Part shown: positions 1 to 7,547 of the stretch, piece by piece
How the letters are laid out: the number at the start of each line of letters is the position of its first letter
Numbering within the stretch: the stretch's first letter is position 1
Source: a virus
Taxonomy: Duplodnaviria; Heunggongvirae; Uroviricota; Caudoviricetes
Virus record (IMG/VR): IMGVR_UViG_2585427710_000007
Coordinates: 1-7,547 of that record
DNA length: 7,547 bases
Reading direction: 5' to 3' (one strand)
The notes under the pieces: model-generated
Database searches by the model: none
What the model saw: only the letters and a program-made list of their open reading frames with translations
What the model was told of the DNA's origin: nothing
Position numbers and translations under genes: made by a program

Positions 1-164
1 ACAAATACTGCTCGGCGATCTATCAGCCAACGCCCACGAATTTTTTGTGGTCTTGGAACGATGTATCCTAGTTTTCCGTATTTCACCAGGGTAGTGTTTG
101 TTATTGGGAGACTGAACCGTTTTGGTTTCCACTCATCGAGCGTTATCAGGTACTGTTCGCTCAT
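1..164 (-). CDS. Hypothetical protein, N-terminal 54 codons only (gene runs off the left edge)
   Basis: Minus-strand ATG at 164..162 with GGAG 9 nt upstream (rev-comp of 171-174). Open frame to position 1, reading MSEQYLITLDEWKPKRFSLPITNTTLVKYGKLGYIVPRPQKIRGRWLIDRRAVF. Absent from the ORF track, apparently for length. Does not look like RecT. Confidence 0.4.
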   Translation of the reverse strand, partial: MSEQYLITLDEWKPKRFSLPITNTTLVKYGKLGYIVPRPQKIRGRWLIDRRAVF

Positions 165-225
165 GGCTATCACTCCGGAACGCGCCAGTTGCAGAATACC
201 AACGACAACTGGCGACGGTTGAACA

Positions 226-2628
226 TTAAAAATCAGCCTGACTCGGGATCAGTTTTTGCCAGATAGCTGAAACGTATTTTGCCTGGTAACGCGCATCGTG
301 CAGGGCATTATGGCGCTCACCCTCAAATGTGATGACACTTCGAGCATCGAAATCCATCACCAGTCCCATAGCAACCATCGTTCTTACATCGCGATCATTG
401 GTGTAACGCCATGGGCAGGGGATCCCCTGCCGTTCATATGAACGGCGTAAAATTACGTTGTCAAAGTTGGCTCCATTTCCCCAGACCTGAACAAAAAATT
501 CACCGGAGTTTTCGTCGATAAATTCCCGTAATTGCAACAGTGCGTCATCCAACGGGATTTCATCGGTCAGAATGGCTGATTGTGCTTCCCGTGACTGTTT
601 CAGCCACCACTTAATGGTGTCCCGATCGATGACTCCGCCCGCGGTTTCCAGATCGATAGTTTTGCTGAATTCTGGCCCCATCTCTCCGGTTGCCGGATCA
701 AAAAACTTACCGGCCAGAGCGTTTATTGGCGCATCAGGATTTTTGCCCATTGTTTCAAGGTCAATCATCAGATGGTGCCACAACCTGCTGGTGGATGTGC
801 TTTCGTGATGACCGTTCACCTTAATTAAGGGATTTGCTGTCTCGCCTGTTTCATTATTGCCATTGGCATGTTGATCGCCTTCGGTGCACTCCTTGTTCGG
901 GTATACGGCACTCTCCATTTCCTCTGGATCTTTCTCCCGGGCTTCATCCTGGCTTTCTTCGTTGAATGTTTCCTGGTATGTTGCGTCGCCCATTACCGCG
1001 CCACAGTCAGGACAGTTGCCGTCGCCGGTCTGACCGCAGGCGGTGCAGACTTTTTCCGGTTCTTGTTGCTCTTCTGGTTCAGGCTGTTTCGTTTCCGGCT
1101 CGTTTTGTTCCGATTCGTGCTGGTTCTGGTTCACAGAATCGCGGGTTTCAATCCCCTTCACCCATTTCGGATCATTCGGGTCGCTAATCCCTTCAACAAA
1201 TTCTCCGTGAGAAGCAGCCAGTAATTTATCTGCATCGACAGGATTTTTGGGGGGAATGTTTTTCCTGGCTTCATGGAGTTCTGCACGCAGTTTCTGATAT
1301 TTCGCATCAACAGAATTTATCTGTGGCTGAGCATCCATCGACTGCGTGTCCTGATTATGTTCAGTTGTATCCGGTTCCACTGCTTCAGTCGTTGCCTGTT
1401 CATCTGCCATTGCGCCAGTTGGCTGCGGTTTTTCTTCATCATCCTGTTTTCCTTCTTTTGTTACACGCTGCGGCATTGGAGCAGAGGAGCGACCGCAGGC
1501 AATATCCACGATTTCTGGATCAGGGTTGGCATGGTCGGTTTCGGTCAGTACTTTGTTCAGATATTCGGTAACACGGTGGGGAGTAGCCTCGATACCAATT
1601 GGTGCTTCTTTCACGGACGCAACCACTATCGCGCGGGAATAATCCAGGTGACCAGGCATGGCGATGAATTTGTCACGAAAAACAGAAAAGGGCGGCTTAT
1701 TCTCTGAAACGATTTCTTCAATGCGTTTGGCGTGTGCCGGATGTGGATTGTAAATATCGATGTCCATTGAACGGGCCAGAACGCCAGCGGCAACGTCACG
1801 TTCCACTGACGCATCATCGTGGACAAAACCTTCACCGCGATCGGTAAGAATTCCTCCGCCAGCATTAGCGCCGGATGGCGTGCGGCTGATGCGTAAAACA
1901 CGATTTCCTTTCATCCACTCTTTTGTCAGCAGACCTCGATCGGTATAGTCAGCGTCCAGGTATGCTTCGAAAAAAGCAGTCATTAACCCCAGATTGGAAT
2001 TAACGGGATTAGGGAAAACTTTGTCTGTGTCGCGTACCAGTTTGTGAAGGTCGCGAATCTCCAGCGGGTCGAGCAGCTTTGTGTTGTGGGAAATAGCCAG
2101 GGCAGTAACAGCAGGCAGTTCTTCAGCTCGTGCGATATGTAATGCCTGAAGTTCTTCCCGTGAAACGTGCGTTACCGGTTTTTCGCTGCCATGTTGCGCA
2201 AGCCAGCGAATGGGCAGTTCCTGACCGGAAATCGGCAGGAGCATATTATCCTCAATCTCAGCCATGTCTTCGCCATTGACGTTGGTATTGTCAGTGCTGG
2301 CAGGTTTGTCCTGAACTGAGGGGGAAGGCGCTATAAATATCATTGTGATGCCATCTTCTCCGCCTTTTTCATAGCGGTTGCAGAATTCGGTATCAAACAC
2401 ACCTTCAGGCGGCAGGTCATTAACAATAGGCAAATTCACGCGAACAGGTTTTTTGAAATCCTCTTCGTCAAATCCAGCATCGTCCATTGCGACAACACCC
2501 CGTGATATTGCAACCGATAATTTTTTTGCTGTGCGCCAGTAAAAACCGCCTTTAATCCCAAGGCGTTTTCTGACTTTGTCATTTTTGGCTTCGTAATACA
2601 GTGCAATTTCTTCTTTATCAGTGCTCAT
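226..2628 (-). CDS. RecE-like (exodeoxyribonuclease VIII-like) protein, 800 aa, with a C-terminal DnaQ-like DEDDh 3'-5' exonuclease domain
   Basis: Track ORF with GAGG 7 nt upstream of the ATG at 2628. N-terminal and central regions resemble my recollection of Rac RecE (for example [27 protein letters not shown]). There is an acidic low-complexity linker and a C-x2-C-x7-C-x2-C zinc-ribbon-like motif ([16 protein letters not shown]). The C-terminus carries Exo I (MIDLETMG), Exo II ([10 protein letters not shown]) and Exo III ([13 protein letters not shown]) motifs. Confidence 0.85.
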
Positions 2629-2720
2629 TGATAAACCTCATAACTATTTTAAGGTTGTACGAATCCCTGCCATTGCTGGCATACTTAATCAACGGGTATG
2701 GCGTTAATATGGCTGGCGGG

Positions 2721-2909
2721 TTATCCAGCCGGTATTTCGTTATTCAGGTACAGCGATACTTTTTTTAACGGGAGACATTCGCCAGAAATTTTTTGCTCGT
2801 CTCTTGCACGGAGGCATGATTCTTTACTGGCATAAATTCCGGTAATCACTTTCTGTGGCTCACCTGTTATCAGAAAAACCGTCATCATCAGTGTAAACGC
2901 TGAACTCAC
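2721..2909 (-). CDS. ydfD: YdfD-like small protein with a hydrophobic N-terminus (lysis-type peptide)
   Basis: GTG start at 2909 with GGAGG 6 nt upstream; GTGA start/stop overlap with dicB. The N-terminus SSAFTLMMTVFLITG is hydrophobic. Sits immediately downstream of dicB, as ydfD does in Qin. Family assignment is from memory and synteny. Confidence 0.6.
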   Translation of the reverse strand: MSSAFTLMMTVFLITGEPQKVITGIYASKESCLRARDEQKISGECLPLKKVSLYLNNEIPAG

Positions 2910-3094
2910 TGCTGCCCTCCGAAAATGCCAAGTTCAAGAAGGGCAATTCTGGAGAGTATGGAATTATCATTGAGAAGATAAGGCTCATATTTTCTCATCC
3001 TGATGGCGTCCTCAGTAAACTCCCGGTTACTGAGCAGAATACCAATATTAAAACACCCTTCAGACGTATTAACGTTTGGTAGTGACGTTTCCAT
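2906..3094 (-). CDS. dicB: Cell division inhibitor DicB homolog (62 aa)
   Basis: ATG at 3094 with GAGGA about 7 nt upstream. The product METSLPNVNTSEGCFNIGILLSNREFTEDAIRMRKYEP... matches my recollection of the DicB N-terminal half (LPNVNTSEGCF, FTEDAI). It lies about 175 nt downstream of a DicF-like element, as in Qin. Confidence 0.8.
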   Translation of the reverse strand: METSLPNVNTSEGCFNIGILLSNREFTEDAIRMRKYEPYLLNDNSILSRIALLELGIFGGQQ

Positions 3095-3271
3095 TATCGC
3101 GTCCTCAACAATGAATTTTGTGATGTGGTGCCTGGTGCCTCCAGGTGACGTTAACCAGTTAACAATTAACGCCGGATTGTTAGTTGATGTCTGTTACGCC
3201 AGTAAAAGACCGCTTGTTTTAACTGTTCCGCGTGCGCTTAGCCGCATTCACCGCATCACAAAATACACTTT

Positions 3272-3311
3272 AAAAATGGCGGATATCCATTTCCGCCGAA
3301 TCACCAGAAAA
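3272..3311 (-). ncRNA. dicF: DicF-like small RNA candidate (shortened variant) ending in an intrinsic terminator
   Basis: Minus-strand sequence UUUUCUGGUGAUUCG-GGCGGA-aauggaua-UCCGCC-AUUUUU. The 5' motif UUUCUGGUGA matches the start of K-12 DicF as I recall it. A 6-bp GC stem (3292-3297 / 3278-3283) with an 8-nt loop is followed by a U-run (3272-3277). Position upstream of dicB matches Qin. The 5' end is not defined. Confidence 0.5.
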
Positions 3312-3652
3312 GTGATAACAGAGGTTGTTGTGGCGGTGTTGTCACTCAGGCGTATGGTCAACCTGACAACCCGGTGCATTTTCTGGAGTAATGGAGGAAG
3401 CCCCAGCCATACTTACCGCCGCGCCATTTCGCGGATTGCCACAACCGGAAGCGCACGATCGAATTAAATTTAACGACGACCTGTACAGAGAGACTAACTT
3501 CGCCGTGCGCTTTCGTGTTATGCCCTGACTTTTCAGGGATATGTTCTTTCAGTAAACTGTCAGTGCCGGATTCTTATCCGTGTCCGGCGCACGACCACAC
3601 GTGACAGCGTGTTGGTCTCCATTTTTAACCCAGAACCTCTATGGAGGATAAA

Positions 3653-3955
3653 ATGCACTCTAAATCAAATCGATATTATGTTCATGTGCAGTTATTTGAA
3701 GCAACAATGGAACAGGAGAAAAAGTTCGAGACTCTGATGCCAAATTTTAAATACTCCAGGATGATTAATGAAGGTGACGTTGAATATAAATTGTTGCCAG
3801 GGGCATACGTTATTCAGTCAACGCTCAATTCGAATCAAATACTTGAACAAACCTTTTCTGTTGCTAATTCAGTTGGTGTTAATGCTCACATTTTTGTTTG
3901 CCCTTATGATGAAAGTGCAACCCTTTTGCCTTGTGCTGATTTTGGCACTTACTAA
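3653..3955 (+). CDS. Hypothetical 100-aa protein; AT-rich moron in reverse orientation within the leftward operon
   Basis: GGAGG at 3643-3647, 5 nt before the ATG at 3653 (the track start at 3641 is less likely). The ORF is visibly AT-rich compared with the flanking sequence. No transmembrane segment or recognisable motif. Product MHSKSNRYYVHVQLFEATMEQEKKFETLMPNFKYSRMINEGDVEYKLLPGAYVIQ... Confidence 0.6.
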   Translation: MHSKSNRYYVHVQLFEATMEQEKKFETLMPNFKYSRMINEGDVEYKLLPGAYVIQSTLNSNQILEQTFSVANSVGVNAHIFVCPYDESATLLPCADFGTY

Positions 3956-4259
3956 CTAAATTTAATTTATGTTCAAGTTCGGCTATTTGCATACGTAGTG
4001 CTTTAACCATTGTTTCATGATAAATCTCACTCACTCCACCTGGGTGTGGGGTGAATTTAGGTGAATAATCTTTGTTTTCAGAACTCAGCTTCTCTTCGTA
4101 CAGCTTGATAAAGGCATTACGCACATTATGGGATATATTGTCGATGGTTTCTTTTTCTACGGTACTCAGGTCAAGAGTCGCCAGTTGAGAACGAACTATA
4201 TTCGCTGCCATTTCCTGGAATGGTACTGGTAAATCTTTAAATTCCATCGTCAACCTCAT
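3879..4259 (-). CDS. Hypothetical 126-aa protein at the ydfB/ydfC position of a dicB-type operon
   Basis: The ATG at 4259..4257 overlaps the ydfA-like stop (ATGA), suggesting translational coupling. An alternative ATG at 4247 has GAGG 6-8 nt upstream. The last 25 codons or so are read antisense to the 3' end of the plus-strand gene 3653-3955, giving a His/Lys-rich tail. Confidence 0.6.
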   Translation of the reverse strand: MRLTMEFKDLPVPFQEMAANIVRSQLATLDLSTVEKETIDNISHNVRNAFIKLYEEKLSSENKDYSPKFTPHPGGVSEIYHETMVKALRMQIAELEHKLNLVSKCQNQHKAKGLHFHHKGKQKCEH

Positions 4260-4411
4260 CAGTCAGTGTTTCTGGCTAACCAGCGACGCGCGCCAGCTTC
4301 AGTTTTAAACGTTTTGCTTCTGGTATACGTCATCGCGGTAAACGTGCCGTCCAGGTTGGAGAATACTCCGCATACCAGAGATTCGTTGTTGCCAAGATTG
4401 AGCGTATCCAT
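4259..4411 (-). CDS. ydfA: YdfA/YdaF-like small protein (DUF1391-type), 50 aa
   Basis: ATG at 4411 with GAGG about 6 nt upstream. Product MDTLNLGNNESLVCGVFSNLDGTFTAMTYTRSKTFKTEAGARRWLARNTD matches my recollection of Qin YdfA. First gene of the leftward operon. Below the ORF-track length cutoff. Confidence 0.65.
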   Translation of the reverse strand: MDTLNLGNNESLVCGVFSNLDGTFTAMTYTRSKTFKTEAGARRWLARNTD

Positions 4412-4640
4412 GTTGACCTCATTTACCCTTAACGCCGGGTCGCGGAACTAAAAACCTGCTGCGCTGTTATACAAAGTGTTCCCGCCGTCATGTTCATACG
4501 CCTCGGGCTGGCTACTTAACCCCTGACCACTGCCGGGTAACTCGAAGTATTGCCCTGCGTTCTGTTGAATGGGGTGGGTTGGTGAAACAAGGATGCACTT
4601 TTAAAGTTATTATGTCAACACTTATAAAGTTAGGTTGTGG

Positions 4641-4669
4641 GCAACAAAAACCGCCTCGAGATGAGACGG
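4641..4669 (-). terminator. Rho-independent terminator of the paaR2-paaA2-parE2-like operon
   Basis: On the minus-strand RNA, a 7-bp GC-rich stem (4663-4669 paired with 4651-4657, one G-U pair) with a 5-nt loop, followed by UUUUUGUUG (4641-4650), starting 12 nt after the parE stop. Confidence 0.6.
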
Positions 4670-4682
4670 CCCTGTGAAAGGG

Positions 4683-4970
4683 TTAGTTCTGCTTGGGGAA
4701 TTGGCGTCTGGCGTGTACTACACTCACGATCTCAATGCTTAAAGTGGCTACACGGTAAAGAATTATATAGTTAGGGTGAGCTACAATCTCACGCAAGCCA
4801 GGTACTCTGTCGCTTGGTGGGTATAAATACGGGTGTTCGGATAACGGCAGCACACACCCCCTTAATCGCTGCCATAAGCGTTCTGCCGCATCTATGTCGA
4901 AACGAGCAATATAACTAGTTATATCATCTAGGTCGGTATCTGCGCTTTCAAGCCATAACACGGGTAACAT
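4683..4970 (-). CDS. parE2: ParE-family toxin (ParE2-like) of a three-component TA system
   Basis: 95-aa ORF, MLPVLWLESADTDLDDITSYIARFDIDAAERLWQRL...HARRQFP, typical of the RelE/ParE fold and matching my recollection of E. coli O157 ParE2. Starts 3 nt after the paaA2 stop. Paralog 1 versus 2 cannot be settled by eye. Confidence 0.85.
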   Translation of the reverse strand: MLPVLWLESADTDLDDITSYIARFDIDAAERLWQRLRGCVLPLSEHPYLYPPSDRVPGLREIVAHPNYIILYRVATLSIEIVSVVHARRQFPKQN

Positions 4971-4973
4971 TTA

Positions 4974-5162
4974 CTACTTACTCCGTTCCTTGCGCATTTT
5001 AGCAAAGCGTTCTGCCATTCTGCGCTCAACCTCGTCATGGGGAATTGCTGGGCGCGGATTTGCAAGGCTCGCTGCTACTTTCGCACGCAGCCATTCGTTG
5101 TAACTGTTTTCTTGTTCAATGGTTTCGAACTCAGAAACCATTGGTGAAAGGGCCGTATTCAT
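4974..5162 (-). CDS. paaA2: PaaA2-like antitoxin (62 aa)
   Basis: Internal ATG at 5162 with GGAGG 6 nt upstream. Product MNTALSPMVSEFETIEQENSYNEWLRAKVAASLANPRPAIPHDEVERRMAERFAKMRKERSK, close to what I recall of PaaA2. The 83-aa track ORF from 5225 is rejected as an overextension into paaR. Confidence 0.85.
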   Translation of the reverse strand: MNTALSPMVSEFETIEQENSYNEWLRAKVAASLANPRPAIPHDEVERRMAERFAKMRKERSK

Positions 5163-5191
5163 GGCACACCTCCGTCTGTGTATGGTGGTCA

Positions 5192-5599
5192 TTATGCTCG
5201 ATGCCCTTTCCGGGCAGCGAGCCATCTTTCAATTGTGCGCTCCATTAACTCTTTTTTGTCTTTCATCTCCTGAAGCATTTGTCCCTGTTCTTCCTCTGGG
5301 AATGCACCAAATGTCTGAAGTAGCTCTCTTTGCTTCGGACCTATTTTCATTGTGTCAGGTACCACAATCTGTTCGTCCTCACTTGGTGGCAACATAAACC
5401 AATATGGAGGGAATCCTGTTACTTCAGAAAGTTTATCAAGATTAGCCATTGATGGGCTTGTGATGCCATGAACCCACTTTTGGACCGATTGTTGGGCAAC
5501 ACCTATTCTGCGGGCTAGTTCTGCTTGCTTAAGCCCTGTTTTTTCCAGCACCAGTTTTATCCGGTACGTGGTTATTTCAAGAGTGGTCATTCGCTTCAT
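5192..5599 (-). CDS. paaR2: PaaR2-like HTH (XRE/CI-like) transcriptional regulator, in the cI position
   Basis: 135-aa ORF with a helix-turn-helix region (LKQAELARRIGVAQQSVQKWVHG). Divergent from the Cro-like gene and first gene of the TA operon. The ATG at 5599 has no clear SD, so it may be leaderless; Met4 is an alternative start. Confidence 0.8.
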   Translation of the reverse strand: MKRMTTLEITTYRIKLVLEKTGLKQAELARRIGVAQQSVQKWVHGITSPSMANLDKLSEVTGFPPYWFMLPPSEDEQIVVPDTMKIGPKQRELLQTFGAFPEEEQGQMLQEMKDKKELMERTIERWLAARKGHRA

Positions 5600-5706
5600 G
5601 CATTCATTTTACACAAAAAAAGTGTAGCCAGCACAATCAGCTTGAAAGTGTTGATAGTGTAACTTTTAGAGTGTATAAGTGGTGTCGATTGATTGGAGTT
5701 AGCGAT
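5600..5706. promoter_or_regulatory. Divergent promoter/operator region of the immunity switch
   Basis: Rightward sigma70 candidate: -35 TTGATA (5651-5656), 17-bp spacer, -10 TATAAG (5674-5679). Leftward candidate -10 TAAAAT (rev-comp of 5606-5611), which would start transcription at or next to the paaR ATG. Palindrome TACAC-N7-GTGTA at 5610-5626 and repeated AGTGT motifs at 5647, 5656 and 5670. Confidence 0.5.
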
Positions 5707-5985
5707 ATGCATAAATGTTTAAAAAATAAAATTCGCCAAATAGGGTTATCCCAAGCGGGTGTTGCTCGCTTGATTGGGTTGCCACAGCAGGTTGTATGTC
5801 GATGGGTTAATGGGCAACAGGTCCCTGCATCAAGGGTTTTACAACTATGTGAGATTATGGCGTGGACTGTCACCCCCCACGAGCTCCGACCAGATATTTA
5901 CCCTAACCCAACCGATGGCCTGCCTTGTGGACGTAAGAGTACAGCGAATGAATTACTGGCGGTGAACAATGAAAATCACACCTGA
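5707..5985 (+). CDS. ydaS: Cro-like HTH protein of the YdaS family
   Basis: ATG at 5707 with GGAG 8 nt upstream (5695-5698); the track GTG start at 5671 is less likely. HTH region IGLSQAGVARLIGLPQQVVCRWVNG. Divergent from the repressor and overlaps the ydaT-like start by 17 nt. Confidence 0.7.
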   Translation: MHKCLKNKIRQIGLSQAGVARLIGLPQQVVCRWVNGQQVPASRVLQLCEIMAWTVTPHELRPDIYPNPTDGLPCGRKSTANELLAVNNENHT

Positions 5986-6490
5986 ACAGGTTTGCGAGGC
6001 TCTGGATGCCTGGGTATGCAGACCAGGAATGACGCAGGAGCAGGCGACGATATTAATTACTGAAGCCTTCTGGGCTCTACAGGAACGCCCGAACATCGAT
6101 GTTCAGCGTGTCACGCTTGATGATGGCGGGGTTGATCAGCGTGCGCTTGGCGTTAACCGGGTGAAGATATTCGAACGCTGGAAGGCTATCGACACCAGGG
6201 ATAAGCGTGAAAAATTCACGGCGCTGATTCCGGCAATTATGGAGGCTATCCGGATTAGTGATTTCAGGTTGTACCGCGAAATTACTGACGGAAAAAGCAT
6301 TACGTACATGATTGCCGGGTTAAACAAAGAATATGGAGATGTGGTGGAGTCCGGGCTGCTTTTTGCAGATCCAGCTGTTGTGGAACGTGAGACAGACGAG
6401 CTTATAGAAAAAGCAATCGCTTTCAAGCGTGCCTATCGTCACCAGTACCAACAAAAAGCCGGATGGAATTATGAGCCTTCTTTTTGCTGA
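5969..6490 (+). CDS. ydaT: YdaT-family protein (functional CII analogue in Rac-type prophages), 173 aa
   Basis: Position immediately after the Cro-like gene with overlapping start. The motif REKFTALIPAIMEA resembles my recollection of Rac YdaT. Confidence 0.65.
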   Translation: MKITPEQVCEALDAWVCRPGMTQEQATILITEAFWALQERPNIDVQRVTLDDGGVDQRALGVNRVKIFERWKAIDTRDKREKFTALIPAIMEAIRISDFRLYREITDGKSITYMIAGLNKEYGDVVESGLLFADPAVVERETDELIEKAIAFKRAYRHQYQQKAGWNYEPSFC

Positions 6491-7436
6491 ACGCCCGCTG
6501 GTTATAAACACACAGCTGGCGATGAAGATTGGTTTAAACGAAGCCATTGTGTTGCAGCAACTGCATTACTGGTTGAGGGATACCAGTTCCGGCATGGAAT
6601 GTGATGGCGTTCGCTGGATTTACAACACAACGGAACAATGGCTGGAACAGTTTCCGTTCTGGTCAGAGTCAACGTTAAAGCGTGCGTTTGCAAGTCTGAA
6701 AGCGCTGGGGCTTTTGCGTAGCGAAAAGCTCAATAAATCGAAGCGTGATATGACTAATTTTTACACAATTAACTACGATAGCGCGCTTTTAGATGATGGC
6801 AAAGTGAACGAATCCATCGGGTCAAAATGCGCCACTCCATCAGGTCAAAATGACACGATGGAAGAGGTCAAAATGAAACGTTCCATTGGTTCAAAACGGC
6901 CCAATGTCATCAGGTCAAAATGGCCCGATGATCCTACAGAGAATACAACAGAGAATACAACAGAGAATAAAAAACTCTCTTGTCCGGACGCTTCGCAACC
7001 GGACGAGTTGACGGCTGAACAGGCGTTTTTAACCCGCCATCCTGATGCAGTTGTGTTCAGCGTGAAAAAACGCCAGTGGGGAACCCGGGAGGATTTGACA
7101 TGTGCGCAGTGGATCTGGGGGCGGGTTGTAAACCTGTACGAACAGGCTGCCAGTGACGATGGTGAGATCACGCGACCGAAAGAGCCCAACTGGACGGCGT
7201 GGGCCAATGACGTGCGCACAATGCGGATGCTGGATGGAAGAAGTCACAGACAAATTTGCGAAATGTTCAGCCGGGCACAACGGGATCCGTTCTGGATAAA
7301 AAACATCAAGAGCCCGGAAAAACTCCGTGAGAAATGGGATGAACTGGTTATTCGACTGTGGCGTGGTCCCGCGCAGCGTTGCGTGAATCATATTTCTGAA
7401 CCGGATACCGAAATTCCGCCGGGTTTCAGGGGGTAG
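6471..7436 (+). CDS. Phage replication initiator / replisome organizer (lambda O-like) with an internal origin
   Basis: ATG at 6471 preferred over the track start at 6429, which would overlap ydaT by 62 nt. The N-terminal region (LVINTQLAMKIGLNEAIVLQQLHYWL...) is typical of replisome organizer N-domains. Iterons lie inside the gene. Followed 6 nt later by the next gene. Confidence 0.7.
   Translation: MSLLFAERPLVINTQLAMKIGLNEAIVLQQLHYWLRDTSSGMECDGVRWIYNTTEQWLEQFPFWSESTLKRAFASLKALGLLRSEKLNKSKRDMTNFYTINYDSALLDDGKVNESIGSKCATPSGQNDTMEEVKMKRSIGSKRPNVIRSKWPDDPTENTTENTTENKKLSCPDASQPDELTAEQAFLTRHPDAVVFSVKKRQWGTREDLTCAQWIWGRVVNLYEQAASDDGEITRPKEPNWTAWANDVRTMRMLDGRSHRQICEMFSRAQRDPFWIKNIKSPEKLREKWDELVIRLWRGPAQRCVNHISEPDTEIPPGFRG
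6814..6925. repeat. Candidate replication origin: five iterons with about 23-bp periodicity
   Basis: Core GGTCAAAATG at 6820, 6843, 6866 and 6913, plus a degenerate copy GGTTCAAAACG at 6888. Spacing is 23, 23, 22-23 and 24-25 bp, often preceded by CATCA. This is the arrangement of ori-lambda inside the O gene. Confidence 0.7.
6936..6971. repeat. Three tandem 12-bp repeats (ACAGAGAATACA) immediately after the iterons
   Basis: ACAGAGAATACA at 6936-6947 and 6948-6959, then ACAGAGAATAAA at 6960-6971. They encode TENTTENTTENK within the initiator and form an A-rich stretch next to the iterons. Confidence 0.7.
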
Positions 7437-7442
7437 CGCATC

Positions 7443-7547
7443 ATGAAAAACATTACGTCAGGTGGTGTTCTGGCAAGAGTCAGCAGATTTGTGCCGCAGG
7501 ATGCAATCCCTCCGTACCGTACGGTGACGGAGTGGCGGGAATGGCAG
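7443..7547 (+). CDS. Start of a downstream replication-module gene (possibly P/DnaC-like helicase loader), partial
   Basis: ATG at 7443, 6 nt after the initiator stop, with a G-rich SD-like stretch upstream. Open to the window end, reading MKNITSGGVLARVSRFVPQDAIPPYRTVTEWREWQ. The function is inferred from position only. Confidence 0.4.
   Translation, partial: MKNITSGGVLARVSRFVPQDAIPPYRTVTEWREWQ

Follow-up and report, generated by a model that had tools for sequence, protein, structure and literature searches.

The question raised by this locus is which nuclease is encoded by a prophage gene that starts as a relative of recE and ends in a different catalytic domain. The window, i.e., the whole 7,547-nucleotide stretch of viral DNA that was analyzed (positions 1 to 7,547 of the IMG/VR record IMGVR_UViG_2585427710_000007), carries at 226..2628 an exonuclease gene that is complete in the list of open reading frames, with an uninterrupted frame over 800 aa and the stop codon at 226-228. 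This gene and all other features named below lie on the minus strand. Its DNA is 100% identical to that of the annotated “exonuclease” coding sequence WP_022581375.1 on the STEC chromosome NZ_CP101310.1. An earlier note, made from the DNA letters, had described the product as a RecE-like protein with a DEDDh 3′-5′ exonuclease C terminus; that observation is confirmed, and the interpretation attached to it is partly supported. The 800-aa protein is modular and consists of a RecE-type N-terminal scaffold, a junction module, and a C-terminal DexA/Rv2179c-like DEDDh exonuclease head. The analysis established this architecture along with the fold and the intact, conserved active site of the head, the mosaic junction, the synteny and prevalence of the gene, and the purifying selection acting on it. 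The architecture is already known: public databases contain both this very protein and its Pfam architecture, for example under the name “3′-5′ exonuclease,” and the novelty is low because the combination has been catalogued. Of 10 long representatives, 8 pair the Exonuc_VIII and Rv2179c-like domains, even where identity in the head is as low as ~53%.

The folded domains of the scaffold occupy aa ~1-100, 130-240, and 270-380 of the protein. The first of them is an N-terminal alpha/beta domain (aa 1-100; 2329..2628) of a sequence type that is found in other DEDDh fusions, such as the 813-aa protein of strain 537-20, but not in K-12 RecE. The Exonuc_VIII domain (PF06630) is recognized at aa 56-189 (2062..2463) with a Pfam E value of 6.2e-34 and a score of 118 bits (cutoff, 25). 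In BLASTP, the region homologous to RecE of the K-12 Rac prophage, aa 58-602 (823..2457), aligns with RecE residues 50-591 at 76% identity, and there is no alignment past aa 602. The NCBIfam RecE model PRK09709 (NF007259) stops at the same point: its match is limited to aa 1-602, which correspond to model positions 1-602 of 877, and the score of 1081.7 bits falls below the curated RecE equivalog cutoff of 1269 bits. The RecE-like character that had been claimed for the N-terminal and central parts is thus borne out. Across diverged fusions, the best-conserved and most confidently folded part of the scaffold is the central helical domain at aa ~270-380 (1489..1821), which has a pLDDT of ~81-94, is 82-98% identical to RecE, and includes the block ...LDYSRA...YIN..LTE. 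A second homolog search, with aa 1-470 as the query, returned near-identical E. coli proteins only and is used here for prevalence and naming rather than as a deep alignment.

The C-terminal part, aa 618-790 (259..777), matches the Rv2179c-like family (PF16473) over all of the profile (positions 1-177 of 177) with an E value of 1.7e-60 and a score of 204 bits (cutoff, 27). Its AlphaFold model (pLDDT 94, pTM 0.90) has an RNase H-like DEDD fold, for which the best Foldseek matches are the T4 DexA structures 8ken and 8kel (E value 1.6e-11, TM 0.75), with RNase T, Orn, and REXO2 ranking after DexA, at a probability of 1.00. Sequence searches point in the same direction, with DexA matched at an E value of 1.1e-22 in a profile search against PDB and at 5e-5 by phmmer. 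The catalytic motifs lie where the earlier note had placed them. Exo motif I, MIDLETMG (aa 621-628; 745..768), supplies D623 and E625, which align with D7 and E9 of DexA; the motif at aa 718-727 (448..477) supplies D723, aligned with DexA D119; and the H773-x4-D778 motif of the “h” type (aa 773-785; 274..312) aligns with H186 and D191. All five catalytic residues are therefore present and match those of DexA one for one in the alignment. Among 131 homolog representatives with a mutual identity of at most 50%, their conservation is 97-100% (D623 in 131, E625 in 127, D723 in 128, H773 in 130, and D778 in 129), so that the conservation of the DEDD residues, on which the original proposal had been staked, holds. 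A few diverged fusions are substituted at catalytic positions, with E625K seen in 3 of the 131. A C-terminal PD-(D/E)XK nuclease domain, the canonical ending of RecE, was considered and is ruled out by the Pfam assignment to PF16473, by the lack of any BLASTP alignment beyond RecE residue 591, and by the DexA-like fold.

By analogy with T4 DexA, its nearest relative of solved structure, this head is expected to have 3′-5′ polarity, in agreement with the activity that had been predicted from the motifs. The choice of substrate has to be weighed against the possibility that the head acts like Rv2179c on RNA 3′ ends, for example by degrading or maturing transcripts or small RNAs of the host or the phage upon induction. 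The Pfam family takes its name from an exoribonuclease, PGAP uses the name “3′-5′ exoribonuclease domain-containing protein,” and many DEDDh enzymes of similar fold are RNases, including RNase T, Orn, and REXO2. However, the sequence and structure searches agree in placing the DNase DexA closest to the head among solved proteins, and Rv2179c itself is neither among the PDB profile matches with an E value of ≤0.01 nor in the top 50 Foldseek matches; its absence from the former list places it at a greater distance from the head than DexA. Moreover, homologs are located in DNA recombination modules, as in phage mEp235 (PMC12315714), and the scaffold is of the type seen in RecE, a DNA exonuclease. 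We therefore regard an exoribonuclease as quite improbable and expect that DNA, rather than RNA, would be the substrate.

The two parts of the protein meet in a junction module at aa ~465-600 (829..1236), delimited by sliding identity, which includes a conserved SDPNDPKW stretch, a zinc ribbon, and an acidic linker. The zinc-ribbon-like CxxC-x7-CxxC motif is at aa 528-543 (C528, C531, C539, and C542; 1006..1047), and the linker, a low-complexity segment recognized by its composition, is at aa 541-600 (829..1008), with 12-13 D/E versus 3 K/R per 40 residues. The earlier note had listed both as features preceding the nuclease domain; they are indeed present but are not special to this variant, as K-12 RecE has both. 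The CxxC-x7-CxxC motif is absent from the diverged fusions P0125-P0144. The dN/dS ratio of the linker, 0.27, is above that of the folded parts, and it is in the junction/linker region, immediately before the zinc ribbon, that the length variants of 800 and 814 aa differ. RecE and every E. coli DEDDh-type exonuclease in the comparison share the module as a whole, with a protein sliding identity of 50-92% to all four comparators. At the DNA level, nucleotides 1411-1700 of the gene are 73-93% identical to all four; past nucleotide ~1800, identity to recE drops to ~45-50%, whereas that to the O157-type gene climbs to 88-100%. Judged from these profiles, the gene is a lambdoid mosaic, and the junction module is the likely site of nuclease-head exchange. 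The head would have been swapped through recombination inside the junction-coding DNA that recE genes have in common with the genes for DEDDh-type exonucleases. Relative to Rac, a cassette consisting of the PD-(D/E)XK head and recT (plus ralR and rcbA) would have given way to a single DEDDh head, which would explain why the gene abuts xis-int.

Directly downstream of the gene is the 5′ part of an open reading frame (1..164; ATG at 164) that starts with MSEQYLITLDEW and runs past the window edge. The earlier note had seen no resemblance to RecT in it, correctly so: in the identical STEC locus, this frame carries the annotation excisionase (WP_000003742.1), and integrase and potC come next, in that order. 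Upstream and in the same orientation are a DUF1482/YdfD-like gene (2721..2909; Pfam DUF1482, E value 4.7e-14) and a DicB gene (2906..3094; Pfam DicB, 7.4e-34). The order dicB-ydfD-exonuclease-xis-int is conserved across the compared loci, and the early-left operon in the window contains only a ParE/PaaA2 pair, a DUF1391 gene, a gene for a 126-aa protein, and the DicB, DUF1482, exonuclease, and xis genes. In all 13 sampled loci with an intact fusion gene, which come from E. coli chromosomes, phages, and diverged fusion homologs on genome and metagenome contigs, this gene is directly upstream of xis/int, and in none of them is there a gene for an annealing protein beside it. One further locus has an IS3-truncated remnant of the fusion in the same xis/int-proximal position. 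The gene is best explained as part of an early-left operon in a lambdoid prophage of the Rac/Qin type and encodes an intact exonuclease; in the identical STEC locus, the prophage is integrated next to potC. A promoter/terminator scan around the gene gave no signal above shuffled expectation, and Rfam had no match within the window at the gathering threshold. A single Chi site lies inside the gene, which is not significant (50 of 200 shuffles had at least one).

The gene is not rare. Of 5426 complete E. coli genomes, 4044 carry DNA of the DEDDh head, in up to 7 copies each, and 1730 carry that of the canonical RecE head; among the matches listed, recT is annotated beside the canonical head in every case. 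The fusion gene is common in E. coli, and its DEDDh head, with ~8000 E. coli loci in all, is more widespread than the RecE head. The 800-aa open reading frame was recovered at ≥80% of its length in 661 complete genomes. The dN/dS ratio is 0.11-0.13 (~0.12) in the head and in the scaffold, i.e., both halves are under purifying selection, and the fusion architecture is kept across diverged Enterobacteriaceae. These observations bear on the view that the gene is a functionless recombinant remnant of prophage decay, for which one could cite the broken copies in cryptic prophages (ydfE of K-12 Qin, truncated by IS2, and the IS3-truncated copy), as well as the E625K substitutions mentioned above. 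Given the intact frame and its recovery from so many genomes, the five preserved catalytic residues, the low dN/dS in both halves, and the maintenance of the architecture, we find this view scarcely credible.

What, then, does the enzyme do? The reading that we favor, with slightly better than even confidence, is that of an early-left-operon exonuclease that acts on DNA 3′ ends and works without a phage annealase. The gene would be transcribed together with dicB-ydfD from a repressor-controlled early-left promoter after induction; gene order and what is known of Rac and Qin suggest that it would be expressed only then. The enzyme would remove 3′-end nucleotides of DNA by two-metal catalysis involving D623, E625, D723, H773, and D778, and would process the ends of phage or host DNA in the lytic phase; it might, for instance, trim 3′ tails or flaps or expose 5′ overhangs. 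The RecE-type scaffold may give it the same targeting or oligomerization that RecE gets. The position of a standalone 182-aa homolog in mEp235, amid SSB, Abc2, and a Rad52-type annealase, is counted as a link to DNA transactions, and a biological role as a DNA-end exonuclease would be in keeping with it. Since the phage encodes no annealing protein, recombination, if it results at all, would have to draw on host functions. It is not obvious that a 3′-5′ exonuclease without an annealase would promote recombination; nucleases of this kind usually inhibit homologous recombination (PMC12315714).

An alternative is a prophage-borne nuclease for defense or superinfection exclusion, whose DEDDh head would destroy the nucleic acid of incoming phages while the RecE-type scaffold would serve as an auxiliary or targeting domain. 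Its targets could be 5hmC-modified DNA, as claimed for EcD (“HREX”), or RNA-phage genomes attacked at their 3′ ends, as claimed for the ISG20-like “TONDO” exonucleases. EcD, a plasmid-borne DexA homolog from E. coli, is reported to digest T4 DNA and to protect against T4 (PMC12153337), and prophage-encoded DEDDh exonucleases equipped with auxiliary domains are reported to block MS2 and Qbeta (PMC13344964). The gene analyzed here is likewise prophage borne and extremely widespread, its head is DexA-like, and the high copy number of the head would also fit a defense role. Against this, the 800-aa protein and the products of five neighboring open reading frames matched 0 families in PADLOC-DB 2.0. 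In an alignment at ~27% identity, whose register is somewhat uncertain, W152 and D169 of DexA, reported to be needed for the recognition of 5hmC, correspond to T743 and V757, whereas the tetramerization residue D90 is retained as D695. The TONDO candidates, in turn, were selected under 500 aa and come from ISG20-like clades (PMC13344964). Finally, the gene occupies the RecE slot of a repressor-controlled early-left operon, after dicB-ydfD, and shows no promoter signal above chance, so that it is probably silent in lysogens. The recET genes are silent in Rac lysogens. On balance, a defense function appears unlikely.

The earlier note had also raised an anti-defense role, in which the exonuclease would aid the induced phage by breaking down a nucleic acid of host immunity, for example retron msDNA, a guide RNA, or a linear oligonucleotide signal. 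In its favor is the general precedent that early phage genes located beside recombination functions often counteract host nucleases. However, literature searches found no homolog with a demonstrated anti-defense role, and the published functional claims for relatives concern recombination modules or defense (including PMC12153337 and PMC13344964). The PADLOC search, whose library consists of defense rather than anti-defense models, gave 0 matches. That the gene keeps its position and that its head trades places with that of RecE both speak instead for a RecE-like role in DNA-end processing. The suggestion thus gains no support, and we regard it as very unlikely.

For the favored DNA-end exonuclease, a more ambitious extension would treat the ~600-aa RecE-type N-terminal region as a general “nuclease delivery platform” that lambdoid phages would equip with interchangeable heads of opposite polarity, either a PD-(D/E)XK 5′-3′ nuclease together with RecT or a DEDDh 3′-5′ nuclease alone, the latter, which is the commoner of the two in E. 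coli, performing a distinct, annealase-independent task. If so, this task might be 3′-end-driven end joining or annealing via host factors, or the exclusion of competing phages, and the purpose of the long-mysterious RecE N terminus would be revealed. We put this forward as a rather doubtful proposal.

The value of these findings lies in record keeping more than in discovery. A “RecE-like” gene beside xis/int in an E. coli prophage more often encodes a DEDDh 3′-5′ exonuclease than a true RecE. The label “exodeoxyribonuclease VIII,” used by some depositors, implies 5′-3′ resection and a RecT partner, neither of which is present, and these genes are false positives in the mining of RecET pairs for recombineering. 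In addition, the presence of two unrelated heads of opposite polarity on one conserved scaffold, both under purifying selection, amounts to a natural experiment on the RecE N-terminal region. The gene also bears on the role of abundant prophage DEDDh exonucleases in recombination, DNA scavenging, or phage exclusion, on which the claims of recent papers conflict.

Among the known systems, Rv2179c of Mycobacterium tuberculosis, the namesake of PF16473, belongs to the same Pfam family as the head but is a reported exoribonuclease, according to the Pfam description, and, unlike the 800-aa protein, is neither prophage borne nor fused. T4 DexA (PDB 8KEL and 8KEN) is the closest solved structure, with the five catalytic residues aligned at ~21-27% sequence identity. 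It is a 3′-5′ exodeoxyribonuclease with roles in the scavenging of host DNA and in double-strand break repair during intron homing (PMC12153337). DexA is a standalone protein of 227 aa, with extra loops and helices but without the RecE-type scaffold. EcD, or “HREX,” is another DexA-like DEDDh exonuclease from E. coli; going by its published description and by the prevalence data, it is probably a member of the same widespread prophage family as the head; its accession, HAK9828821.1, does not occur in the member lists of 10 candidate clusters. EcD is described as a short standalone protein that lacks an equivalent of D90 and keeps the 5hmC-recognition Trp and Asp (PMC12153337), the reverse of the pattern in the 800-aa protein.

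In lambdoid phages, DnaQ-like 3′-5′ nucleases are members of Rec modules but also occur as sporadic genes near int in early-left operons, where they are not counted as Rec-module genes (PMC12315714); by the criterion used there for Rec-module nucleases, the 800-aa gene falls into the “sporadic, near int” class. The product of gene 30 of mEp235, which is similar to the “exodeoxyribonuclease VIII” of epsilon34, is a member of the same Rv2179c-like DEDDh family, is 53% identical to the head, and, like the 800-aa protein, is encoded in a lambdoid early-left operon. However, it has no scaffold, and its gene lies between those for SSB and Abc2, beside the annealase gene, whereas the 800-aa gene is next to xis/int and has no Rec-module neighbors.

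The Qin-type prophage exonucleases of 813-823 aa are much closer: they occupy the same slot, dicB-ydfD-exo-xis-int, and have the same junction module and DEDDh head, with 75-100% identity over aa 600-800. The 823-aa type carries a YdfE-type N terminus, 100% identical to K-12 YdfE over 256 aa and with no similarity to the N terminus of the 800-aa protein, and K-12 ydfE is an IS2-truncated pseudogene of such an exonuclease. Orthology of the 800-aa gene to K-12 ydfE was considered and rejected: despite the common slot, YdfE (306 aa) is unlike the N terminus of the 800-aa protein and matches the 823-aa type instead. A literature search did not find a functional study of ydfE. From its sequence, the 800-aa protein is a hybrid with RecE-type sequence at aa ~110-460.

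RecE itself (exonuclease VIII of K-12 Rac) likewise has the Exonuc_VIII region, the central helical domain, the CxxC-x7-CxxC motif, and the acidic linker, and its gene takes the same early-left-operon slot in a Rac/Qin-type prophage. It differs in the sequence type of the first ~110 residues and in its C-terminal PD-(D/E)XK 5′-3′ nuclease domain (RecE residues ~564/606-866), which the 800-aa protein does not have. In Rac, recE is followed by its adjacent, overlapping partner recT and by ralR and rcbA; the 800-aa gene is accompanied by none of the three. The two enzymes, built on related scaffolds, are thus expected to attack DNA with opposite polarity.

The exonuclease gene (positions 226 to 2628, minus strand) is an uninterrupted open frame of 800 codons, and its DNA is 100% identical to the RefSeq coding sequence of WP_022581375.1, annotated as "exonuclease" on the STEC chromosome NZ_CP101310.1. 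A Pfam search of the 800-aa protein detects Exonuc_VIII (PF06630) at residues 56 to 189 (E = 6e-34) and the Rv2179c-like 3'-5' exonuclease domain (PF16473) at residues 618 to 790 (E = 1.7e-60), with the latter profile covered entirely. In BLASTP, residues 58 to 602 align with residues 50 to 591 of K-12 RecE at 76% identity, with no alignment past residue 602, and the NCBIfam RecE equivalog is matched only at model positions 1 to 602 of 877, with a score below its cutoff. These results confirm the earlier note, which had described RecE-like N-terminal and central parts joined to a DEDDh C-terminus, and the motifs that it named are found where it had placed them. MIDLETMG, in the DEDDh head, occupies residues 621 to 628, the second and third DEDDh motifs are at residues 718 to 727 and 773 to 785, and a CxxC-x7-CxxC Zn ribbon (residues 528 to 543) adjoins an acidic linker (residues 541 to 600).

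Both sequence and predicted fold mark the C-terminal head as a genuine member of the DEDDh exonucleases. Among 131 homologous domains, taken from a library clustered at 50% identity that holds 10,916 relatives at E ≤1e-3, the predicted catalytic residues D623, E625, D723, H773, and D778 are conserved in 100%, 97%, 98%, 99%, and 98%, respectively, and they align with D7, E9, D119, H186, and D191 of DexA. The AlphaFold model of residues 611 to 800 (pLDDT 94, pTM 0.90) has T4 DexA (8KEN/8KEL) as its top solved-structure match (E = 1.6e-11, TM 0.75), followed by RNase T, oligoribonuclease, and REXO2. The head-family profile matches DexA with E = 1.1e-22, and Rv2179c is not among its matches at E ≤0.01. 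The fold is thus DexA-like DEDDh and not PD-(D/E)XK, the catalytic residues are 97 to 100% conserved, and the domain interpretation of the earlier note was correct. A 3'-5' polarity is a well-founded expectation; that the substrate would be RNA is very unlikely.

A few RecE-scaffold/DEDDh fusions (P0127 and P0134, from locus L016 and others) have DLKTMG in place of DLETMG in motif I, and P0134 additionally has Gly in place of D778; judging from these substitutions, such diverged fusions may keep catalytically dead heads on the scaffold. Many "standalone" E. coli DEDDh entries (the P0080 and P0072 clusters, 177 to 183 aa) start exactly at the internal Met of MIDLETMG (M621 in the window protein), and many of them are flagged partial. 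These entries may represent pieces of disrupted long genes, or start codons miscalled within such genes, instead of true short forms.

Sliding identity comparisons portray the gene as a mosaic. Residues 1 to 110 resemble other DEDDh fusions (78 to 92%) and not K-12 RecE (18 to 38%), residues 110 to 250 resemble both, residues 250 to 460 resemble RecE only (78 to 98%), residues 465 to 600 resemble RecE and all DEDDh-type exonucleases compared, and residues 600 to 800 resemble DEDDh-type genes only (75 to 100%). At the DNA level, nucleotides 1411 to 1700 of the gene are 73 to 93% identical to every comparator; identity to an O157-type gene climbs to 88 to 100% from about nucleotide 1770, and identity to recE falls to about 45 to 50% past nucleotide ~1800. 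The head thus appears to have been swapped at a junction common to RecE and DEDDh-type genes, which corresponds to the point where, according to a review (PMC11611040), the RecE nuclease domain (residues 564 to 866) begins. Since K-12 RecE carries both the Zn ribbon and the acidic linker, these are features inherited from RecE and not additions; in the alignment, the ribbon is missing from more diverged fusions. Close relatives are either 800 or 814 aa long, the difference being an acidic, Q/E/P-rich insertion just N-terminal to the Zn ribbon (window positions ~1050 to 1140, residues ~497 to 526), so the linker is length polymorphic.

In the model of residues 1 to 470, an alpha/beta domain (residues 1 to 100) is followed by helical regions (residues ~130 to 240 and ~270 to 380), with disordered segments at residues 102 to 124 and 389 to 437; this model has no convincing match among solved structures. 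The RecE N terminus is still termed a domain of unknown function in the review literature, the sole known effect of full-length RecE being better linear-linear recombination (PMC11611040). The most interesting remaining reading, if quite an unlikely one, sees the RecE scaffold as a base on which nuclease heads can be swapped, with the DEDDh version performing a task of its own that needs no annealase.

Far from being a rarity, this prophage gene is ordinary and abundant, and it lends itself to correct annotation. Of 5426 complete E. coli genomes, 4044 contain the DEDDh-head-coding DNA at ≥80% length (8059 places in total, up to 7 per genome) and 1730 contain the canonical RecE head, with recT annotated beside the latter in every case among the matches listed; the full-length exonuclease gene is found at ≥80% coverage in 661 genomes. 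The dN/dS ratio is 0.11 to 0.13 for the head and for the folded scaffold alike, and 0.27 for the linker. Selection and prevalence both contradict the view of the gene as a decay product, which is extremely improbable. The architecture is already in public databases: identical proteins are variously named "exonuclease," "3'-5' exoribonuclease," "exodeoxyribonuclease VIII," and "RecE family exodeoxyribonuclease," all with the precomputed PF06630 + PF16473 combination, which is also seen in 8 of 10 long cluster representatives with head identity down to about 53%. The gene class has been noted as well: DnaQ-like 3'-5' nucleases were reported in lambdoid Rec modules (Zheng et al., Genome Res 2025, PMC12315714), where sporadic ones "very near int" were excluded from the Rec-module genes.

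On the minus strand of the window, the early-left order is the cI-like HTH repressor (5192 to 5599), a PaaA2-type antitoxin (4974 to 5225) and ParE-family toxin (4683 to 4970), DUF1391, a 126-aa protein, DicB, a DUF1482/YdfD-like protein, the exonuclease, and the first part of an excisionase. The plus strand carries YdaS-like, YdaT-like, and O-like replication genes rightward of the repressor. The antitoxin-toxin pair directly follows the repressor, and the antitoxin frame as listed overlaps the repressor frame. We take this layout (4683 to 5599) to resemble the three-gene paaR2-paaA2-parE2 system of O157 prophages; if the likeness holds, the prophage repressor may also control the antitoxin and toxin genes. 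An Rfam search gives a full-length but sub-threshold match to the STnc100 sRNA (RF02076; 3062 to 3279, minus strand; E = 3.5e-5; 33 bits, the gathering score being 47); the match lies immediately upstream of dicB and overlaps the 5' end of that gene. The window gives no match to DicF, whereas in K-12 Qin dicF is located upstream of dicB. In the identical locus, RefSeq annotates no gene in the ~780 bp that separate dicB from the 126-aa gene (3095 to 3878), a stretch whose G+C content drops to 0.38 to 0.40. A plus-strand frame (3641 to 3955, 104 aa) matching phrog_8894 (E = 6.6e-34) is antisense to the 126-aa gene and overlaps its 3' end. The single Chi sequence, GCTGGTGG, at 787 to 794 (plus strand) within the exonuclease gene is no more than expected by chance.

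We favor, with modest confidence, a DNA 3'-end exonuclease that is expressed upon induction and acts without a phage annealase; during lytic growth, it would serve DNA-end metabolism. This reading draws on four observations. DexA, the nearest characterized relative of the head, is a DNase described in PMC12153337 as acting in host-DNA scavenging and in intron homing linked to double-strand break repair. Phage mEp235 encodes a standalone head homologue between SSB and Abc2, adjoining a Rad52-type annealase. On the shared scaffold, the DEDDh head stands where RecE, a DNA exonuclease, has its own head. Finally, dicB-ydfD and the exonuclease gene share one orientation and are separated by short gaps; a promoter/terminator scan of this region gave no signal above chance. 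A defense nuclease, as suggested by the HREX claim for EcD, an E. coli DexA homologue (PMC12153337), and by the TONDO preprint (PMC13344964), is unlikely, as the residues through which DexA reportedly recognizes 5hmC are replaced (T743 and V757 here), PADLOC returned no match, and the place of the gene in the operon suggests that it is silent in lysogens. An anti-defense factor is highly improbable.

The claim of the earlier note that no RecT-like partner lies downstream also holds, the window continuing into an excisionase. We sampled 13 loci with an intact fusion gene: E. coli chromosomes (integration at potC, tRNA-Ser/mtfA, and rspB), one induced phage, and six diverged homologues from genome and metagenome contigs. 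In 13 of 13, the fusion gene is immediately upstream of xis/int, and none has a RecT, Beta, Erf, or Rad52-type gene. An IS3-truncated remnant, counted apart, occupies the same position. In four diverged loci (L007, L016, L017, and L018), a gene for a ~110-aa Rrf2-family protein replaces DicB/DUF1482 immediately upstream of the exonuclease.

The host element is a Rac/Qin-type lambdoid prophage without an annealase. The 823-aa Qin-type exonuclease differs in its N terminus, which is unrelated to that of the window protein and matches the K-12 pseudogene ydfE at 100% identity over 256 aa; in K-12, ydfE is cut short by IS2. In K-12 Rac, recE is followed by recT, ralR, rcbA, xisR, and intR, whereas here the exonuclease gene is followed by the excisionase and, in the identical locus of NZ_CP101310.1, by the integrase and then potC.

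Follow-up and report, generated by a model that had tools for sequence, protein, structure and literature searches.

What does the short hairpin upstream of dicB in this viral sequence represent, and could it still act as DicF does? DicF is the textbook prophage small RNA that blocks cell division, and in EHEC it ties oxygen sensing to virulence via pchA. The window, meaning the whole 7,547-nt stretch of IMG/VR record IMGVR_UViG_2585427710_000007 that we analysed, carries on its minus strand an element that a first-pass annotation had taken to be a DicF-like small RNA with a shortened body. Judged by its sequence, the element is a dicF-derived allele with a shortened body, whose predicted targets differ from those of canonical DicF and which is unannotated in the main EHEC model strains. 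Our analysis leans modestly toward a natural short dicF allele that works as an intra-operon terminator and yields a 34–39-nt, seed-only RNA unable to inhibit division.

The minus strand from 3322 to 3268 reads ...CUCUGUUAUCAC UUUCUGGUGAUUC GGCGGA AAUGGAUA UCCGCC A UUUUU AAAG, and the DicF-like decamer, the GGCGGA/UCCGCC hairpin and the AUUUUU had been read and placed correctly by the first-pass annotation. The predicted short DicF-type RNA (3272..3310, minus strand) is 39 nt long including its U tail and was aligned to K-12 dicF (positions 2383-2435 of the K-12 locus, L002). The 34 nt at 3310..3277 (minus) are the counterpart of the 53-nt K-12 dicF annotation. An earlier estimate of about 40 versus 53 nt was therefore right about a shortened body but imprecise in its figures, which are 34 versus 53 nt, or 39 versus 58 nt with the U tail.

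The predicted RNA begins with a 5' single-stranded region of 13 nt, UUUCUGGUGAUUC (3298..3310, minus), in which nt 1–10 are the DicF 5' seed; the decamer tttctggtga at 3310..3301 (minus), in RNA UUUCUGGUGA, is followed by ttc at 3300..3298. A terminator hairpin, GGCGGA / AAUGGAUA / UCCGCC (3278..3297, minus), then stands in place of the 37-nt canonical hairpin that bears the ftsZ-complementary loop. Its stem arms are GGCGGA (3297..3292) and TCCGCC (3283..3278), its loop is AATGGATA (3291..3284, minus), and an A at 3277 precedes the T5 tract of the intrinsic terminator (3272..3276, minus), which has the same length as in K-12. A consensus terminator scan called exactly the 3297..3278 hairpin with the T-run behind it; five of its six pairs are G-C, and its loop is 8 nt long. 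The 39-nt RNA is predicted to fold as 13 single-stranded nucleotides followed by the hairpin, at -11.1 kcal/mol. The segment 3325..3260 folded into two hairpins with an energy of -16.2 kcal/mol; z was -2.05, and 10 of 200 shuffled sequences folded equally well. The fold of the short element alone is only mildly unusual, and the case for the element is one of homology rather than structure.

Two further searches concerned the element itself. Within the window, we found no second site complementary to the new 13-nt 5' arm beyond its own gene. A 43-aa open reading frame crosses the element (3379..3248); a coding reading was rejected, as the ATG is not conserved in K-12 or O157.

The homology was assessed in a three-way alignment of 3500..3090 (minus) with the K-12 Qin locus, in which dicF is annotated, and with the O157:H7 copy. 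Over a stretch running from some 170 nt before the RNA to the start codon of dicB, all three are collinear. A conserved untranslated leader (3311..3477, minus) is identical to K-12 Qin at 136 of 162 positions (84%), and the conserved spacer from the terminator to dicB (3095..3271, minus) is identical at 143 of 165 (87%). Between these, the RNA matches K-12 dicF at 31 of 39 aligned positions, and 19 K-12 bases lack a counterpart (2 in the 5' arm and 17 in the hairpin). The parts kept are DicF nt 1–10, the GGCGG...CCGCC stem base and the T5 tract. Nucleotides 11–15 of the 5' arm are changed, with UUC in place of the canonical CGUUU and thus 2 nt missing. The interior of the short allele is not a simple deletion product, having AAAUGGAUAU in place of UAUCAGUUUUACUCCGUGACUGCUCUG. 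The annotated K-12 dicF itself is UUUCUGGUGACGUUUGGCGG...CCGCCC, 53 nt long, in agreement with the first-pass annotation.

The surrounding genes place the element inside a dicB operon. The dicB gene, encoding a cell-division inhibitor protein of 62 aa, lies at 2906..3094 (minus; Pfam PF05358, 115.7 bits), and RefSeq annotates dicB at an identical sequence in H1. The measured distance from element to gene is 177 nt, in agreement with an initial estimate of about 175 nt. A ydfD-like DUF1482 gene follows at 2721..2909 (minus; PF07358, 52.5 bits) as the last of the small genes in the dicB operon, and after it comes a large gene for an Exonuc_VIII/Rv2179c-like exonuclease. On the other side, the first gene of the dicB-type operon is a ydfA-like DUF1391 gene (4259..4411, minus; PF07151, 97.8 bits), and the leftward operon is headed by a DicA/CI-type HTH repressor gene (5192..5599, minus; Pfam HTH_3, 51.2 bits) in the position of K-12 dicA. 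The role we infer for this repressor is presumably to keep the leftward operon silent in the lysogen. The gene order matches ydfA...dicF-dicB-ydfD of K-12 Qin.

DicF is made by Rho-independent termination at its 3' end and RNase E cleavage at its 5' end (PMC9438474), a biogenesis that the short allele presumably shares. In the reading we favor, once the repressor was lifted, leftward transcription from the immunity region would either stop at 3272 or read on into dicB. RNase E would cut near 3311/3310, inside the loop of a small precursor hairpin or next to it, and the RNA released would be 34–39 nt long, consisting of the 13-nt free 5' end and the terminator hairpin. Division control would then be left to DicB, and the short RNA would act through its 5' seed at best. 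Termination at an internal operon terminator together with a cut beside a stem-loop is also how the 3'UTR or intra-operonic small RNAs SroC, CpxQ and MicL are formed, and the same is predicted for the short allele. The hairpin almost certainly has a role in cis as a partial terminator ahead of dicB, setting dicB expression, and this role is compatible with RNA-producing and terminator-only outcomes alike.

To describe variation we compiled loci from all fetched sources, mostly by pattern scans of IMG/VR: 111 canonical ones, 48 of the short form and two of a third type described below. The precursor hairpin differs between the two main forms. In the short form it is AUCACU/UUUCU/GGUGAU (3300..3316, minus) and encloses the position equivalent to the RNase E 5' end of DicF. 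A C at 3312 (AUCAC) together with a C-to-U change in GUGAU produces the 6-bp AUCACU/GGUGAU pairing; this C is present in 48 of 48 short-form loci, whereas canonical loci have A in 110 of 111 and G in one. The canonical precursor hairpin (K-12 L002, approximately 2373-2394) is UGUUAUCA/UGGUGACG, with 8 bp including three G.U pairs, in a shifted register. The difference may be relevant to 5'-end processing, and the short-form hairpin, which is modeled as stronger and pairs seed nt 6–11, may hinder RNase E or access to targets.

These observations could also be explained without any regulatory RNA. The dicF body may have decayed so that only an intra-operon terminator is under selection and no stable trans-acting RNA is made, with the retained UUUCUGGUGA riding along with the conserved leader or serving the processing of operon mRNA. 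We regard this as the main rival, possible if rather doubtful. The pattern of variation bears on it in both directions. The short form occurs as seven distinct sequences, which include two loop substitutions and either A or C after the stem; the stem variants GGUGG and CCGCU retain pairing via G.U, and a singleton, GGCAG, breaks one pair. All 37 loci that were found by the hairpin alone share one version of the 19-nt leader-seed pattern, TTATCANTTTTCTGGTGAD, and the 13-nt 5' single-stranded region is likewise invariant in them, whereas the hairpin varies in 8 of the 48 loci found by the seed, which argues against selection on the terminator only. The allele has also been maintained in two species of Escherichia and in several prophage backgrounds, and canonical DicF arises from exactly these signals. 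On the other side, among 29 distinct 430-nt haplotypes, 5 of 26 columns are variable in the hairpin and tail, 13 of 62 in the next 62 nt and 36 of 94 in the upstream 90 nt, so that conservation of the hairpin and tail does not exceed that of the adjoining downstream flank. Since the RNA is no better conserved than its immediate flank and many of the loci are clonal, conservation is no proof of a trans-acting function. In all forms, conservation extends over the entire leader and spacer, and the seed could be hitch-hiking with them.

Other properties of the element likewise fit a decayed body. It is very small, its stronger precursor hairpin would sequester the seed, and the U-rich stretch before the terminator hairpin, which forms part of the usual Hfq-binding module, is weakened to AUUC compared with the canonical GUUU and is followed by a tail of 5 U. 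Two EHEC data sets are also consistent with it. Table S2 of Tree et al. 2014 contains no orphan Hfq peak at Sakai 2.70-2.71 Mb, near 2,707,678, and Neuhaus et al. 2017 list no novel ncRNA in the expected EDL933 range (no ncR27xxxxx), but both results are weak or uninformative because the operon is repressed in culture and canonical DicF is poorly expressed or silent as well. If the RNA is not made, the finding would be one of ordinary mosaic variation of an operon terminator. Separately, we considered whether the hairpin had been borrowed from another phage terminator and rejected this, since 37 of the 38 exact matches to the short hairpin in IMG/VR are in dicF context and the other one is unrelated coding DNA.

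Returning to the reading of a short, seed-only RNA, its predicted pairing with known DicF targets differs from that of canonical DicF, as the first-pass annotation had anticipated. DicF pairs with the ftsZ ribosome-binding site through its 3' region, as mapped by mutation, and with xylR and pykA through its 5' end (PMC5069750). We compared net energies, calculated as the cofold duplex minus both monomers (ViennaRNA); these are predictions, and they were used instead of plain RNAduplex without accessibility, which gave over-extended and uninformative duplexes. For ftsZ, the net energy was -13.9 kcal/mol with canonical DicF and -5.3 with the short RNA, and for manX it was -13.0 (nt 38-53) and -3.1 kcal/mol. 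With the ftsZ-pairing region and the predicted manX-pairing region gone, the short RNA should, on these models, be unable to block cell division or repress manX. Targets of the 5' arm showed smaller predicted differences: xylR went from -15.4 kcal/mol over 11 bp (nt 5-15 with +9..+19) to -9.0 over 7 bp, and pykA from -10.0 to -7.0 kcal/mol. A published 10-codon xylR fusion responds to DicF, and the energy predictions are consistent with that. For pchB of Sakai, the sole pch gene used, the best predicted 5'-arm sites differed between the two forms (+21..+37 against +9..+25) but had similar energies. The remaining UUUCUGGUGA seed and three new bases could support a reduced or shifted set of 5'-seed targets at best.

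It is very improbable that the element is a functionally ordinary DicF whose short body still represses ftsZ and the other known targets. The locus, the first 10 nt and the terminator base are all as in the canonical form, and nt 1-8 could form a weak 8-bp duplex with ftsZ -14..-7; however, the 3' part in which ftsZ pairing was mapped by mutation (PMC5069750) is absent, the predicted net energies for ftsZ and manX drop as given above, and the Rfam DicF model finds nothing.

That model, RF00039, has a gathering threshold of 48 bits, and K-12 dicF, as the positive control, scored 76.7 bits. Searches of 3150-3450 and of 3250-3340 (91 nt) gave no DicF match at the gathering threshold or at E<=10, and the model also misses the short copies of O157 and E. 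albertii. The first-pass annotation had proposed this search and was prepared to give up the DicF identity if there was no covariance-model match and no alignable similarity to authentic dicF copies; the first of these came about, but the similarity is clearly alignable. Among the features by which DicF is recognized, the Rho-independent terminator GGCGG...CCGCC with its U run is present (a scan match, conserved with K-12), and so is the location upstream of dicB and downstream of ydfA-type genes. The 5' arm UUUCUGGUGACGUUU, which pairs with xylR and pykA, is identical at 10 of 15 nt, with nt 11-15 replaced. For the RNase E-dependent 5' end, the sequence context of the cleavage site alone is conserved, and the alignment shows no counterpart of the 3' region that is antisense to the ftsZ ribosome-binding site. 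The DicF-like identity thus stands for the position in the dicB operon and the aligned flanks but does not extend to the ftsZ antisense segment, by which DicF is functionally defined. The element is a dicF locus by descent and position, outside the DicF family as RF00039 defines it.

Other Rfam matches in the region (AgvB, S15 leader, mir-56 and snoRNAs) were weak, with chance E-values. The best of them, RF02702 at 15.2 bits (E 1.8) or 12.2 bits (E 2.8), relates to a reading in which a longer species starting upstream, comprising CACAACA (3332..3326) and two hairpins, sponges GcvB as an AgvB-like anti-sRNA. AgvB and AsxR (RF02702; Tree et al. 2014) resemble the short allele in being very short, prophage-encoded, terminator-ended, modular and found in STEC, and CACAACA lies near the short allele. 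The CA-rich 5' end with two hairpins fits this reading, as does the presence of CACAACA in 39 of 48 short-form loci and in no canonical locus. However, the score is far under the gathering threshold of 56 with E-values expected by chance. The window holds 3 copies of CACAACA where 1.65 would be expected, 9 of the 48 short-form loci lack the motif, and we found no promoter-like site upstream on the minus strand. Genuine AgvB genes belong to the late region, downstream of PR' (PMC4104026), while the element is in the early-left operon. AgvB and AsxR are also separate genes in which the 5' end varies and the 3' part is conserved, in contrast to the constant 5' end and variable hairpin of the short allele. 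Given the chance-level score, the wrong region and a motif at chance frequency, we rejected the GcvB-sponge reading, which we regard as scarcely tenable. The CACAACA motif (3326-3332, minus) equals the GcvB R1 seed target consensus, stands 16 nt ahead of the DicF-type 5' end and drives the AgvB match.

Chance resemblance, in which a DicF-like decamer would be followed only by coincidence by a random GC hairpin and T-run, could draw on a fold z-score of merely -2.05 but is next to impossible and was ruled out by alignment, as a 401-nt region can be aligned over its full length with dicF loci (E ~1e-75 to 1e-148; matches in 4,722 of 5,426 E. coli genomes) and the position relative to dicB is as in K-12.

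The short form is widespread, with the 69-nt query matching 442 of the 5,426 complete E. coli genomes searched; the matches fall at 528 places, each with 90% identity or more. By comparison, the canonical form (87-nt query) was found in 3,976 of the same genomes at 6,702 places and the third form (54-nt query) in 290 at 294 places, mostly in O157:H7. Carriers of the short form were mostly STEC and included nearly every listed O157:H7, with one copy apiece. Using the query with flanks, the O157 short copy was located in prophage Sp14 of Sakai (NC_002695.2, 2,707,190-2,707,910, with the RNA itself at about 2,707,678-2,707,716 on the plus strand) and is also present in EDL933 and 86-24, while Sakai Sp11 and Sp12 carry canonical dicF. 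O157:H7 genomes therefore hold the short allele as well as canonical copies, in line with the earlier remark that such genomes have several divergent copies. In a scan of one genome per GTDB species, real matches were confined to Escherichia and Shigella, and the E. albertii type strain has one short and one third-type copy. A megablast search of INPHARED phage genomes with the short form gave no match.

In the literature, the dicF count for O157:H7 is four copies. Our literature search found no description of a short or variant dicF. The dicF comparison of Balasubramanian et al. was limited to copies more than 99% identical, and the four Rfam-listed DicF copies of EDL933 are 52-56 nt long (PMC5331693), so the 34-nt short allele is not among them and is an additional locus. 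NCBI PGAP annotated no RNA at any dicF locus examined, canonical ones included, and missing annotation at short loci therefore means nothing.

At least three dicF body types circulate in Escherichia prophages. Compared with canonical DicF (RF00039; K-12 b1574), the short allele is alike in locus, leader, spacer, the first 10 nt, stem base and T5, and differs in its length of 34 versus 53 nt, its 6-bp stem with an 8-nt loop and its lack of an Rfam match. In canonical DicF the hairpin is long and imperfect; its UUUUACUCCGU loop is antisense to the ftsZ ribosome-binding site, and its 3' arm is predicted to pair with manX. The third type (UUUCUGGUGACGUUUGGCGGCAUCUGUUUGCCCAUGAACUGAUGUCCGCCC; O157:H7 and E. 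albertii) has the same leader, seed and terminator base as the short allele but, unlike it, retains all 15 nt of the 5' arm and has a long hairpin, for a length of 51 nt. It scores 43.5 bits against the Rfam DicF threshold of 48 and is therefore missed at gathering. Since the leader, seed and terminator base are constant in this third type too, the variation in dicF lies in the hairpin interior. The third-type copies are at 4612-4661 (minus) of an E. albertii sequence (L184) and at NZ_AP018488.1 2029218-2029271 (O157:H7), with the hairpin interior CAUCUGUUUGCCCAUGAACUGAUGU. A fourth, apparently degenerate dicF form (...GGCGUAUUAUUUUAUCCCGCUGAUCCGCUCUGCCACCGUCUUCUU...) lies at approximately 1360-1452 (minus) of a sequence from Shigella flexneri SFBU1023 (L188), with its stem and T-run disrupted.

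As a tentative proposal, and one we hold to be unlikely in its full form, dicF may be a modular small RNA locus with a constant seed and terminator base and an exchangeable interior that provides a second seed, in which case the short allele would be a seed-only DicF. If this were true, the short allele would separate 5'-seed regulation (of metabolic and possibly pch virulence targets) from division inhibition. Sakai, EDL933 and 86-24, which have served for DicF genetics, would carry unrecognised dicF-type loci beyond the four reported (the short form in Sp14 and possibly the third), and extra loci that share the seed could explain residual DicF-like regulation in multi-copy deletion mutants.

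The short allele could also be informative in its own right. As a putative natural separation-of-function mutant, it could reveal which of DicF's activities are in fact kept by the prophage or host. The allele is invisible to Rfam-based annotation, and counts of dicF copies in STEC are perhaps incomplete; studies of DicF deletions may have spared a seed-bearing paralogue.

Several minor features of the region were also observed. The leader (3311-3477, minus) and spacer (3095-3271, minus) are conserved about as well as the RNA itself and match no Rfam family, and palindromic GTTAATTGTTAACTGGTTAAC and CACCTGGAGGCACCAGG are found just ahead of dicB. The conserved leader and spacer may be elements for RNase III processing or for control of dicB translation. 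Between the HTH repressor gene and the ydfA-like gene, the window encodes a ParE toxin (PF05016) and a PaaA2-type antitoxin (PF21217) at 4683-5225 (minus), an arrangement that we take to resemble the PaaR-PaaA2-ParE modules of O157 prophages. In strain 2014C-4587, the dicF region is otherwise identical and the ParE/PaaA2 module is absent. Between the ydfA-like gene and the dicF leader, two open reading frames of 104 aa (3641-3955, plus) and 126 aa (3879-4259, minus), both without Pfam matches, overlap head-on by 77 nt, and in a related strain RefSeq annotates only the minus-strand frame.

Follow-up and report, generated by a model that had tools for sequence, protein, structure and literature searches.

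A divergent YmfI-family gene on an AT-rich cassette in the sieB slot of a Qin/Rac-like prophage

The plus-strand open reading frame at 3653–3955 of the window, the whole 7,547-nt stretch of viral DNA analysed here, is almost certainly a functional protein-coding gene of the YmfI family, divergent in sequence and carried on an AT-rich cassette of ~470 bp in the sieB slot of a Qin/Rac-like lambdoid prophage. A sequence-only reading had singled it out as the best candidate for something undescribed, but the family is already named, without an assigned function, and ymfI is one of those E. coli K-12 genes that still await characterisation. As the best overall explanation we tentatively favour, with somewhat less than even confidence, a divergent YmfI gene on a sieB-slot cassette whose product has a GhoS-like fold and, as we infer, a prophage-expressed, RNA-acting role. 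The predicted GhoS fold, a peptide module that travels with the gene on its convergent neighbour, and a sieB slot beside the cell-division toxins DicB, DicF and KilR, in which diverse cargo genes are exchanged behind a conserved leader, furnish concrete hypotheses for ymfI: it may exclude phages or control toxic early prophage genes through their RNA.

The window protein matches PHROG 8894 (E 6e-34, profile positions 2–93 of 94) and the NCBIfam model NF051477, ‘YmfI family phage protein’ (E 8.1e-32, positions 2–89 of 89). On NF051477 it scores 109.6 bits, below both the curated cutoff of 140 bits and the 160–164 bits of true YmfI proteins, and it is thus a divergent subfamily member and not an equivalog. 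BLASTP gives 56% identity over 91 residues to YmfI of the K-12 e14 prophage (b1143; E 2e-37). Conserved residues of the protein are H11, E20/Q21, Y52, S56 and C83. The genomic context is that of the family, the gene lying on the opposite strand within the early-left operon of a lambdoid prophage and convergent with a YmfJ-type gene. Every homologue examined is likewise on the strand opposite to the early-left genes, with a CI-like repressor nearby in most loci and DicB or KilR adjoining in several. The window gene and e14 ymfI have in common their PHROG, their orientation against the early-left operon and an overlap at the 3′ end with a convergent gene that terminates in a YH[ED]TMVKALR module (63 nt in e14 ymfI/ymfJ versus 77 nt in the window). 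They differ in that the window protein has a 5-residue N-terminal extension and lacks the 15–20-residue C-terminal extension of e14-type YmfI, that its leader is missing the conserved sieB-type element, that the N-terminal domain of its partner is unrelated to that of the e14 partner and that its backbone is Qin/Rac-like with DicF/dicB, whereas that of ymfI is e14. Neither the window gene (tblastn, blastn) nor e14 YmfI (tblastn) matched any of 50,697 phage records, so the search provides no tie to a phage of known viability. Pfam gave nothing significant for the window protein or for 15 family members, and searching PDB sequences with a profile yielded noise alone.

The frame is open from 3641 to 3955, and the ORF list and the sequence make the ATG at 3653 the likely start (Table 1). 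The near-ideal Shine–Dalgarno sequence noted earlier is indeed present and is kept in alleles L003 and L009. The gene also opposes the leftward operon as the sequence-only reading had it, all neighbours being on the minus strand from the cI-like repressor (5192–5599) leftwards to the exonuclease (226–2628). Its frame is preserved in homologues at 94%, 80%, 57%, 40% and 34% identity, with one in-frame 3-nt indel. Distant pairs have a pN of 0.23–0.49 versus a saturated pS of ~0.8; among close alleles dN/dS is 0.4–0.7, indicating either relaxed constraint or fast evolution. All four alleles read (window, L003, L009 and L010) have an uninterrupted ORF; at least one other allele (P0004) is frameshifted.

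Could the ORF be a chance open frame antisense to genuine minus-strand coding or non-coding sequence? It does overlap a minus-strand ORF, and PGAP/RefSeq leaves it unannotated in the window-identical STEC genomes checked. The omission, however, follows from the 77-nt overlap with the convergent minus-strand ORF, and a 96.6%-identical allele is annotated; the practical upshot is that RefSeq overlooks a gene in these genomes. The conservation data refute the chance-frame reading, to which we assign a negligible probability: conservation extends across the family down to 34% identity with pN well under pS, both profile matches are strong (E 6e-34 and 8e-32), the fold prediction is confident and the overlapped minus-strand tail is itself non-conserved.

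Table 1. Features of the cassette and its surroundings, in window coordinates.
Feature	Position	Strand	Details
YmfI-like CDS	3653–3955	+	100 aa, 11.5 kDa, pI 5.2; TAA stop 3953–3955
Shine–Dalgarno GGAGGA	3643–3648	+	4–5 nt before ATG 3653; read from sequence
AT-rich exchangeable cassette	3594–4060		GC 0.377; leader, ymfI-like gene and 3′ part of partner; ~470 bp
Cassette leader	3594–3652	+	59 nt; begins exactly at the Qin homology breakpoint
Convergent partner gene	3879–4247	−	122 aa from PGAP start; 126 aa from first ATG 4259
YmfJ-type C-terminal module	3957–4061	−	Partner residues 63–97: KFTPHPGGVSEIYHETMVKALRMQIAELEHKLNL
Reading-frame overlap	3879–3955		77 nt; on the minus strand a non-conserved read-through tail, residues 102–122 and stop

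The windowed GC profile agrees with the earlier description of the gene as AT-rich relative to its flanks: GC is 0.363 in the ORF (GC3 0.317), against 0.488 and 0.472 in the 500-nt left and right flanks and 0.474 over the whole window, and the 303-nt segment of minimum GC in the 7.5 kb begins at 3667, inside the ORF. Its placement between the 122/126-aa ORF (3879–4247/4259, minus strand) and a DicF-like element (~3272–3310, minus strand) likewise holds, with the refinement that the DicF-like element is truncated; Rfam gave no DicF match and nothing reaching the gathering threshold, and the e14 ymfI region is also without an Rfam match. Downstream are the DicB and DicF products and a DUF1482 lysis-type protein, toxic according to the K-12 annotation of dicB, dicF and ydfD. 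Alignment to K-12 Qin sets the left cassette breakpoint at 3593/3594, where homology stops, to resume at ydfA/DUF1391; the right boundary is approximate (4060–4105), being drawn from the divergence of the partner from its PPompW homologue at about residues 47–64. The sequence-only reading had placed no such gene in the Qin dicB operon, correctly, as K-12 Qin has ydfB–ydfC and no reverse gene at the equivalent site. In related PPompW phages the site is occupied by another reverse gene. The 320-nt region is present in 65 of 5,426 complete E. coli genomes (≥95% identical to the window in 64; one length change, a single-base deletion), and the wider 1.1-kb stretch is found in part in 4,184 of the same 5,426. 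E. coli O22:H8 RM10809-3 (NZ_CP023165) is one lysogen with exactly this prophage. Such comparisons support the assignment of the window gene to a horizontally exchanged cassette, in line with the acquisition proposed from base composition.

Within the cassette leader, an inverted repeat for which fold energies were computed (ACCACACG, 3594–3601, and CGTGTTGGT, 3608–3616) flanks the loop TGACAG, which is inverted in L003. The 59-nt leader and its repeat are preserved in the window allele as well as in L003 and L009, and CTCCAT (3617–3622) could pair with ATGGAG (3641–3646) as an anti-Shine–Dalgarno element. A scan restricted to sigma-70-type consensus gave no convincing promoter for the window allele, its one site overlapping the start codon, and a consensus scan found no terminator for this allele or after the ORF. 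A weak promoter-like site, TTTTCA-17-TAAACT, lies upstream at ~3530–3558. No LexA box was found near the gene.

By the lambda annotation, sieB lies on the plus strand within the leftward pL operon, near repressor-proximal genes, and has the orientation and position of the window gene, whose cassette opposes the early-left operon between repressor-proximal and kil-type genes (DicF-like, dicB). This equivalence makes the earlier idea of an exclusion or defence moron positionally reasonable. A 33-nt element, TGCCTGTCTTTTmACCACwTCAGGCTCGGTGGT, occurs both in the conserved leader of e14-type ymfI and at 54–86 nt upstream of lambda sieB. In e14-type relatives this leader precedes, and may drive, many different cargo genes in the slot, some of them weakly resembling the Lar restriction-alleviation zinc finger. 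The window contains no match to the element within three mismatches; the left half has been replaced by Qin-like sequence and the window leader, which opens with the same bases (ACCAC), keeps only the ACCAC...TGGT ends, at a length of 59 nt versus 60 nt in the e14/lambda sieB-type leader. A literature search returned nothing relevant on the leader sequence. The product itself shows no homology to SieB (BLASTP against lambda SieB, E 0.34 over 15 residues), and PADLOC gave no match. SieB is a membrane-associated protein of 184 aa, whereas the window product is soluble-looking and 100 aa long.

The convergent gene that overlaps the YmfI-like ORF also draws a conserved C-terminal peptide module from the cassette. 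This partner is a chimera, in which an N-terminal domain common to Stx/PPompW phage proteins is followed by the YmfJ-type module and then by a non-conserved tail: PHROG 6937/1363 match residues 1–70 only, tblastn against phages matches residues 1–64 only, and PHROG 12693, the YmfJ family, matches residues 75–100 of the 126-aa form. Seven partner proteins were aligned, and the module is 47% identical to K-12 YmfJ over 34 aa (BLASTP). Each of the 79 occurrences of the exact motif adjoins a YmfI gene, 73 caught by a YmfI pattern and 6 by inspection; in the 73 pattern cases the two lie on opposite strands, at 348–357 nt. Loci with other cargo lack the exact motif, and near-variants occur in most remaining YmfI loci. 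The two most divergent YmfI lineages do not fit (no partner gene called in L015/L016; a partner without the motif in L017). Module and YmfI are found together across at least four unrelated N-terminal contexts. We considered and rejected an RNA target in place of a peptide for this region, since the motif codons vary synonymously and the constraint thus lies at the protein level. The L009 partner ends at residue 101, leaving a 14-nt overlap, and that of L003 has a different, frame-shifted tail.

At the level of gene arrangement the pair resembles an excludon, being convergent with 3′ ends that overlap by 77 nt and with no terminator found between them. K-12 ymfI–ymfJ is listed as a convergent excludon on the basis of RNA-seq coverage (PMC12288877), and in the SOS response ymfJ is induced late and ymfI weakly (PMC11002266).

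The AF2 model of the window protein (pLDDT 83.9, pTM 0.74) has GhoS as its sole Foldseek match at E ≤ 1e-3 (E 2.8e-5, TM 0.71), and the protein probably adopts the ferredoxin-like fold of this type V antitoxin endoribonuclease. The sequence-only reading had recognised no motif, which stands at the level of sequence; the predicted fold is nonetheless GhoS-like. GhoS (YjdK; GhoT/GhoS system; PDB 2LLZ; Pfam PF11080) is 12–13% identical to the window protein in the structural alignment. No homology to GhoS was found at the sequence level: hhalign of the YmfI profile gave no signal against GhoS alone or against the GhoS profile (0.5% probability for the profile), and Pfam GhoS, with a gathering threshold of 21 bits, had no match to the window protein at E ≤ 10 and a sub-threshold match in 2 of 15 YmfI family members (E 0.041). 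A second slot family (MAKFTV/MTRFIV) is homologous to YmfI by hhalign (95% probability), and one of its four members touches Pfam GhoS below threshold (E 0.0018); both sets of sub-threshold matches count in favour of the fold. As a bridge from YmfI to GhoS this family was rejected, hhalign between it and GhoS being negative. Foldseek against viral models (BFVD) gave no match, and a literature search gave nothing relevant on a YmfI–GhoS link.

GhoS is an mRNA-specific RNase in which Arg28 is reported to be the residue most important for activity (PMC4010927). In the window protein Arg28 aligns with Glu26 by the hydrophobic register of helix 1 and two chained hhalign alignments, a mapping that is approximate because the alignments are chained and the step from GhoS to the slot family is not significant. 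Glu is the majority residue at this position in the YmfI family, with a mostly conserved Lys24 two residues before. The gene arrangements also differ: GhoS is encoded by the first gene of a two-gene operon with GhoT (in K-12, ghoT follows ghoS on the same strand), whereas the window gene is prophage-borne, has a convergent neighbour and lacks a co-transcribed GhoT-like toxin. Downstream of the window gene we found no GhoT-like membrane toxin and no conserved hydrophobic same-strand ORF. A 63-aa hydrophobic ORF in an alternative frame (3768–3959) was discarded as a GhoT-like candidate, its frame being stopped in the relative L010. Cas2/VapD-type ferredoxin-fold nucleases gave far weaker structural scores than GhoS; the window gene is without CRISPR context, and residue E16 of the window protein varies, being Val in P0006 and Gln in P0023.

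Expression from the prophage has been described for sieB (PMC10883804; PMC12197685). That the window gene is likewise prophage-expressed and its product acts on RNA, binding or cutting specific transcripts, is possible in our analysis, if on the doubtful side. The likely targets would be the transcripts of a superinfecting phage or else the prophage's own early-left transcript, which encodes the toxic DicF/DicB/YdfD-like products along with the YmfJ-type partner. The convergent overlap with the partner gene would work as an excludon, strong pL transcription on induction turning the YmfI-like gene off, and the conserved C-terminal module of the partner would tie the two genes together a second time, at the level of protein. 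In a bolder form of this proposal, which we hold to be unlikely, the sieB slot of lambdoid prophages in enterobacteria houses a two-component system not recognised before, consisting of YmfI and the YmfJ-type C-terminal module. Its GhoS-fold protein would act on specific RNAs, serving either in exclusion or, like a type V antitoxin, against toxic early-left products, under the control of excludon transcription and the partner peptide. The slot at large would then be a hot spot for cassettes, with a single conserved leader driving 20 or more exchangeable small cargo genes.

YmfI might instead be a non-catalytic protein-binding partner of the YmfJ-type module, the two forming a convergent toxin–antitoxin-like or regulator/anti-regulator pair in which the GhoS-like fold is a scaffold only. 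The strict co-occurrence of module and YmfI in at least four unrelated N-terminal contexts, the protein-level constraint on the motif, the apparent absence of the catalytic Arg28 of GhoS and the acidity of the protein (pI 5.2) all favour such a role. We nevertheless consider it somewhat unlikely: L015/L016 and L017, without a called partner or without the motif, do not fit, and co-inheritance could merely mirror the positions of recombination breakpoints. A prophage-expressed anti-phage effector (exclusion or abortive infection) or anti-defence effector, acting on incoming phage or host defence apart from prophage transcripts and not via RNA, would suit the position shared with sieB, the fast evolution of close alleles (dN/dS 0.4–0.7) and the many alternative small cargo genes, some weakly Lar-like, that sit behind one conserved leader in the manner of accessory or defence hot spots. 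The negative PADLOC result and the lack of SieB homology weigh against it, and we rate it as rather improbable.

Two further readings, each with a small share of our confidence, shift the emphasis away from an active protein. In one, transcription is the main function and the protein secondary, plus-strand transcription through the cassette holding back leaky pL transcription into DicF/dicB/ydfD by an excludon or antisense effect. This would account for the 77-nt overlap without a terminator found after the ORF, accords with the naming of K-12 ymfI–ymfJ as an excludon (PMC12288877) and draws support from the toxicity of the downstream DicB, DicF and DUF1482 lysis-type protein. An antisense-only role is disfavoured because it needs neither purifying selection on the protein, which is seen over long distances with synonymous sites saturated, nor the conserved strong Shine–Dalgarno sequence. 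The other, which we also find quite improbable, holds that the gene is a silent remnant in this prophage, recombined into a Qin-like backbone without a promoter and left intact but unexpressed. The loss of the left half of the sieB-type leader at the 3593/3594 breakpoint, the failure of the scan to find a sigma-70 promoter, the omission by PGAP and the frameshifted allele P0004 are consistent with silence. Against it, the ORF is intact in the window, L003, L009 and L010, with a length change in only 1 of 65 genomes; the Shine–Dalgarno sequence is ideal; the leader and its inverted repeat are conserved in the window, L003 and L009 despite a protein divergence of ~20% between the window and L003; and the promoter-like TTTTCA-17-TAAACT site (~3530–3558) could give read-through into the gene.

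Windowed composition and alignment to K-12 Qin support the sequence-only reading that an AT-rich, reverse-oriented ORF lies inside the leftward operon at a position where Qin holds no such gene. A GGAGGA precedes its plausible start codon, and every gene neighbouring the ORF is on the minus strand. Its GC content is 0.363 (GC3 0.317) against 0.47–0.49 in the flanks, and the 303-nt segment with the lowest GC in the entire 7.5 kb falls within it. Qin homology stops at 3593/3594 and restarts at ydfA, with ydfB-ydfC and no reverse gene in the corresponding place. What the earlier reading missed is a 77-nt overlap between the ORF and the 3' end of a convergent minus-strand ORF, hereafter its partner.

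Features around the YmfI-like gene, from left to right in the window
Feature	Position	Strand	Remark
800-aa exonuclease gene		-	leftmost neighbour listed
DUF1482 (YdfD-like) gene		-	left of DicB
DicB	2906-3094	-	
Rfam STnc100 match	3062-3279	-	sub-threshold, 33 bits vs gathering score 47
CCGCGTGCGC(T/A)NAGCCGCATTCAC copy	3222-3256	+	
DicF-like element	3272-3310	-	terminator stem 3278-3297, then T run
Rfam AgvB match	3272-3341	-	weak, sub-threshold, 15 bits
45-aa ORF	3391-3528	+	
GGAGGA	3643-3648	+	
YmfI-like ORF	3641-3955	+	plausible start ATG 3653, 100 aa
Partner ORF, 122/126 aa	3879-4247/4259	-	
DUF1391 (YdfA-like) gene	4259-4411	-	
RelE/ParE toxin	4683-4970	-	between cI-like repressor and DUF1391 gene
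RelB antitoxin	4974-5162, or to 5225 from first ATG	-	pairs with RelE/ParE
cI-like HTH repressor	5192-5599	-	rightmost neighbour listed

Comparative evidence shows that the ORF is a real gene, as had been proposed, and that it is under selection. Exhaustive protein searches recovered relatives at 94%, 80%, 57–59%, 40% and 34% identity, and a larger set at 46–59% from Escherichia, Salmonella, Enterobacter, Scandinavium and Edwardsiella that its sources label 'YmfI family phage protein'. The frame is kept across relatives, including through an in-frame 3-nt indel; pN in distant pairs is 0.23–0.49, far under a saturated pS of ~0.8, and dN/dS among close alleles is 0.4–0.7. Within the overlap, the tail of the minus-strand ORF is unconserved among relatives, so the plus-strand frame is the constrained one; in the 80% allele the partner protein is frame-shifted, and in an O157-type allele of 96.6% identity it ends 21 codons sooner. 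Several STEC strains, E. coli O22:H8 RM10809-3 among them, carry beside potC a prophage to which the window is identical, and of 5,426 complete E. coli genomes 65 have the 320-nt region, chromosomal every time. RefSeq/PGAP leaves the gene unannotated in the checked genomes identical to the window (NZ_CP023165 and NZ_CP028381), evidently because the longer minus-strand ORF overlaps it by 77 nt; in O157:H7-type strains, with a 14-nt overlap, it is annotated as WP_000555741.1.

The product matches PHROG 8894 (E 6e-34) and, over the full profile length, NCBIfam NF051477 'YmfI family phage protein' (109.6 bits, E 8e-32; under the 140-bit equivalog cutoff), and shares 56% identity with YmfI (b1143) of the K-12 e14 prophage. 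The suggestion that it is something undescribed therefore falls: the gene is a divergent, under-annotated member of an already named family. In the literature found, ymfI appears in expression lists only, with no function given for the family; it is named in SOS and e14 gene lists, and ymfI–ymfJ has been called a convergent 'excludon' from RNA-seq coverage (PMC12288877, PMC11002266, PMC9742991).

All relatives lie on the opposite strand within an early-left operon, usually one or two genes from a CI-like repressor and upstream of kil-type genes (DicB in the window, KilR in the divergent lineages L015 and L017). In e14-type loci, ymfI is preceded by a ~70-nt leader, tGCCTGTCTTTTcACCACTTCAGGCTCGGTGGTATGCTGGaGTTCTCACACAGCCAGCAAGGAAA with the ATG a few bases on (5425–5497 in L011, K-12 e14), whose conservation is far above that of the coding sequence. 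Its core, TGCCTGTCTTTTmACCACwTCAGGCTCGGTGGT, is followed by TATGCTGG.AGTTCTCACACAGCCAGCAAGGAAA and then ATG, and the leader contains two short inverted repeats that overlap, as well as an extended -10-like TGgTATGCT. In enterobacterial prophages the leader (IMG/VR loci L070–L188) stands ahead of at least 20 different small cargo genes, and a 24-nt core of it is found in at least 120 IMG/VR contigs. The cargo genes encode YmfI, a 76-aa zinc-ribbon protein, a 64-aa protein, Lar-like zinc-finger proteins, a 163-aa protein and a 94–97-aa family (hhalign to YmfI, 95%), among others. The leader may be a promoter or operator, an RNA element or a recombination linker, and 20–25 nt upstream of it there is often the start of a divergent gene.

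The leader's first 33 nt match lambda NC_001416 34396–34428 (L189 1301–1333), 54–86 nt upstream of sieB. Lambda sieB, too, lies on the plus strand within the leftward pL operon, between ral and N; the YmfI family thus occupies the sieB slot. sieB is an exclusion gene expressed from the prophage (PMC10883804, PMC12197685). The slot behaves as a cassette hot spot: in PPompW_EH2246 (L020 2501–3119) it holds a 77-aa reverse gene of PHROG 10348 with a 23-nt convergent overlap, and in Rac-SA53 (L190 1571–2071) rac10, with rac11 and a 39-nt convergent overlap. The PPompW minus-strand gene has an N-terminal domain in common with the window partner and a different C-terminal half, so that cargo gene and partner C-terminus are exchanged jointly.

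The arrangement in the window is mirrored by K-12 ymfI(+)/ymfJ(-), which overlap convergently by 63 nt. Residues 65–95 of the partner are 47% identical to the YmfJ C-terminus, and its N-terminal 64 residues belong to another family, which Stx and PPompW phages carry with no YmfI alongside. The exact motif YH[ED]TM[VI]KAL was present in 79 of the 189 loci examined and absent from those in which the slot holds other cargo. A YmfI gene was found by pattern in 73 of the 79, on the opposite strand every time and at a fixed 348–357 nt; the other six include Edwardsiella-type loci, which carry YmfI genes ('IYVHVQL') that the pattern missed. Most YmfI loci without the exact motif have near-variants (YHDTMIKCLK, FHETMVKALR and similar). 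Because its codons vary synonymously and the N-terminal halves joined to it are of at least four unrelated kinds, the motif represents a protein-level module co-inherited with YmfI. The AT-rich trough, from 3594 to ~4060–4105, coincides with the unit of leader, ymfI and 3' part of the partner gene. That the window holds a real YmfI-family gene, in an exchangeable cassette at the sieB slot and facing a convergent partner with a co-inherited module, is almost certain.

An AlphaFold2 model built from a 15-sequence alignment was confident (pLDDT 83.9, pTM 0.74), and its ferredoxin-like beta-alpha-beta-beta-beta-alpha-beta-alpha topology probably represents a GhoS-like fold. GhoS, the antitoxin of the type V GhoT/GhoS system, is an endoribonuclease that cuts the toxin mRNA and a structural relative of Cas2 (PMC4010927). 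The sequence link to GhoS is insignificant (hhalign probability 0.5%), and Pfam GhoS gave sub-threshold matches, in some relatives only. GhoS Arg28, reported as most important for activity, appears to correspond to Glu26 of the window protein in an approximate alignment that combines helix register with hhalign chained via a third family, the GhoS step itself being insignificant. No GhoT-like gene follows the window gene. A 63-aa strongly hydrophobic ORF in an alternative frame (3768–3959, +) was rejected as a GhoT-like toxin: a stop codon in the relative allele L010 marks it as unconserved, and AT-rich sequence most likely gave rise to it as a by-product; the frameshifted allele P0004 reads into it. 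As modelled, the protein would use a GhoS-like scaffold; its membership of the GhoS family is not demonstrated, and catalysis in the manner of GhoS is uncertain.

One tentative mechanism, which we consider rather doubtful as a whole, is that the YmfI-like protein would be made in lysogens and act on RNA, either the prophage's own early-left transcript encoding toxic DicF-, DicB- and YdfD-like products or the transcripts of incoming phage, with pL transcription after induction shutting the gene off. Set beside the predicted scaffold are the linkage to the YmfJ-type module, for which a rival reading is a purely protein–protein pair; the convergent overlap, for which another is a transcription-only, excludon role; and the slot shared with sieB, where the product may instead be an RNA-independent exclusion or anti-defence effector. 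The GhoS structural link, the strict YmfI/YmfJ C-terminal linkage and the sieB-slot cassette architecture, none of them found in the searchable literature, make the family experimentally approachable.

A further rival is that the gene is a silent, promoter-less remnant in the window prophage, where a consensus scan of the allele turned up neither a usable promoter nor a terminator. The window leader (59 nt, the same length as the conserved leader) has the same ACCAC start, exactly at the Qin breakpoint, and the conserved core is missing from it. It contains an 8–9-bp inverted repeat at 3594–3616, of which a 16-nt palindrome-flanked segment (3597–3612, ACACG TGACAG CGTGT) reads as its exact reverse complement in the 80% allele (L003/L004, alignment A1 columns ~522–538), the hairpin loop being inverted and the stem kept. 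CTCCAT (3617–3622) could pair with ATGGAG (3641–3646, +), Shine–Dalgarno bases included, in a 6-bp stem with an 18-nt loop that is kept in three close alleles and might mask the ribosome-binding site.

Elsewhere in the operon, the RelB/RelE pair is a second presence/absence cassette, missing from otherwise 99%-identical prophages such as that of NZ_CP028381, in which the window match ends near 4449. The DicF-like element lacks 17 internal nt of K-12 DicF, retains the 5' UUUCUGGUGA and a short terminator hairpin at its end, and reaches no Rfam DicF score. The Qin-like spacer between this element and the cassette holds a 45-aa ORF, the hypothetical WP_001378876.1 in NZ_CP028381. In e14-type loci, CCGCGTGCGC(T/A)NAGCCGCATTCAC is a conserved stretch ~70–100 nt upstream of ymfI (L011 ~5340–5385; L015 ~2300–2340); the window has its copy ~400 nt from the gene, to the left of the DicF-like element, in an STnc100-like region common with Qin.

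Follow-up and report, generated by a model that had tools for sequence, protein, structure and literature searches.

A convergent gene pair in the early-left region of a Qin/DicA-type prophage is homologous, in both of its members, to ymfI/ymfJ, the convergent and itself uncharacterised pair of the e14 prophage of Escherichia coli K-12. The best explanation of the locus as a whole, to which we give a probability of about 85%, is that the 3′ end of a ymfJ-like gene meets an old ymfI-like partner, that the tail of the ymfJ-like protein in the overlap is a product of chance, and that the two genes would be expressed antagonistically, by analogy with known convergent pairs. The pair lies in a stretch of 7,547 nucleotides (hereafter the window) that matches a lambdoid prophage of STEC E. 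coli O22:H8 with 100% identity.

Two convergent genes in an early-left region

The minus strand of the window carries the prophage's early-left operon, including a DUF1482 gene and an exonuclease. Homology to K-12 Qin covers ydfA, breaks off at about 4259 and picks up again at about 3592, with the pair situated in the intervening AT-rich DNA. The features of the region are as follows.

5192-5599, minus strand: dicA-like repressor, early-left operon
4683-5225, minus strand: RelB/RelE (RelE/ParE-RelB) toxin-antitoxin pair, between the dicA-like repressor and the ydfA-like gene
4259..4411, minus strand: ydfA-like DUF1391 gene, directly upstream of the ymfJ-like gene in the same operon (Pfam PF07151, E 2.6e-28; PGAP annotation)
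3879..4247, minus strand: ymfJ-like early-left gene, 122 aa (ORF list; PGAP CDS of 369 nt; homologues; alignment A6)
3653..3955, plus strand: ymfI-like gene, 100 aa, with a predicted ferredoxin-like (GhoS/Cas2-like) fold; un-annotated by PGAP in L001 and L002
3643..3647, plus strand: GGAGG Shine-Dalgarno sequence, 5 nt before ATG 3653 (sequence, leader alignment)
3600-3655, plus strand: leader region, with a palindrome (ACCCTC-AG-GAGGGT) around the Shine-Dalgarno sequence
3593..4258, no strand: AT-rich DNA (36-40% GC) that K-12 Qin lacks at the corresponding site (alignments A1 and A2, composition)
3255-3297, minus strand: DicF, 17 nt shorter than in K-12 through an internal deletion
2906-3094, minus strand: dicB, early-left operon

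Two of the neighbors differ from their relatives. The RelE/ParE-RelB pair is missing at the same spot in close relatives such as L002. The DicF homologue keeps its terminator hairpin (3297..3278) and is undetected by Rfam even at E ≤ 10, so DicF variants with such a deletion may escape annotation.

Both genes are shorter than the open reading frames in which they lie. The plus-strand frame is listed as 3641..3955, and its start is most likely ATG 3653, given the GGAGG 5 nt upstream and an agreeing PGAP call in O157:H7. The minus-strand frame is listed as 3879..4259 (126 aa from ATG 4259). The true start is almost certainly ATG 4247, 12 nt inside that frame, since a GAGG precedes it by 6 nt, every homologue begins at this position and the PGAP call agrees; the product would begin MEFKDLP and comprise 122 residues. 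The 126-aa frame of an earlier sequence-only reading therefore stands as a frame and gives way as a gene, while its observation that the frame ends 77 nt inside the plus-strand gene, with about 25 codons antisense to it, is borne out by the coordinates.

Recurrence of the pair and its possible function

The plus-strand protein matches the NCBIfam family NF051477 (“YmfI family phage protein”) with 109.6 bits (E 8e-32, profile positions 2-89 of 89). As the equivalog cut-off of this model is 140 bits, the protein is a clear YmfI homologue and not a certified equivalog; a Raoultella relative (L031) scores 145.3, above the cut-off. It shares 56% identity over 91 aa with K-12 YmfI of e14 (BLASTP, E 2e-37) and also matches phrog_8894 (E 6e-34). 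Full-length relatives at 57, 40 and 34% identity emerged from an exhaustive HMMER search, and the motifs FYVHV, EQ..F..M, Y..S and A.IF.C are common to them and the plus-strand protein.

The minus-strand protein is a mosaic of separate modules, consisting of an N-terminal MEFKDLP helical hairpin, a linker, a YmfJ-type C-terminal helix and a non-conserved tail, and its AF2 model has helices at residues 8-23, 32-57 and 74-107. The parts map to the DNA as follows.

4089..4247, minus strand: N-terminal domain, residues 1-53; PHROGs 6937, 1363, 2151 and 9419 match residues 1 to ~52
3945..4064, minus strand: YmfJ-type C-module, residues 62-101 (SPKFTPHPGGVSEIYHETMVKALRMQIAELEHKLNLVSKC), conserved across genera (A6, dN/dS, pLDDT)
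3882..3944, minus strand: lineage-specific read-through tail, residues 102-122 (QNQHKAKGLHFHHKGKQKCEH); stop codon at 3879-3881

The N-terminal hairpin is common to several PHROGs and is joined elsewhere to many different C-terminal modules. The C-module has nine invariant residues (T66, G71, V72, Y76, H77, T79, V81, K82 and L84; alignment A6), a dN/dS of 0.31-0.38 against L007/L011 and a pLDDT of ~92 at residues 81-90. Its residues 65-95 are 47% identical to the C-terminus of K-12 YmfJ (BLASTP, E 4e-8); the similarity is confined to this module and the N-terminal halves are unrelated, so the likeness to YmfJ does not run the whole length of the protein. The same module is also found in proteins of 108-124 aa from Raoultella, Klebsiella, Scandinavium and metagenomic contigs. 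Neither the ymfJ-like nor the ymfI-like protein has a Pfam match, and PADLOC assigns neither of them, nor the sister cassettes described below, to a defence system. As a separate observation, the N-terminal half of YmfJ (NLKHVIALLLEDAKRLQQIEPNAGTEARI; L036 5777-6085, e14) corresponds to the C-terminal part of 133-aa “type C” MEFKDLP proteins (P0082/P0105), and small early-left proteins shuffle short helical modules among themselves.

Eight lineages, from Escherichia, Raoultella, Scandinavium and metagenomes, carry the pair, and the length of the overlap ranges between 14 and 90 nt.

K-12 e14 ymfI (+)/ymfJ (-): 63 nt, adjoining the repressor
L024-27: 14 nt
L038: 42 nt
L032: 50 nt
L031 (Raoultella): 63 nt
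O157:H7 allele L033: 14 nt
Window: 77 nt
L007/L011/L035: 90 nt

The layout, in which the 3′ end overlaps a ymfI homologue downstream of the repressor, is the same in the window, e14, L024, L031, L032 and L038. Among 5426 complete E. coli genomes the plus-strand gene occurs in 65, and the C-module is present in all 65. A species-level genome scan returned only three loci, which keeps the co-occurrence statistics small. The co-occurrence proposed as a check in the sequence-only reading holds for the 65 genomes and has exceptions elsewhere: L028/L029 carry a YmfI-like gene of 40% identity without a partner, and the partner in L030 looks disrupted. Nucleotide identity between the window and L007 is 88-91% over the plus-strand gene plus the C-module and only 65% over the N-terminal domain, so that the former two make up the inherited unit, and a recombination joint lies inside the minus-strand gene near 4086. 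The convergent 3′ overlap is a family trait, present in every lineage of what is an old, co-inherited pair, and the suggestion that the minus-strand gene is an unrelated gene travelling with its convergent neighbor is supported.

The likeness to e14 extends to the arrangement: in both prophages the genes are convergent, overlap at their 3′ ends and occupy the early-left side beside a CI-like repressor. There are also differences. The window protein begins with the MEFKDLP helical hairpin, whereas YmfJ has another N-terminal part, and the window prophage is of the Qin/DicA type (ydfA, DicF, dicB). Moreover, in e14 the extended tail is on YmfI (113 aa), whereas in the window it is on the ymfJ-like protein; in the e14/Raoultella clade the YmfI extension is antisense to the conserved YmfJ helix, the reverse of the situation in the window.

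With regard to function, the predicted structure of the ymfI-like protein has a GhoS/Cas2-like ferredoxin fold, and this makes RNA binding or cleavage the leading guess from modelling. The closest point of comparison, GhoS (YjdK; PDB 2llz), is a type V antitoxin endoribonuclease with 12% identity and no profile-level similarity to the ymfI-like protein. The GhoS comparison gave no Pfam match and no match in a PDB profile search, hhalign of the YmfI family against GhoS returned a probability of 0.35%, and a BFVD search of viral folds gave no significant match. The catalytic Arg28 of GhoS cannot be mapped onto the ymfI-like protein. Unlike GhoS, the ymfI-like gene has no co-directional ghoT-like toxin gene downstream and runs straight into its convergent neighbor. 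A hydrophobic 63-aa frame does lie within the gene in an alternative frame (3768-3959, plus strand), and P0124 is a frameshifted product that enters it. This frame is an artefact of T-rich DNA, as a stop breaks it in L007 and it is absent in distant homologues, and it was rejected as a GhoT analogue because it is not conserved.

It is conceivable, though on balance improbable, that the two proteins form a functional pair, in which the ymfI-like protein would be an RNase of the GhoS/Cas2 kind, serving as a toxin, an antitoxin or a factor for exclusion, and the YmfJ-type helix its specific partner or neutraliser, so that the prophage could switch the activity off on induction. The joint travel of C-module and ymfI-like gene while the N-terminal domain is swapped would fit such a pairing, as would its retention down to ~35-50% protein identity in several genera, and GhoS variants can turn into toxins (PMC4010927). 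Adjacency with overlapping ends would, however, be enough to hold the genes together, and solitary YmfI-like genes occur. Furthermore, the C-module is the same in sister cassettes B and B′ while their convergent genes differ, and both the sequence-level link to GhoS and a GhoT-like toxin gene are missing in the searches above. The pair is better explained as two old neighbors whose 3′ ends overlap.

The overlap, its tail and the annotation of the plus-strand gene

The overlap is shared by the end of each protein, and the length of the minus-strand protein is set at one polymorphic spot within it.

3879..3955, no strand: convergent overlap, 77 nt; plus-strand residues 76-100, minus-strand residues 98-122 (V98-H122, 122-aa numbering)
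3939..3944, no strand: polymorphic spot setting the tail; T-run of 4 vs 3 (1-nt indel in L007/L011/L035) and G3944A (alignments)

This DNA encodes a core strand of the ymfI-like protein (residues 77-84 in the AF2 model) as well as the invariant residues A78, F81, C83 and L92 (alignments A3/A7), which argues that the overlap is constrained by the plus-strand gene. Rfam, at gathering thresholds and at E ≤ 10, found nothing relevant within the overlap. The overlap has also left its mark on annotation. In the long-tail records L001 (NZ_CP023165.1) and L002, where it measures 77 nt, PGAP calls the minus-strand gene only, whereas in the O157:H7 record L033, where it measures 14 nt, both genes are annotated. 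The ymfI-like gene is thus probably omitted on account of the 77-nt overlap, and it is probably missing from the annotation of most carriers, given that 51 of the 65 have the long-tail allele.

Taken at face value, the PGAP annotation would mean that the minus-strand gene alone is real and that the plus-strand frame arose by chance in AT-rich DNA. This is a highly improbable account that is already contradicted. In its favor, L001 and L002 have no PGAP CDS at the frame, tblastn of the plus-strand protein against phage records returned no match, and its dN/dS between two E. coli alleles is near 1 (0.77-0.81, on only 24 substitutions and too weak to decide coding). It is the full-length distant homologues at 34-57% identity with their invariant motifs, and not dN/dS, that establish the frame as a real gene; curated NCBIfam and PHROG families match its product, its Shine-Dalgarno sequence is strong, the gene tolerates an in-frame 3-nt indel, the product has a confident AF2 model, and PGAP does annotate the gene where the overlap is short. 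Separately, one genome (L034, NZ_CP027449.1) has lost 1 nt just past the start of the ymfI-like gene, at a place corresponding to about 3668 in the window, and with it the start; either this copy is a pseudogene or the deletion is an error of sequencing.

With the plus-strand gene accepted as real, the remaining question concerns the tail. Homology of the minus-strand protein runs out at about residues 99-101, where the overlap begins (A6), and the last 21 codons are absent from distant homologues. The tail has a pLDDT below 50 at residues 108-122 (AF2) and is predicted to be disordered. Ten of the 14 A6 sequences, all ten of them outside the three E. coli alleles, stop close to the positions that correspond to residues 102-104. 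The first of these alleles is the window type, with its 21-residue His/Lys tail, which is found in 51 genomes at ≥99% identity. The second, seen in the O157:H7 record L033, has G3944A, which turns a minus-strand CAA into TAA and thereby gives a 101-aa protein and a 14-nt overlap; in the plus-strand protein it does no more than replace Gly98, in the disordered end, by Ser. Thirteen genomes fall in the 95-99% identity band, and most of them seem to carry this allele, as they have the same 97.2% identity and doubled annotation. The tail is also truncated in P0002. In the third allele (P0003/L007), a 1-nt indel in the T-run at 3939-3942 shifts the minus-strand tail into another frame (…QKGCTFIIRANKNVSIYTN) and leaves the plus-strand frame upstream of the indel unchanged.

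The length of the tail is no more than chance would provide. When synonymous codons of the plus-strand gene were resampled 5000 times, the samples in which codon 102 was not a stop gave a median minus-strand frame of 122 aa, and 67% of them reached at least the observed length. The existence of both genes is beyond chance, and the overlap length is not. The sequence-only reading had taken the tail for something other than a native C-terminus, and in this it holds, since homology ends where the overlap begins and the tail varies between alleles. Its length is due to stop-codon placement, through the point change at 3944 and the indel near 3940, and not to an insertion. Judged from these comparisons, the tail is a by-product of where the stop falls, neither native C-terminus nor insertion scar; it is under no selection and is probably functionless.

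The same reading had proposed that the overlap is a junction, created when a plus-strand moron inserted into a longer, intact ancestral gene of the ydfB/ydfC type. The tail is indeed non-conserved, and the AT-rich segment is absent in Qin, where YdfB and YdfC are encoded at about this place, after ydfA and before DicF. This part of the placement can be kept. The idea of replacement falls, for ydfB and ydfC lie elsewhere upstream of the homologous gene: the order in L007/L008 is ydfA, ydfB, ydfC, a 125-aa homologue of the ymfJ-like protein, a convergent 102-aa gene and dicB. L011/L012 carry ydfB only and the window neither, so the ymfJ-like gene is a separate unit normally downstream of ydfC, and the window has lost, or never had, ydfB/ydfC. 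The alignment check named in the same reading found no BLASTP similarity of the minus-strand protein to YdfB and a best YdfC E value of 1.2, and alignment with K-12 Qin found no DNA homology of the minus-strand gene to ydfB/ydfC. With ydfB, ydfC and the homologous pair present together at the same loci, with DNA homology to the sister allele crossing 3955 unbroken at ~90%, and with a like convergent overlap in e14 and other genera, both the unsplit-gene and the insertion-junction proposals are refuted and retain next to no probability.

Proposed antagonistic transcription and a possible swap site

The early-left operon reads leftward from the dicA-type repressor region through the ydfA-like and ymfJ-like genes to DicF and dicB. 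In the STEC lineage, the ymfJ-like frame lacks a stop at codon 102 and gains 21 codons up to the next chance stop, and the resulting basic, disordered tail is the antisense of the conserved core strand of the ymfI-like protein. If the K-12 pair is a guide, expression of the ymfI-like gene would be independent, and the ymfJ-like gene would come on at induction, together with early lytic genes. Convergent transcription, fully overlapping, would make expression of the two genes mutually antagonistic, an “excludon” as at Rac sieB/ydaF.

Published work on K-12 offers some support for the analogy. Both pairs, ymfI-ymfJ and sieB-ydaF, appear among the convergent excludons derived from RNA-seq (PMC12288877); this transcript overlap is reported only for the K-12 homologues, and in the window it is the genes that overlap. 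In the SOS response, ymfJ is induced late with CI-controlled e14 genes and its protein has been detected, while ymfI is only weakly induced (PMC11002266), and the gene list of the YmfT iModulon includes ymfJ and not ymfI (PMC12132413). In the window, a terminator search found no intrinsic terminator between the two genes, and the leftward operon must cross the whole ymfI-like gene antisense to reach DicF and dicB. Mutually antagonistic convergent transcription of an independently expressed ymfI-like gene and the induced operon is most likely, as far as the analogy reaches. A promoter scan upstream of the plus-strand gene gave no convincing sigma-70 promoter. Terminator-like plus-strand hairpins bracket the region at 3523-3538 and 4668-4684. 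The first lies just upstream of the ymfI-like leader and the second past the antisense of the ymfJ-like and ydfA-like genes, so a plus-strand transcript could run antisense for ~700 nt.

The Rac system resembles the window in its early-left slot, between ydfA/ydaF-type genes and a kil/dicB gene, and in the reverse orientation of sieB, which converges on the DUF1391 gene ydaF with a 3′ overlap of 4 nt. The proteins differ: SieB has 162 aa and is described as acting in superinfection exclusion, and the ymfI-like protein is modelled as a soluble ferredoxin-like domain. The latter has no similarity to SieB and no Pfam or PADLOC match, and the genomic slot is all that the two have in common.

The slot may have a wider use. 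Each of the other C-terminal types found on the MEFKDLP protein comes with a small convergent gene of its own that overlaps it at the 3′ end (73, 91, 64 and 77 aa; overlaps of 11-41 nt). Types B, B′, C and D (L004, L016, L019, L021) have one and the same leader as far as the ATG of the convergent gene (…CCAACCCTCAGGAGGGTGAAATG), and in K-12 Qin the leader is present and the cassette absent. The pattern is suggestive of a swap site with a fixed platform for expression. Coupling within the cassettes is not strict, as the B and B′ C-modules pair with different convergent genes. It is tempting, if decidedly speculative and doubtful, to regard the interval from the early-left genes to DicF/dicB in DicA-type lambdoid prophages as a swap site for two-part cassettes. 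One part would be a C-terminal module on a protein with a constant N-terminal MEFKDLP domain, and the other a small gene in convergent orientation, supplied with a constant leader and Shine-Dalgarno sequence. If true, the ymfI/ymfJ-type cassette would be one such unit, with the GhoS-like, RNA-targeting protein as an exclusion or toxin factor and the YmfJ-type helix as a phage-encoded off-switch.

For annotation, the present work corrects a gap for the ymfI-like gene and ties two K-12 y-genes, ymfI and ymfJ, to a wider family, and YmfI gains a testable, fold-based lead (GhoS/Cas2-like) from the predicted structure. The locus also provides a natural example of an overlap made by stop-codon drift, with the tail found full, frameshifted and truncated, and from these three alleles it can be told which strand is under selection. 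The current picture of prophage biology would change only if the pair turned out to act as a functional module.

Follow-up and report, generated by a model that had tools for sequence, protein, structure and literature searches.

A probable prophage repressor gene followed by a paaA-parE toxin-antitoxin pair in the immunity region of a lambda-like Escherichia coli prophage

The window analysed here, a stretch of 7,547 nucleotides from a virus record of the Caudoviricetes (IMG/VR IMGVR_UViG_2585427710_000007), contains a three-gene operon, regulator-paaA-parE. Sequence comparison confirms that this operon is real and that it belongs to a lambda-like E. coli prophage, where it lies within the immunity region. 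Taken as a whole, the locus very probably represents the left half of the immunity region in an E. coli prophage of the lambdoid (Rac/Qin/CP-933P-like) kind, with a repressor operon that carries paaA-parE as cargo. The three genes are co-oriented on the minus strand, with all coordinates as first stated, and encode in this order a DicA/PaaR-family regulator that we take as the prophage repressor (135 aa, 5192..5599, with ATG 5599 as the probable start), the antitoxin PaaA (62 aa, 4974..5162) and a ParE toxin (95 aa, 4683..4970). The regulator gene is separated from paaA by 29 nt (5163-5191) and paaA from parE by 3 nt (TAA, 4971-4973), the parE ATG lying 3 nt past the paaA stop; the original prediction gave both spacers correctly, but in reverse gene order. 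A GGAG(G) motif is found 6-10 nt 5' of the start of paaA (GGAGG, 6 nt), of parE (GGAG, 10 nt) and of the divergent cro-like gene. A single terminator lies 3' of the operon. The match scores of PaaA, ParE and the regulator against Pfam and PDB place these genes far beyond chance.

The alignment of the three products to PaaR2, PaaA2 and ParE2 of CP-933P, which the original prediction had proposed, is obtained in full only for the last two. PaaA (about 95% identical to its CP-933P counterpart) has Pfam PaaA2 as its sole detected Pfam domain (70 bits, cut-off 27), lacks a DNA-binding domain, and matches the PaaA2 structure 3zbe with an E value of 4e-34 and 58 of 61 residues identical. ParE matches Pfam ParE_toxin (58.8 bits) and ParE2 in 5cw7_B (E 1e-57, about 94% identity over 94 aa), as well as 3kxe and 6x0a weakly. 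In the regulator, only residues 81-135 align with PaaR2 (residues 69-123; 55 aa, 53% identity), and its N-terminal domain gave no significant alignment with that of PaaR2. The name paaR thus fits the C-terminal part of the protein and not its N-terminal half. Indeed, the solved N-terminal domain of PaaR2 (PDB 7nkv) was retrieved by PaaR2 and not by the regulator, which matched Pfam HTH_3 (51 bits) and, in the PDB search, the 434 repressor (E 7.5e-4). [quoted passage not shown] It is 34% identical to K-12 DicA over 109 aa that span both domains, and covers positions 8-131 of the 135 of the NCBIfam DicA profile NF007257; the score of 63.6 bits is below the cut-off of 101, which makes the protein a relative of DicA and not an orthologue. 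Among the best 40 of the 132 records of a distant DNA search with the regulator, there was no O157:H7 genome; the regulator is therefore probably not closely similar to PaaR1 of CP-933M either.

The AF2 model of the regulator (pLDDT 82.8) predicts an N-terminal five-helix HTH domain, a disordered linker and a C-terminal helical hairpin of 47 residues. The modelled N-terminal domain resembles those of P22 c2, 434, lambda cI and SinR, and the conserved hairpin probably mediates oligomerisation. Pfam found no Peptidase_S24 match in the regulator, that is, no domain for RecA-stimulated autocleavage. A specific coupling of the C-terminal domain to PaaA-ParE, for instance as a docking site, was considered and rejected as a strict rule because the same domain occurs in loci without the toxin-antitoxin pair and in DicA.

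The surroundings of the operon place it within a lambdoid switch. As had been predicted, the operon diverges from a Cro-like gene: 107 bp from ATG 5599 lies the gene for a Cro analogue of the YdaS family (92 aa, 5707..5985, plus strand; Pfam YdaS 41.7 bits, cut-off 30), followed by that for a CII analogue of the YdaT family (173 aa, 5969..6490, plus strand; Pfam YdaT_toxin 26 bits), which also matches phrog_163, "CII-like transcriptional activator", with an E value of 3e-41. Further 3' is an O-like gene (phrog_391, E 8e-91) carrying five 23-bp iterons, and the next gene in the closest genome is annotated as an "ATP-binding protein", the product name given to ydaV in K-12 Rac. The operon is thus flanked by a divergent YdaS/YdaT pair with O/P-like replication genes on one side, and by a PL-type promoter with ydfA-...-dicB-exonuclease on the other. 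Together with the repeated operators between the divergent repressor and cro genes and a second operator set at PL, these are the elements of a lambdoid switch as recognised in silico. The position between the divergent cro/cII-like pair and a PL-type promoter is that of cI-rexA-rexB in lambda, which supports the predicted analogy.

Three putative 17-bp operators lie within the 107-bp intergenic region, with centre spacings of 23 and 26 bp, and overlap PR and the PRM −10. The OR3-like site TACACTTTTTTTGTGTA (5610..5626) is a perfect 5-N7-5 palindrome within the PRM spacer, the OR2-like site AACACTTTCAAGCTGAT (5636..5652) lies directly next to the PRM −35 and shares 2 bp with the PR −35, and the OR1-like site TACACTCTAAAAGTTAC (5659..5675) is located between the PR −35 and −10. 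The PR-like promoter (TTGATA, 17 nt, TATAAG; 5651..5679, plus strand) would drive the cro-like and ydaT-like genes. A PL-like region (4590..4633, minus strand) begins 10 nt past the terminator, and its promoter, TTGACA (4618..4613), 17 nt, CATCCT (4595..4590), would drive ydfA-like ... dicB ... exonuclease. It contains the putative sites OL1 TGCACTTTTAAAGTTAT (4594-4610) and OL2 AACACTTATAAAGTTAG (4617-4633), the only two exact matches to ACTTTNNAAGTG in the window; the right halves of OR2 and OR3 depart from the form common to OR1 and OL. The two regulatory regions hold 10 of the 16 operator-pattern matches in the window, and the PL and PR blocks are identical at 30 of 45 positions, the best score in the window (the next best being 24). 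Across related loci (alignment A2), the OL block is specific to the immunity type, changing together with the N-terminal domain of the regulator while its flanks are conserved. The longest words shared by OR and OL also tend to reach their greatest length when both belong to a single immunity type, a weak separation in which some off-diagonal values equal that of the window.

The intrinsic terminator predicted at the end of the operon is present on the minus strand (4669..4643), 13 nt past the stop, as a hairpin with a 7-bp stem and a 5-nt loop (CCGTCTC-ATCTC-GAGGCGG) followed by the U-tract TTTTTGTT / UUUUUGUU; the hairpin alone folds at −10.0 kcal/mol. A hairpin and T-run occur at the same place in the compared loci L006 and L007 with different stems, and L003, L008 and L002 fold less cleanly. 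A scan with consensus promoter and terminator models called none of PR, PL, PRM and the terminator, its hit count being that expected by chance; the three promoters have hexamers that fail the scanner rules (TATAAG, CATCCT, weak −35). Since the scan missed them, the terminator and the promoters rest on manual and comparative reading, and we infer PR, PL, PRM and the operators at consensus level. The same scan gave a single antisense promoter-like match in cro (5873..5844), at chance level, and no inverted repeat was found at the cro/ydaT junction, where a YdaT operator might lie, so that this did not locate a PRE analogue; the operator pattern published for YdaT is TTGATT-N6-AATCAA. Rfam (the window at the gathering threshold, and positions 3000-4700 at E<=1) yielded no RNA family for either the operon or the PL leader, and no match to DicF in the window; a sub-threshold STnc100-like match was the only Rfam trace. 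The PL leader was also considered as a structured RNA and rejected as such, the single-sequence fold having a z score of +0.96 and an alignment of seven sequences showing no covariation; it matched neither HK022 nor any annotated feature in phage records.

The reading frame of the regulator has an ATG at 5599 (MKRMTTLE...), a second in-frame ATG at 5590, and an in-frame stop four codons upstream of 5599. As the original prediction stated, no Shine-Dalgarno (SD) sequence accompanies the start (GGAG, GAGG and AGGA are all absent within 20 nt of either ATG), and a PRM-like −10 hexamer TAAAAT (5611..5606, minus strand) is located 6 nt 5' of ATG 5599; the −35 is weak (GTGCTG, 5634..5629). The same hexamer-6 nt-ATG arrangement is found in paaR2 of CP-933P (GATAAT), which is leaderless according to 5' RACE and N-terminal sequencing (PMC8630535), and in the compared loci L006, L009, L010, L012 and L013/14, with 7 nt in L007. 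It recurs in seven of the eight operator types compared (from Escherichia, Klebsiella, Morganella and Salmonella) with varying discriminator sequences, so that the geometry appears to be family-wide in DicA/PaaR-type prophage repressors of several enterobacterial genera. By analogy with paaR2, whose geometry is identical, we infer that transcription of the regulator gene starts at the A of ATG 5599 and yields a leaderless mRNA, in line with the reading first proposed. Alternatively, translation might begin at ATG 5590 (MTTLE..., 132 aa), with a leader of 9 nt or on a longer mRNA made from a different promoter. This 132-aa form is the PGAP call in the closest genome and that for most database homologues, and the L007 homologue begins at the position of the second methionine. 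However, ATG 5590 has no SD either, so that a 9-nt leader would be expected to translate poorly, and it is the distance from the −10 to the first ATG that is conserved across genera, the intervening sequence not being so. Moreover, gene callers penalise starts without an SD, which accounts for the 132-aa calls. We consider the later start unlikely, and the PGAP start is probably three codons too late.

The most satisfactory reading of the regulator is that of a prophage repressor, on account of the operator-like 17-mers at OR and at the PL copy 1 kb away, and because full-length homologues occupy the cI position in prophages without the toxin-antitoxin pair. Such homologues, divergent from ydaS-ydaT, are found in Klebsiella, Morganella, Salmonella and a phage with an annotated DicA repressor. 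This evidence favours the earlier proposal that lysogeny repressor and toxin-antitoxin regulator are the same protein. It also weighs against the view of the first gene as only a dedicated regulator of the pair, a kind of split antitoxin. Hallez, in 2010, reportedly first described paaR-paaA-parE as a toxin-antitoxin system of three components; many antitoxins have HTH_3 domains, and the regulator has weak MqsA-, HipB- and HigA-type matches. Yet the PL promoter with the duplicated sites drives early-left genes foreign to the pair, the regulator shares homology with the repressor of Qin, DicA, and PaaR2 represses both PR and PL in CP-933P (PMC8630535), all of which makes this view highly improbable. 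It is just as hard to credit that the locus is a decayed, non-functional remnant. The reference case, CP-933P, is indeed cryptic, but in the window all reading frames are intact and the SD sequences, terminator and operators are preserved; furthermore, a prophage of strain P15-385 matches the entire window at 99.7% and includes integrase, excisionase, replication genes and stx2, and the isolated phage Evi has a paaR2-type version. As to the pair itself, toxin-antitoxin systems frequently are defence systems, and the position of paaA-parE and its co-transcription with the repressor are as for lambda rexAB. The pair could thus serve mainly in abortive infection or exclusion of other phages, as a functional analogue of RexAB, rather than as an addiction module. 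We regard this as doubtful: PADLOC has no defence-system model for PaaA, ParE or two adjoining unknown ORFs, and the sole phenotype demonstrated for the near-identical CP-933P system is ClpAP/ClpXP-dependent post-segregational killing with plasmid stabilisation. Exclusion and addiction are not mutually exclusive, however.

We therefore retain a repressor operon with a toxin-antitoxin cargo, for which the following scenario may be proposed. A weak PRM-like promoter would produce a leaderless repressor mRNA beginning at the A of ATG 5599; paaA and parE would be on this mRNA too, with their own ribosome-binding sites, and transcription would stop at the terminator (4669..4643). By analogy with CP-933P, the repressor would bind OR1-OR3 to turn off PR, and with it the cro-like, ydaT-like and replication genes, and OL1-OL2 to turn off PL. 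Positive autoregulation at low occupancy probably comes from OR2, the site next to the PRM −35. The Cro-like YdaS homologue would compete for the same sites to form a bistable switch, and the YdaT homologue probably plays the part of CII in establishment transcription. In the cargo, PaaA, which has no DNA-binding domain, would be a labile antitoxin that neutralises ParE, itself predicted to be a DNA-damaging, SOS-inducing toxin. At the rexAB position, the pair may by analogy act as an addiction module for the immunity region or the prophage, and the allele in the window may likewise mediate post-segregational killing. Because toxin activity in situ was not detected in CP-933P, the biological role assigned to paaA-parE is hypothetical.

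The same paaA-parE cassette is found beside at least four different repressor DNA-binding domains, and with each of these come separate operators, Cro and YdaT; the breakpoints coincide exactly with the paaA start or fall within the repressor linker. As the full-length homologues of other genera lack the pair, sequence comparison identifies paaA-parE as an optional cargo that has been inserted at the rex position, with the repressor gene on one side and PL on the other. A bolder proposal, which we put forward as a rather improbable one, is that paaA-parE stays fixed as a core while the immunity specificities around it are exchanged and that, with an stx2 prophage in the closest genome, a repressor-linked SOS-inducing toxin could feed into the induction or stability of Shiga-toxin phages. 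If true, it would lend natural-history support to the published idea that the pair kills recombinants that lose it. The allele is indeed present in Shiga-toxin-producing E. coli, and the combination of a non-cleavable repressor and a linked toxin in an stx2 prophage could be relevant to Stx phage stability. For the rest, our results are mostly confirmatory. The arrangement, which the original prediction rightly traced to an O157 cryptic prophage, is already published for CP-933P (PMC8630535, PMC9986795), so that the finding is one of correct recognition and not of discovery. It does indicate that a three-component arrangement with a cI-like regulator is not unique to CP-933P, and that PaaR-PaaA-ParE is a modular design recurring with different immunity specificities. 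What is new relative to CP-933P is that the repressor gene ahead of the same pair encodes another DNA-binding domain; the leaderless geometry in DicA/PaaR-type repressors, the optional nature of the cargo and the PGAP start are modest additions.

The closest known system is paaR2-paaA2-parE2 of CP-933P (Sp12) in E. coli O157:H7, with the same three-gene order at the same place in an immunity region whose gene map is published (PMC8630535, PMC9986795). There, PaaR2 is the cI analogue, is translated leaderless, competes with the Cro analogue YdaS and is reported to be unresponsive to mitomycin C (Jurenas 2021, PMC8630535). Both regions have divergent YdaS/YdaT-family genes, a PL with operator copies downstream and a −10 hexamer 6 nt 5' of the repressor ATG, and their repressors have the C-terminal domain in common, neither possessing a RecA-cleavable S24 domain. 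The DNA homology, 92.8% over the toxin-antitoxin genes, ends exactly at the paaA start. Beyond it, a classical HTH_3 domain of the 434-P22-DicA type replaces that of PaaR2, the operators are wACACT-N5-AGTTA-like instead of GTTTAGTAA repeats, Cro and YdaT are 25% and 31% identical, and the intergenic region measures 107 bp against 97 bp. Since operators, Cro and YdaT differ along with the regulator, the region is, as judged from these comparisons, a heteroimmune variant; its closest genome carries it in an stx2 prophage, whereas CP-933P is cryptic. In Qin of K-12 (dicC <- -> dicA, then ydfABC-dicF-dicB), DicA is homologous to the regulator over both domains, and the repressor gene, at the same position, is likewise followed by a repressor-controlled leftward operon that starts with a DUF1391/YdfA gene and contains dicB, but no toxin-antitoxin pair separates dicA from the ydfA promoter. 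The likeness to Rac of K-12 (RacR-YdaS-YdaT) is one of synteny, with ydaS, ydaT, O-like and DnaC-like genes on the right and, past the repressor gene, the same conserved segment of the PL leader; the annotation shows no toxin-antitoxin pair beside RacR. Lambda resembles the window in having the repressor and two accessory genes on one leftward transcript with a terminator just before PL, a tripartite OR with 23-26 bp centre spacing, divergent PR and PRM, and OL about 1 kb away, and its repressor mRNA is leaderless, as proposed for the window. However, RexAB and the ParE toxin-antitoxin cargo have no sequence homology, the repressor of the window has a small helical C-terminal domain where that of lambda has the S24 autocleavage domain, no more than two OL sites can be recognised, and proteins of the YdaS and YdaT families stand in for Cro and CII. 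Finally, the two-gene parDE systems of RK2, Caulobacter and Vibrio also have a ParE-fold toxin with a small antitoxin gene upstream. In contrast to the canonical parDE antitoxin, PaaA has no RHH DNA-binding domain, and in the window transcriptional control would be delegated to a separate protein, the repressor of the phage switch.

The operon of the original prediction, a minus-strand run of regulator, antitoxin and ParE-family toxin, was confirmed by its ORFs and their profile matches. The HTH regulator (135 aa, 5599..5192; HTH_3, 51 bits) has a second in-frame ATG at 5590, and its frame is closed by a stop four codons before 5599. It is followed on the same strand by paaA, whose 62-aa antitoxin (5162..4974) matches Pfam PaaA2 with 70 bits (cut-off 27) and the crystallised PaaA2 (PDB 3zbe) at 58 of 61 residues (E 4e-34), and by parE, whose 95-aa toxin (4970..4683) matches Pfam ParE_toxin with 58.8 bits and shares about 94% identity with ParE2 (PDB 5cw7_B, E 1e-57). 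Judged from these sequences, the three products are not those of chance ORFs. GGAGG lies 6 nt upstream of the paaA ATG, and GGAG 10 nt upstream of that of parE. The spacers measure 29 nt (regulator-antitoxin) and 3 nt (antitoxin-toxin); both values had been given correctly, in the opposite order.

The locus belongs to a lambdoid prophage of the Rac/Qin/CP-933P group, in which it makes up the leftward half of the immunity region. The divergent Cro-like gene was found as expected, as a YdaS-family gene starting at 5707 on the plus strand, 107 bp from the regulator. To its right are a YdaT-family gene (phrog_163, "CII-like transcriptional activator", E 3e-41), an O-like replication gene (6471..7436; phrog_391, E 8e-91) and the start of a further gene, an "ATP-binding protein" in the closest genome, a product name also given to ydaV of K-12 Rac. 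The O-like gene contains five 23-bp iterons (core GGTCAAAATG) spaced 23-24 bp apart and, after them, three ACAGAGAATACAA repeats with 12-bp spacing (6815-6972); this is presumably the prophage replication origin, located within the initiator gene as it is in lambda. Left of the operon lie a DUF1391/YdfA-like gene, unknown ORFs, dicB, a DUF1482 gene and an 800-aa "exonuclease" (226-2628, minus strand). The latter joins an N-terminal Exonuc_VIII segment (RecE N-terminal region) to a C-terminal Rv2179c-like 3'-5' exoribonuclease domain, and the domain search found no RecE nuclease domain in it.

A segment of E. coli P15-385 (NZ_CP075627.1), the closest complete genome, is 99.7% identical to the whole window. 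It sits between int/xis and stx2AB in a prophage that adjoins potC, with stx2A and stx2B about 8 kb right of the window's right end; a Shiga-toxin prophage in this strain thus carries a repressor of the DicA/PaaR type that has no S24 cleavage domain, together with a linked ParE toxin. The toxin-antitoxin pair occurs in 623 of 5426 complete E. coli genomes, and 23 of the 5426 match at least 80% of a 1151-bp query (4600-5750) that takes in the PL region as well as the beginning of cro; three STEC genomes contain this core at 100% identity. The window type is therefore rare compared with the O157 type.

The regulator start had been described as lacking a Shine-Dalgarno (SD) sequence and having a TAAAAT -10 just upstream, and both features are present: GGAG, GAGG and AGGA are absent within 20 nt of either candidate start (5599 or 5590), and the predicted PRM -10 (TAAAAT, 5611..5606, minus strand) is separated by 6 nt from ATG 5599, so that the canonical +1 would be the A of this codon. 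CP-933P has GATAAT, 6 nt and ATG, with a start mapped by experiment. The same hexamer, 6 nt and ATG recur in the compared loci L006, L009 (Klebsiella), L010 (Morganella), L012 and L013/14 (Salmonella), with 7 nt in L007, and the intervening nucleotides vary among loci. That the spacing is kept while the sequence varies is the strongest evidence at hand that the regulator mRNA may be leaderless from 5599. It also suggests that ATG 5599 is the true start (135 aa) and that the PGAP start, used in most database entries as well (ATG 5590, 132 aa), is three codons short. At the other end, the proposed intrinsic terminator was recovered 13 nt past the parE stop as a 7-bp hairpin (CCGUCUC/GAGGCGG) followed by UUUUUGUU (4669..4643, minus strand; fold of -10.0 kcal/mol). 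A consensus scanner did not list it; its function is argued for by L006 and L007, which keep a hairpin and U-run at that position with other stem sequences. Folding there is less clean in L003, L008 and L002.

Repeated sites flank the operon. Five 17-mers share a wACACT-N5-AGTTA-like sequence and are putative operators: OR1 (5659-5675), OR2 (5636-5652) and OR3 (5610-5626, a perfect TACAC-N7-GTGTA palindrome) at PR/PRM, and OL1 (4594-4610) and OL2 (4617-4633) at PL, the only exact matches to ACTTTNNAAGTG in the window. Ten of its 16 two-mismatch matches fall inside these two regulatory regions. Predicted PR (5651-5679, plus strand, TTGATA-17-TATAAG) and predicted PL (4618..4590, minus strand, TTGACA-17-CATCCT) are copies of each other, being identical at 30 of 45 positions, the top match in the window (runner-up, 24). 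Across seven loci, the OL/PL block varies with the regulator N-terminal domain and its flanks are kept; the longest words shared by OR and OL tend to fall within one immunity type, with weak separation and some off-diagonal values equal to the window's own. Because OR2 abuts the weak PRM -35, as it does in lambda, positive autoregulation through OR2 is suggested.

A further 17-mer of this kind, TACACTTTAAAAATGGC (3264-3280, plus strand), has one mismatch to ACTTTNNAAGTG on both strands, and the sequence around it ranks third among the matches to the PR block (24/45). This 17-mer could be an additional repressor site, placed upstream of dicB (3094..2906), or a chance occurrence. Also upstream of dicB, 3062-3279 (minus strand) matches Rfam STnc100 over the full model length, below threshold (33 bits against a gathering score of 47, E 5e-5). 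In Qin this position is occupied by dicF, whereas no Rfam DicF match was obtained here; the interval from dicB to the next ORF carries no PGAP annotation in the closest genome. On the plus strand, an ORF of 100 aa (3653-3955) is preceded by a strong SD (GGAGGA); it is oriented against the early-left operon, and part of it overlaps ORF 4247..3879 at the 3' end of the latter. Its full length matches phrog_8894, of unknown function (E 6e-34); it has no Pfam or PADLOC match or PGAP annotation in the closest genome, and looks like a moron. Finally, the leader that separates PL from the ydfA-like gene (4411..4259), at 4440-4580 on the minus strand, contains about 110-140 nt of non-coding sequence nearly invariant in seven loci of four immunity types, whose flanking genes are only 75-85% identical. 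It is found in 3440 of 5426 complete E. coli genomes (up to six copies per genome), unannotated among the matches listed, just downstream of racR in K-12 Rac and, at 77% identity, in a phage deposited as Actinobacillus phage; it was not found in the Qin dicA-ydfA spacer. It has no Rfam match, unusual fold or covariation; one candidate role is as an early-left leader element that acts in cis.

Is the toxin-antitoxin regulator also the lysogeny repressor, as had been proposed? Full-length homologues in Klebsiella, Morganella and Salmonella, 60-70% identical over both domains, stand at the same switch, divergent from ydaS-ydaT, with no paaA-parE downstream, which supports this proposal. This layout without the pair is also that of a phage record in which a DicA repressor is annotated, and in K-12 Qin dicA is directly followed by the ydfA promoter. 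Such homologues argue that the repressor family exists on its own, with the toxin-antitoxin pair as cargo that was inserted after the repressor gene and before PL; they also rule out that the conserved C-terminal domain is tied specifically to the pair. By analogy with CP-933P, the repressor would bind OR and OL and compete with the Cro-like protein, leading to bistability, and YdaT would drive establishment. PaaA would be degraded by ClpAP/ClpXP, and ParE would cause post-segregational killing and SOS induction. Neither the domain search nor the AF2 model revealed an S24 domain in the repressor, so RecA-stimulated autocleavage is not expected.

The expected alignment to the CP-933P proteins held for PaaA and ParE, whereas the regulator matches PaaR2 at its C-terminus only: BLASTP aligns residues 81-135 with PaaR2 69-123 (53% identity) and gives no alignment between the N-terminal domains. 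On sequence grounds, the regulator is not PaaR2. Its N-terminal domain is a classical Xre/cI HTH (434 repressor, E 7.5e-4) which, in the AF2 model (HTH 6-69, low-confidence linker 70-87, helical hairpin 88-134), superposes on P22 c2 (1.0 A over 60 residues), with further matches to 434, lambda cI and SinR. The NCBIfam DicA profile is matched at positions 8-131 of 135, with 63.6 bits, under the cut-off of 101, and K-12 DicA is 34% identical across both domains. The Cro-like and YdaT-like counterparts in CP-933P are 25% and 31% identical to the window proteins. Mosaicism is apparent in the DNA, since homology to CP-933P extends from 4422 up to the paaA start, at exactly 5163, and homology to L007 stops at 5402, within the regulator linker. 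Eight aligned regulators combine variable N-terminal domains with a single conserved C-terminal domain (LTxxQxELLQxFxAFPExxQ...KKExM...ARW), which argues that the window locus is a heteroimmune family member, with the same toxin-antitoxin cassette and repressor C-terminal domain and another DNA-binding specificity. In L005 (NZ_CP028381.1, 2416-3267), two tandem regulator genes precede paaA-parE, one intact and PaaR2-like, the other HTH_3-type, N-terminally truncated and with its C-terminus frameshifted into paaA; the arrangement resembles a scar left by recombination between two immunity types.

The original prediction of a regulator-antitoxin-toxin operon at the immunity switch, as in an O157 cryptic prophage, is correct and already known, being the arrangement described for paaR2-paaA2-parE2 (Jurenas et al. 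2021, PMC8630535; Prolic-Kalinsek et al.). In CP-933P, PaaR2 is a functional analogue of lambda CI, and its mRNA is leaderless according to 5' RACE, the N-terminal sequence MQKKE and mass spectrometry (PMC8630535). In footprints, PaaR2 and the Cro analogue YdaS occupy overlapping operators, both in the 97-bp intergenic region and at a PL downstream; a PRE-like promoter is activated by YdaT, and the immunity region is bistable and stabilises a mini-F plasmid (PMC8630535). To this the present locus adds a leaderless geometry found across the family, a probable start-codon mis-annotation, the toxin-antitoxin pair as optional cargo and the mosaic breakpoints; what is new here is a heteroimmune, DicA-like version of an experimentally characterised system.

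Follow-up and report, generated by a model that had tools for sequence, protein, structure and literature searches.

The 107 bp that separate a leftward repressor gene from a rightward cro-like gene in the immunity region of a prophage carry a palindrome and several short GTGTA motifs, which raises the question of whether these motifs are the operators of a genetic switch and, if they are, what stretch of sequence makes up a single operator. The window that we analysed, a stretch of 7,547 nt, matches Escherichia coli chromosomes, many of them from Shiga-toxin-producing (STEC) isolates, and is the immunity region of a Rac/Qin-type lambdoid prophage of E. coli (STEC). Its switch region is 100% identical in strains P15-385, STEC2017-197 and 99-3311, and the same region or a variant 80–99% identical to it is present in 40 of 5426 complete E. 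coli genomes. The phage collection that we searched contained no isolated phage with the same repressor, every match falling below 60% identity. We consider it likely, on the basis of the comparisons described below, that positions 5600–5706 are the right operator region (OR) of a lambdoid Rac/Qin-type prophage immunity switch, with three 17-bp operators, a short repressor, a YdaS-like Cro analogue and a further pair of operators (OL) at the promoter PL, and that the repressor of a lambda-style on/off switch very probably binds at the repeated GTGTA motifs.

The genes on either side are those expected of a CI/Cro-type arrangement, as the earlier note on this DNA had proposed. On the minus strand, the 135-aa repressor (5192–5599; Pfam HTH_3, 1.3e-13), which the RefSeq annotation starts at 5590 and not at the first ATG at 5599, is co-transcribed with a PaaA2-type antitoxin (4974–5162, RefSeq coordinates; Pfam PaaA2, 2.7e-19), beyond which lies a ParE toxin (4683–4970; Pfam ParE, 8e-16) that is 93% identical to ParE2 of the heteroimmune prophage CP-933P. 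A hairpin followed by a U-run on the same strand (4646–4669; fold dG −16.8 kcal/mol, z −2.8) resembles an intrinsic terminator, and its fold predicts that the repressor-paaA-parE operon would end there; to the left of parE are a DUF1391/ydfA-like gene, dicB, DUF1482 and an exonuclease gene. The plus strand carries the YdaS-family Cro analogue (92 aa, 5707–5985; Pfam YdaS_toxin, 1e-10), which matches the solved Cro protein 3bd1, a YdaT-family protein (5969–6490; Pfam YdaT_toxin, 1e-5), whose presumed role as a CII analogue is taken from CP-933P (PMC8630535, PMC9986795), and the gene for a replication O-like protein. Both putative promoters of the divergent pair lie within the interval between the repressor and the YdaS-like gene.

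Within this interval the earlier note had reported a perfect palindrome and three AGTGT(A/T) motifs flanking a rightward promoter, and as a description of the sequence this is accurate. The palindrome TACAC-AAAAAAA-GTGTA occupies 5610–5626 and is the sole perfect copy in the window, AGTGTT begins at 5647 and AGTGTA at 5656 and 5670, and a further AGTGTA at 5621 is the right arm of the palindrome itself. The palindrome does overlap a leftward −10, the minus-strand hexamer TAAAAT (5611..5606) sharing 2 bp with its TACAC arm, and the rightward hexamers TTGATA (5651–5656) and TATAAG (5674–5679), 17 bp apart, are overlapped by GTGTT and GTGTA respectively. A single palindrome or a single hexamer of this kind is unremarkable: AGTGTW has 11 matches in the window against 6.2 expected, and the palindrome pattern with two mismatches occurs there at chance frequency. 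It is the clustering that is remarkable, as four AGTGTW within 60 bp were reached by none of 1000 dinucleotide-preserving shuffles, the maximum per 60 bp being 1 in 776 shuffles, 2 in 221 and 3 in one. The idea that the GTGT motifs are by-products of A/T-rich promoter DNA with no binding role draws on the near-chance frequency of each short motif taken alone, but it has next to no probability given this cluster, the independent detection of further copies at PL by a matrix scan, and the conservation across the repressor family of both the position of the sites and the sequence changes linked to the recognition helix, each of which is taken up below.

For comparison we assembled 51 distinct upstream regions of repressor relatives, drawn from five E. 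coli prophages of about 85% DNA identity, eighty viral or prophage contigs, and five loci in Klebsiella, Pectobacterium, Rahnella, Citrobacter and Arsenophonus. A scan of representative genomes returned five true relatives only; its other matches were unrelated Firmicute HTH proteins and were left out. The window's own immunity group (group A) is represented by 14 distinct variants. The functional unit that these alignments indicate at OR is a 17-bp site of the form TACAN-N7-NTGTA, of which the window has three, with centres 26 bp (O3–O2) and 23 bp (O2–O1) apart.

O3 (5610–5626) is the palindrome, lying over the −10 and spacer of the putative promoter PRM. One of its 17 columns is variable among the group-A relatives (C to T), and the palindrome is accordingly perfect in the window but imperfect, as TACAT-N7-GTGTA, in all of the relatives that are roughly 85–90% identical. 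O2 (ATCAG-CTTGAAA-GTGTT, 5636–5652, plus strand) places its right arm over the −35 of the putative promoter PR and has the top score in the whole window (20.0) with a matrix (PWM) built from related sites. Its right arm and the PR −35 show no variation across the 14 group-A variants, GTGTTGAT (5648–5655) being invariant; its left arm is degenerate in the window and variable among relatives, some of which have AACAG, and its left boundary is uncertain because CACAA at 5632–5636 is an alternative, vestigial arm. O1 (GTAAC-TTTTAGA-GTGTA, 5659–5675, plus strand; PWM 16.5) is located between the −35 and −10 of PR, with its right arm entering the −10. Three of its 17 columns are variable in group A, in which TAACTTT.A.AGTGTATAA (5660–5678) is almost invariant, and a site stands at the equivalent position in all immunity groups. 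In group A, 5 of 9 columns are variable in one gap between operators and 3 of 6 in the other; counted over the whole intergenic region within the group, variable columns make up 11 of 51 in operators versus 21 of 56 elsewhere, a modest difference only. The matrix scan detected no fourth OR site between O1 and the start of ydaS, where the sequence is variable.

This site model departs from the earlier one, in which isolated AGTGT(A/T) motifs were themselves the sites. The copies at 5647 and 5670 are retained as the right arms of O2 and O1 and, like the palindrome, are conserved in related switches, but the copy at 5656 is not. It lies mostly in the gap between O2 and O1, touching only the first bases of the variable left arm of O1, and falls on the most variable columns of the region, with GATTGTGT, GATAATAT, GATAAACT and GATCAGCT among its variants and TTGTGT, AATAT, AAACT or CAGCT replacing it in relatives. 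Taken literally, the earlier description would have the palindrome and three independent half-sites at 5647, 5656 and 5670 act as four separate contacts, a model that finds some encouragement in the presence of all four motifs on one strand and in the four equally spaced inverted repeats, with overlapping direct repeats, described at the OR of CP-933P (PMC8630535). We nevertheless regard it as highly improbable, since the 5656 copy is missing from most relatives of the same immunity, no other immunity group has a fourth site at this position, and the matrix scan does not return it.

The 17-bp sites recur at a second location. The stretch 4440–4680, which had been singled out in advance as a place where the same half-sites might be found, contains two operators on the minus strand: OL2 (4617–4633; PWM 18.3), with its right arm over the −35 of the putative promoter PL, and OL1 (4594–4610; PWM 19.5), between the −35 and −10 of PL. 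Read on that strand, 4594–4633 comprises CTAAC-TTTATAA-GTGTT (OL2), GACA, TAAT and ATAAC-TTTAAAA-GTGCA (OL1) in succession, so that the pair stands in the same register with the TTGACA −35 as the OR pair does with the −35 of PR. The matrix was trained only on the OR sites of relatives, excluding any sequence identical to a site in the window, and it ranks OL1 second and OL2 third in the whole window; the maxima of shuffled windows had a mean of 11.2 (sd 2.2), the largest being 19.0. The OL block is conserved among relatives and both of its flanks are variable. This two-site cluster lies about 1 kb to the left of OR. Upstream of OL2 there is no matrix match that could represent an OL3, that stretch being occupied by the parE terminator. 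By analogy, OL and PL would be the counterpart of PL/OL in lambda, of PL933P in CP-933P and of dicBp in Qin. An inverted repeat formed between 4937–4953 and O2 was dismissed as a coincidence arising from coding constraint, 4937–4953 lying inside the parE coding sequence shared with CP-933P.

Conservation of the sites extends well beyond group A. Distant relatives have other recognition helices and intergenic regions that are otherwise unalignable, and they still carry three 17-bp TACAN-N7-NTGTA sites: the first, equivalent to O3, lies exactly 10 nt from the first ATG of the repressor, as it does in the window, and the right arm of the second enters a TTGA −35 and that of the third the −10. Full symmetry of the three OR sites is seen in the TQQTVQQ groups, and three such sites were reached by none of 5000 shuffles; for the window considered alone, the count is a single full ACA-N9-TGT site, a number that 141 of 5000 shuffles reached. 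Downstream of the operon, at a TTGAC promoter, other immunity groups likewise carry two sites of their own group's type, and the OR and OL sites of one group always share that group's half-site, the pattern to be expected, judging from the sequences, of heteroimmune operator–repressor pairs. The reading of 5600–5706 as a divergent CI/Cro-type switch with multiple repressor sites thus gains from gene content, comparative footprinting, the architecture of sites across the family and the CP-933P homologue (PMC8630535), with revision needed only of the site model.

Across immunity groups, the fourth base of the half-site co-varies with the recognition helix of the repressor, the counts being of distinct site variants and not of independent evolutionary events. 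With an AQQSVQK helix, that of the window, 15 of 18 distinct half-sites read ACAC; with SQQTVQR, ACAC or ACTC accounts for 18 of 21; and with TQQTVQQ all 33 read ACAG or ACAA and never ACAC. The TQQTIQK helix goes mostly with ACAA, and so breaks a simple rule by which Lys or Arg would specify ACAC.

The proteins themselves are compatible with such sites. Sequence and predicted structure indicate that the repressor is a 434-like Cro/C1 HTH DNA-binding domain joined to a C-terminal helical domain of the PaaR2/DicA short-repressor type. Its predicted structure has a pLDDT of 83 overall and above 90 over residues 6–69, with the DNA-binding domain modelled as a five-helix Cro/C1 fold; Pfam gave no match to a Peptidase_S24 domain in the repressor, and the C-terminus is helical in the model. 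Among solved DNA-binding domains the closest is that of the 434 repressor, to whose Q28, Q29 and Q33 the residues Q36, Q37 and K41 align. In crystal structures of 434, Q28, Q29 and Q33 read A1, C2/A3 and base 4, respectively, of the ACAA half-site. The recognition helix of the repressor is A-Q-Q-S-V-Q-K and that of the YdaS-like Cro analogue P-Q-Q-V-V-C-R; Gln-Gln is invariant in 28 repressor homologues, and in all groups every associated Cro-like protein has it in its recognition helix, which would fit the invariant ACA/TGT core of the operators.

The likeness to 434 thus comprises the Cro/C1 HTH, the Gln-Gln pair shared by the repressor and its Cro analogue, the placing of three operators between divergent promoters, and an invariant outer ACA/TGT triplet around an A/T-rich centre. 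In the window the outer ACA or TGT is found in both arms of O3 and in the right arms of O2, O1 and OL2, and is absent from the right arm of OL1 (GTGCA) and from the left arms of O2, O1, OL1 and OL2. The geometry differs, the 434 operator being ACAA-N6-TTGT, or 14 bp, whereas the window and all relatives have ACAN-N7-NTGT, or 15 bp (17 with the T/A flanks). In the window, moreover, the fourth base is C and a Lys takes the position of 434 Gln33. The 434 repressor also has an S24 autocleavage domain, as do those of lambda and P22, where the window's repressor has a short helical C-terminus instead.

Symmetry within the window's immunity group is confined to O3. The other four sites (O2, O1, OL1 and OL2) combine a strong promoter-proximal half, AARGTGYW, with a distal half that does not match it; the distal half is nTAACTTT in common to O1, OL1 and OL2 and is variable in O2, and in O1 and OL1 an inner palindrome, ACTTT-N-AAAGT, takes the place of the outer TACAC/GTGTA. 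This asymmetry is no argument against function, because the operators of lambda are pseudo-symmetric as well. We consider the most likely explanation to be that the repressor would bind these sites mainly through one half, aided by cooperativity, and we rank this above either of two other explanations. One is that the switch belongs to a cryptic prophage in decay, with O1, O2, OL1 and OL2 eroded and only O3 still able to bind the repressor well. Asymmetric left arms in four of the five sites would be consistent with this, as would the weakness of several promoter hexamers, yet the asymmetric forms are kept, near-identical at OR and OL, in 14 distinct variants, 36 of 5426 complete E. coli genomes have every regulator reading frame intact, and the pseudo-symmetry is one that lambda shares; erosion therefore appears very unlikely.

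The other explanation supposes that a composite half-site is divided between the two regulators, each reading its own part, with one preferring O3 and the other O1, OL1 and OL2, which would fix the order of occupancy. It would account for the outer TACAC/GTGTA being perfect only in O3 and the inner ACTTT-N-AAAGT being perfect or near-perfect in O1, OL1 and OL2, and for distal halves that read nTAACTTT in these three sites as against TACACAAA in O3, the proximal half AAAGTGTA being common to all. Both proteins, furthermore, have Gln-Gln in an otherwise different helix, and CP-933P has two overlapping repeat types, with YdaS filling PRM first and PaaR2 repressing PR more strongly (PMC8630535). 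The sequence pattern is nonetheless the sole basis for such a division of labour, the symmetric outer arms at all sites in other immunity groups point to a single recognition mode as the family norm, and the A/T-rich centres could equally act by indirect readout, as in 434, so that we think it unlikely; if true, exchanging TAACTTT for TACACTTT would alter the site preference of one or other protein. A broader and quite speculative proposal, in which we place rather little confidence, brings these features together: in this DicA/PaaR2-related repressor family a 434-like Gln-Gln helix would act on an operator, ACAN-N7-NTGT, whose centre has 7 bp and not 6, the residue aligned with 434 Gln33 would set the fourth base (Lys or Arg giving ACAC, Gln giving ACAG or ACAA), and composite half-sites, outer TACAC versus inner ACTTT, would allow the repressor and Cro analogue of the window's group to rank the sites oppositely. 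Were it correct, the correspondence between residue and fourth base would amount to a simple heteroimmunity code.

PRM, PR and PL are putative assignments made by match to consensus alone. PRM, on the minus strand, has its −10 TAAAAT at 5606–5611, 6 nt before the repressor ATG at 5599, and a poor −35, GTGCTG (5634..5629), read from the sequence. The same geometry (TAAAAT or TATTAT, 6 nt, ATG) is found in most other immunity groups, the SQQTVQR loci being one base off. With TAAAAT only six bases before the first ATG, the repressor mRNA is predicted to be leaderless, and probably is; paaR2 of CP-933P is leaderless by 5′ RACE (PMC8630535). PR (5651–5679, plus strand) consists of the TTGATA −35, which is invariant in relatives, a 17-bp spacer and the TATAAG −10. 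The −10 is TATAAG, TATAAA or TATAAC in all relatives, always without the canonical final T, for which reason the promoter scan did not list it. PL (4590–4618, minus strand) has a TTGACA −35 (4618..4613), a 17-bp spacer and a CATCCT −10 (4595..4590), and would drive the leftward operon running from the ydfA-like gene through dicB to the exonuclease gene. The −10 of PL and the −35 of PRM are both weak. A poor −35 is compatible with PRM being a promoter that needs activation; O2, however, has its centre at about −45 relative to the presumed start of PRM, as opposed to roughly −42 in lambda, and activation of PRM from O2 is for this reason only a guess. A promoter-like TTTACA-18-CACAAT on the plus strand (5608–5637) is probably a by-product, given that its TTTACA complements the PRM −10 together with the O3 arm.

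In the mechanism that we propose, the repressor would be transcribed leftward together with the PaaA2–ParE toxin–antitoxin pair, probably as a leaderless mRNA. It most likely occupies O1 and O2, occluding the −10 and −35 of PR, and most likely also OL1 and OL2, occluding the leftward early promoter PL, while occupancy of O3 would shut off the weak PRM, over whose −10 and spacer it lies. The YdaS-like Cro analogue probably uses the same sites, beginning with O3 and so turning the repressor off, and the outcome would be two mutually exclusive states. Several parts of this scheme are our inference: which regulator sits on which site and in what order the sites fill, whether the C-terminal domain mediates cooperativity or looping, whether PRM is activated from O2, whether translation is leaderless, and whether the switch is bistable. 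With no S24 domain for autocleavage, the repressor is not expected to undergo RecA-mediated cleavage, and in this it would resemble PaaR2, DicA and the Gifsy repressors; by analogy with DicA and the Gifsy repressors, its induction would be expected to need an antirepressor or some other route.

A switch of this kind is already known, and is not new. In CP-933P (Sp12) of E. coli O157:H7, PaaR2, YdaS and YdaT play the parts of CI, Cro and CII at a bistable locus (Jurenas et al. 2021, PMC8630535), its architecture having been established by EMSA, DNase I footprinting, 5′ RACE, reporters and single-cell bistability (PMC8630535). The window shares with it the gene order (regulator-paaA-parE leftward, ydaS-ydaT-O rightward), a short intergenic region with the first operator about 10 nt from a repressor ATG of the leaderless type, operators over both promoters, and a second cluster at PL to the left of parE. 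The regulators and their sites, in contrast, differ. The window's repressor aligns to PaaR2 only at residues 81–135 (the C-terminal 55 aa, 53% identity), with no detectable similarity to PaaR2 in its N-terminal DNA-binding domain, and its Cro analogue is only 25% identical to the YdaS of CP-933P. The half-site of CP-933P, GTTTAGTAA, is absent from the window, whose half-site is TACAC; the two have no operator sequence in common, and CP-933P has four inverted repeats, or three operators, at OR and three at OL, compared with three and two in the window. A site of the YdaT type, TTGATT-N6-AATCAA, has only chance-level matches in the window. Proteins of the PaaR2 kind form octamers, according to the statement that PMC8630535 makes with citation of De Bruyn 2019. 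The window's switch is very probably a heteroimmune relative, with a new specificity, of the characterised PaaR2/YdaS switch of CP-933P.

Two further systems show other parts of the same design. DicA, of the Qin prophage of E. coli K-12, is likewise a 135-aa short repressor, 34% identical with the C-terminal domain included, and faces a divergent Cro-like gene; a repressor-controlled leftward promoter in Qin drives ydfA ... dicF ... dicB, the same genes that lie downstream of PL in the window. DicA has no cleavage site and is induced through an antirepressor. It differs in that its recognition helix lacks Gln-Gln, and Qin in that it lacks the paaA-parE genes; the DicA Oc operator, a 20-bp repeat TTGTTAG-N6-CTAACAA (PMC3441716), is absent from the window's switch region. 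With lambda the window has in common a tripartite OR between PRM and PR, pseudo-symmetric 17-bp operators with centres about 23–26 bp apart, a leaderless repressor mRNA (predicted in the window) and an OL at PL. In detail, neither its repressor fold nor its operator sequence is related to that of lambda, its OL comprises two sites and not three, OL and OR are about 1 kb apart, and there is no RecA-dependent cleavage domain.

The literature that we searched yielded no paper containing these operator sequences, and the operator sequence with its 7-bp-centre geometry is apparently undescribed, the logic of the switch being textbook. What is gained is an operator map for this immunity type, with coordinates for three OR and two OL sites and the promoters predicted to go with them. 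The type is carried by those 40 E. coli genomes, many of them STEC, and its repressor shares a transcript with an addictive ParE toxin module. The architecture of the CP-933P switch is thereby extended to repressors whose resemblance to PaaR2 is limited to the C-terminal domain, their N-terminal DNA-binding domain being unrelated, and the immunity groups together offer a modest set of naturally occurring pairings of helix with half-site in which the evolution of heteroimmunity can be studied.

One further stretch of the window came up as a candidate. Rfam scans of the whole window, and separately of 3150–3450, found nothing. An apparent third operator cluster at 3264–3316 (PWM 15.1 and 12.8) was rejected, as the block is kept in prophages of other immunity groups with TTCAC in place of TACAC; its counterpart in an alignment with K-12 Qin is the dicF region.

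The repressor (5192-5599, - strand) proves modular when compared with positions 1632-2003 of L159, a comparison sequence carrying PaaR2, the regulator of prophage CP-933P of E. coli O157:H7. Its C-terminal 55 aa share 53% identity with PaaR2 and are also similar to those of DicA, whereas at the N-terminus the repressor and PaaR2 carry unrelated HTHs. Because this unrelated HTH is joined to a PaaR2-like C-terminus beside a ParE that is 93% identical to ParE2, the CP-933P toxin, the arrangement suggests a swapping of DNA-binding domains or immunity around a conserved toxin-antitoxin cassette. The RefSeq annotation starts the repressor at the ATG at 5590 (132 aa, MTTLE...); an alternative ATG at 5599 gives 135 aa (MKRMTTLE...), and the family-wide conserved -10 geometry favours the latter, pointing to a leaderless start at 5599.

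The start of parE (4937-4953, GCTTGAAAGCGCAGATA) forms a 17-nt inverted repeat, 82% complementary, with 5640-5656 (GCTTGAAAGTGTTGATA) at the proposed operator O2. This is probably coincidence, as the parE arm lies within coding sequence that is conserved with ParE2 of the heteroimmune CP-933P.

A promoter scan also returned a rightward-facing match, TTTACA-18-CACAAT (5608-5637, + strand), lying across the proposed operator O3 and upstream of PR, the predicted rightward promoter. TTTACA is the complement of the -10 of PRM, the predicted promoter of the repressor, together with the O3 arm, and the match is therefore probably a by-product, though it may conceivably mark a second rightward promoter. 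The presumed PR -10 itself (5674-5679; columns 95-100 of A1, the alignment of 14 variants from the window's immunity group) has G, A or C as its last base in 14/14 variants, the canonical final T occurring in none (0/14), whereas in other immunity groups the presumed -10 reads TAACCT, TAATCT or TAGGCT, with the final T present.

On the - strand, the untranslated leader of the putative PL transcript (4412-4590, ~180 nt), between PL and the ydfA-like gene, shows almost no variation among relatives (e.g. at 4480-4560), its conservation exceeding that of the adjoining coding genes; a nut-like or antitermination site may lie here, or the stretch may act as an RNA element. Alignment with the K-12 Qin dicF gene places a dicF-like element at 3272-3310 (- strand). 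It gave no Rfam match, even at E<=1; the seed of dicF at the 5' end, TTTCTGGTGA, is retained, as is the T-run of the terminator, but its terminator stem-loop is ~19 nt short relative to K-12 Qin dicF (GGCGGAAATGGATATCCGCC), and longer versions are present in other relatives. The 800-aa exonuclease ORF (226-2628, - strand) joins an N-terminal Exonuc_VIII (RecE-like) region and a C-terminal Rv2179c-like 3'-5' exoribonuclease domain in one reading frame.

Follow-up and report, generated by a model that had tools for sequence, protein, structure and literature searches.

The window, meaning the whole 7,547-bp stretch of DNA analysed here, is matched at 100% in E. coli strain 99-3311, where the prophage is integrated beside potC and its integrase, excisionase, repressor, cro-like, O-like and dnaC-like genes are annotated intact. 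E. coli O26 RM10386 has an identical copy of the 6429-7547 segment, which holds the O-like gene and its flanks, within a prophage that carries an integrase disrupted by IS600, and at least 80% of this segment is matched in 1739 of 5426 complete E. coli genomes. The replication genes and the signals associated with them are as follows.

5608..5637, plus strand: candidate pR-like rightward early promoter (consensus match only, 9/12; weak)
6471..7436, plus strand: O-like replication initiator gene (ORF 6429-7436; likely start ATG 6471; 321 aa)
6471..6785, plus strand: putative origin-binding N-terminal domain of the initiator (~aa 1-105), a predicted winged helix-turn-helix
7026..7352, plus strand: part coding for the lambda-O-like C-terminal domain, from BLASTP to lambda O
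7365..7433, plus strand: C-terminal tail, similar to the very last residues of DnaT from E. coli (..SEPDTEIPPGFRG)
7443..7547, plus strand: 5' end of a DnaC-like ATP-binding helicase-loader gene that continues beyond the window (NCBIfam NF009043, E=1.2e-11)

The candidate pR is situated in the gap from which the repressor gene (5195-5599, minus strand) and a Cro/YdaS-like gene diverge, with the cro-like, ydaT-like, O-like and dnaC-like genes downstream of it. A scan of 5500-7547 for promoters and terminators gave matches at chance level; besides the pR candidate it returned a weak promoter-like match on the minus strand (6802-6775), and an internal promoter role for the repeats described below was unsupported by it. 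An RNA element is not indicated, the Rfam scan of the whole window at gathering thresholds having returned nothing. A minus-strand ORF of 124 aa (6845-7219) overlaps the well-supported O-like frame. Downstream of the initiator, the ORF encodes no lambda P-type loader but matches the DnaC-like family NF009043 and corresponds to the RefSeq 'ATP-binding protein' WP_000790460.1 (741 bp); P-like genes follow relatives having a different C-terminal tail.

The initiator is RefSeq WP_000054520.1, annotated as 'hypothetical protein', and it matches PHROG 391 'replication initiation O-like' (E=7.8e-91) and also PHROG 277. Its residues 140-294 align by BLASTP with lambda O residues 144-270 (35% identity over 155 columns, E=7e-25), the identities falling mostly after residue 200; in lambda, it is this C-terminal domain that makes contact with the helicase loader. 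In a sequence search of solved structures the sole match was the 23-residue DnaT-like tail. The N-terminal domain is a different one from that of lambda O: the initiator has no Pfam match even at E<=10, where lambda O scores PF04492 at 5.7e-36, a profile of the domain compared with lambda O residues 1-138 by hhalign gave a probability of 0.05, and no family in NCBIfam or Pfam names it. In an AlphaFold2 model (mean pLDDT 83.5) the domain has the topology H-H-strand-strand-H-H-strand-strand, and its best PDB matches are the RepA N-terminal domains 4pql, 5kbj and 4pt7, with many wHTH regulators ranking next, all of them modest (TM 0.45-0.55, E>=3e-3). The 120 matches listed for this domain in a protein search, all of them shorter than 200 aa and many marked partial, served only to build the alignment for structure prediction; a locus search of viral contigs with the same alignment returned close E. 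coli relatives only and added no diversity. Phage records with homologues of the N-terminal domain number 143 and cover Gram-negative as well as Gram-positive hosts.

Between the two domains, in the linker-coding middle of the gene (codons ~108-180 of 321), lies a block of repeats that extends from an iteron array to an inverted repeat.

6793..6809, plus strand: iteron 0, degenerate and upstream, core tggcaaagtg with 7/10 matches, in 23-bp register
6815..6837, plus strand: iteron 1, CATCGGGTCAAAATGCGCCACTC
6838..6860, plus strand: iteron 2, CATCAGGTCAAAATGACACGATG, the best dyad and the most invariant iteron across relatives
6861..6883, plus strand: iteron 3, GAAGAGGTCAAAATGAAACGTTC
6884..6906, plus strand: iteron 4, with the degenerate core GTTCAAAACG, kept in the same degenerate form in relatives
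6908..6930, plus strand: iteron 5, CATCAGGTCAAAATGGCCCGATG, adjoining the A-rich tract
6936..6975, plus strand: A-rich, purine-skewed tract, 2.8 x ACAGAGAATACA plus AAAAAAC, a proposed DNA-unwinding element
6979..7007, plus strand: GC-rich inverted repeat, CTTGTCCGG-N11-CCGGACGAG, right border of the conserved origin block

The first-pass annotation had described five iterons about 23 bp apart, which is borne out as four exact cores and one degenerate core. The exact core, GGTCAAAATG, occurs at 6820, 6843, 6866 and 6913 and nowhere else on either strand of the window, and the fifth core, GTTCAAAACG, sits in register at 6889; the start-to-start spacing of the 23-mer units (6815-6930) is 23, 23, 23 and 24 bp. 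Core matches with up to two mismatches number 13 elsewhere in the window against 10.5 expected, and because this is chance level, the iteron signal consists of the four exact, phased copies and not of loose matches. Each iteron is an imperfect 23-bp palindrome, CATCnGGTCA-AAA-TGnnnCGATG (consensus CATCnGGTCAAAATGnnnCGATG), with a central A-tract. Since the same core is translated in three frames, as SK, GQN and VKM, the 23-bp repeat is not a peptide repeat. Among relatives, a comparison that the first-pass annotation had suggested, the number of iterons varies from 4 to 6, and the position of iteron 0 reads GGTCAAAGTG in the Klebsiella/Citrobacter-type relatives L008-L014 and L322.

Three tandem 12-bp repeats had also been described, and Tandem Repeats Finder reports a period of 12 with 2.8 copies and 100% matches at 6936-6969 (unit ACAGAGAATACA); like the iterons, they lie within ORF 6429-7436, as stated at the outset. 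They encode the peptide TENTTENTTENKK, and their copy number was expected to differ between related phages, as it does, with 3, 4 or 5 copies among relatives. Within the unit, the positions that vary among relatives are one replacement site and the last base, and the synonymous third bases of ACA and GAG are invariant. The tract as a whole (6936-6975) is 40 nt long, with 70% A+T and 77.5% purines on the top strand, and its duplex is among the weakest 1-2% of the window (98-99th percentile for low stability). Within the gene, the 40-mer of lowest stability is 6732-6771, to the left of and outside the array, in a segment of normal synonymous diversity, and thermodynamics as the sole locator of an unwinding site was rejected on that account. 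The inverted repeat that follows has arms of 9 nt (6979-6987 and 6999-7007). A search of the literature for the iteron core and 12-mer strings gave unrelated primer matches or nothing, and no paper on either was found.

Diversity at third codon positions was compared across 61 distinct alleles of 321 aa, which are related and recombining, and was 0.029 inside 6792-7005 as opposed to 0.169 outside (Mann-Whitney p=2e-10), whereas at first and second positions it was not lowered (0.039 inside, 0.027 outside). Third-position diversity is low already from 6786 and is 0.02-0.05 at the inverted repeat, and the A-rich repeats and the GC-rich element are constrained as much as the iterons. As judged from these alleles, the DNA of the block is under selection in its own right, apart from what it encodes, and the pattern is one of ongoing purifying selection; a recent sweep of the segment could lower diversity, but it would not account for a drop confined to third positions. 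The extent originally given to the origin, 6814-6971, is too narrow, and the block reaches from about 6792 to 7007, taking in a sixth, degenerate iteron and the GC-rich inverted repeat.

Comparison of the relatives' sequences shows that the iterons are inherited together with the N-terminal domain across exchanges of the C-terminal domain. Seven relatives (L008-L012, L014 and L322) have an unrelated C-terminal domain, yet the iterons, the 12-mers and the GC-rich repeat are retained, and diverged N-terminal domains are accompanied by other dyad iterons at the same site and with ~23-bp spacing, such as TGTTCAAAATGAACA, GAGGGCAAATTGCCCTC, GGACAAAATGGCCC and CCGCAAAC..GCGG. The inverted repeat is kept both with other iteron types (L013, L015 and L019) and with other C-terminal domains (L008-L014). 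This module is the only evident replication module both of the plaque-forming phage HannyBb, with 5 iterons and 3 12-mers, and of a circular Klebsiella element of 41.7 kb that is listed as a plasmid; plaque-forming phages use alleles that are ~88-89% identical.

The 12-mers carry a motif, CAGAGAnTA, whose distribution is wider than that of the iteron sequence. Among 15 initiator genes picked by similarity of the N-terminal domain only, nine contain tandem CAGAGAnTA in 2-5 copies, 10-12 nt apart, at 40-58% of gene length, and in each motif-bearing gene a shuffle control reproduced the motif pair in no more than 7 of 2000 shuffles. The motif follows the iterons in phages of Enterobacteria, Pseudomonas, Erwinia, Staphylococcus, Bacillus and Geobacillus; members from Lactobacillus, Flavobacterium, Burkholderia, Stenotrophomonas and Vibrio have a degenerate CAGATAnnA or no motif. 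Its presence spans hosts with sampled loci of 35% to 62% GC and complete divergence of the iteron arms, and its G and C positions are invariant. Codon phase 1, read as T-E-x-T, is the commonest reading of the 12-mer motif and, because it predominates, a contribution of the motif at the peptide level may remain. The phases of the motif copies differ in four Firmicute genes, and among Staphylococcus and Bacillus phages it is repeated every 10 or 11 nt with differing phases. In a pattern scan, at least 120 viral contigs were found to carry the tandem motif, 61 of them with this N-terminal domain directly upstream, where a handful would be expected by chance, as gauged from the information content of the pattern and a rough estimate of collection size. 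No description of a CAGAGAnTA element was found in the searchable literature.

Taken together, 6792-7007 is probably the vegetative replication origin of a lambdoid E. coli prophage, located within the linker-coding middle of its own initiator gene (a probability of roughly 0.8, argued from sequence). An ori-lambda-like origin in the initiator gene was the central proposal of the first-pass annotation, and it is supported by the C-terminal homology to lambda O, the equivalent position, the three-frame reading of the iterons, the frozen synonymous sites and the co-inheritance of iterons with the N-terminal domain. That the block is instead a feature of the protein only, a low-complexity linker arising from slippage with no cis-acting role of the DNA, is very improbable. 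Two folded domains are indeed joined by a polar linker that the array encodes, and the description of the 12-mers as a variable linker stands insofar as they are in frame, vary in copy number and are read most often as T-E-x-T; they are not merely a linker, however, as the motif is conserved at the DNA level in distant phages and at 10 or 11 nt in different phases, the 23-bp iterons yield unrelated peptides from three frames, conservation across the block is higher at synonymous than at replacement positions, and within the 12-mer it is the replacement site and last base that vary and the ACA and GAG third bases that are fixed. It is also quite improbable that the repeats are regulatory sites serving autoregulation or a transcription roadblock, copy-number handcuffing or exclusion of related phages, with the origin located elsewhere. 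Plasmid iterons also serve copy control and incompatibility (PMC4980987, PMC5043065), cloned fragments of the lambda replication region can reportedly inhibit related phages (PMC3349717), and the window, being part of a prophage only, leaves room for other origins. Against a purely regulatory role, the full lambda origin grammar of iterons, A-rich asymmetric tract and inverted repeat is present in lambda order and position, and the A-rich repeats and GC-rich element, for which a pure operator has no need, are equally constrained. The window holds no other origin-like feature, and matches to the DnaA box TTATNCACA with up to one mismatch are at chance level (11 against 6.9 expected) with none in the block, giving no sign of DnaA at the origin. 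Many Rac/Qin-like E. coli prophages are defective, and the block could be an origin by descent that is inactive in a decaying prophage, its repeats persisting for want of time. This too is unlikely: the broken integrase of the RM10386 prophage, which has the identical segment, is in keeping with decay, but the genes of the 99-3311 prophage from integrase to dnaC-like are annotated intact, substitutions among the 61 alleles bear the mark of ongoing purifying selection on the DNA block, and the alleles of ~88-89% identity serve plaque-forming phages.

A further question is what the 12-mers contribute to a real origin. The CAGAGAnTA repeats are proposed, by analogy, to be the sequence-specific part of an unwinding or ssDNA-capture step and not mere AT-rich filler. 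More broadly, and tentatively, with the odds somewhat against it, tandem CAGAGAnTA(C) may be a distinct sequence-specific origin element, likeliest one for strand-specific capture of ssDNA or helicase entry, common to initiator-embedded origins across phyla. The role of the AT-rich tract of lambda is commonly given as easy melting, and it is possible, though on the whole unlikely, that the 12-mers are likewise generic meltable A+T-rich DNA whose similarity reflects shared ancestry and a mild peptide preference. Consistent with this, swapping out the AT-rich tract in lambda leaves O binding to the iterons unaffected (PMC7466680), copy numbers of 3-5 are tolerated here, and members from five host genera have a degenerate motif or none. 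Generic AT-richness does not require invariant G and C positions, however, and would not lead one to expect retention of the motif from 35% to 62% GC despite complete divergence of the iteron arms, its retention in different codon phases, or the excess of contigs with the tandem motif over chance, 61 of them with the N-terminal domain directly upstream; moreover, the exact DUE sequence matters in oriC and RK2 (PMC5043065, PMC4081077).

Under the origin reading, a mechanism can be outlined for binding, melting, helicase loading and the role of CAGAGAnTA by analogy with ori-lambda and iteron plasmids. The iterons would be recognised by the N-terminal domain of the initiator, a proposal based on co-variation and a modest fold match, since the domain has no detectable sequence relationship to that of lambda O. 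Dimers of the predicted winged-helix domain would bind the five or six dyad-symmetric 23-bp iterons, each with its central A-tract, and the resulting bent nucleoprotein complex, together with negative supercoiling from rightward early transcription, would melt the tract built from ACAGAGAATACA. The lambda-O-like C-terminal domain and the DnaT-like tail would then recruit host DnaB via the phage DnaC-like loader.

While a lambda-style origin in an O-like gene is textbook biology, the iteron sequence is new, and it is the conserved CAGAGAnTA repeat, rather than the ordinary origin layout, that is worth pursuing. There is value for annotation, in that the protein is a RefSeq 'hypothetical protein' with an N-terminal domain that lacks a Pfam family, and the 6429-7547 segment is matched over at least 80% in the 1739 E. 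coli genomes counted above. The sequences compared suggest one origin grammar in phages of Gram-negative and Gram-positive hosts, with dyads centred on CAAAWTG at intervals of 22-24 bp and then 2-5 CAGAGAnTA every 10-12 nt, and this may be a very large origin family in which the iteron arms diverged freely around a conserved CAAAATG/CAAATTG centre. Such a grammar would be a cheap predictor of origins and of replication-module specificity (compatibility, exclusion) in prophages, including those of Shiga-toxin-producing strains. As a candidate sequence-specific unwinding element, the repeat offers a test case for the loop-back and ssDNA-capture models of plasmid Reps; if the proposal is true, CAGAGAnTA would be a simple signature by which origins could be found in thousands of phages and prophages that lack annotation, and would provide a tractable model of DNA opening by winged-helix initiators.

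The closest known system is ori-lambda, where the origin also lies in the middle of the initiator gene (O), and the alignment of the two proteins, whose C-terminal domains are homologous (35% identity), places the arrays equivalently. Lambda iterons are spaced by 20, 24 and 23 bp, as compared with 23, 23, 23 and 24 bp here, so that in both the dyads are about two helical turns apart, and in both the iterons have central A-tracts and are followed, on their promoter-distal side, by an A-rich, purine-skewed tract of ~40 bp (77% AT and 70% purine in lambda; 70% AT and 77.5% purine here) and by an inverted repeat in the corresponding place (arms of 12 nt in lambda, 9 nt here). The strand asymmetry of the lambda tract has been noted (PMC5043065). 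In contrast, the iteron core GGTCAAAATG is unrelated to the TCCCTCAAAACGAGGGA of lambda, the N-terminal domain is not Phage_rep_O, the A-rich tract is made of tandem 12-mers, the partner is DnaC-like and the tail is DnaT-like. Lambda has 4 iterons and Stx phages such as 933W and P27 have 6 (PMC7466680), so that iteron number varies there as it does among the relatives here; the work on the Eru types of replication module in Stx phages (PMC8044961) is silent on iterons and origins. The modular behaviour described above is like that of lambdoid phages with swapped specificities. Lambdoid replication modules (phages 82, phi80, 21, P22 gene 18) are mosaic, the N-terminal part of their initiators being tied to origin specificity and the C-terminal part to that for the loader.

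Other parallels are found in iteron plasmids and in phages of Gram-positive hosts. In RK2 (TrfA), pPS10 (RepA) and staphylococcal RepA_N plasmids, as here, iterons lie next to a DUE with short repeated motifs, and the N-terminal domains of RepA_N plasmid Reps are the best structural match, a modest one in which no sequence similarity was detected. Plasmid iterons usually bind monomers and sit outside the rep gene (PMC5043065), unlike the dyads inside the gene described here. In RK2 and pPS10, Rep binds one strand of the DUE sequence-specifically (PMC4081077, PMC10602881), and the ssDNA-capture model for CAGAGAnTA is modelled on this binding. The layout of iterons followed by CAGAGAnTA is shared with homologues in phages of Staphylococcus, Bacillus, Geobacillus and Listeria. 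Origins within the initiator or replisome-organiser gene are also known from Gram-positive phages, as with SPP1 oriL in gene 38 and the lactococcal P335-type rep/ori. The Gram-positive relatives differ from the present module in having DnaD-like C-terminal domains, or DnaB-type helicases encoded downstream.

The full 7,547-bp window is a 100% match to a prophage adjoining potC in E. coli strain 99-3311. The genes follow the order below (window coordinates) and form an early right operon of the lambdoid, Rac/Qin-like type:

Integrase, excisionase and 800-aa exonuclease genes, first in the gene order
2906-3094, minus strand: dicB (cell-division inhibitor) and a DUF1482 gene, downstream of the 800-aa exonuclease gene
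4683-5225, minus strand: RelE/ParE toxin and RelB antitoxin (RelBE), between a DUF1391 gene and the repressor
5195-5599, minus strand: HTH repressor
After the repressor: Cro/YdaS-like gene, then a YdaT-like gene (5969-6490) in the cII position
6471-7436, plus strand: 321-aa O-like gene, annotated 'hypothetical protein' (WP_000054520.1), after the YdaT-like gene
Next after the O-like gene: DnaC-like gene, annotated 'ATP-binding protein'

The placement of dicB and the DUF1482 gene resembles that in Qin/Rac-type prophages. The RelE/ParE-RelB pair is an insertion within the prophage immunity region, and a prophage of E. coli O26 RM10386 has the equivalent region without it. The start codon of the O-like gene (6471) lies 20 nt inside the end of the YdaT-like gene, an overlap that would fit translational coupling of these early-operon genes. 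A match spanning at least 80% of 6429-7547 (the 321-aa gene with short flanks) was found in 1739 of 5426 complete E. coli genomes, and phages mEp460_ev081, HannyBb and PhiR42_1 carry versions that are ~88-89% identical. Three relatives (L004, L007 and L021) with 88-98% aa identity to the E. coli prophage protein are labelled as Bacillota, Veillonella parvula and Collinsella MAGs, which most likely reflects binning contamination of these contigs; the Firmicute-like version in L020 ('Bacillus sp. WMMC1349') looks genuine.

The first-pass annotation had described five phased iterons followed by three tandem 12-mers within the O-like gene, and core counts and Tandem Repeats Finder showed this description to be accurate. 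The exact core GGTCAAAATG occurs at 6820, 6843, 6866 and 6913 and nowhere else in the window, with a fifth copy, GTTCAAAACG, in register at 6889; the 23-mer units start at 6815, 6838, 6861, 6884 and 6908, giving spacings of 23, 23, 23 and 24. Looser core matches elsewhere in the window are at chance level (13 observed vs 10.5 expected), so that the evidence lies in the clustered, phased, exact copies. A degenerate sixth unit, which reads GGTCAAAGTG in relatives, is found one period upstream of the array (~6793-6809). Every iteron is an imperfect palindrome (CATCnGGTCA-AAA-TGnnnCGATG), suggesting, by analogy with lambda O, that the initiator may bind as a dimer (PMC5043065). To the right, 2.8 perfect copies of ACAGAGAATACA (6936-6969) form an A-rich tract (70% A+T, 77.5% purines on the top strand) that falls within the least stable 1-2% of window 40-mers, and this is followed by a GC-rich inverted repeat at 6979-7007 (CTTGTCCGG-N11-CCGGACGAG).

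Retention of these repeats purely at the peptide level is excluded for the iterons and unlikely for the 12-mers. The iteron core is read in different frames, translating as S-K, G-Q-N and V-K-M in successive copies, because repetition every 23 bp does not keep the codon phase. Among 61 distinct 321-aa alleles from viral and genome contigs, third-codon-position nucleotide diversity is 0.029 inside 6792-7005 vs 0.169 outside (Mann-Whitney p=2e-10, indicative only because the alleles are related and recombine), while first and second positions are no less diverse there, and if anything more so (0.039 inside vs 0.027 outside). The usual codon periodicity of substitutions is therefore lost inside the block, as expected under selection acting directly on the DNA sequence; a sweep, which would lower diversity at all three codon positions, is a poor fit since the third position alone is reduced. 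The constrained block extends from ~6786 to ~7010 and takes in the GC-rich inverted repeat, and is thus wider than the interval initially proposed (6814-6971). Left of the array, where the N-terminal-domain coding region ends, a stretch as unstable as the 12-mer tract (6732-6771) is the 40-mer of lowest stability in the O-like gene; its synonymous diversity is ordinary, so it shows no sign of constraint at the DNA level. The frame reading, the third-position diversity and the extent of the constrained block argue for a DNA element.

The 12-mers had been viewed as a linker of variable copy number, and copy number does vary, if modestly (three in nearly all alleles, four in L007, five in locus L028), but the motif within them is also a DNA-level element kept across distant phages. 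Fifteen initiator genes were picked solely by N-terminal-domain similarity (tblastn), and in nine of them two to four copies of CAGAGAnTA, spaced by 10-12 nt, come straight after the iterons, 40-58% of the way along the gene; such a pair arose in at most 7 of 2000 shuffles per gene. These include genes from phages of Erwinia, Pseudomonas (two), Klebsiella, Staphylococcus and Bacillus (two) and from a contig labelled Bacillus sp., and the sampled loci range from 35% to 62% G+C. Spacing is 10 or 11 nt in the Bacillus sp.-labelled contig and in the three genes from Firmicute phages, which puts the units in different codon phases (e.g. I-D-Y vs T-E-T). Enterobacterial 12-mers vary at a replacement site (N, I or T) and at the last base, and show no variation at the synonymous third positions of the ACA and GAG codons. 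A scan for two tandem units returned at least 120 viral contigs, where a handful would be expected by chance (from information content and a rough estimate of collection size); the N-terminal domain lies directly upstream of the motif in 61, and in most others the motif is mid-gene in other ORFs that appear, by eye from sequence, winged-helix-initiator-like. More distant members from Lactobacillus, Flavobacterium and Burkholderia have degenerate CAGATAnnA repeats, a Vibrio member has a single loose match to CAGAGAnTA and a Stenotrophomonas member has none. We conclude that the 12-mer is probably a conserved DNA element of the origin and not only a linker.

The N-terminal domain (6471-6812) belongs to no Pfam or NCBIfam family, and an AlphaFold2 model with a mean pLDDT of 83.5 predicts a winged-helix topology. 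Among solved structures, those ranking first against the model are iteron-binding N-terminal domains of RepA from staphylococcal plasmids (4pql, 5kbj, 4pt7), with many wHTH regulators ranking after them, at modest scores (TM ~0.5, E ~3e-3). The domain was found in 143 phage records, with hosts including Vibrio, Staphylococcus, Bacillus, Klebsiella, Pseudomonas, Lactobacillus, Flavobacterium, Listeria and others; initiators that carry it are labelled inconsistently ('DnaD-like helicase loader', 'conjugative transposon protein', 'transcriptional regulator'). Relatives in Citrobacter, Raoultella, Enterobacter and Izhakiella match this protein over the first 178-223 residues only, have an unrelated C-terminal domain, and keep the iterons, 12-mers and GC-rich repeat in place, as does a closely similar Klebsiella element (L322); the module boundary, as judged from these sequences, is just right of 7007. 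Diverged N-terminal domains go with other dyad repeats at unchanged position and spacing, in which the centre (CAAAATG/CAAATTG) is constant across the family and the arms vary:

Iterons of diverged relatives
Bacillus contig, N-terminal domain 57% identical: TGTTCAAAATGAACA
Erwinia phage Stean, N-terminal domain 61% identical: GAGGGCAAATTGCCCTC
Staphylococcus phage StauST398-3, N-terminal domain 49% identical: GGACAAAATGGCCC
Citrobacter locus, whole protein 39% identical (tblastn): CCGCAAAC..GCGG
Rahnella locus, no N-terminal match (tblastn spans residues 152-295 only): GTGTCACTA..AGTGACA

Across homologues, then, the repeats are present, periodic and co-varying; repeats that were absent or non-periodic there were the outcome named in the first-pass annotation as refuting, and the comparison therefore favours the origin reading. 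The suggested comparison of iteron number, made over 71 distinct genes with an in-register GGTCAAAATG-type array, gave five sites in 63, four in 4 and six in 4. A Trabulsiella guamensis locus (L006, 800-940) has a 59-nt insertion upstream of the array, with extra iterons, one of them inverted (GGTCATTTTGACC), and a GATCCGTCAGATAAG unit after three ACAGAGATTACT units; a GATCCGTCAGATAAG-type motif stands in place of the 12-mers in L015 and L019.

The last 23 residues of the protein (7365-7433), GPAQRCVNHISEPDTEIPPGFRG, closely reproduce the very end of E. coli DnaT (SEPDxxIPPGFRG). The E. coli dnaT gene is positioned immediately 5' of dnaC, and the tail here is likewise encoded immediately 5' of a dnaC-like gene. 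The tail matches DnaT structures 6aep, 2ru8 and 9zbt (PDB), and it probably explains the label 'Primosomal protein I' on the phage mEp460 homologue. Among relatives, the tail co-varies with the next gene (L006, L012 and L019 vs L008, L011, L013-L015 and L323): ..WNSPEAWENTL tails are followed by a lambda-P-like gene, and ..P(P/A)GFRG tails by either a DnaC-like gene or a small ORF of 150-165 aa, except in HannyBb, where the next gene is Ren-like and there is no loader. This fits a tail that would select the loading route, and suggests that some of these phages may use host DnaC directly.

Beyond the observed anatomy, DNA-level constraint, module co-inheritance, C-terminal homology and partner identity, we infer a four-step mechanism by analogy with ori-lambda and iteron plasmids. 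Winged-helix N-terminal-domain dimers would occupy five or six dyads, whose central A-tracts would favour bending, as in lambda iterons (PMC7466680, PMC5043065). Negative supercoiling would be supplied by rightward early transcription, and the CAGAGAnTA tract would melt, with the initiator perhaps holding one strand sequence-specifically, as RK2 TrfA and pPS10 RepA do on DUE repeats (PMC4081077, PMC10602881). DnaB would then be recruited by the lambda-O-like C-terminal domain and the DnaT-like tail via the phage DnaC-like loader.

Use of the module is indicated by phage HannyBb, whose one evident replication gene is an allele (~88-89% DNA identity) with five iterons and three 12-mers. L322 (NZ_CP095244.1, Klebsiella pneumoniae p21080237_4), a 41.7-kb circle entered as a non-mobilizable plasmid, is a lambdoid phage genome (repressor, cro, initiator, Dam methylase, RusA, holin). 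An initiator of this type, with six iterons and three 12-mers, is its one evident replication gene, a weak sign of use since the circle could just be an induced phage that was assembled. It is unlikely that the origin has lost its function in this prophage, because the neighbouring early genes are all intact in strain 99-3311. It is very improbable that the iterons are regulatory with the origin elsewhere, a reading that does not account for why the A-rich and GC-rich elements are constrained and placed exactly like those of lambda. That the 12-mers act through composition only is considered less likely than not. The interpretation of the region as a replication origin is thus supported, with corrections. 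The origin itself is of a well-known kind, and the conserved tandem CAGAGAnTA and cross-phyla origin grammar are somewhat more interesting and directly testable; no paper pairing the iteron or 12-mer strings with origin terms was found in a literature of partial coverage, so novelty is unproven.

The proposed likeness to ori-lambda holds for part order, position and C-terminal homology, but the N-terminal domain and partner gene are not of the lambda type. Pfam Phage_rep_O has no match in the N-terminal 114 residues, whereas lambda O matches at 5.7e-36, a search of the N-terminal-domain profile against the lambda O N-terminus found nothing, and the downstream partner is DnaC-like as opposed to P in lambda. 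Lambda O residues 144-270 are matched by the C-terminal half of the protein at 35% identity (E=7e-25), and the iteron and 12-mer segment falls at the ori-lambda position in this alignment. In lambda the parts follow in the same order: four dyad iterons spaced by 20, 24 and 23 bp come first, then an A-rich tract, then an inverted repeat with 12-nt arms. Its A-rich tract (77% A+T, 70% purines), in which strand asymmetry is a noted feature (PMC5043065), is similar to the one described here.
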